The notes under the pieces: generated by a model
What the model saw: only the letters and a program-made list of their open reading frames with translations
The model's database searches: none
What the model was told of the DNA's origin: nothing
Source: PVC group bacterium
GTDB taxonomy: Bacteria; GCA-001730085; JADFSZ01
Direction: 5' to 3'
DNA length: 16,276 bases
Assembly: GCA_022560555.1 (NCBI GenBank)
Contig: JADFSZ010000015.1
Span: forward strand, 1 to 16,276
Part shown: positions 1 through 16,276 of the stretch, one piece after another
How positions within the stretch are numbered: position 1 is the first letter of the stretch
How the letters are laid out: every line of letters begins with the position of its first letter
Translations under genes and position numbers: made by a program

Positions 1-1047
1 TGTCAATCCGTATACATGTTTGTAAAATCCGAAGAGTACCATCATCGAACTATTATGGATAATATGAACCGAAATGGATGCTGTTAACGATCCGGTCCGT
101 TCGTATAGAAAAGTCAAGAGACATCCAAGAAAAAATATCGGTAAAAAAGCATACATATTCGCATGAATCAAAGAAAATATGACCCCAATAATAATGATCG
201 AGGCAAAAACACCGTATTTTTCTCGTACAACCGGATACATGAGTCCGCGAAAAATGATTTCCTCACAAATAGGACCGATAACGCAGGCCAATAAAACCAA
301 AAACAGAATCACGACAGCGGATTCTTCCGCCATCATCATGGGAATCAGCGGATGAGGCTGTATGGGGCGCCCCAAAAAACTCATAAGAAAAAAAGATATA
401 ATAATTCCGGAAAACATAACAGGAACAAAACCAATATAGGAAAGAAGCCCCCAGAGAATCGCTTTAAATTTCTTGTGTGCTTTTATTCCTATAGCCCCAA
501 GGCTTTGTCCAAAAATCTTGGTAATACGAAAGAAGATATAAATGACAATGCCTATATCCAATATCAAAGCATTGAGCCCTTGAACCCAATCCTTCTCGGC
601 TAATACCTCCTTATCAAGCCCTGAGGCAAAAAAACCTTCCGTTAATCCTAAAATATAACCAAAAAACAAATACACAAGCAAAACGCGAAAGACTTCCGTG
701 AGATTCCATAGCGGCGTTTCATGGGATGAAAAAGAAGGGATGGTTTTTTTTCCGGATAATTCCAGCACCAAAAAAATGATAAGTAAAATTGACCCCAGAA
801 CCAGCATGAGTGCAAACAGGAAAATGGCCCCATGAAGGGCTCGTTTTAATATTGGATGTATTCGTAAGACATCCTCAACGGACTCCTGATCTAATGGATC
901 CATAATTTTAGCGGTCGTTAACTCATCTATTTCAACGGGAAGATACACGCTCAGAACCTGCACAAGCAATATAAAAACCAACATGAGCATATAGACCCGG
1001 TTGTTTCTTACAAAATCACTGATTTTCTTATGAGACATCATACACAT
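1..1047 (-). CDS. CPBP family intramembrane glutamic endopeptidase (CAAX/Abi-type protease), partial; C-terminus lies beyond the left window edge
   Basis: This gene is missing from the supplied ORF track because the frame stays open to position 1. My hand translation of the minus strand from ATG 1047 (alternative ATGs at 1041 and 1038) gives an uninterrupted ~348-codon frame: MCMMSHKKISDFVRNNRVYMLMLVFILLVQVL... It has several hydrophobic segments and the three CPBP motifs: GPICEEIIFRGL (EExxxR, nt ~247-264), IFSLIHAN (FxxxH, nt ~163-177) and SISVHIIHN (HxxxN, nt ~52-66). It begins 19 nt downstream of the plsY stop. Confidence 0.8.
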   Translation of the reverse strand, partial: MCMMSHKKISDFVRNNRVYMLMLVFILLVQVLSVYLPVEIDELTTAKIMDPLDQESVEDVLRIHPILKRALHGAIFLFALMLVLGSILLIIFLVLELSGKKTIPSFSSHETPLWNLTEVFRVLLVYLFFGYILGLTEGFFASGLDKEVLAEKDWVQGLNALILDIGIVIYIFFRITKIFGQSLGAIGIKAHKKFKAILWGLLSYIGFVPVMFSGIIISFFLMSFLGRPIQPHPLIPMMMAEESAVVILFLVLLACVIGPICEEIIFRGLMYPVVREKYGVFASIIIIGVIFSLIHANMYAFLPIFFLGCLLTFLYERTGSLTASISVHIIHNSSMMVLFGFYKHVYGLT

Positions 1048-1066
1048 TCTGCACAGCCCATCACAT

Positions 1067-1669
1067 TTAATGAAGACGGTTTTCTTTCCCCCGGATAAGA
1101 CGCCGAATATTTTCTCGATGACGAACAATAATGATCATACCAATGATAACGGAAAACAAGACCAATTCTTTCGGCTCGTGAAATAGGATTAAAAATACAG
1201 GCATGGTAATCGTAGCCGCAAGAGAGGCTAAAGACACATAACGAAAAAGGAAAAAAATAACAGCAAAAACGATAATACCCGCCAGCATGCCTTTCCAACT
1301 CAGAGCGAGAAAAACGCCCGCGCTTGTGGCAACGCCTTTACCTCCGTGGAATTTTAGAAATACCGTCCATGTATGGCCCGCGATAGCCCCAACCCCTAAT
1401 AAAATGGATTGAAGAATAGACAGGTCAACCAAAAACAGTCTCGGCAAGAGGAGCACCGCCACCACCCCCTTCATGATGTCAAAAAGAAGCGTACTGACAC
1501 CCGCGACAGGACCCAATACGCGATAAGCATTAGAAGCACCAAGATTCCCGCTCCCGAATGATCTGATATCTTTATGAAAAAATGCTTTTCCTACCCAATA
1601 TCCGGTGGGGATGGAACCTATAATATAAGAAAGGGTTAACAAAAAGAAAAATTTACCGACACATTCCAT
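1067..1669 (-). CDS. plsY: Glycerol-3-phosphate acyltransferase PlsY (acyl-phosphate dependent)
   Basis: 200-aa polytopic membrane ORF. N-terminus LSYIIGSIPTGYWVGK followed by SFGSGNLGASNAYR, matching the PlsY GSGNxGATN-type motif. Size is typical for the family. Its ATG overlaps the der stop as TAATG. Confidence 0.93.
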   Translation of the reverse strand: MECVGKFFFLLTLSYIIGSIPTGYWVGKAFFHKDIRSFGSGNLGASNAYRVLGPVAGVSTLLFDIMKGVVAVLLLPRLFLVDLSILQSILLGVGAIAGHTWTVFLKFHGGKGVATSAGVFLALSWKGMLAGIIVFAVIFFLFRYVSLASLAATITMPVFLILFHEPKELVLFSVIIGMIIIVRHRENIRRLIRGKENRLH

Positions 1670-3036
1670 TAACGGCGCCCCTTCTTTCTTTTTTGGCGTT
1701 TAACTTTCGGGTAATCCTCTCGCGGCCTCATTTTGTATTTTAGATCAACGCGTACTCCGCGATATCCAAATCGCTCCTCAACATAGTTAAGCAAATATTG
1801 TCGGTAAGAAGGAACAATGTTCTTGGGATCATTGACAAATATCAGAAATTGAGGAGGAAAGACATTTATCTGAGTGGCATAATAAAATTTTGCTCTTTTA
1901 CCACGAACCAGTGGAGGCGTATAACTCAATGTGGCCTTTTTTAATACTTGATTCACAATACTTGTCGCGATTTTTCTCTCAAAATGAGTTTGTATCTCAT
2001 GAATATAATCAAATACTTTCAACACATTAAGACCCTCTTTAACGGACATAAATAATACGTCGAATATTCTTCGTTTTCTAAACCGCTGATCGATATATTT
2101 AATAAACTTTTCCTGCGTAACATCTTTGATTGTATCCCATTTATTGACAACCAAAACAAGAGCCCTTCCCTCCCTTAAAATAAAATCAATGATTTTTAAA
2201 TCCTGCTCCGTCAAGCCTTCAGACGTATCAATCATATGAATCACAATTCGAGCGTCTCGTATACTTTTAAGGCTGCGCGCGACACTATACGACTCAGGTA
2301 TTTTTACGACTTTTCTTTTTTTTCTCATCCCGGCCGTATCGATAAAAGTAAATGATTCGCCTTTATACATGACACGAACGTCAACAGCATCGCGGGTAGT
2401 CCCCGGGACATCATCGACAATGAGACGTTTCTCCTCCAGCAAGCAATTAATGAACGAGGATTTACCCACATTAGGTTTCCCAACAACAGCCACGTGTAAA
2501 GATTTTTCTTGGGATTCAACTGATTCACCCTCAGGAGTATCAGCCAAGATATTTTTAATCTGCTCAAATATATTTTCTATGCCGCGATTATGTACCGCGG
2601 ACACAGCGCAGATGTTACTCGTACCTAAAGAGTGGAATTCTGCTAACTCCGATTCGTCCGCCTTCTGGTCCACTTTATTAATAATTAGAATAATAGGCTT
2701 GCCTTTTTTTCGTATTTCCTTAAGGAGCCCGCCATCTAAGACATTCATCTTTCCTCCGGCAAAATCAACAACATAAAGTATAAGCCCCGATTCTTCCAAG
2801 GCAAAATCCACTTGTTCGCGAATACTAACTTCGATATGGCTTTGGGGCGATGGCATTATCCCTCCCGTATCCACAAGAGAAAAGCAAACTTGATCGACTT
2901 TGCATGCCCCATACACACGGTCCCTTGTCATGCCCGGCTCAACGTGCGTGATAACCCTGTTTTTCCGGATCATGCGGTTAAATAACGTGGATTTACCAAC
3001 GTTGGGTCTTCCAATAATAGCAACAATTCGATTCAT
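1669..3036 (-). CDS. der: Ribosome-biogenesis GTPase Der (EngA), with tandem GTPase domains
   Basis: 455-aa ORF with two P-loops (GRPNVGKSTLFN and GKPNVGKSSFIN), two DTGG/DTAG and NKVD/NKWD boxes, and a C-terminal KH-like region with a basic tail. A GGAGG Shine-Dalgarno sits 7 nt upstream. The start overlaps the pgsA stop as ATGA. Confidence 0.95.
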   Translation of the reverse strand: MNRIVAIIGRPNVGKSTLFNRMIRKNRVITHVEPGMTRDRVYGACKVDQVCFSLVDTGGIMPSPQSHIEVSIREQVDFALEESGLILYVVDFAGGKMNVLDGGLLKEIRKKGKPIILIINKVDQKADESELAEFHSLGTSNICAVSAVHNRGIENIFEQIKNILADTPEGESVESQEKSLHVAVVGKPNVGKSSFINCLLEEKRLIVDDVPGTTRDAVDVRVMYKGESFTFIDTAGMRKKRKVVKIPESYSVARSLKSIRDARIVIHMIDTSEGLTEQDLKIIDFILREGRALVLVVNKWDTIKDVTQEKFIKYIDQRFRKRRIFDVLFMSVKEGLNVLKVFDYIHEIQTHFERKIATSIVNQVLKKATLSYTPPLVRGKRAKFYYATQINVFPPQFLIFVNDPKNIVPSYRQYLLNYVEERFGYRGVRVDLKYKMRPREDYPKVKRQKRKKGRR

Positions 3037-3587
3037 TTTGGAGCCTCCATATGGGGGCTATCCAGATAACGCAACCCGGATATAATGTAATCAAAACCGG
3101 ATATGAAGGTCACCGATAACGTCATCCATATTAAAATCGTAACACTGGGGCTTTCAAGTAATACCATGAGGATCGTGAGCATCTGAATAAAGGTTGTGGC
3201 TTTCCCCCATATTCTTGGTGTAATCTCCACAACGGGCTTAACAACATTTAAAATTAAAACTCCCCCCACAATAATACTATCCCGACTCACAACAAGAATC
3301 ATCAGCCAGACAGGGATCAATCCCTTCCATGTCAGCATAACAAACGCGACAAGCAACAACAGCTTGTCAGCCACAGGATCAAGCACCGTTCCTATAAGTG
3401 TTCTGGCATTAAGAGCTCGAGCGAGAATCCCGTCCAGGGCATCCGAAAGAGCGCATACGAGAAATATCCAAAATGGAATCCAGCGTTTTGATGCCGCGGG
3501 ATCATCGATATAGTAGATTGAGATAGCAAATACGGGGACCATAACAATTCTAAACAGCGTAATGATATTCGGAATGGTATTTTTCAT
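3033..3587 (-). CDS. pgsA: CDP-diacylglycerol--glycerol-3-phosphate 3-phosphatidyltransferase (CDP-alcohol phosphatidyltransferase family)
   Basis: Contains the full CDP-alcohol phosphatidyltransferase signature D-G-x2-A-R-x8-G-x3-D-x3-D in SDALDGILARALNARTLIGTVLDPVADK, plus multiple TM segments. The ORF-track start at 3659 is a TTG that would overlap lepB by 41 nt. The ATG at 3587 gives MKNTIPNIITLFR..., which matches the usual PgsA N-terminus, so I prefer it. Confidence 0.85.
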   Translation of the reverse strand: MKNTIPNIITLFRIVMVPVFAISIYYIDDPAASKRWIPFWIFLVCALSDALDGILARALNARTLIGTVLDPVADKLLLLVAFVMLTWKGLIPVWLMILVVSRDSIIVGGVLILNVVKPVVEITPRIWGKATTFIQMLTILMVLLESPSVTILIWMTLSVTFISGFDYIISGLRYLDSPHMEAPK

Positions 3588-3618
3588 AAGTGACAGATTC
3601 GTAAGGAATAGACTTAAA

Positions 3619-4194
3619 TTAGCGTATGAGCCTGACACGGTTAAACGGCCAAAAAACAAGAAGCGCCTTCCCTACAAGATTTTCTTTAGGGACAAACCCC
3701 CAATAGCGGCTATCTTTACTATTGTTGCTATTATCACCGAGTACATAATAGTGATTTTCCGGAACATTGACAATCATACCCTCGGCACCGTAAGGCCCGC
3801 GATTATAGTAGTATTTATTTTTAATTTCGTCCATCATCACCATTTCACCGTCAATATAAATATTACCGCCGCGGATCTCGACATTCTCGCCTCCCTTAGC
3901 GATCATTCTTTTGATAAAATCACGCTTAGGATTCACAGGATATTTAAATACAATCACATCTCCCCTCTCGGGCTCCTCAAATTTGTAAGTAAACTTACTC
4001 ACGATAAGACGATCCTTAATCATCAGAGTGGGTATCATGGACCCGGTAGGAATCTTAAATGCTTCAATAACGAAAGTGCGTATAAGCATAGCAAGCAGAA
4101 ATGCTATGATCAGGGCTTCCGCGTATTCACGTACGATACTTTTCCGCTTGGGGTTCGTATCCTTCAAGCCGACTAATTTATCCCGAAGCCACAT
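3619..4194 (-). CDS. lepB: Signal peptidase I (S26 family)
   Basis: 191-aa ORF with an N-terminal TM anchor. It has the catalytic Ser box IPTGSMIPTL, the Lys box FIKRMIAKGGE, and box E GDNSNNSKDSRYWGFVP. It follows lepA, as in the classical lepA-lepB operon. Confidence 0.93.
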   Translation of the reverse strand: MWLRDKLVGLKDTNPKRKSIVREYAEALIIAFLLAMLIRTFVIEAFKIPTGSMIPTLMIKDRLIVSKFTYKFEEPERGDVIVFKYPVNPKRDFIKRMIAKGGENVEIRGGNIYIDGEMVMMDEIKNKYYYNRGPYGAEGMIVNVPENHYYVLGDNSNNSKDSRYWGFVPKENLVGKALLVFWPFNRVRLIR

Positions 4195-4195
4195 T

Positions 4196-4453
4196 TTACT
4201 GACCTTTCACTAAGTAATGGATACAATGGAAGCCTCTATTTGAGCCTGACGCACGGCGCGACAACGACGGCGTATTCAAAGCACTACGTTGAGGAGAAGT
4301 AACACAGAGAACAGGCCAAAGAGAGGCTTCCTCGAAGAGGCTGGCCCCTTTTGAGCTGCGACGGCGTTGCTCGTCGCTTACGTGTTGCCTTGAACACGCC
4401 ACGCTCCTCGTCTCCTTGTCTCGCTTCAAAATTGTCTCAGCCAATGTGCCCAT
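4196..4453 (-). CDS. Doubtful 85-aa ORF spanning the structured element (hypothetical small protein, or a spurious ORF)
   Basis: The ATG at 4453 lies 14 nt after the lepA stop, and the TAA stop ends 1 nt before the lepB ATG (TAAAATG). The product is Ser/Arg-rich with no recognisable domain or TM segment. There is no SD upstream, and the composition is atypical for this genome. I list it only because it fills the gap so exactly. Confidence 0.2.
   Translation of the reverse strand: MGTLAETILKRDKETRSVACSRQHVSDEQRRRSSKGASLFEEASLWPVLCVTSPQRSALNTPSLSRRASGSNRGFHCIHYLVKGQ
4199..4220. repeat. Left arm of the terminal inverted repeat (CTGACCTTTCACTAAGTAATGG)
   Basis: Its reverse complement matches 4450-4471 at 20 of 22 positions. 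It contains the complement of the lepB Shine-Dalgarno (cctttc, 4203-4208). Confidence 0.85.
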
Positions 4454-4471
4454 TATTTAGTAAAAGGTCAG
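4450..4471. repeat. Right arm of the terminal inverted repeat (CCATTATTTAGTAAAAGGTCAG)
   Basis: Pairs with 4199-4220. It contains the lepA stop codon (TGA on the minus strand, 4468-4470). Confidence 0.85.
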
Positions 4472-6255
4472 TTCTCGTCCTTTTTTATCACAGCCATAAA
4501 AGCTTCTTGAGGTATTTGCACCTTGCCGAATTGTTTCATTCTTTTTTTGCCTTCTTTTTGTTTTTCCCAAAGTTTTCGCTTTCTTGTAATATCTCCCCCG
4601 TAACATTTTTCCGTAACATTTTTCCGTAAGGCCTTAATGGTTTCCCTCGCAACCACCCGGGAGCCTATAGCCGCCTGCAGAGAGATTTCAAAAAGCTGTC
4701 TTGGAATAAGACCTTTTAATTTCAAAGCCACTTGACGGCCTTTACTTTCCGCTTCCTTACGAAAAACAATACTGGAAAAAGCATCCACAATCTCTCCCCC
4801 CACCATAATATCCAATCTTACCAAATCACTTTTTCGATATCCGAGATGCTCATAGTCAAGAGATCCATATCCGTTTGTACCGGATTTCAAGCGATCATAA
4901 AAGTCATAGATCACTTCGGATAAAGGCAATTCATACGTTAAAATCACATGCTGTTCATCCATATATTCGGTACTTTTATAGACTCCGCGGCGATCTTGTG
5001 CCAGCTTCATCACCGAGCCCACGGAAGTGACCGGACAAATAATATACGCATGGATGAAAGGCTCCCTTATCTCACGGCATTCGTGCGTTAAAGGCATTTG
5101 GCTGGGATTATAGATCCATAATTCCTTTCCTTTTTCATCTATCACTTGATACGTCACATTCGGAGACGTTGTTATGAGATTGAGACCATACTCTCTTTCC
5201 AAACGCTCCTGAACCACTTCCATATGAAGCAGGCCCAAAAAACCACACCGAAATCCAAATCCGATCGCCGGAGATGACTCCGCCTCATATGTCAGCGAAG
5301 AATCATTGAGCCCTAGTTTCGACAAAGAGTCCCGCAGGGCTTCATAATCCGCCTGATTCACCGGATAGAGTCCTGCGTACACCATGGGATGAATTTTTTT
5401 GTACCCGGGAAATACATTTTTTGTCGGCCGCTTGGAATCCGTAATCGTATCCCCGATCTGAATATCATGGCTATCTTTGATGTTCGCCACAACATATCCC
5501 ACTTCTCCGGCAGACAAAACGTCGGTTTTGACATTCGCAGCCTTAAATATCCCAATTTCTTCCACGCGATATTTCCTCTTTGATTGGATAAATAGAATCT
5601 CCATACCCGCCCGAATAGTGCCATTGACAACACGAATACAAACCACAACTCCACGATAGGAATTGTACGTTGAATCAAAAACGAGAGCTTGCAATTCTTT
5701 TGTTTCGTCTCCAACAGGAGAAGGGATTTCATTAATAATCCGCTCAAGAACACTAGGAATATTCAATCCCTCTTTCGCGCTAATAAGTGTGCACTTGTCT
5801 TCCTCTATTTTTAGAACGTCACGTATTTGCTTTTGGCATAGCTGAATATCCGCAGATTTGATATCAATTTTATTTAGAATAGGAATGATGGTCAGATTTT
5901 GAGCTTTGGCCAAACGGCAATTCACAACGGTTTGAGCTTCCACACCCTGACTAGCATCAATCACCAAAAGGGCGCCTTCGCATGCCGATAAGCTCCGGGA
6001 TACTTCATAGGAAAAATCCACATGCCCCGGGGTGTCGATCAAATTGAGAACATATCCTTTATAATCCAGGCGGATAGCTTTGGCTTTGATCGTAATACCA
6101 CGTTCCCGTTCAATATCCATGTCATCGAGAAATTGTTCTTTAAGTTCTCTGGCAGAGACCGTACTCGTTTCTTCCAATAAGCGATCGGCTAACGTTGATT
6201 TACCGTGATCAATGTGCGCAATAATACAAAAATTCCTGATCTTTGTGATATCCAT
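4468..6255 (-). CDS. lepA: Translation elongation factor 4 (LepA)
   Basis: 595-aa ORF. N-terminus IRNFCIIAHIDHGKSTLADRLLE, then DTPGHVDF and NKIDI G-boxes. The LepA-specific C-terminal domain is present, with ALRKNVTEKCYGGDITRKRKLWEKQKEGKKRMK. Confidence 0.97.
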   Translation of the reverse strand: MDITKIRNFCIIAHIDHGKSTLADRLLEETSTVSARELKEQFLDDMDIERERGITIKAKAIRLDYKGYVLNLIDTPGHVDFSYEVSRSLSACEGALLVIDASQGVEAQTVVNCRLAKAQNLTIIPILNKIDIKSADIQLCQKQIRDVLKIEEDKCTLISAKEGLNIPSVLERIINEIPSPVGDETKELQALVFDSTYNSYRGVVVCIRVVNGTIRAGMEILFIQSKRKYRVEEIGIFKAANVKTDVLSAGEVGYVVANIKDSHDIQIGDTITDSKRPTKNVFPGYKKIHPMVYAGLYPVNQADYEALRDSLSKLGLNDSSLTYEAESSPAIGFGFRCGFLGLLHMEVVQERLEREYGLNLITTSPNVTYQVIDEKGKELWIYNPSQMPLTHECREIREPFIHAYIICPVTSVGSVMKLAQDRRGVYKSTEYMDEQHVILTYELPLSEVIYDFYDRLKSGTNGYGSLDYEHLGYRKSDLVRLDIMVGGEIVDAFSSIVFRKEAESKGRQVALKLKGLIPRQLFEISLQAAIGSRVVARETIKALRKNVTEKCYGGDITRKRKLWEKQKEGKKRMKQFGKVQIPQEAFMAVIKKDEN

Positions 6256-6307
6256 TTTCTTGAATTTAGAACCTTAGGCGCTCTAGTTGATATAAAATTT
6301 TATATAA

Positions 6308-6346
6308 GTTATACGAAAGGAAGGATTTTGTCAATGTTAGTGTCAA
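6308..6346 (-). promoter_or_regulatory. Possible sigma70-type promoter region for lepA
   Basis: The minus strand reads CCTTGACACTAACATTGACAAAATCCTTCCTTTCGTATAACT. There are two TTGACA hexamers (6341-6346 and 6329-6334) and a TATAAC (6308-6313). The spacer from the proximal -35 is only 15 nt, so this is tentative. Confidence 0.3.
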
Positions 6347-6374
6347 GGCCCGCAGGATATAAAGCCAATTATTT

Positions 6375-7832
6375 CTAATCTTTAGATAGGCCCTTAAGTA
6401 TGTTCAATGCAGTTTTTTGGCTTATCCCGGGCACTTTCAAAATTTCCTTCTTTGATGATCGTGAAAGTTTTTTCACTGATCCAAAGTGCCTAAGAAGGCG
6501 TTTTTTCAACACGGGGCCTATGCCGGGGATAGCATCAAGGTGACTTTCCAAAAACACCTTCGAGCGTAAGGATCGATGATAGGCCAGACTAAAGCGATGA
6601 GATTCATCCCGTAAAGCTTGGAGAATCTTTCTCGCATAAGAATTACGTCCAAGTATAATAGGTGCCTTTTGGTTTGGAATAAATACCAATTCCTCTCTCT
6701 TGGCTAAGGCGGCTATGGTATAACCCATGATACCGAGTTGATCCAGCGCCTTTATCGCGCTCGTAAGTTGTCCTTTTCCTCCGTCAATAAGAATAAGGTC
6801 CGGGATGGATTCCTTATTTTTAAGTATTTGTTTGAACCGCCGGTATAAGATTTCTTCCATCATGGCAAAATCATTGGGTCCTTTTACTGTTTTTATACGA
6901 AACTTTTTGTAAGCTCTTTTATACGGTTTTCCGTTATGGAACATCACACTTACCCCTACTGAAAGCTCGCCGGATATGTTCGATATGTCATAAGCTTCCA
7001 TCGAAACAATCCGGGACGTCATCTTTAATTTTTCCTTCAGTTCAATTAAACCTCTGGTGATACCCCGAGACCACGCATCACTTTTTGCTAACGATATCGT
7101 TAACAATTTTTTTGCCATAATCCATTGTTTTTTGATCTTTGCCGCTTTCTCAAAGTCCTGTTTTTGTGAAACATCCAGCATCATTTTATACATATCACGT
7201 ATCATTGATTTTTGTTTCCCTTCCAAAAACTCACAAATTTTTCTTATCGTCTCTTTATAATGATCAAACGATTCCTTTTTGATACACGGGGCACCGCACA
7301 ATCCCATTTGATCATAGATACAGGACTCGGGATACGATTTATGTCCGACTTCCCGGGGACAGTCACGATAGGGATATTTCTTACGCACATGCGCTAAAAG
7401 ATTTTTCACGATGCGAGAGCTTGGGAAAGGGCCAAAATATTTTCCTTCCCCCTTCATAGCACGATAGCTGAATAAAACCCGTGGAAACATCTCGTGAGTA
7501 CTGATATACACATAGGGATATGTCTTATCATCCCGGAGGAGAATATTGAACGGGGGTTGATAATTTTTAATCAATTCGTCTTCCAAAAACAAGGCTTCAT
7601 CTTCCGAGGCCGTTACGTCAATATGAATATCCTTGGTTTTTTCCGTCAATTTCCGGACTTTCACCGATAATCCTTTTTTATGGGAAAAATAGGACTTCAC
7701 CCGTTTTTTTAGAGACTTGGCCTTTCCGACATATAACACTTCCCCGAGAGCATCACAAAAACGATAAACCCCCGGAGCGTCCGGAATCTGCTTGATTTTT
7801 TGATCCAATGATTGAGATTTACCTGAAGCCAT
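6375..7832 (-). CDS. uvrC: Excinuclease ABC subunit C (UvrC), an unusually short form
   Basis: 485-aa ORF. It has a GIY-YIG domain (GVYRFCDALGEVLYVGKAKSLKKRV), a four-Cys cluster (DCPRE...SCIYDQMGLCGAPC), a UVR domain (DFEKAAKIKKQW), the C-terminal endonuclease domain (MEAYDISNISGE...LILIDGGKGQ) and an (HhH)2 domain (IPGIGPVLKKRLLRHFGS...VPGISQKTA). Confidence 0.93.
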   Translation of the reverse strand: MASGKSQSLDQKIKQIPDAPGVYRFCDALGEVLYVGKAKSLKKRVKSYFSHKKGLSVKVRKLTEKTKDIHIDVTASEDEALFLEDELIKNYQPPFNILLRDDKTYPYVYISTHEMFPRVLFSYRAMKGEGKYFGPFPSSRIVKNLLAHVRKKYPYRDCPREVGHKSYPESCIYDQMGLCGAPCIKKESFDHYKETIRKICEFLEGKQKSMIRDMYKMMLDVSQKQDFEKAAKIKKQWIMAKKLLTISLAKSDAWSRGITRGLIELKEKLKMTSRIVSMEAYDISNISGELSVGVSVMFHNGKPYKRAYKKFRIKTVKGPNDFAMMEEILYRRFKQILKNKESIPDLILIDGGKGQLTSAIKALDQLGIMGYTIAALAKREELVFIPNQKAPIILGRNSYARKILQALRDESHRFSLAYHRSLRSKVFLESHLDAIPGIGPVLKKRLLRHFGSVKKLSRSSKKEILKVPGISQKTALNILKGLSKD

Positions 7833-7923
7833 AAATACTATAAATCCTTATTTATCAATATCTTACATATCGTTACGCTTTGGGCTCGTACTTTGATCAA
7901 CCGAAAAAAACGCACGAAACGTG

Positions 7924-7951
7924 TTGACGAATAAAACCTCATTCGTATAAT
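7924..7951 (+). promoter_or_regulatory. Near-consensus sigma70 promoter for rpsT
   Basis: TTGACG (7924-7929), a 16-nt spacer, then TATAAT (7946-7951). This sits about 80 nt upstream of the rpsT ATG, in the only divergent intergenic region of the window. Confidence 0.55.
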
Positions 7952-8032
7952 AGCATTTTCGTGAGCAATGGATGTAAGTTCTCGACTTAATTTAAGAATT
8001 CTAAAAACACTAAAATTGAAAGAGTAGGCCCT

Positions 8033-8296
8033 ATGCCGAATTCATCATCAGCCATCAAATTCATGCGGCAAACTAAAAAGAGGACAGCAAAAAACATGGC
8101 TGTCAAATCAACGATTAAAACGACAGTCAAAAAGCTTCGTGATGTGATCGACAGCAAACAAGATGCAGCTCAATGCCTCACAAACGCTTTTAAGGTTATC
8201 GATAAGGGCGTCTCCAAGGGTATCCTCAAAAAAAATACAGCCAATCGAAAAAAAGCCCGTTTGTCTCTCCTTGTTAACAAAGCGGCTAAATCCTAG
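8033..8296 (+). CDS. rpsT: 30S ribosomal protein S20
   Basis: 87-aa highly basic [28 protein letters not shown]... and the C-terminal [15 protein letters not shown] match the S20 family pattern and size. Confidence 0.93.
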
Positions 8297-8811
8297 ATAG
8301 GGTTTTTCTCCGTTAGTATTTTCTGATAAGCTTCAAAGGCATTTTTTCCAAAACAGACAAAGATGACTTTTTGGATTTTCAGAAATTTTTTCAACGCGGC
8401 AATTGTTTCTTCCAGCGCGATACACGTAGCCCTCTCAAGTGGAAATCGATAAGCACCTGTGCTGATGGCCGGGAAAGCTATGGATGTAATCCCCAATTCA
8501 CTCGCCCTTTGAAAACACTTTTGATAACAACTTCTTAAAAGCTCATCTTCGTTTTTATTCCCACCCGTCCACACGGGACCAACCGTATGAATAACCCATG
8601 AGGCCCCAAGATTATAGGCTTTCGTAACTTTCGCGTCTCCCGTAGAACATCCGTTTAGTGTCCGGCATTCCACAAGTAATTCCGGCCCTGCCCCGCGATG
8701 AATAGCGCCATCGACACCGCCTCCGCCTAAGAGACTTTCATTCGCGGCATTCACGATGGCATCCGCCTTCACTTTTGCAATATCATCTTGAATAATTTCG
8801 ATTTTCTCCAT
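8293..8811 (-). CDS. ymdB: Macro-domain protein, YmdB/MacroD-like O-acetyl-ADP-ribose deacetylase
   Basis: 172-aa ORF that is colinear with E. coli YmdB as I recall it: [54 protein letters not shown]. Its start lies 4 nt after the queF stop. Confidence 0.88.
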
Positions 8812-8815
8812 AGTT

Positions 8816-9238
8816 TTATTTCTTCATTTTATTTGAATATTCAGCTTCGACTGTCATGCCTATACCACCCCGGACGTGAAATTCTCCACGGACAGTCATA
8901 TGGCGCGGTTGCGCGGCAAGGACAAGATCCTCAAGAATATTATTTACGGCGGATTCGAAGAACGTTCCGACATCTCGATAAGAAAACAAGTAAAGCTTTA
9001 AAGATTTTGACTCGATACAAAGTCTATTTGGGATATATCTAATAATAATGCGTGCAAAATCAGGCTGACCCGTAATAGGACAAACGGATGTATACTCAGG
9101 ACAATCGAAAGTTATAGTATAATTACGTTTGAGATGGCGATTATCAAACGTTTCTAGAATTTTTTTATCCGGTTTTCTTGGATATTGTTTATGTCCCATA
9201 GAAAGCCACGTTAATTTTGATTTCTTTTTTCTTGTCAT
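8816..9238 (-). CDS. queF: NADPH-dependent 7-cyano-7-deazaguanine (preQ0) reductase, unimodular type
   Basis: 140-aa ORF with the catalytic Cys motif [12 protein letters not shown] and the QueF motif [18 protein letters not shown] Shine-Dalgarno sits 7 nt upstream of ATG 9238. Confidence 0.93.
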
Positions 9239-9286
9239 AGGAAAACTCCATTTTCGACTTAATGATATTTTCTGCTTTTTGTTTTT

Positions 9287-9979
9287 CTATCCGCTATACG
9301 CTATTGGATCTTTCATGCCTGCTTCCTTAAACCCTTTTCGCCGTAACACACAGCTGTCACAAACTCCGCAAGCCATCCCGTTGGGATCCGGATTGTAGCA
9401 GCTGGTTGTCATACTATAATCTACGCCGAGAGACACCCCCAAACGGATGATTTCTGATTTTGTTAATTGGATAAGAGGTGCCTGAATTTTTAGTTGAAAC
9501 CCCTCAACTGCCTTTTTTGTCGCTAAATTTGCAAGCTTTTGAAATGCCTCAAGATATTCCCCGCGGCAATCCGGATAACCGCTATAATCCACCGCGTTCA
9601 CTCCGATAAAGATACCTTCGGCCTCAAGGGTTTCCGCCCAAGCCAGGGCATAGGACAAAAATATCGTGTTTCTGGCAGGGACATACGTAATGGGAATACC
9701 ATTTGCTATTTCACTTTCGCATCTATGACTCGGCACATCAATGTCTGCCGTTAAGGCAGACGCTCCAAAGGCTCTTAGGTCAATTTTTATCACCCGGTGT
9801 TCATGAACCGCGCAGGCTTTGGCTATAGCCTTGGCGCTCTCAAGTTCAATAACATGCCTCTGCCCATAATCAAAAGTTAGAGCATAGATCTGATAATCTT
9901 CACTTCGGGCGATGGCTAACAGCGTTGTCGAATCCAATCCGCCGGACAAAAGAACAACAGCTTTTTTTGTACCGTTCAT
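9287..9979 (-). CDS. queC: 7-cyano-7-deazaguanine synthase
   Basis: 230-aa ORF with the PP-loop [13 protein letters not shown], the YGQRH motif, and a C-terminal zinc Cys cluster (SCYNP...[11 protein letters not shown]). Confidence 0.95.
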
Positions 9980-10039
9980 TTTGCCTCGATCCTGATCTTT
10001 ATTTTAAGCGCACACCCCTTGGTGTCTTATTGATTTTAA

Positions 10040-10067
10040 CGCATGTCGCATGACGCACAACGCATGG
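10040..10067. repeat. Four tandem heptads: CGCATGT CGCATGA CGCACAA CGCATGG
   Basis: Read directly from the sequence in the 94-nt spacer between the xerC stop (10074) and the queC start (9979). The period is exactly 7. Confidence 0.7.
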
Positions 10068-10073
10068 CGGCCT

Positions 10074-10952
10074 TTATGCTCTCGGATGTGCTTTTTTATA
10101 AACTTCCTTCAGACGTTCTGTCGTCAAATGTGTATAAATTTGGGTTGTAGATAAACTTGCATGTCCCAACAGCTCTTGTACGCTTCTCAAGTCGGCTCCT
10201 CTATCCAGCAAATGCGTCGCAAAGCTATGGCGAAGCGCATGCGGGGAGATATCATAATTCAAGGCTGTTTGTTTAATATATTTTTTCATCATACGCTCTA
10301 TGCTCCTGACACTCAATCTGCCGCTCGACTTATTTAAAAACAGATACCGCTTATTGTCCTCTCGTTTCTGTAAATATTTTCTAAGGGAAACCGATGCCAA
10401 TTTACCCATGGGGACAAGACGTTCTTTTTTGCCTTTACCTCGCGCGCGAATAACATCTGCGATCAAATCAACATCTCTGATGTCCAACGAGGCTAACTCG
10501 CCTACACGCAGGCCCGTACTGTAAAGCATCTCAAGAATGGCACGATCACGCAAAGAAAATAGTTTATCAAGGTTAGGCGCCTCCACCAAAGCCTTCGCTT
10601 GTTCGACATCCAAAAATTTTGGAAGTTTTTTCATCAATTTTGGGGTTGCCAGGCCATAAAACGGCGTTTCCTCTACAATATTTTCACGGGTCAAATACCG
10701 GAAAAAACTCCTCAAGCTGGCCAATCGGCGTGCAACTGTACGACGCTCAAGATTCCTGGATTGCAGAGTGGCTAAATATTTTCGTGCCTGCGCAAACCGG
10801 AACTTCTTCAAAAAAGAAAGTTCGTCTTTTTTCTTTATTAAGAATATTTTGTAGAAAGACAGGATGTCTCGAGAATAGCTATCCAGCGTGTGATGCGAGA
10901 CGTTCTTTTCCGCCTCAAGATATCTTAAAAACCTCTCAAGATATCGATACAT
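10074..10952 (-). CDS. xerC: Tyrosine site-specific recombinase of the XerC/XerD family
   Basis: 292-aa ORF. The N-terminal core-binding domain (FLRYLEAEKNVSHHTLDSYSRDI) and the catalytic region (GLRVGELASL, RHSFATHLLDRGADLRSVQELLGHASLSTTQIYTH) are present. Its position after topA mirrors the Firmicute dprA-topA-...-codV(xerC) arrangement. XerC versus XerD cannot be decided from sequence alone. Confidence 0.9.
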   Translation of the reverse strand: MYRYLERFLRYLEAEKNVSHHTLDSYSRDILSFYKIFLIKKKDELSFLKKFRFAQARKYLATLQSRNLERRTVARRLASLRSFFRYLTRENIVEETPFYGLATPKLMKKLPKFLDVEQAKALVEAPNLDKLFSLRDRAILEMLYSTGLRVGELASLDIRDVDLIADVIRARGKGKKERLVPMGKLASVSLRKYLQKREDNKRYLFLNKSSGRLSVRSIERMMKKYIKQTALNYDISPHALRHSFATHLLDRGADLRSVQELLGHASLSTTQIYTHLTTERLKEVYKKAHPRA

Positions 10953-10955
10953 CTT

Positions 10956-13016
10956 TTAGACTTTCTTATCATTTTCATCCACATCATCTTCATTTTGACT
11001 TTTCGGAAGTTTATTGGCCTTGTACTCACATTTCGGGTACTTGGAACATCCATAAAAGGTTCGGCCGCGGGCGCGCCTGGCTACAAGCTCTCCATCACAA
11101 TTTTCTTGGGGGCATTTCACCATAGTTGTTATCGGTTTTGAAAAGGTGCAATTCGGATACTCCCCGCATGACAAGAATTGCCCAAAACGCCCTAGCTTAA
11201 TCACCATGGGCTTACCGCATTTGTCACACACATGATCCGTCGGAATAGATACCTTGCGCATACCTCGTAGTTTTTCCTTAGCCTTCTTCAAGTCACTATC
11301 AAATTTTTCATAAAATTCTTTCATGACCGACACCCAATCTGTATGCTCTTCTTCGATACCATCCAATTTTTCTTCCATCAAAGCGGTAAACTCAACATTG
11401 ATAATATCCGGAAAATGTTTCACCAACAGATCATTTACAACCTCTCCGACAGGTGTTGGAAAAAATCGTCTATTTTCTTTATGTACATAATCTCTATTCT
11501 GAATCGTCGCGATAATGGACGCGTACGTGCTCGGACGTCCGATACCGTGCTCTTCCAATGCCTTTACCAATGTGGCCTCTGAGTACCTCGGAGGTGGTTT
11601 TGTAAAGTGCTGATTGGGATTTAATGTCACGAGTTCCAGGGCATCATTCACGCCCAAAGGAGGGATCAGACTTTCATCTTCTGCTTGAGACTCATCCCCA
11701 TTTTTTTCGTCTTCATCAGCTTTCTTTTCCTCAGTTTCATCTTTGAATGCCGCTAAGAAACCGTCAAAAATAACTGTCGTCCCGGAGGCCCTCAACATAC
11801 AATCTCCTGCTTTAATATCGACTGAGACGATTTCCAATTGTGCGGGAAGCATTTGACTCGCGAGAAATTGACGCCAAATGAGGGTATAGAGCCTCATTTG
11901 TTCCGTTGTTAGAAACTTCTTCATCTCTTGGGGCGTTTTTTCGATAAAAGTCGGTCGTATGGATTCATGAGCTTCTTGAGTATTCTTTTTGCGCGTTGTA
12001 TAGACCGGAGGTTTTTGGGGAAGATAGTCTTTCCCAAAATTTGAAAGAATAAAGTCGGCGGTGGCTTTCTGGGCCTCGGGGGCCACACGTACGGAATCCG
12101 TACGCATATAAGTGATAAGTCCAACAGATCCTTCCTTACCCAAATCAACACCTTCATAAAGCTGCTGAGCGACACGCATAACCCGTTGGGCCGTAAAACG
12201 CAATTTATTAACTCCCTGCTGTTGTAATTGACTTGTGGTTAGAGGAGGGAAGGGGTTCCTTTTCTTCTGACGTTTTTGAACATCATGGACAACGTACGAA
12301 CTTTTTTGAAGATCTTCTACAATAGTCTTAGCCTGCGTTTCATTGTTGATGTCCGCCTTTTTCCCGTCAATTTTATCAAGCTTAGCAAGAAAAACATCTC
12401 CCGAATCTTTTTTCAGCTCGGCAACAACGGACCAATATTCTTCAGACTTAAATATTTTGATTTCGGCTTCTCGCTCACATATCAGGCGCATGGCCACCGA
12501 TTGGACACGTCCCGCGGATAGACCGCTTCCGATTTTCTCCCACAGTAAAGGGCTGATACGATAACCGACAATACGATCGAGTATGCGCCGGGCTTGTTGG
12601 GCATTAACTTTTGCCATATCTAATTGGGTAGGGTGCTTAAAAGCATCATTGACAGCCTTTTGTGTTATTTGATTGAATGTCACCCTGAAAAAACGTTTTT
12701 CAGCATCTTTATCATCCACTTTTAAAAGGTTTGACAGATGCCACGCGATCGCTTCTCCTTCACGATCCGGATCAGGAGCAAGATATATTTTCTCGGCAGT
12801 TTTAGCCGCTTTTGTCAGATCACTAATAACTTTTTTTCGGCCCGTAACATTCACATATGTCGGTTTAAAATCATGAGAGATATTCACTCCAAGTTCCTTC
12901 TTCGGCAAATCCATAACATGTCCCATGGACGATTTCACAACGTACTCAGGACCCAAGTATTTATTAATTGTTCGACATTTTGCCGGCGATTCAACAATGA
13001 CAAGATATTTTGGCAT
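10956..13016 (-). CDS. topA: DNA topoisomerase I (type IA)
   Basis: 686-aa ORF with a Toprim N-terminus (LVIVESPAKCRTINKYLG), the active-site Tyr motif LITYMRTDS, and two C-terminal C4 zinc ribbons (CDKCGKPM...CGEYPNC and CPQENCDG...CSKYPKC). An AAGGA Shine-Dalgarno sits 6 nt upstream. Confidence 0.97.
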   Translation of the reverse strand: MPKYLVIVESPAKCRTINKYLGPEYVVKSSMGHVMDLPKKELGVNISHDFKPTYVNVTGRKKVISDLTKAAKTAEKIYLAPDPDREGEAIAWHLSNLLKVDDKDAEKRFFRVTFNQITQKAVNDAFKHPTQLDMAKVNAQQARRILDRIVGYRISPLLWEKIGSGLSAGRVQSVAMRLICEREAEIKIFKSEEYWSVVAELKKDSGDVFLAKLDKIDGKKADINNETQAKTIVEDLQKSSYVVHDVQKRQKKRNPFPPLTTSQLQQQGVNKLRFTAQRVMRVAQQLYEGVDLGKEGSVGLITYMRTDSVRVAPEAQKATADFILSNFGKDYLPQKPPVYTTRKKNTQEAHESIRPTFIEKTPQEMKKFLTTEQMRLYTLIWRQFLASQMLPAQLEIVSVDIKAGDCMLRASGTTVIFDGFLAAFKDETEEKKADEDEKNGDESQAEDESLIPPLGVNDALELVTLNPNQHFTKPPPRYSEATLVKALEEHGIGRPSTYASIIATIQNRDYVHKENRRFFPTPVGEVVNDLLVKHFPDIINVEFTALMEEKLDGIEEEHTDWVSVMKEFYEKFDSDLKKAKEKLRGMRKVSIPTDHVCDKCGKPMVIKLGRFGQFLSCGEYPNCTFSKPITTMVKCPQENCDGELVARRARGRTFYGCSKYPKCEYKANKLPKSQNEDDVDENDKKV

Positions 13017-13039
13017 AAGGTTTCCTTTTAGAATAAAAT

Positions 13040-13435
13040 CTACTCAGGTTTGTCTTTATCCTTTTGGTTTTTATTTTCGCTTTTCTCACCAGTTGCTTTC
13101 GGCAACTCATCTTTATTTTTAATTGCTTTTTCTGTCTTCTCTTCAACAATATTTTCTTTTTGGGTCGGCACTTCCTTTTCCTCTGATACCTCAGGCTCAT
13201 CTTGAGCTTCAAGTATTTCCTTTGGAATATCACGTGTGCCTGAAAACCGATTTGGATCGGCAAGACCTGTTCCGACAAAATCGGGGCTTGTTAAATATTG
13301 ACCGCGTTCGTCTTTTGCTATCACATGGATCTGTCCCTTGACCTTGACTTCTCTTTCAACCATATCAGCTTTGGTTCCGAAACGGTTTGAATCTAATTTT
13401 GCCGATTTTTTTACTTTTCCTTTTTGCTTTGCCAT
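13040..13435 (-). CDS. Hypothetical protein: basic N-terminal half, Glu/Lys-rich low-complexity C-terminal half
   Basis: 131-aa ORF wedged between dprA (stop 1 nt upstream of its ATG) and topA (23 nt downstream). A strong AAGGAG Shine-Dalgarno (13444-13449) sits 8 nt upstream of ATG 13435. I recognise no family. Confidence 0.7.
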   Translation of the reverse strand: MAKQKGKVKKSAKLDSNRFGTKADMVEREVKVKGQIHVIAKDERGQYLTSPDFVGTGLADPNRFSGTRDIPKEILEAQDEPEVSEEKEVPTQKENIVEEKTEKAIKNKDELPKATGEKSENKNQKDKDKPE

Positions 13436-13436
13436 T

Positions 13437-14519
13437 TTACTTTCTCCTTACATAGATTTGTCCCGGAAGCTGCCTGATTTTGCCCATAAGTTCTAATTTT
13501 GTCAATCTCGTTGTCAAAAGGGGAATCGAAAGCTCTGTTCTTTGATGTAAAGCATTCACTTGAATTCCCTCATGATCAATAAATTCCATAAGACCAAACT
13601 CATCATCCTGTTGTTCTTTACTCTCGTTGCCCATGGATATTTTTGTCAACATTTTGATATTCAATTCTTCGAGAACCTCTTCAGGATGTGTCAGCATACA
13701 CACGCCCTCCTTGATGAGACGAAGGGCGCCTTGAGAGGTGATACTATCCAGTTTCCCCGGAATGGCAAATGTTTTTTTGCCCTGCTTCTTAGCATACTGC
13801 ATGGTGATAAGGGATCCGGAGCGGCGCGCAGCCTCAACAACAATGACCCCTTTCGCGAGAGCACTGATGATACGGTTTCTCTTGGGGAAATTTTTTGGCA
13901 AAGGCGGCGTCATCATGGAAAACTCAGAGATCAATAATCCCTGATTTTGAATTTTTTTGGCCAGATCTCTATTTTCCGGCGGATACATATCCCCAAGACC
14001 GCTTCCTAAAACCGCTATTGTTTCTCCTTGTGCTGATAGGGCCCCTCTGTGAGCAGCACTATCAATACCGCGTGCCAACCCGCTAATAACTGTTAATCCT
14101 TGATTTGAAAAATACCATCCATAATGTTCTGCTGTTTCACGGCCGTACAAGGACGCCCTTCTGGAGCCGACAATAGCAATACCACTTATACCTGTGAGAC
14201 TCCCACCGCCTAACACATATAGGACCAAGGGCGGACTTTGAATGGACTTTAATGACTCAGGATAGTCCTCGTCTTCGATTGTGATAACACGTATCTTATT
14301 CTTTTTAACTAACGCAAGTTCTTTATCCAACCAATCCTTCGGAAGTTTTTGTATTTTTTCAACTAAGGTTTGTGCAAGAATACCTTTACGCTCGAGTACA
14401 CTCAGGCTTTTAGAAAAGACCTCACGGTAACTTCCCAAACAGTCTTTAATCTTTCGGACCCTCACCGGCCCGATTCCGCCAATGCTGTTAAGGGCTATAA
14501 GTGCCTCACGATCCGTCAT
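13437..14519 (-). CDS. dprA: DNA processing protein DprA (Smf)
   Basis: 360-aa ORF with an N-terminal HhH/SAM-like region (LNSIGGIGPVRVRKI), the Rossmann-like DprA core (IAIVGSRRASLYG...VISGLARGIDSAAHRGAL...IAVLGSGLGDMYPPEN...LISEF) and a C-terminal winged-helix-like tail. Confidence 0.93.
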   Translation of the reverse strand: MTDREALIALNSIGGIGPVRVRKIKDCLGSYREVFSKSLSVLERKGILAQTLVEKIQKLPKDWLDKELALVKKNKIRVITIEDEDYPESLKSIQSPPLVLYVLGGGSLTGISGIAIVGSRRASLYGRETAEHYGWYFSNQGLTVISGLARGIDSAAHRGALSAQGETIAVLGSGLGDMYPPENRDLAKKIQNQGLLISEFSMMTPPLPKNFPKRNRIISALAKGVIVVEAARRSGSLITMQYAKKQGKKTFAIPGKLDSITSQGALRLIKEGVCMLTHPEEVLEELNIKMLTKISMGNESKEQQDDEFGLMEFIDHEGIQVNALHQRTELSIPLLTTRLTKLELMGKIRQLPGQIYVRRK

Positions 14520-14568
14520 TATTTTTTAAAAACCTTTCCAATACATGAGTATAATATCAACTCTATCA

Positions 14569-16179
14569 TCAGGCTCTTGGATCTAGAAGAAAGGGCTTAA
14601 TGTCTTCTTCGGCAATATCGTTGGATATAAACACTTTCCCGATTTTTTGAGCCAGGATAAACCGTAATCGATTTGTGAACACTTTTTTATCTTTCTTCAT
14701 GGCTTTAAAAATATTTTCCGGCGATGCTTTTTTTTGATCAACTTTTATCGGTAATTTATAATCCCTGATTAGTTTTGTGATTTTTAGCATCTCCTCACGC
14801 TTCATATATCCCTCACGCACCGAAAGAGCGGCAGCCATATTCATACCGATAGCAATGGCTTCCCCGTGCCGAAATGTTTTATATCGCGTCACAGCCTCTA
14901 TTGCATGACCAAATGTGTGCCCAAAATTCAAAATAGCCCGAAGGCCCTCTTCTTTTTCGTCTTTTTCAACGACAGCCGTTTTGATTTCACAGGATTTTTT
15001 CACGATAAAATTGACAGCCTCATGATTTAAATTTATTATTTTTTTTCGATTTTTTTGAAGATATTTAAATAGCCGCGCATCATGGATAATTCCGTACTTT
15101 ATCACTTCAGCCAGCCCGGCCCTCAATTCCATTTTATTTAGTGATTTTAGAAAAGCCGTATCAATAAAAACAAGCTTTGGCTGAAAAAACGCGCCGATCA
15201 TATTTTTTCCTTTTGGATGATTGATTCCCACTTTTCCGCCGACACTGCTATCGACATCCGCCAATAATGTCGTGGGAATATGGATGTAAGAAATTCCGCG
15301 CATGTAGGTCGCAGCCGCATATCCCCCAATATCTCCAACGACACCACCTCCAAGGGTTAATACCAGACCATCTCTATGAAGACGATTTTCGATAAACTTA
15401 TCGTAAATATTTCCCAATGTTTTTTGAGTTTTATAACGTTCCCCGTCCGGGATGACAATACGATGAACATCAAATCCATATTCTTTTAAATGGATCTCTA
15501 TAGGGCTCCCATACAATTTATTCACCGTTGTATTGGTGATAATATGAATGCTTGTCCCCTGAAATACCTTTCGAATTTCACAAGCTAAAAGATCTCTGAT
15601 ATCGTTTCCGATAACGATATCGTAACTATTATGCTCCTCTAGGCAAACATTAAGGCGACTCAATTCTTTGCGCTTTTTATATATACTCATAATTTCTTTC
15701 GCGATCGTGGGAGCATCACGATTTTTTGTCTTAACAATAAAATCGGATTTTCGGTACTGAGGTATCCGCTCTTCCAGCAATTGACGAATACGCTCTTTCG
15801 GATTCGGGACCTTTAAAAGGGGCCGATGGGCTGTACTGCGTGTATTTTCCCATATCTCATCTACACTTGAATCGAGAAAAAAGAGAACGCCATTTTTTTG
15901 AAGATGTTTCATGTTTTGCTCGGATTTAACAACACCTCCGCCGGTTGAAATCACCTGGTTTCTTTTTCGAGAGTATTTTTTAGCAAGCATACTTTCCACA
16001 TCCCGAAAATACAATTCGCCTTTTTGGTCAAAGATTTCAGAAATGGGGCACCCCTCATGATGTTCAATTTCCGTATCTAGATCGACAAATTTCATGCCGG
16101 TTTTTCGCGTTAGCTCTTGGCCGACAAGTGTCTTGCCTGATCCCATAAATCCTACGAGAATAATATTTTTCTGAAACAT
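14569..16179 (-). CDS. aroKB: Bifunctional shikimate kinase / 3-dehydroquinate synthase (AroK-AroB fusion)
   Basis: 536-aa ORF. The N-terminal ~170 aa is shikimate kinase (IILVGFMGSGKTLVG, STGGGVV). The remainder is DHQ synthase (LGGGVVGDIGGYAAATYMRGISYIHIPTTLLADVDSSVGGKVGIN, RAGLAEVIKYG, NFGHTFGHAIE). Confidence 0.93.
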   Translation of the reverse strand: MFQKNIILVGFMGSGKTLVGQELTRKTGMKFVDLDTEIEHHEGCPISEIFDQKGELYFRDVESMLAKKYSRKRNQVISTGGGVVKSEQNMKHLQKNGVLFFLDSSVDEIWENTRSTAHRPLLKVPNPKERIRQLLEERIPQYRKSDFIVKTKNRDAPTIAKEIMSIYKKRKELSRLNVCLEEHNSYDIVIGNDIRDLLACEIRKVFQGTSIHIITNTTVNKLYGSPIEIHLKEYGFDVHRIVIPDGERYKTQKTLGNIYDKFIENRLHRDGLVLTLGGGVVGDIGGYAAATYMRGISYIHIPTTLLADVDSSVGGKVGINHPKGKNMIGAFFQPKLVFIDTAFLKSLNKMELRAGLAEVIKYGIIHDARLFKYLQKNRKKIINLNHEAVNFIVKKSCEIKTAVVEKDEKEEGLRAILNFGHTFGHAIEAVTRYKTFRHGEAIAIGMNMAAALSVREGYMKREEMLKITKLIRDYKLPIKVDQKKASPENIFKAMKKDKKVFTNRLRFILAQKIGKVFISNDIAEEDIKPFLLDPRA

Positions 16180-16276
16180 GCCTTTTACAAACCTCTGTAG
16201 ACGTTAAACAGAAAATGATGCGGTAGCCAATATATAATTTTAATACAATATTTGAGAGCCTATCATAGGTCTCTTA

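Follow-up and report, generated by a model that had tools for sequence, protein, structure and literature searches.

A MITE-like palindromic element probably supplies the helix that joins the lepA stop codon to the lepB Shine-Dalgarno sequence

The window, that is, the whole 16,276-nucleotide stretch of DNA analysed here, carries lepA and lepB one after the other on the minus strand. lepA (4468..6255) encodes EF4, a protein of 595 amino acids recognized by a TIGR01393 match of 915.9 bits and by the list of open reading frames, and lepB (3619..4194) encodes a signal peptidase I of 191 amino acids (TIGR02227 match, 177.2 bits) whose ATG lies at 4194-4192. A second signal peptidase I, paralogous to LepB, is encoded on contig C99, and therefore it cannot be assumed that the cell depends on expression of this lepB.

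The top-ranked inverted repeat of the 16-kb window lies between the two genes, with arms of 32 nucleotides that are 84% complementary and 211 nucleotides apart. The 5′ arm (4441..4472, minus strand), identical with the left terminal inverted repeat of the element described below, contains the present lepA stop codon (TGA, 4470-4468) and the motif CCUUUU (4467-4462), which starts 1 nucleotide past that stop; its core, ACUGACCUUUUACUAAAUAAUGG, spans 4472-4450 and includes CCUUUU. The 3′ arm (4198..4229, minus strand), the right terminal inverted repeat, has the core CCAUUACUUAGUGAAAGGUCAGU (4220-4198) and holds GAAAGG (4208-4203), separated from the lepB AUG by 8 nucleotides (4202-4195). Since the 16S rRNA tail in this genome is CCUCCUUUCU, GAAAGG constitutes a true Shine-Dalgarno (SD) sequence and CCUUUU a mimic of the anti-SD. 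The positions that a sequence-only reading of this DNA had assigned to the lepA stop, CCUUUU, GAAAGG and the lepB ATG all hold on the sequence. That reading had also called GAAAGG the only SD-like sequence for lepB, which is correct for the 25 nucleotides upstream of the AUG but overlooks a second SD-like motif, AAGGA (4478..4482, minus strand), located just 5′ of the closing helix.

The two arms form a near-perfect helix of at least 22 bp between the lepA stop region and the lepB SD, as had been proposed: the 23-bp core contains one G-U and one A-C apposition and has a duplex energy of −29.2 kcal/mol, which reaches −38.3 kcal/mol for arms of 33 nucleotides, although beyond 16 bp the helix is interrupted by the A-C mismatch and by internal loops. 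Folding of the whole lepA-lepB spacer gave −118.6 kcal/mol (z = −7.1), a stability that none of 200 shuffled sequences attained, and the pairs of the closing helix had probabilities of about 1.0 in the ensemble. CCUUUU (4467-4462) pairs with GAAAGG (4208-4203) in this fold, and the computed probability that the lepB SD is unpaired at equilibrium was at most 0.003, in agreement with the suggestion that the helix hides it. When the 5′ arm was held open to 4459, which corresponds roughly to what a ribosome terminating lepA would occupy, the computed unpaired probability of AAGG rose from at most 0.003 to 0.83-0.98, while the two 5′ bases of the SD stayed mostly paired (unpaired probability 0.16-0.30).

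The helix closes a palindromic element whose core of about 273 nucleotides (4199..4471, minus strand) begins with CTGACC and ends with GGTCAG. It is flanked by AA (4473-4472) on the left and by TA (4198-4197) on the right, a half-preserved pair interpreted as a TA target duplication that has decayed, and the lepB ATG follows 3 nucleotides past the boundary formed by the element plus T. An open reading frame of 85 codons (4196..4453, minus strand) fills the element. It has no family match, a frame of at least 86 codons was open in 145 of 2000 dinucleotide shuffles (7%), and in relatives the frame is not conserved across this region, where sequences are separated by 1-nucleotide indels. A role as a relay ORF or a real gene was left unsupported by the missing family match and by the length obtained in shuffles, and the frame is probably a chance one. 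No intrinsic terminator was found within the window element, and such a role was rejected because no U-run follows the 3′ arm. A search of the coding strand for sigma-70-like promoters, from which lepB mRNA might arise, found none in the window element or in two relatives, with a consensus that may not be that of these phyla.

The element was aligned over its full length with 18 relatives of 267-308 nucleotides (most of them 271-275) from nine genomes (G009, G044, G045, G074, G083, G104, G275, G281 and G389). Among 400 genomes sampled from beyond the phylum of the window, 10 carried the family, which spans several poorly sampled phyla, where its copies sit at unrelated gene junctions; at least 10 genomes of other phyla contain multi-copy relatives of 270-275 nucleotides. 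Among genomes of one genus the number of copies ranged from 0 to 12, and other carrier genomes had 2-12; the window genome, a 222-contig metagenome-assembled genome (MAG) that is 91.5% complete, has a single copy (nhmmer, 219 bits). Every relative has terminal inverted repeats (TIRs) of 20-35 bp. In helix 1 of the family consensus, 23 of 23 pairs showed compensatory double changes, and 90.6% of the alignment cells of the closing helix were paired compared with 31-41% when the register was slid. The closing helix is thus kept as a structure, not as a sequence. Its G-U and A-C cells were nearly equal in number (11 and 10), with no strand bias, as expected for inverted repeats in DNA.

Comparison of orthologous sites in genomes of the same genus revealed three copies that are absent from one genome or another, and one of these empty sites displays a clean TA duplication (empty, CCTGC-TA-TACTT; filled, CCTGA-TA-element-TA-GTCTT). 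These filled and empty sites in the assembled genomes show that the family is mobile. [quoted passage not shown] The single copy in the window genome and the half-preserved target duplication count against a MITE-like reading, and so does the interior of the element, which at 70-79% across phyla is better conserved than the termini, an unusual trait for a MITE. A transposase of the DDE_3 (IS630) type, the only type covered by the search, was not detected in five host genomes (G000, G009, G045, G104 and G083). All hosts of the family are MAGs, where the assembly of repeats and IS elements is poor. Likewise, no autonomous IS with the same TIRs was found, and solo-TIR matches in G009 adjoin secA/lnt and other housekeeping genes. 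Taking the explanation as a whole, from the identity of the element through to its insertion at lepA-lepB, we consider it probable that the closing helix is the TIR pair of a non-coding, palindromic, MITE-like mobile element of about 273 nucleotides.

The family appears to be undescribed. Rfam 15 matched nothing in the window, whether with the gathering threshold or with E ≤ 10, and nothing in seven diverse relatives at E ≤ 1 except a tRNA. A scan of genome contigs with the pattern GCGACGAGCAACGCNNNNGCAG, which was swamped by chance matches in GC-rich genomes, gave 119 loci of which two were real, L138 and L057 (Elusimicrobia MAG); a stricter pattern recovered no locus but that Elusimicrobia one from metagenome contigs and nothing from viral contigs. 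A distant blastn search against plasmids and phages was also negative, a search of the literature by literal sequence returned unrelated primers only, and a search for contigs encoding LepB found none on record.

In two relatives of the same phylum (G001 and G002) the element is absent, and lepA is followed by a 15-nucleotide spacer with an SD and then by lepB. The comparisons show the closing helix to be the TIR pair of a mobile repeat family, one that is missing from the lepA-lepB junctions of these relatives. For the window copy we infer the history of the insertion, a common transcript for lepA and lepB, and all the steps of lepB translation considered below. Removal of the element together with one TA, a reconstruction modelled on the TA duplication seen in a relative, yields GAG-TAA-A-ATG with an in-frame TAA, and places AAGGA at 8-nucleotide spacing from the start codon (AAGGA-CGAGTAAA-ATG). 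The element would accordingly have inserted at the TA of the original lepA TAA stop, in a tightly coupled junction of the form AAGGA CGAG TAA A ATG, which means that the insertion would also have fallen within the SD-to-AUG spacer of lepB. The motif AAGGA (4482-4478) most likely served as the lepB SD before the insertion, which would have displaced it so that it now lies about 275 nucleotides from the AUG. The left repeat would have left a new in-frame stop, UGA, and the right repeat a new SD, GAAAGG, at the same 8-nucleotide spacing. lepA, the element and lepB probably form one transcript, so that the two repeats would pair in the mRNA and the new SD would be buried against CCUUUU.

The sequence-only reading had implicitly treated the helix as a regulatory device that evolved in place for lepA-lepB, and the very neat arrangement of stop codon, anti-SD, SD and AUG speaks for such an origin. 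In other phyla, however, the same element with its closing helix occurs between unrelated genes, same-phylum relatives have lepA-lepB without it, and relatives of the element are demonstrably insertions, all of which make a dedicated origin extremely improbable. The geometry proposed for the junction survives this change of origin and is physically plausible, with AAGG freed in the computed folds on opening of the 5′ arm; what does not survive is the idea that the helix evolved as a lepA-lepB device.

We also analyzed the placement of the 14 copies whose TIRs are most similar to those of the window copy (AGTGTCC-type subfamily). A start codon lies between −1 and +14 nucleotides past the 3′ end in 11 of them, and these 11 start-adjacent copies and the window copy all share one orientation. 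The stop codon of an upstream ORF falls between −39 and +13 nucleotides from the 5′ end in 10 of these 11, as well as in the window copy, and an SD-like motif, read by eye, is present 2-12 nucleotides upstream of the 5′ end in 10 of the 12 start-adjacent copies. The genes downstream include trpS, mutS, argD, xerD and rsmD, and since such genes lie behind it, the helix cannot shut off translation altogether. One copy, upstream of thrS, is preceded by a tRNA-Val and has no upstream ORF; unwinding or coupling by a ribosome therefore cannot be the general or the only route by which the buried ribosome-binding site is opened. In the g10 genus, copies occur in both orientations and do not adjoin start codons.

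Several known systems resemble parts of this arrangement. Correia elements (CREE/NEMIS) of Neisseria insert at TA, as the present element would have done, and have a size of about 100-155 nucleotides. Like the present element, they are small and non-coding, have long TIRs and are co-transcribed with their neighbours, which here is probable; they show no sequence similarity to it and are confined to one genus, whereas this family occurs in several little-sampled phyla, measures about 273 nucleotides, is palindromic over its whole length, and has yielded no promoter or IHF site. Correia TIRs pair in mRNA as a hairpin that is cut by RNase III (PMC10969869, PMC2649163). The ERIC/IRU sequences of enterobacteria share with this element an imperfect palindrome over the whole length, a location in transcribed intergenic regions and long mRNA hairpins, the latter predicted in our case. 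ERIC sequences are 127 bp long and exert their effect via mRNA stability and a site for RNase E, and none is known to lie between stop and start codons or to act as a source of an SD. An orientation-dependent effect of ERIC on Yersinia transcripts is cited in PMC10969869. In rpmI-rplT, MS2 coat-lysis and f1 VII-IX, the upstream ribosome covers or unwinds the partner strand of a buried downstream ribosome-binding site, with stop-to-start distances of −50 to +52 nucleotides and a structure native to the operon (PMC12548453). Here, in contrast, the geometry comes from computation, the linear distance is +273 nucleotides and the structure would have been imported by a mobile element. Finally, MITEs derived from IS630/Tc1-mariner elements share with this family TIRs that start with (A)GTG and a target duplication of 2 bp, TA. 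The family differs from them in that neither a DDE_3 transposase in the five hosts nor an autonomous partner with matching TIRs was found. The termini of the family presumably resemble Tc1-type ends.

How lepB is translated under such a helix can be explained in several ways. A ribosome finishing lepA would cover and unwind the base of the helix and so free the SD, that is, translational coupling by unfolding of RNA. In computed folds the ribosome-binding site does pair with the segment that would lie under the upstream ribosome, and the stop-element-start layout of 10 of the 14 subfamily copies makes such coupling a reasonable consequence; as the main route we give it somewhat less than an even chance. 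By analogy with the Neisseria mRNAs described above, RNase III might instead cut the TIR duplex and separate the cistrons, leaving lepB with a short leader whose SD is free of the 5′ arm. The genome encodes rnc (249 bits, above the cut-off), the 23-bp core extending to 32 nucleotides offers about two turns of near-perfect double-stranded RNA, and upstream translation would be unnecessary, which also accounts for the tRNA-preceded thrS copy. On the other hand, the SD at 4208-4203 might be lost or impaired by such cleavage, the A-C mismatch and internal loops interrupt the duplex beyond 16 bp, and the orientation bias of the subfamily is left unexplained, so that we regard cleavage as a possible but rather unlikely route.

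Both of the remaining explanations seem improbable to us. The hairpin could be looped out as an inert stem-loop, so that AAGGA, which precedes the helix by 5 nucleotides, and the AUG, which follows it by 3, are rejoined at about 8 nucleotides plus one helix end and the original ribosome-binding site is restored, an effect reportedly seen with small hairpins that separate SD and AUG in the phage T4 genes 38 and 25. This would work for the thrS copy too and would fit the SD-like motifs that persist upstream of most start-adjacent copies; nevertheless, those motifs belong to the coding sequence upstream, where they may simply have escaped decay, a hairpin of 275 nucleotides is much larger than those known, and the SD within the TIR, at ideal spacing, makes the native one unnecessary. 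Alternatively, the mobile element may encode a structured RNA that is strand-specific and acts as a mobile translational operator, its interior binding a ligand or a protein and controlling opening of the helix. The interior of the element is conserved where the termini are variable, the start-adjacent subfamily copies and the window copy are all in sense, and the interior helices covary, with one G-U pair kept in 17 of 19 sequences and an excess of G-U over A-C on the sense strand (54 versus 13, compared with 20 versus 13 for the antisense fold). These G-U counts, however, stem largely from a few columns and from related sequences, the g10 copies depart from the pattern in both orientation and position, the downstream genes have no function in common, and no Rfam family matches. 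Moreover, for the window copy one long hairpin (−117.6 kcal/mol) is more stable than the consensus fold of the family (−80.1 kcal/mol). The strict orientation of the subfamily and the G-U excess of the interior nonetheless hint at a role of strand-specific RNA or of single-stranded DNA, which lies outside our best explanation.

A broader proposal is that the family, or its AGTGTCC/ACTGACC-type branch, is adapted to the stop-start junctions of operons as a portable coupling or ribosome-binding-site cassette or as a mobile riboregulator. It would insert in one orientation into SD-to-AUG spacers, its ends could supply a stop and an SD-like motif, and its helix would rejoin the termination site and the start; in the riboregulator variant, the conserved interior would control opening of the helix. 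We judge this proposal unlikely.

At lepA-lepB, the reading of an operon-specific regulator thus gives way to the simpler and better-supported one of a mobile-element insertion. The element would have split a tightly coupled junction, and its own ends would now provide the stop, the SD and the helix that hides that SD. One branch of the family is found almost only between a stop and the next start, always in the same orientation, and trpS, thrS and mutS are among the genes that follow it. If adaptation and not mere survivorship lies behind this placement, the family would illustrate a way for a transposon to colonize gene-dense genomes without polar effects, and it would offer a natural test bed for coupling by RNA unfolding across a linear distance of 270 nucleotides.

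In the window, uvrC, lepA (4468-6255), a 273-nt spacer, lepB (3619-4194), pgsA and der follow one another on the minus strand. Re-reading of the sequence bore out the positions from which a sequence-only reading had proposed a helix between the two genes, namely the lepA stop UGA (4470-4468), CCUUUU (4467-4462) and GAAAGG (4208-4203, 8 nt before the lepB AUG at 4194), all on the minus strand. The near-perfect long helix is real and well above chance: its arms, at 4441-4472 and 4198-4229, are the top-ranked inverted repeat of the window (32 nt, 84% complementary), with a 23-bp core whose duplex energy is −29.2 kcal/mol (−38.3 kcal/mol for 33-nt arms) and which includes one G-U and one A-C. When folded as the mRNA strand, the whole spacer formed one long hairpin (−118.6 kcal/mol, z = −7.1), and the opposite strand gave a nearly as stable fold (−105.1 kcal/mol, z = −5.4). 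The lepB Shine-Dalgarno (SD) sequence GAAAGG, complementary over its full length to the 16S tail CCUCCUUUCU, was wholly paired in the computed equilibrium ensemble (unpaired probability ≤0.003), in agreement with the proposed sequestration.

No Rfam family matched the spacer, even at E ≤ 10. The spacer aligns end to end with a repeat family of other genomes, and the closing helix is formed by the two inverted repeats of this MITE-like element, whose family seems to be undescribed. There is one copy in its own genome (1.66 Mb, 222 contigs); outside the phylum of the window, 10 of 400 sampled genomes, belonging to at least eight GTDB families, carry copies. Genome G009 has seven full copies, and its genus-mates G044 and G045 have more. 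Most members measure 271-275 nt, and their interior is conserved at 70-79% across lineages, including the motifs GCGACGAGCAACGC, CAAGGAG..GAGGAGCG, CTCCTCCTTGACGTA and CTCAAAT. The terminal 20-35 nt vary in sequence among members, with complementarity always kept. In the consensus structure of a 19-sequence family alignment, on which covariation was also counted, the closing helix is retained with two-sided changes in 23 of 23 pairs, and its cells are 90.6% paired, compared with 31-41% after the partner was slid by 1-3 columns. G-U and A-C cells are equally frequent in this helix (11 and 10), a pattern expected of inverted repeats at the DNA level and not of a strand-specific RNA helix.

Partial copies were also observed. 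The left domain of about 105 nt is found by itself as a hairpin, GCAGAGGCTATTTTGG...CCAAAAGAGCCTCTGC, in Elusimicrobia bacterium GWC2_64_44 (MGUG01000042.1; locus L057, 441-543), just downstream of lepB, between it and a metF-like gene and opposite in orientation to both; solitary left halves are also present in G045 (L160, 723-842; L161, 1501-1611). Two hairpin units of this type may together make up the full element. A solo 31-nt terminal repeat lacking the remainder, in the secA/lnt gap of G009 (L027, 1501-1531), is probably what is left of a copy that was excised or has decayed.

Two G009 copies have no counterpart at the orthologous sites in G044 and G045, and in one of these comparisons the empty site AACCTGC-TA-TACTTATTTAT corresponds to the filled site AACCTGA-TA-[GTGCTC...GAGCAC]-TA-GTCTTATTTAT, a clean TA duplication. 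G275, a genome of a small phylum, has a copy that separates a gloB-like gene from xerD; four genomes of the same genus lack it, and in them the two genes overlap or lie 3-23 nt apart. Copy number within this genus ranges from 0 to 12. Insertions fall at junctions of unrelated housekeeping genes (yjbQ/rsmD, gloB-like/xerD, fxsA/glgB, larE/greA) and upstream of thrS, trpS, mutS and argD. Such mobility is characteristic of a MITE. Neither an IS630/DDE_3-type transposase, in five host genomes, nor an autonomous partner was found, the hosts all being metagenome-assembled genomes. The copies upstream of mutS in G408 (L199) and G275 (L200), two species of one genus, apparently represent one shared insertion; one measures 269 nt and the other 308 nt, with an extra mid-element segment of about 38 nt, and the 308-nt variant also occurs in L178/L206, L201 and L203.

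Found at unrelated junctions and absent from lepA-lepB in the same phylum, the helix is no regulator specific to this gene pair. In both same-phylum genomes compared, a 15-nt spacer containing AAAGGA(G) separates lepA from lepB, and the element is absent. The window core CTGACC...GGTCAG (4471-4199) has AA as its left flank and TA as its right flank, and in-silico excision of the core plus one dinucleotide gave ...ATA AAA AAG GAC GAG TAA A ATG, that is, an in-frame lepA TAA where LepA of the relatives ends, 1 nt, and the lepB AUG, with AAGGA 8 nt upstream. From this reconstruction, the most likely point of entry of the element is the TA in the stop codon of lepA, a position inside the lepB SD-AUG spacer. 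LepA would thereby have gained one residue, ending at the UGA of the left repeat, and the right repeat would supply GAAAGG at the 8-nt spacing of the native SD. Sequences 5' of insertion sites (window 4478-4482 with 4197-4198; L190, L196, L206) read AAGGAcgag-TA, AGGAGG-TA and AGGAaatga-, and several upstream flanks look like the right end of the element itself (AAAGGTCAG-TA, AGGACAC-TA). A preference of the transposase for targets similar to its own ends could underlie this likeness and would account for the SD-spacer niche.

The window termini (ACTGACCTTTTACTAAAT...) are nearest to the AGTGTCCTGTCTACTAAAT type from the G275 phylum, in which 5 of 9 genomes carry copies. Among the 14 copies inspected there, 11 are followed by a long ORF beginning −1 to +14 nt from the element 3' end, and at the opposite end no copy shows an outward-facing long ORF with its start within 40 nt. 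The 11 share the window's orientation and carry the right-repeat AGGA 5-18 nt before the start codon (5-11 nt in ten); the 5' end is usually still closely preceded by an SD-like motif. In ten of them, and in the window, an ORF running in the same direction has its stop −39 to +13 nt from that end. The predicted starts are consistent with full-length family alignments and with the xerD start at empty sites. Because the mutS copies look orthologous, the independent insertions number about ten, not counting the window. Copies of other branches (the G009 genus, G104, G083, G389) have termini lacking an AGG/AGGA-type SD motif and are not start-adjacent; several adjoin stop codons. Some copies lie in tRNA-operon spacers: one in G275 (L195, 1499-1769) is placed between a four-tRNA cluster, with tRNA-Val at 1802-1878, and thrS, whose AUG is 4 nt past the element. 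A further copy (L192) is bordered on either side by tRNA-like sequence.

The strictly uniform orientation of start-adjacent copies, an interior better conserved than the termini and an excess of G-U in interior helices (54 G-U versus 13 A-C on the sense strand; 20 versus 13 in the folded antisense alignment) would not be expected of a simple cut-and-paste MITE whose ends are symmetric. Interior wobbles are kept across lineages at alignment columns 164:277, 55:124 and 80:100, the first being G-U in 17 of 19 sequences and a C-A mismatch on the opposite strand. Possible sources of these features are orientation-dependent harm (two copies have terminator-like hairpins flagged on their antisense strand), a role of the sense-strand RNA, or a single-stranded transposition intermediate linked to the direction of replication.

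Translational coupling is a plausible consequence of the helix. Under the RNA-unfolding model (PMC12548453), a ribosome ending lepA would hold the 5' arm open and expose the lepB SD; with this arm kept single-stranded to 4459, approximately the stretch covered by a ribosome whose A site holds UGA, the computed unpaired probability of AAGG was 0.83-0.98. The repeated upstream stops at the 5' arm would fit such coupling. The thrS-upstream copy is preceded by tRNA-Val with no upstream ORF, so coupling cannot be the sole route. RNase III processing of the repeat duplex in the transcript would need no upstream translation and is plausible by analogy with Correia elements, whose repeat duplexes are cut by this enzyme (PMC10969869; PMC2649163); rnc is encoded in the genome. 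Hairpin extrusion, equally independent of upstream translation, could bring the surviving native SD and the lepB AUG together again. Inside the element, no terminator was found, nor a coding-strand sigma-70-like promoter, a type that may not be that of these phyla. Strong expression of the window lepB is not strictly required, since it is not the sole signal peptidase I gene of its genome: another contig (C99) carries a second one (4317-4766, minus strand, 125 bits), and a fragment lies at the end of C23 (9289-9423, plus strand).

An 85-codon ORF (4196-4453, minus strand) runs from 14 nt past the lepA stop to 1 nt short of the lepB AUG. Of the shuffled sequences, 7% contain an open frame of this length, and relatives do not conserve the frame. 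If re-initiating ribosomes translated it, the whole hairpin would be unzipped and ribosomes brought to the lepB start. Given the stop-start copies of the G275 branch, the window layout is one case of a recurring stop-element-start arrangement, and one branch of this element family occupies an unusual niche between stop and start codons.

Follow-up and report, generated by a model that had tools for sequence, protein, structure and literature searches.

Mycobacterial interspersed repetitive units (MIRUs) sit at start codons and contain an internal ORF which is coupled to the downstream gene (PMC12548453; PMC3184786). They have been read as keeping translational coupling, so that their insertion is nearly neutral (PMC12548453; PMC3184786). 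Judged by analogy, MIRUs are the closest functional analogue of the element described here. Hairpin MITEs provide a second point of reference, as some known MITEs likewise carry small ORFs without known function (PMC10969869; PMC3184786) and the hairpin of Correia elements is processed by RNase III (PMC10969869). Rickettsia palindromic elements (RPEs) are, like the present element, palindromic selfish DNA that keeps a frame open, making insertion compatible with translation of the host message (PMC10969869). REPs are 20–40 bp long and carry a GTAG or CGTC tag (PMC3733652).

The locus considered here lies in a 16,276-nt stretch of DNA, the window, which was analysed at its full length (contig JADFSZ010000015.1, assembly GCA_022560555.1, PVC group bacterium). 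The host belongs to an uncultivated lineage of groundwater bacteria whose nearest named relatives are Omnitrophota. In the window lepA, encoding elongation factor 4 (4468–6255, minus strand), and lepB, encoding signal peptidase I with a Peptidase_S26 domain (3619–4194, minus strand), are separated by a gap of 273 nt. This gap is filled by an element of 275 nt at 4198–4472, read on the minus strand with lepA and lepB, which opens with ACTGA and closes with TCAGT. The upstream lepA stops on the terminal TGA of the element and lepB starts 4 nt past its end. An exact look-up of the LepA of the window returned no record. A nhmmer profile matches the element over model positions 1–269 (E = 1e-75), and the element was aligned to 10 other copies. 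The favoured reading, with a probability of about 0.6, is that 4198–4472 is a MITE-like, non-autonomous mobile palindrome which has adapted to insertion at operon junctions through translational pass-through.

A preliminary description had reported a GC-rich, self-complementary insert at this position, which is borne out by composition and folding. GC content is 0.53 in 4200–4399 and 0.51 over the entire element, against 0.39–0.44 in the flanks. The longest inverted repeat of the window joins 4198–4229 to 4441–4472 (32 nt, 84% complementary), and the 22-nt pattern of its arm has no second match in the window at up to 3 mismatches, with a chance expectation of 0.00. The minus, transcribed strand folds at -118.6 kcal/mol compared with -83.7 ± 4.9 kcal/mol for shuffles (z = -7.1), and the plus strand of the element folds at z = -5.4.

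The element is mobile. This is well supported because the site is polymorphic in near-identical strains and empty in distant relatives, and because copies occupy unrelated junctions. There are 12 full copies including that of the window, the 11 others, from Omnitrophota-type MAGs and metagenomes, occupying unrelated junctions between genes. They range from 267 to 290 nt, about 269 nt being typical. Copies per contig are low, at one or two; same-contig pairs occur in L013 (L013a and L013b) and on contig ORMF011097920.1, where the copies are 39 kb apart, and a second MAG has one contig-end copy and one solo arm. The flanking genes are functionally unrelated and include lepB, tatD, thiL, glmM, an M50 peptidase, an ABC permease, xseA, and a serC-like gene. 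Homologous copies at unrelated junctions, at times twice per contig, are the behaviour of a mobile repeat.

The exact 22-nt arm pattern occurs at only three genome loci and one metagenome locus. Most copies carry a different, covarying arm, ACTGAGCC..., hence the 22-nt pattern is too narrow and underestimates abundance. A protein-level search recovered the family as 54 predicted ORFs and at least 69 clusters at 50% identity, and nhmmer over all loci with their flanks gave additional copies in L013 only.

Filled and empty sites are seen at lepA–lepB itself. The flanks of strain L008 are 98.5% identical to the window, but its lepA–lepB junction carries only a 24-nt remnant, reading AACTGA followed by TATTTAGTGAAAGGTTAGT where the window has a further 251 bp (4217–4467, minus strand). 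BLASTN aligns L008 10–1811 with window 6269–4468 and L008 1812–5299 with window 4216–728, and no microhomology was seen at the deletion end-points. In L009 and L010, whose LepA is 77% identical, the spacer is a single nucleotide (GGTTAAtATG). The lepA–lepB site is without a full element in L008, L009, L010, and L012. A similar pattern is found in an operon that is syntenic between L006 and L013, where the element occupies differing junctions among three and the matching site in the other genome is empty. Spacers before insertion were tiny, being 1 nt at lepA–lepB and an ATGA overlap at aminotransferase–tatD. Both deletion remnants, in L008 and L001, retain precisely the 3' arm ahead of the start codon. 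A target-site duplication was looked for in 12 pairs of flanks, and none was demonstrable. With the ends taken as CTGA...TCAG, TA flanks the element on both sides in 5/12 copies, with a 3' A in 9/12 and a 5' T in 5/12; the L008 site, the near-identical one, retains a remnant and is not a clean empty site. The element has no transposase gene, its sole ORF being a frame of 83–85 codons, and no autonomous partner and no transposase, RAYT or TnpA gene was found in about 200 kb of sequence flanking the copies.

The preliminary description had proposed either a structured RNA or a MITE. The second half of this proposal stands, by the refuting conditions which that description had itself set. The first half fails where it concerns an RNA specific to lepA–lepB, as the spacer is absent in relatives, reduced to 24 nt or 1 nt, and copies lie at unrelated junctions. 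The element is therefore not a lepA–lepB-specific RNA gene or riboswitch.

Across copies the element conforms to a Y-shaped fold consisting of a closing stem and two hairpin domains. The consensus has 94.1% of its cells paired, with double-sided (compensatory) change in 42/84 pairs, values reached by none of 500 shuffles; slid controls gave 31–39%. The closing stem, P1, joins a 5' arm (4443–4472, minus strand), the terminal inverted repeat, to a 3' arm (4198–4227, minus strand). P1 is 95% paired over all copies, with compensatory change in 18/28 pairs. The sequence of the arms covaries and is not conserved, the only invariant part being the terminal 5 nt, ACTGA/TCAGT. The consensus fold and pair counts place the left hairpin domain at 4339–4442 and the right at 4228–4331, both on the minus strand. 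The left domain has a base helix, P2 (4442–4418 with 4362–4339), and a tip hairpin (4399–4395 with 4386–4382), between which lies a purine-rich GAGGAG loop. The right domain comprises P3 (4331–4324 with 4235–4228), P3b (4316–4299 with 4259–4243), and a tip hairpin (4288–4283 with 4275–4270), with a CTCCTC loop complementing the GAGGAG of the left domain.

Several helices had been suggested from the window copy before other copies were compared. The closing helix, the hairpin CGTGTT/AACACG, which is the left tip hairpin of the family, and the 10-bp long-range pairing GGAAGCCTCT/AGAGGCTTCC, which is P3, are each backed by compensatory changes in other copies, and the family as a whole has a conserved fold with abundant change of this kind. 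The hairpins GCGACG/CGTCGC and GGCCA/TGGCC fall outside the consensus fold. The GAGGAG/CTCCTC complementarity is conserved, but it is invariant and hence uninformative.

A single long hairpin, the MFE of the window, was considered as the conserved fold and rejected. When mapped from the window, it is 57–73% paired outside P1, and after re-optimisation it shows double-sided change in 7/45 pairs versus 24/56 for the Y fold. It is nonetheless the thermodynamically favoured fold in the window copy, and for this reason the element may alternate between long-hairpin and Y-shaped folds. The element shows more compensatory change than is commonly demonstrated for MITEs. In a palindrome, covariation can also have a neutral origin, via arm-to-arm correction.

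Each of the 12 full copies has co-directional genes on its two sides, including the inverted copy L014, in which the ORF of the other strand follows the gene direction. The terminal TGA is the stop of the upstream gene in 6/12 copies, or 6/8 of those whose upstream ORF enters the element, and in 4/12 the upstream gene ends 21–86 nt short of it. The upstream frame is stopped in all three phases by stops at element positions 3, 14, and 34. In the window the 5' arm of P1 contains the lepA stop TGA (4470–4468), an in-frame TAA (4459–4457), and the ATG of the internal ORF (4453–4451). This ORF (4196–4453, minus strand) has the same direction as lepA and lepB and runs for 85 codons from ATG to TAA, the latter at 4198–4196 spanning the element edge with the lepB ATG 1 nt further. 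The 3' arm contains a Shine-Dalgarno-like GAAAGG (4208–4203) 8 nt 5' of the lepB ATG (4194–4192).

In most copies a start codon follows the 3' end by 0–8 nt and is preceded, 6–9 nt upstream, by a purine-rich motif resembling a Shine-Dalgarno. The distance from the internal-ORF stop to the downstream start is -1 to +2 nt in the window (TAAaATG), L004, L001, L002, and L012, and in L006 the internal ORF overlaps the downstream start. The stop does not abut a downstream start in L015, L013a, L005, or L003; in the first three of these, the next annotated gene starts 39–130 nt downstream with its own Shine-Dalgarno. The arm variant L013b is without the ATG and without the Shine-Dalgarno-like motif.

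The frame set by the ATG of the 5' arm has no stops in 12/12 copies, compared with 2–4 stops in the off-frames, which equals the shuffle expectation; the probability of a given frame being open is 0.04–0.12. It remains open across compensating frame shifts and insertions of 21 and 12 nt. On the opposite strand an equivalent frame is open in 7/12 copies. Codon periodicity is absent, with entropies of 0.57, 0.47, and 0.58 at positions 1, 2, and 3, and copies differ in the frame used for the middle and C-terminal segments. It is therefore the openness that is conserved and not the peptide. No Shine-Dalgarno precedes the internal ATG, meaning that initiation there would need termination–reinitiation over 14 nt.

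The ends of the element seem built for sitting inside an operon without silencing the following gene. A mechanism for this can be proposed in which every step is read from the sequence. The element would be co-transcribed with the operon, its two symmetric ends forming a translational pass-through cassette. The invariant terminal ACTGA would supply the upstream stop, here the TGA of lepA, and the ATG in the 5' arm, 14 nt on, would restart translation. The restarted frame, stop-free across the entire hairpin, would terminate at the 3' edge on TAA or TAG, 1 nt ahead of the lepB ATG, which would be served by the GAAAGG from the 3' arm as its Shine-Dalgarno. The closing stem may sequester this Shine-Dalgarno, in which case ribosomes on the ORF would melt the stem and bring coupling to lepB, and the translated 270-nt stretch would escape Rho polarity. 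The peptide of the internal ORF would have no function of its own.

Because the arms covary, the mobilising enzyme more likely reads a folded single strand together with the ACTGA/TCAGT tips than a double-stranded end sequence. Put together, the element may be an orientation-independent palindrome of stop, restart, open frame, Shine-Dalgarno, and stop that colonises 1-nt junctions of coupled essential operons, its mobility reading the fold and the 5-nt tips. This combined proposal is tentative and considered possible rather than probable. Such an element would couple genes in the manner of a MIRU and would at the same time be a transposition substrate read by its structure, as attC and REPINs are.

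Of the alternatives, a plain selfish MITE survives best, although it is rather unlikely. The element would still be mobile, while its stop-free frame, its terminal TGA, and the purine-rich character of its 3' arm would be by-products of the arm sequence and of survivorship in short spacers. Downstream genes would then be expressed by ordinary initiation, or after cleavage of the hairpin by RNase III as in Correia, where such processing of MITE hairpins is documented (PMC10969869). The tiny ancestral spacers fit this explanation, since any tolerated insertion must abut stop and start codons, as do the copies that adjoin no start codon or no stop codon. The statistics of the open frame also bear on it. 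Seven of the 12 full copies, and one more sharing a contig, were found via predicted proteins, so that ascertainment accounts for part of the openness among them. The figures depend on four unbiased copies found by DNA search only, all of which are open, with a joint p of ~0.003 if substitutions accumulate from an open ancestor and of ~3e-5 if the copies are treated as independent. Against a by-product, stop depletion is confined to one frame per strand and is not a matter of general composition, and the frame survives both compensating shifts and the 21- and 12-nt insertions. In addition, the direction of the ORF tracks transcription even in the inverted L014, and remnants keep the arm that bears the Shine-Dalgarno.

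A structured RNA that serves the host, be it a cis-regulatory leader, a stable sRNA or a signal for processing, and that spread secondarily is quite improbable. The strongly conserved multi-helix fold with its compensatory changes and the GC content above that of the flanks are features expected of such an RNA, as is the orientation bias with respect to transcription, in which 5/5 copies found by DNA search and 52/54 ORF matches are of the sense type. However, the element is missing from the junction both in the strain with 98.5% identity and in every more distant relative, and neighbouring genes have no shared function among copies. G-U pairs are not in excess over A-C in P1 or in the Y fold, giving no strand preference in a comparison that is itself uninformative, and a scan for promoters and terminators gave no signal within the element on the transcribed strand. 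The element shows neither a covariance-model match nor conservation at an orthologous locus, the properties of an Rfam family. Rfam returned nothing for the window copy at the gathering threshold or at E ≤ 10, and no family for four other copies, the matches for L004, L014, and L013 being chance-level, far under gathering, and outside or unrelated to the element. ARAGORN detected no tRNA or tmRNA.

Other collections gave a similar result. Pfam and NCBIfam contain no family matching the internal ORF, the phage, plasmid, and IMG/VR collections yielded no match by DNA or peptide pattern, and no relevant paper was found in the literature on Omnitrophota and MITE or palindromic repeats. The element had initially been called undescribed and, with no Rfam, Pfam or NCBIfam match and no describing paper found, its novelty stands. 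A genuine small protein gene of ~83 aa, palindromic in DNA by chance, is scarcely credible: an ORF with ATG and stop is reported in every copy (though the L013b arm variant is without the ATG), was predicted as a gene in 54 cases, and has a recurring N-terminal consensus, MGTLAEPILERDKERGGGIV, but its three codon positions are equally variable, its later segments change frame among copies, the equivalent opposite-strand frame is so often open, no protein family matches it, and its sequence is of low complexity, rich in Arg, Ser, and Gly.

The mobile-palindrome reading accounts for the unusual 273-nt gap in an essential operon whose genes are normally contiguous, and it disposes of a misleading candidate for a new riboswitch or sRNA. 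This reading also adds a MITE-like family for the candidate phylum Omnitrophota and its neighbours, in which mobile repeats are not described in the literature searched. In public databases, ORFs of the family, of ~83 codons, are annotated as hypothetical proteins, in at least 69 clusters, and a flag marking them as derived from a repeat is warranted. If the pass-through proposal is true, the MIRU strategy, in which a selfish insert is hidden by its own coupled ORF, would have been invented independently a second time, and here the insert would be a symmetric palindrome functional in both orientations. This would bear on the tolerance of mobile DNA in compact genomes and be relevant to designing cassettes that act as neutral insulators or couplers.

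Among known systems, the hairpin MITEs, namely Correia/NEMIS of Neisseria, ERIC/IRU of enterobacteria, RUP and BOX of pneumococcus, and Nezha of cyanobacteria, share most general properties with the element. All are shorter than 300 bp with terminal inverted repeats and no transposase, form a very stable stem-loop, have filled and empty sites and several copies per genome, and lie inside transcription units. In keeping with a MITE, the element is below ~600 bp without a transposase and has terminal inverted repeats, dispersed copies, and insertion polymorphism. It is not known to have sequence similarity to Correia/NEMIS, ERIC/IRU, RUP, BOX or Nezha. It differs from these families in showing no demonstrable target-site duplication, with TA on both sides in only five of 12 copies, in having no parent IS in the flanks covered, and in its arms, which covary apart from five invariant terminal nucleotides. 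It folds into a Y containing two hairpin domains, and its hosts are uncultivated Omnitrophota-type bacteria.

RPEs differ in lying mostly within coding genes as in-frame fusions with a conserved peptide, whereas the element is intergenic, stops the upstream frame in three phases before restarting, and does not conserve its peptide. With REPINs and their RAYT (Y1/HUH), and with single-strand transposition of the IS200/IS605 type, the element shares an intergenic position, short invariant tips, and the maintenance of pairing over sequence via compensatory change. A REPIN is ~100 bp, however, while the element is ~270 bp, ends in ACTGA/TCAGT, and is without the GTAG or CGTC tag.

MIRUs share the placement of mobile-looking repeats within polycistronic operons, oriented like the flanking genes, and a small ORF that overlaps or adjoins the stop codon of one neighbour and the start codon of the other. 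MIRU units measure 40–100 bp and are often in tandem, in contrast to a single palindrome of 270 bp closed by a 30-bp stem. MIRUs also belong to another phylum and have no sequence relationship to the element, whose symmetric ends give the same signals either way. There is no homology to MIRUs in sequence or architecture, but the position and orientation between co-directional genes agree in 12/12 copies. By analogy, the element is not a member of the MIRU family but appears to work like one.

The 275-nt element that fills the gap between lepA (ending at 4468) and lepB (starting at 4194), both on the minus strand, is a mobile and polymorphic insertion and not an RNA of the lepA-lepB locus. It occupies 4198–4472, has a GC content of 51–53% vs. 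about 40–44% in its flanks, and holds a 32-nt inverted repeat of 84% complementarity, longer than any other in the window. Its folding energy gives z-scores against shuffled sequences of −7.1 for the transcribed strand and −5.4 for the other. Coordinates, GC content, inverted repeat, and folding all agree that the GC-rich, self-complementary insert of the preliminary description is real. That description matched the insert to none of the RNA classes it considered, and Rfam likewise gave no match even at E ≤ 10, and a tRNA/tmRNA search found none at the element.

The genes of the window run aroK-aroB, dprA, an unknown ORF, topA, a xerC/D-like gene, queC, queF, macro, rpsT, uvrC, lepA, lepB, pgsA, der, and plsY, all on the minus strand except rpsT (8033–8296, plus). 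A single 536-aa ORF (14569–16179, minus) fuses shikimate kinase to 3-dehydroquinate synthase (aroK-aroB), and the 131-aa ORF between dprA and topA (13040–13435, minus) has no Pfam match. Read from TTG 3659, the longest pgsA ORF shares 41 nt (3619–3659) with the end of lepB. The pgsA call in the near-identical contig L008 starts later (184 aa), and the true start is probably downstream of TTG 3659. Beyond relatives with 98% and 77% identical LepA, the best LepA matches are about 60–61% identical, the top named ones being Candidatus Omnitrophota MAGs. Two element-bearing contigs, L003 and L012, belong to Omnitrophota MAGs from New Zealand groundwater and a third, L005, comes from a Hainich groundwater sample. 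From these matches the window organism is tentatively placed in an uncultivated lineage in or near Omnitrophota.

Contig L008 carries the closest public LepA (98% identical) and matches the window at 98.5% nucleotide identity to either side of the lepA-lepB junction, with window positions 4217–4467 (251 bp) absent. Its junction reads AACTGA followed directly by TATTTAGTGAAAGGTTAGTaaaATG. This joins the opening 5 nt of the element to its final 19 nt, and the 3′ arm is kept as a solo remnant. In L009 and L010 (LepA 77% identical) the genes are separated by 1 nt, as GGTTAAtATG or GGTTGAtATG. In L012 the lepA-lepB spacer is 9 nt and, two genes upstream, a copy separates rpe from a phosphoglucomutase gene. 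Contigs L006 and L013 have a syntenic operon in common with the element at different junctions, and the matching sites are empty in the other genome. Two copies lie 3 kb apart on L013 (L013a and L013b) and two lie 39 kb apart on one contig (L006 and L015). TA flanks fitting a target-site duplication are present in only 5/12 copies. Of the structured RNA or MITE offered in the preliminary description, the mobile insertion stands, while an RNA tied to lepA-lepB does not, as the junction is empty or holds a remnant in relatives and copies occur elsewhere.

Solo 3′-arm remnants lie directly before start codons at L008 1806–1830, where the first 5 nt (ACTGA) are also kept, and at L001 3700–3724. 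They precede lepB and a flavoprotein gene, respectively, and look like deletion derivatives that keep the arm bearing the putative Shine-Dalgarno sequence. No microhomology was seen at their deletion end-points. The two L013 copies (5077–5344 and 8328–8594) have almost identical left halves and differ in their closing arms and right halves, a pattern suggestive of recombination between the copies or of mosaicism.

An exact scan with the arm sequence of the window found full copies in the L003 MAG and in metagenome contig L004, and a contig-end copy (L002) and the L001 solo arm in the same 'Planctomycetia' MAG. Few copies were recovered because most carry arm variants such as ACTGAGCCTTCACTAAATAATGG. 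Every full copy contains an ORF, and therefore translated ORFs were searched, giving 54 predicted proteins, mostly of 83 aa, nameless, and without a Pfam domain. When 1.84 billion cluster representatives were searched with a profile, 69 clusters matched at E ≤ 0.001. The contigs of seven such proteins and one cluster mate provided eight further copies, and a ninth, L013a, came from nhmmer and was never called as a gene. Four longer proteins (P0197, P0210, P0223, P0224; 200–258 aa) each have a 45–50-residue stretch matching the element ORF, and some copies thus seem to be joined to host coding sequences or located within them, in the manner of Rickettsia palindromic elements. Phage, plasmid, and IMG/VR collections contained nothing similar to the element.

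The flanking genes are unrelated across copies. Upstream and downstream neighbours are an aminotransferase gene and tatD (L006), rce1 and thiL (L013b), metG and an aminotransferase gene (L013a), rpe and the phosphoglucomutase gene (L012), an SH3-domain gene and an M50 peptidase gene (L011), clpP and an aminotransferase gene (L015), and ileS and an ABC-2 permease gene (L004). Copies at unrelated junctions decide the choice offered in the preliminary description in favour of a mobile repeat.

An alignment of 11 copies (mean identity 76%, range 64% to 97%) gave a Y-shaped RNAalifold consensus of four parts. The fold is closed by a stem, P1, of about 29 bp. Its left hairpin domain consists of a base helix (about 20 bp) and a tip hairpin that varies, its right hairpin domain of three helices (8, 7, and 4 bp) and another variable tip hairpin, and the fourth part is a small hairpin in the centre, CCCC-loop-GGGG. 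The Y fold has 94.1% of cells paired, and 42/84 pairs are changed on both sides. None of 500 shuffles matched the observed values, and slid controls gave 31–39%. In P1, 18/28 pairs covary and the arm variants CCTTTCACTAAATAATGG, GCCTCCGGGTAAATAATGG, GTTTTCTCCAAATTATGAGC, and CCAACGTATAATTAATAGG each have a matching pairing partner. Only the terminal ACTGA/TCAGT is invariant, in 12/12 copies. Energy minimisation folds the window copy into a single long hairpin, which is the thermodynamically deeper state in several copies. Beyond P1 this hairpin pairs mainly invariant columns, with double-sided change in 7/45 pairs vs. 24/56 for the Y fold. The element may adopt both folds.

Neutral arm-to-arm correction within the palindrome is a possible source of the covariation. 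No strand preference of G-U vs. A-C was found in P1 (6 vs. 6) or in the Y fold (13 vs. 11, one invariant pair left out), so the conserved structure may be RNA or single-stranded DNA. That the arms covary while the 5-nt tips are fixed hints that a folded single strand is what is recognised.

The left-domain loop contains a conserved GAGGAGGAGG and the right-domain loop a conserved CCTCCTCCTC (the two sites together being window 4291–4296 / 4404–4409 and the homologous alignment columns). They are unpaired in the Y fold yet mutually complementary, and could make contact between the loops or allow switching to the long hairpin; both sides are invariant, so the pairing carries no covariation signal. 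GAGGAGGAGG is a perfect Shine-Dalgarno sequence and CCTCCTCCTC an anti-Shine-Dalgarno mimic. Nested insertions occur in the left domain of L006 (10040–10060, 21 nt, a small perfect hairpin, CCTGCCTGCCGGACAGGCAGG) and in the central loop of the L011 copy, within 7216–7503 (12 nt). As each length is divisible by three, neither disturbs the frame.

The element sits in operon junctions, with 12/12 full copies between co-directional genes. The first 36 nt in the direction of transcription carry stops in all three phases (TGA at 3, TAA at 14, and in most copies a TGA at 34), and an ATG lies at 20–22 in 11/12 copies. The frame from this ATG is stop-free to a TAA, TAG, or TGA at or just past the 3′ edge in 12/12 copies, the exceptions in detail being L013b, which starts at an internal ATG, and L013a, which stops 12 nt early. 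The off-frames contain 2–4 stops each, as dinucleotide and block shuffles predict (mean 2.0–2.9), and the shuffle-based probability of a given frame being open is 0.04–0.12. As protein-ascertained copies are not countable, openness was assessed on the four DNA-found copies (window, L003, L004, L013a), giving 0.12 × 0.22 × 0.26 × 0.42 = about 0.003 under random substitution from an open ancestor and about 3e-5 if the four are taken as independent. Indels netting to multiples of three are additional to this estimate. The encoded peptide shows no conservation: codon positions 1, 2, and 3 are equally variable, and the middle and C-terminal parts are read in differing frames among copies before returning to ...HYLVKGQ*. 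An open reading frame is thus kept in a specific frame without conservation of its peptide. By the symmetry of the ends, the opposite strand has an equal design, with an open frame in 7/12 copies. The L014 copy lies inverted with respect to its neighbouring genes, and there the other-strand ORF runs with them.

As read from the junction sequences, the ends of the element supply stop and Shine-Dalgarno signals to its neighbours. The terminal TGA is the upstream stop codon in 6/12 full copies (window lepA, L003, L006, L012, L013b, L014) and likewise in the L008 remnant. Where the upstream ORF enters the element this use is 6/8, with a probability of about 0.02 under random phase. A purine-rich motif in the 3′ arm (GAAAGG, GAAGG, GGAGG, or GGAGAAAA) precedes by 6–9 nt a start codon that lies 0–4 nt past the element. 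The motif, spacer, and start are GAAAGGtcagtaaaATG for lepB of the window, GAAAGGtcagtagtATG for the L004 permease, GAAAGGtcagtaggcATG for the L001 flavoprotein gene, GAAAGGtcagtaGTG for xseA (L002), GAAGGctcagtATG for tatD (L006), GGAGGctcagtcTTG for the L011 M50 peptidase, and GAAAGGttagtaaaATG for lepB behind the L008 remnant; the L012 phosphoglucomutase gene (glmM) starts 1 nt past the element. The window GAAAGG (4208–4203) pairs in P1 with CCTTTT of the 5′ arm. Exceptions are L015, L013a, and L005, where the next gene is 39–130 nt off with its own Shine-Dalgarno, and L004, L005, L007, and L015, where the upstream gene ends 21–86 nt ahead of the element. As ancestral spacers were 1 nt or overlapping, a tolerated insertion must touch both genes and the adjacency is partly trivial. 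Such short spacers also place the original Shine-Dalgarno in the upstream gene, within its 3′ end, so that insertion displaces it by about 270 nt and the insert must supply a replacement. Precisely the Shine-Dalgarno arm is kept in both deletion remnants (L008, L001).

The element would be co-transcribed with its operon; a promoter and terminator scan of its transcribed strand gave no signal. Ribosomes finishing lepA at the terminal TGA could reinitiate at the ATG 14 nt downstream and translate through the hairpin, thereby opening P1. In the window the internal ORF ends with a TAA at 4198–4196, 1 nt ahead of the lepB ATG (4194–4192), and termination here would keep lepB coupled to lepA. The inserted stretch would stay under ribosomes, which would protect it from Rho. 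RNA unfolding and reinitiation are the two accepted models of translational coupling (PMC12548453), and the proposed mechanism would correspond to both.

By architecture the element is a MITE-like repeat, having the size, inverted ends, dispersed copies, and filled and empty sites of a MITE. The literature and databases searched contained no description of it, and membership tests placed it outside the Rfam families and outside REP/REPIN. Long hairpins, small ORFs, and positions inside operons are all familiar from bacterial MITEs, including Correia, ERIC, BOX, and RPE (PMC10969869). The best functional analogue is MIRU, although the element is not a member of that family. Its unusual traits are arms conserved in structure and not in sequence, and its organisation as a putative orientation-independent translational cassette.
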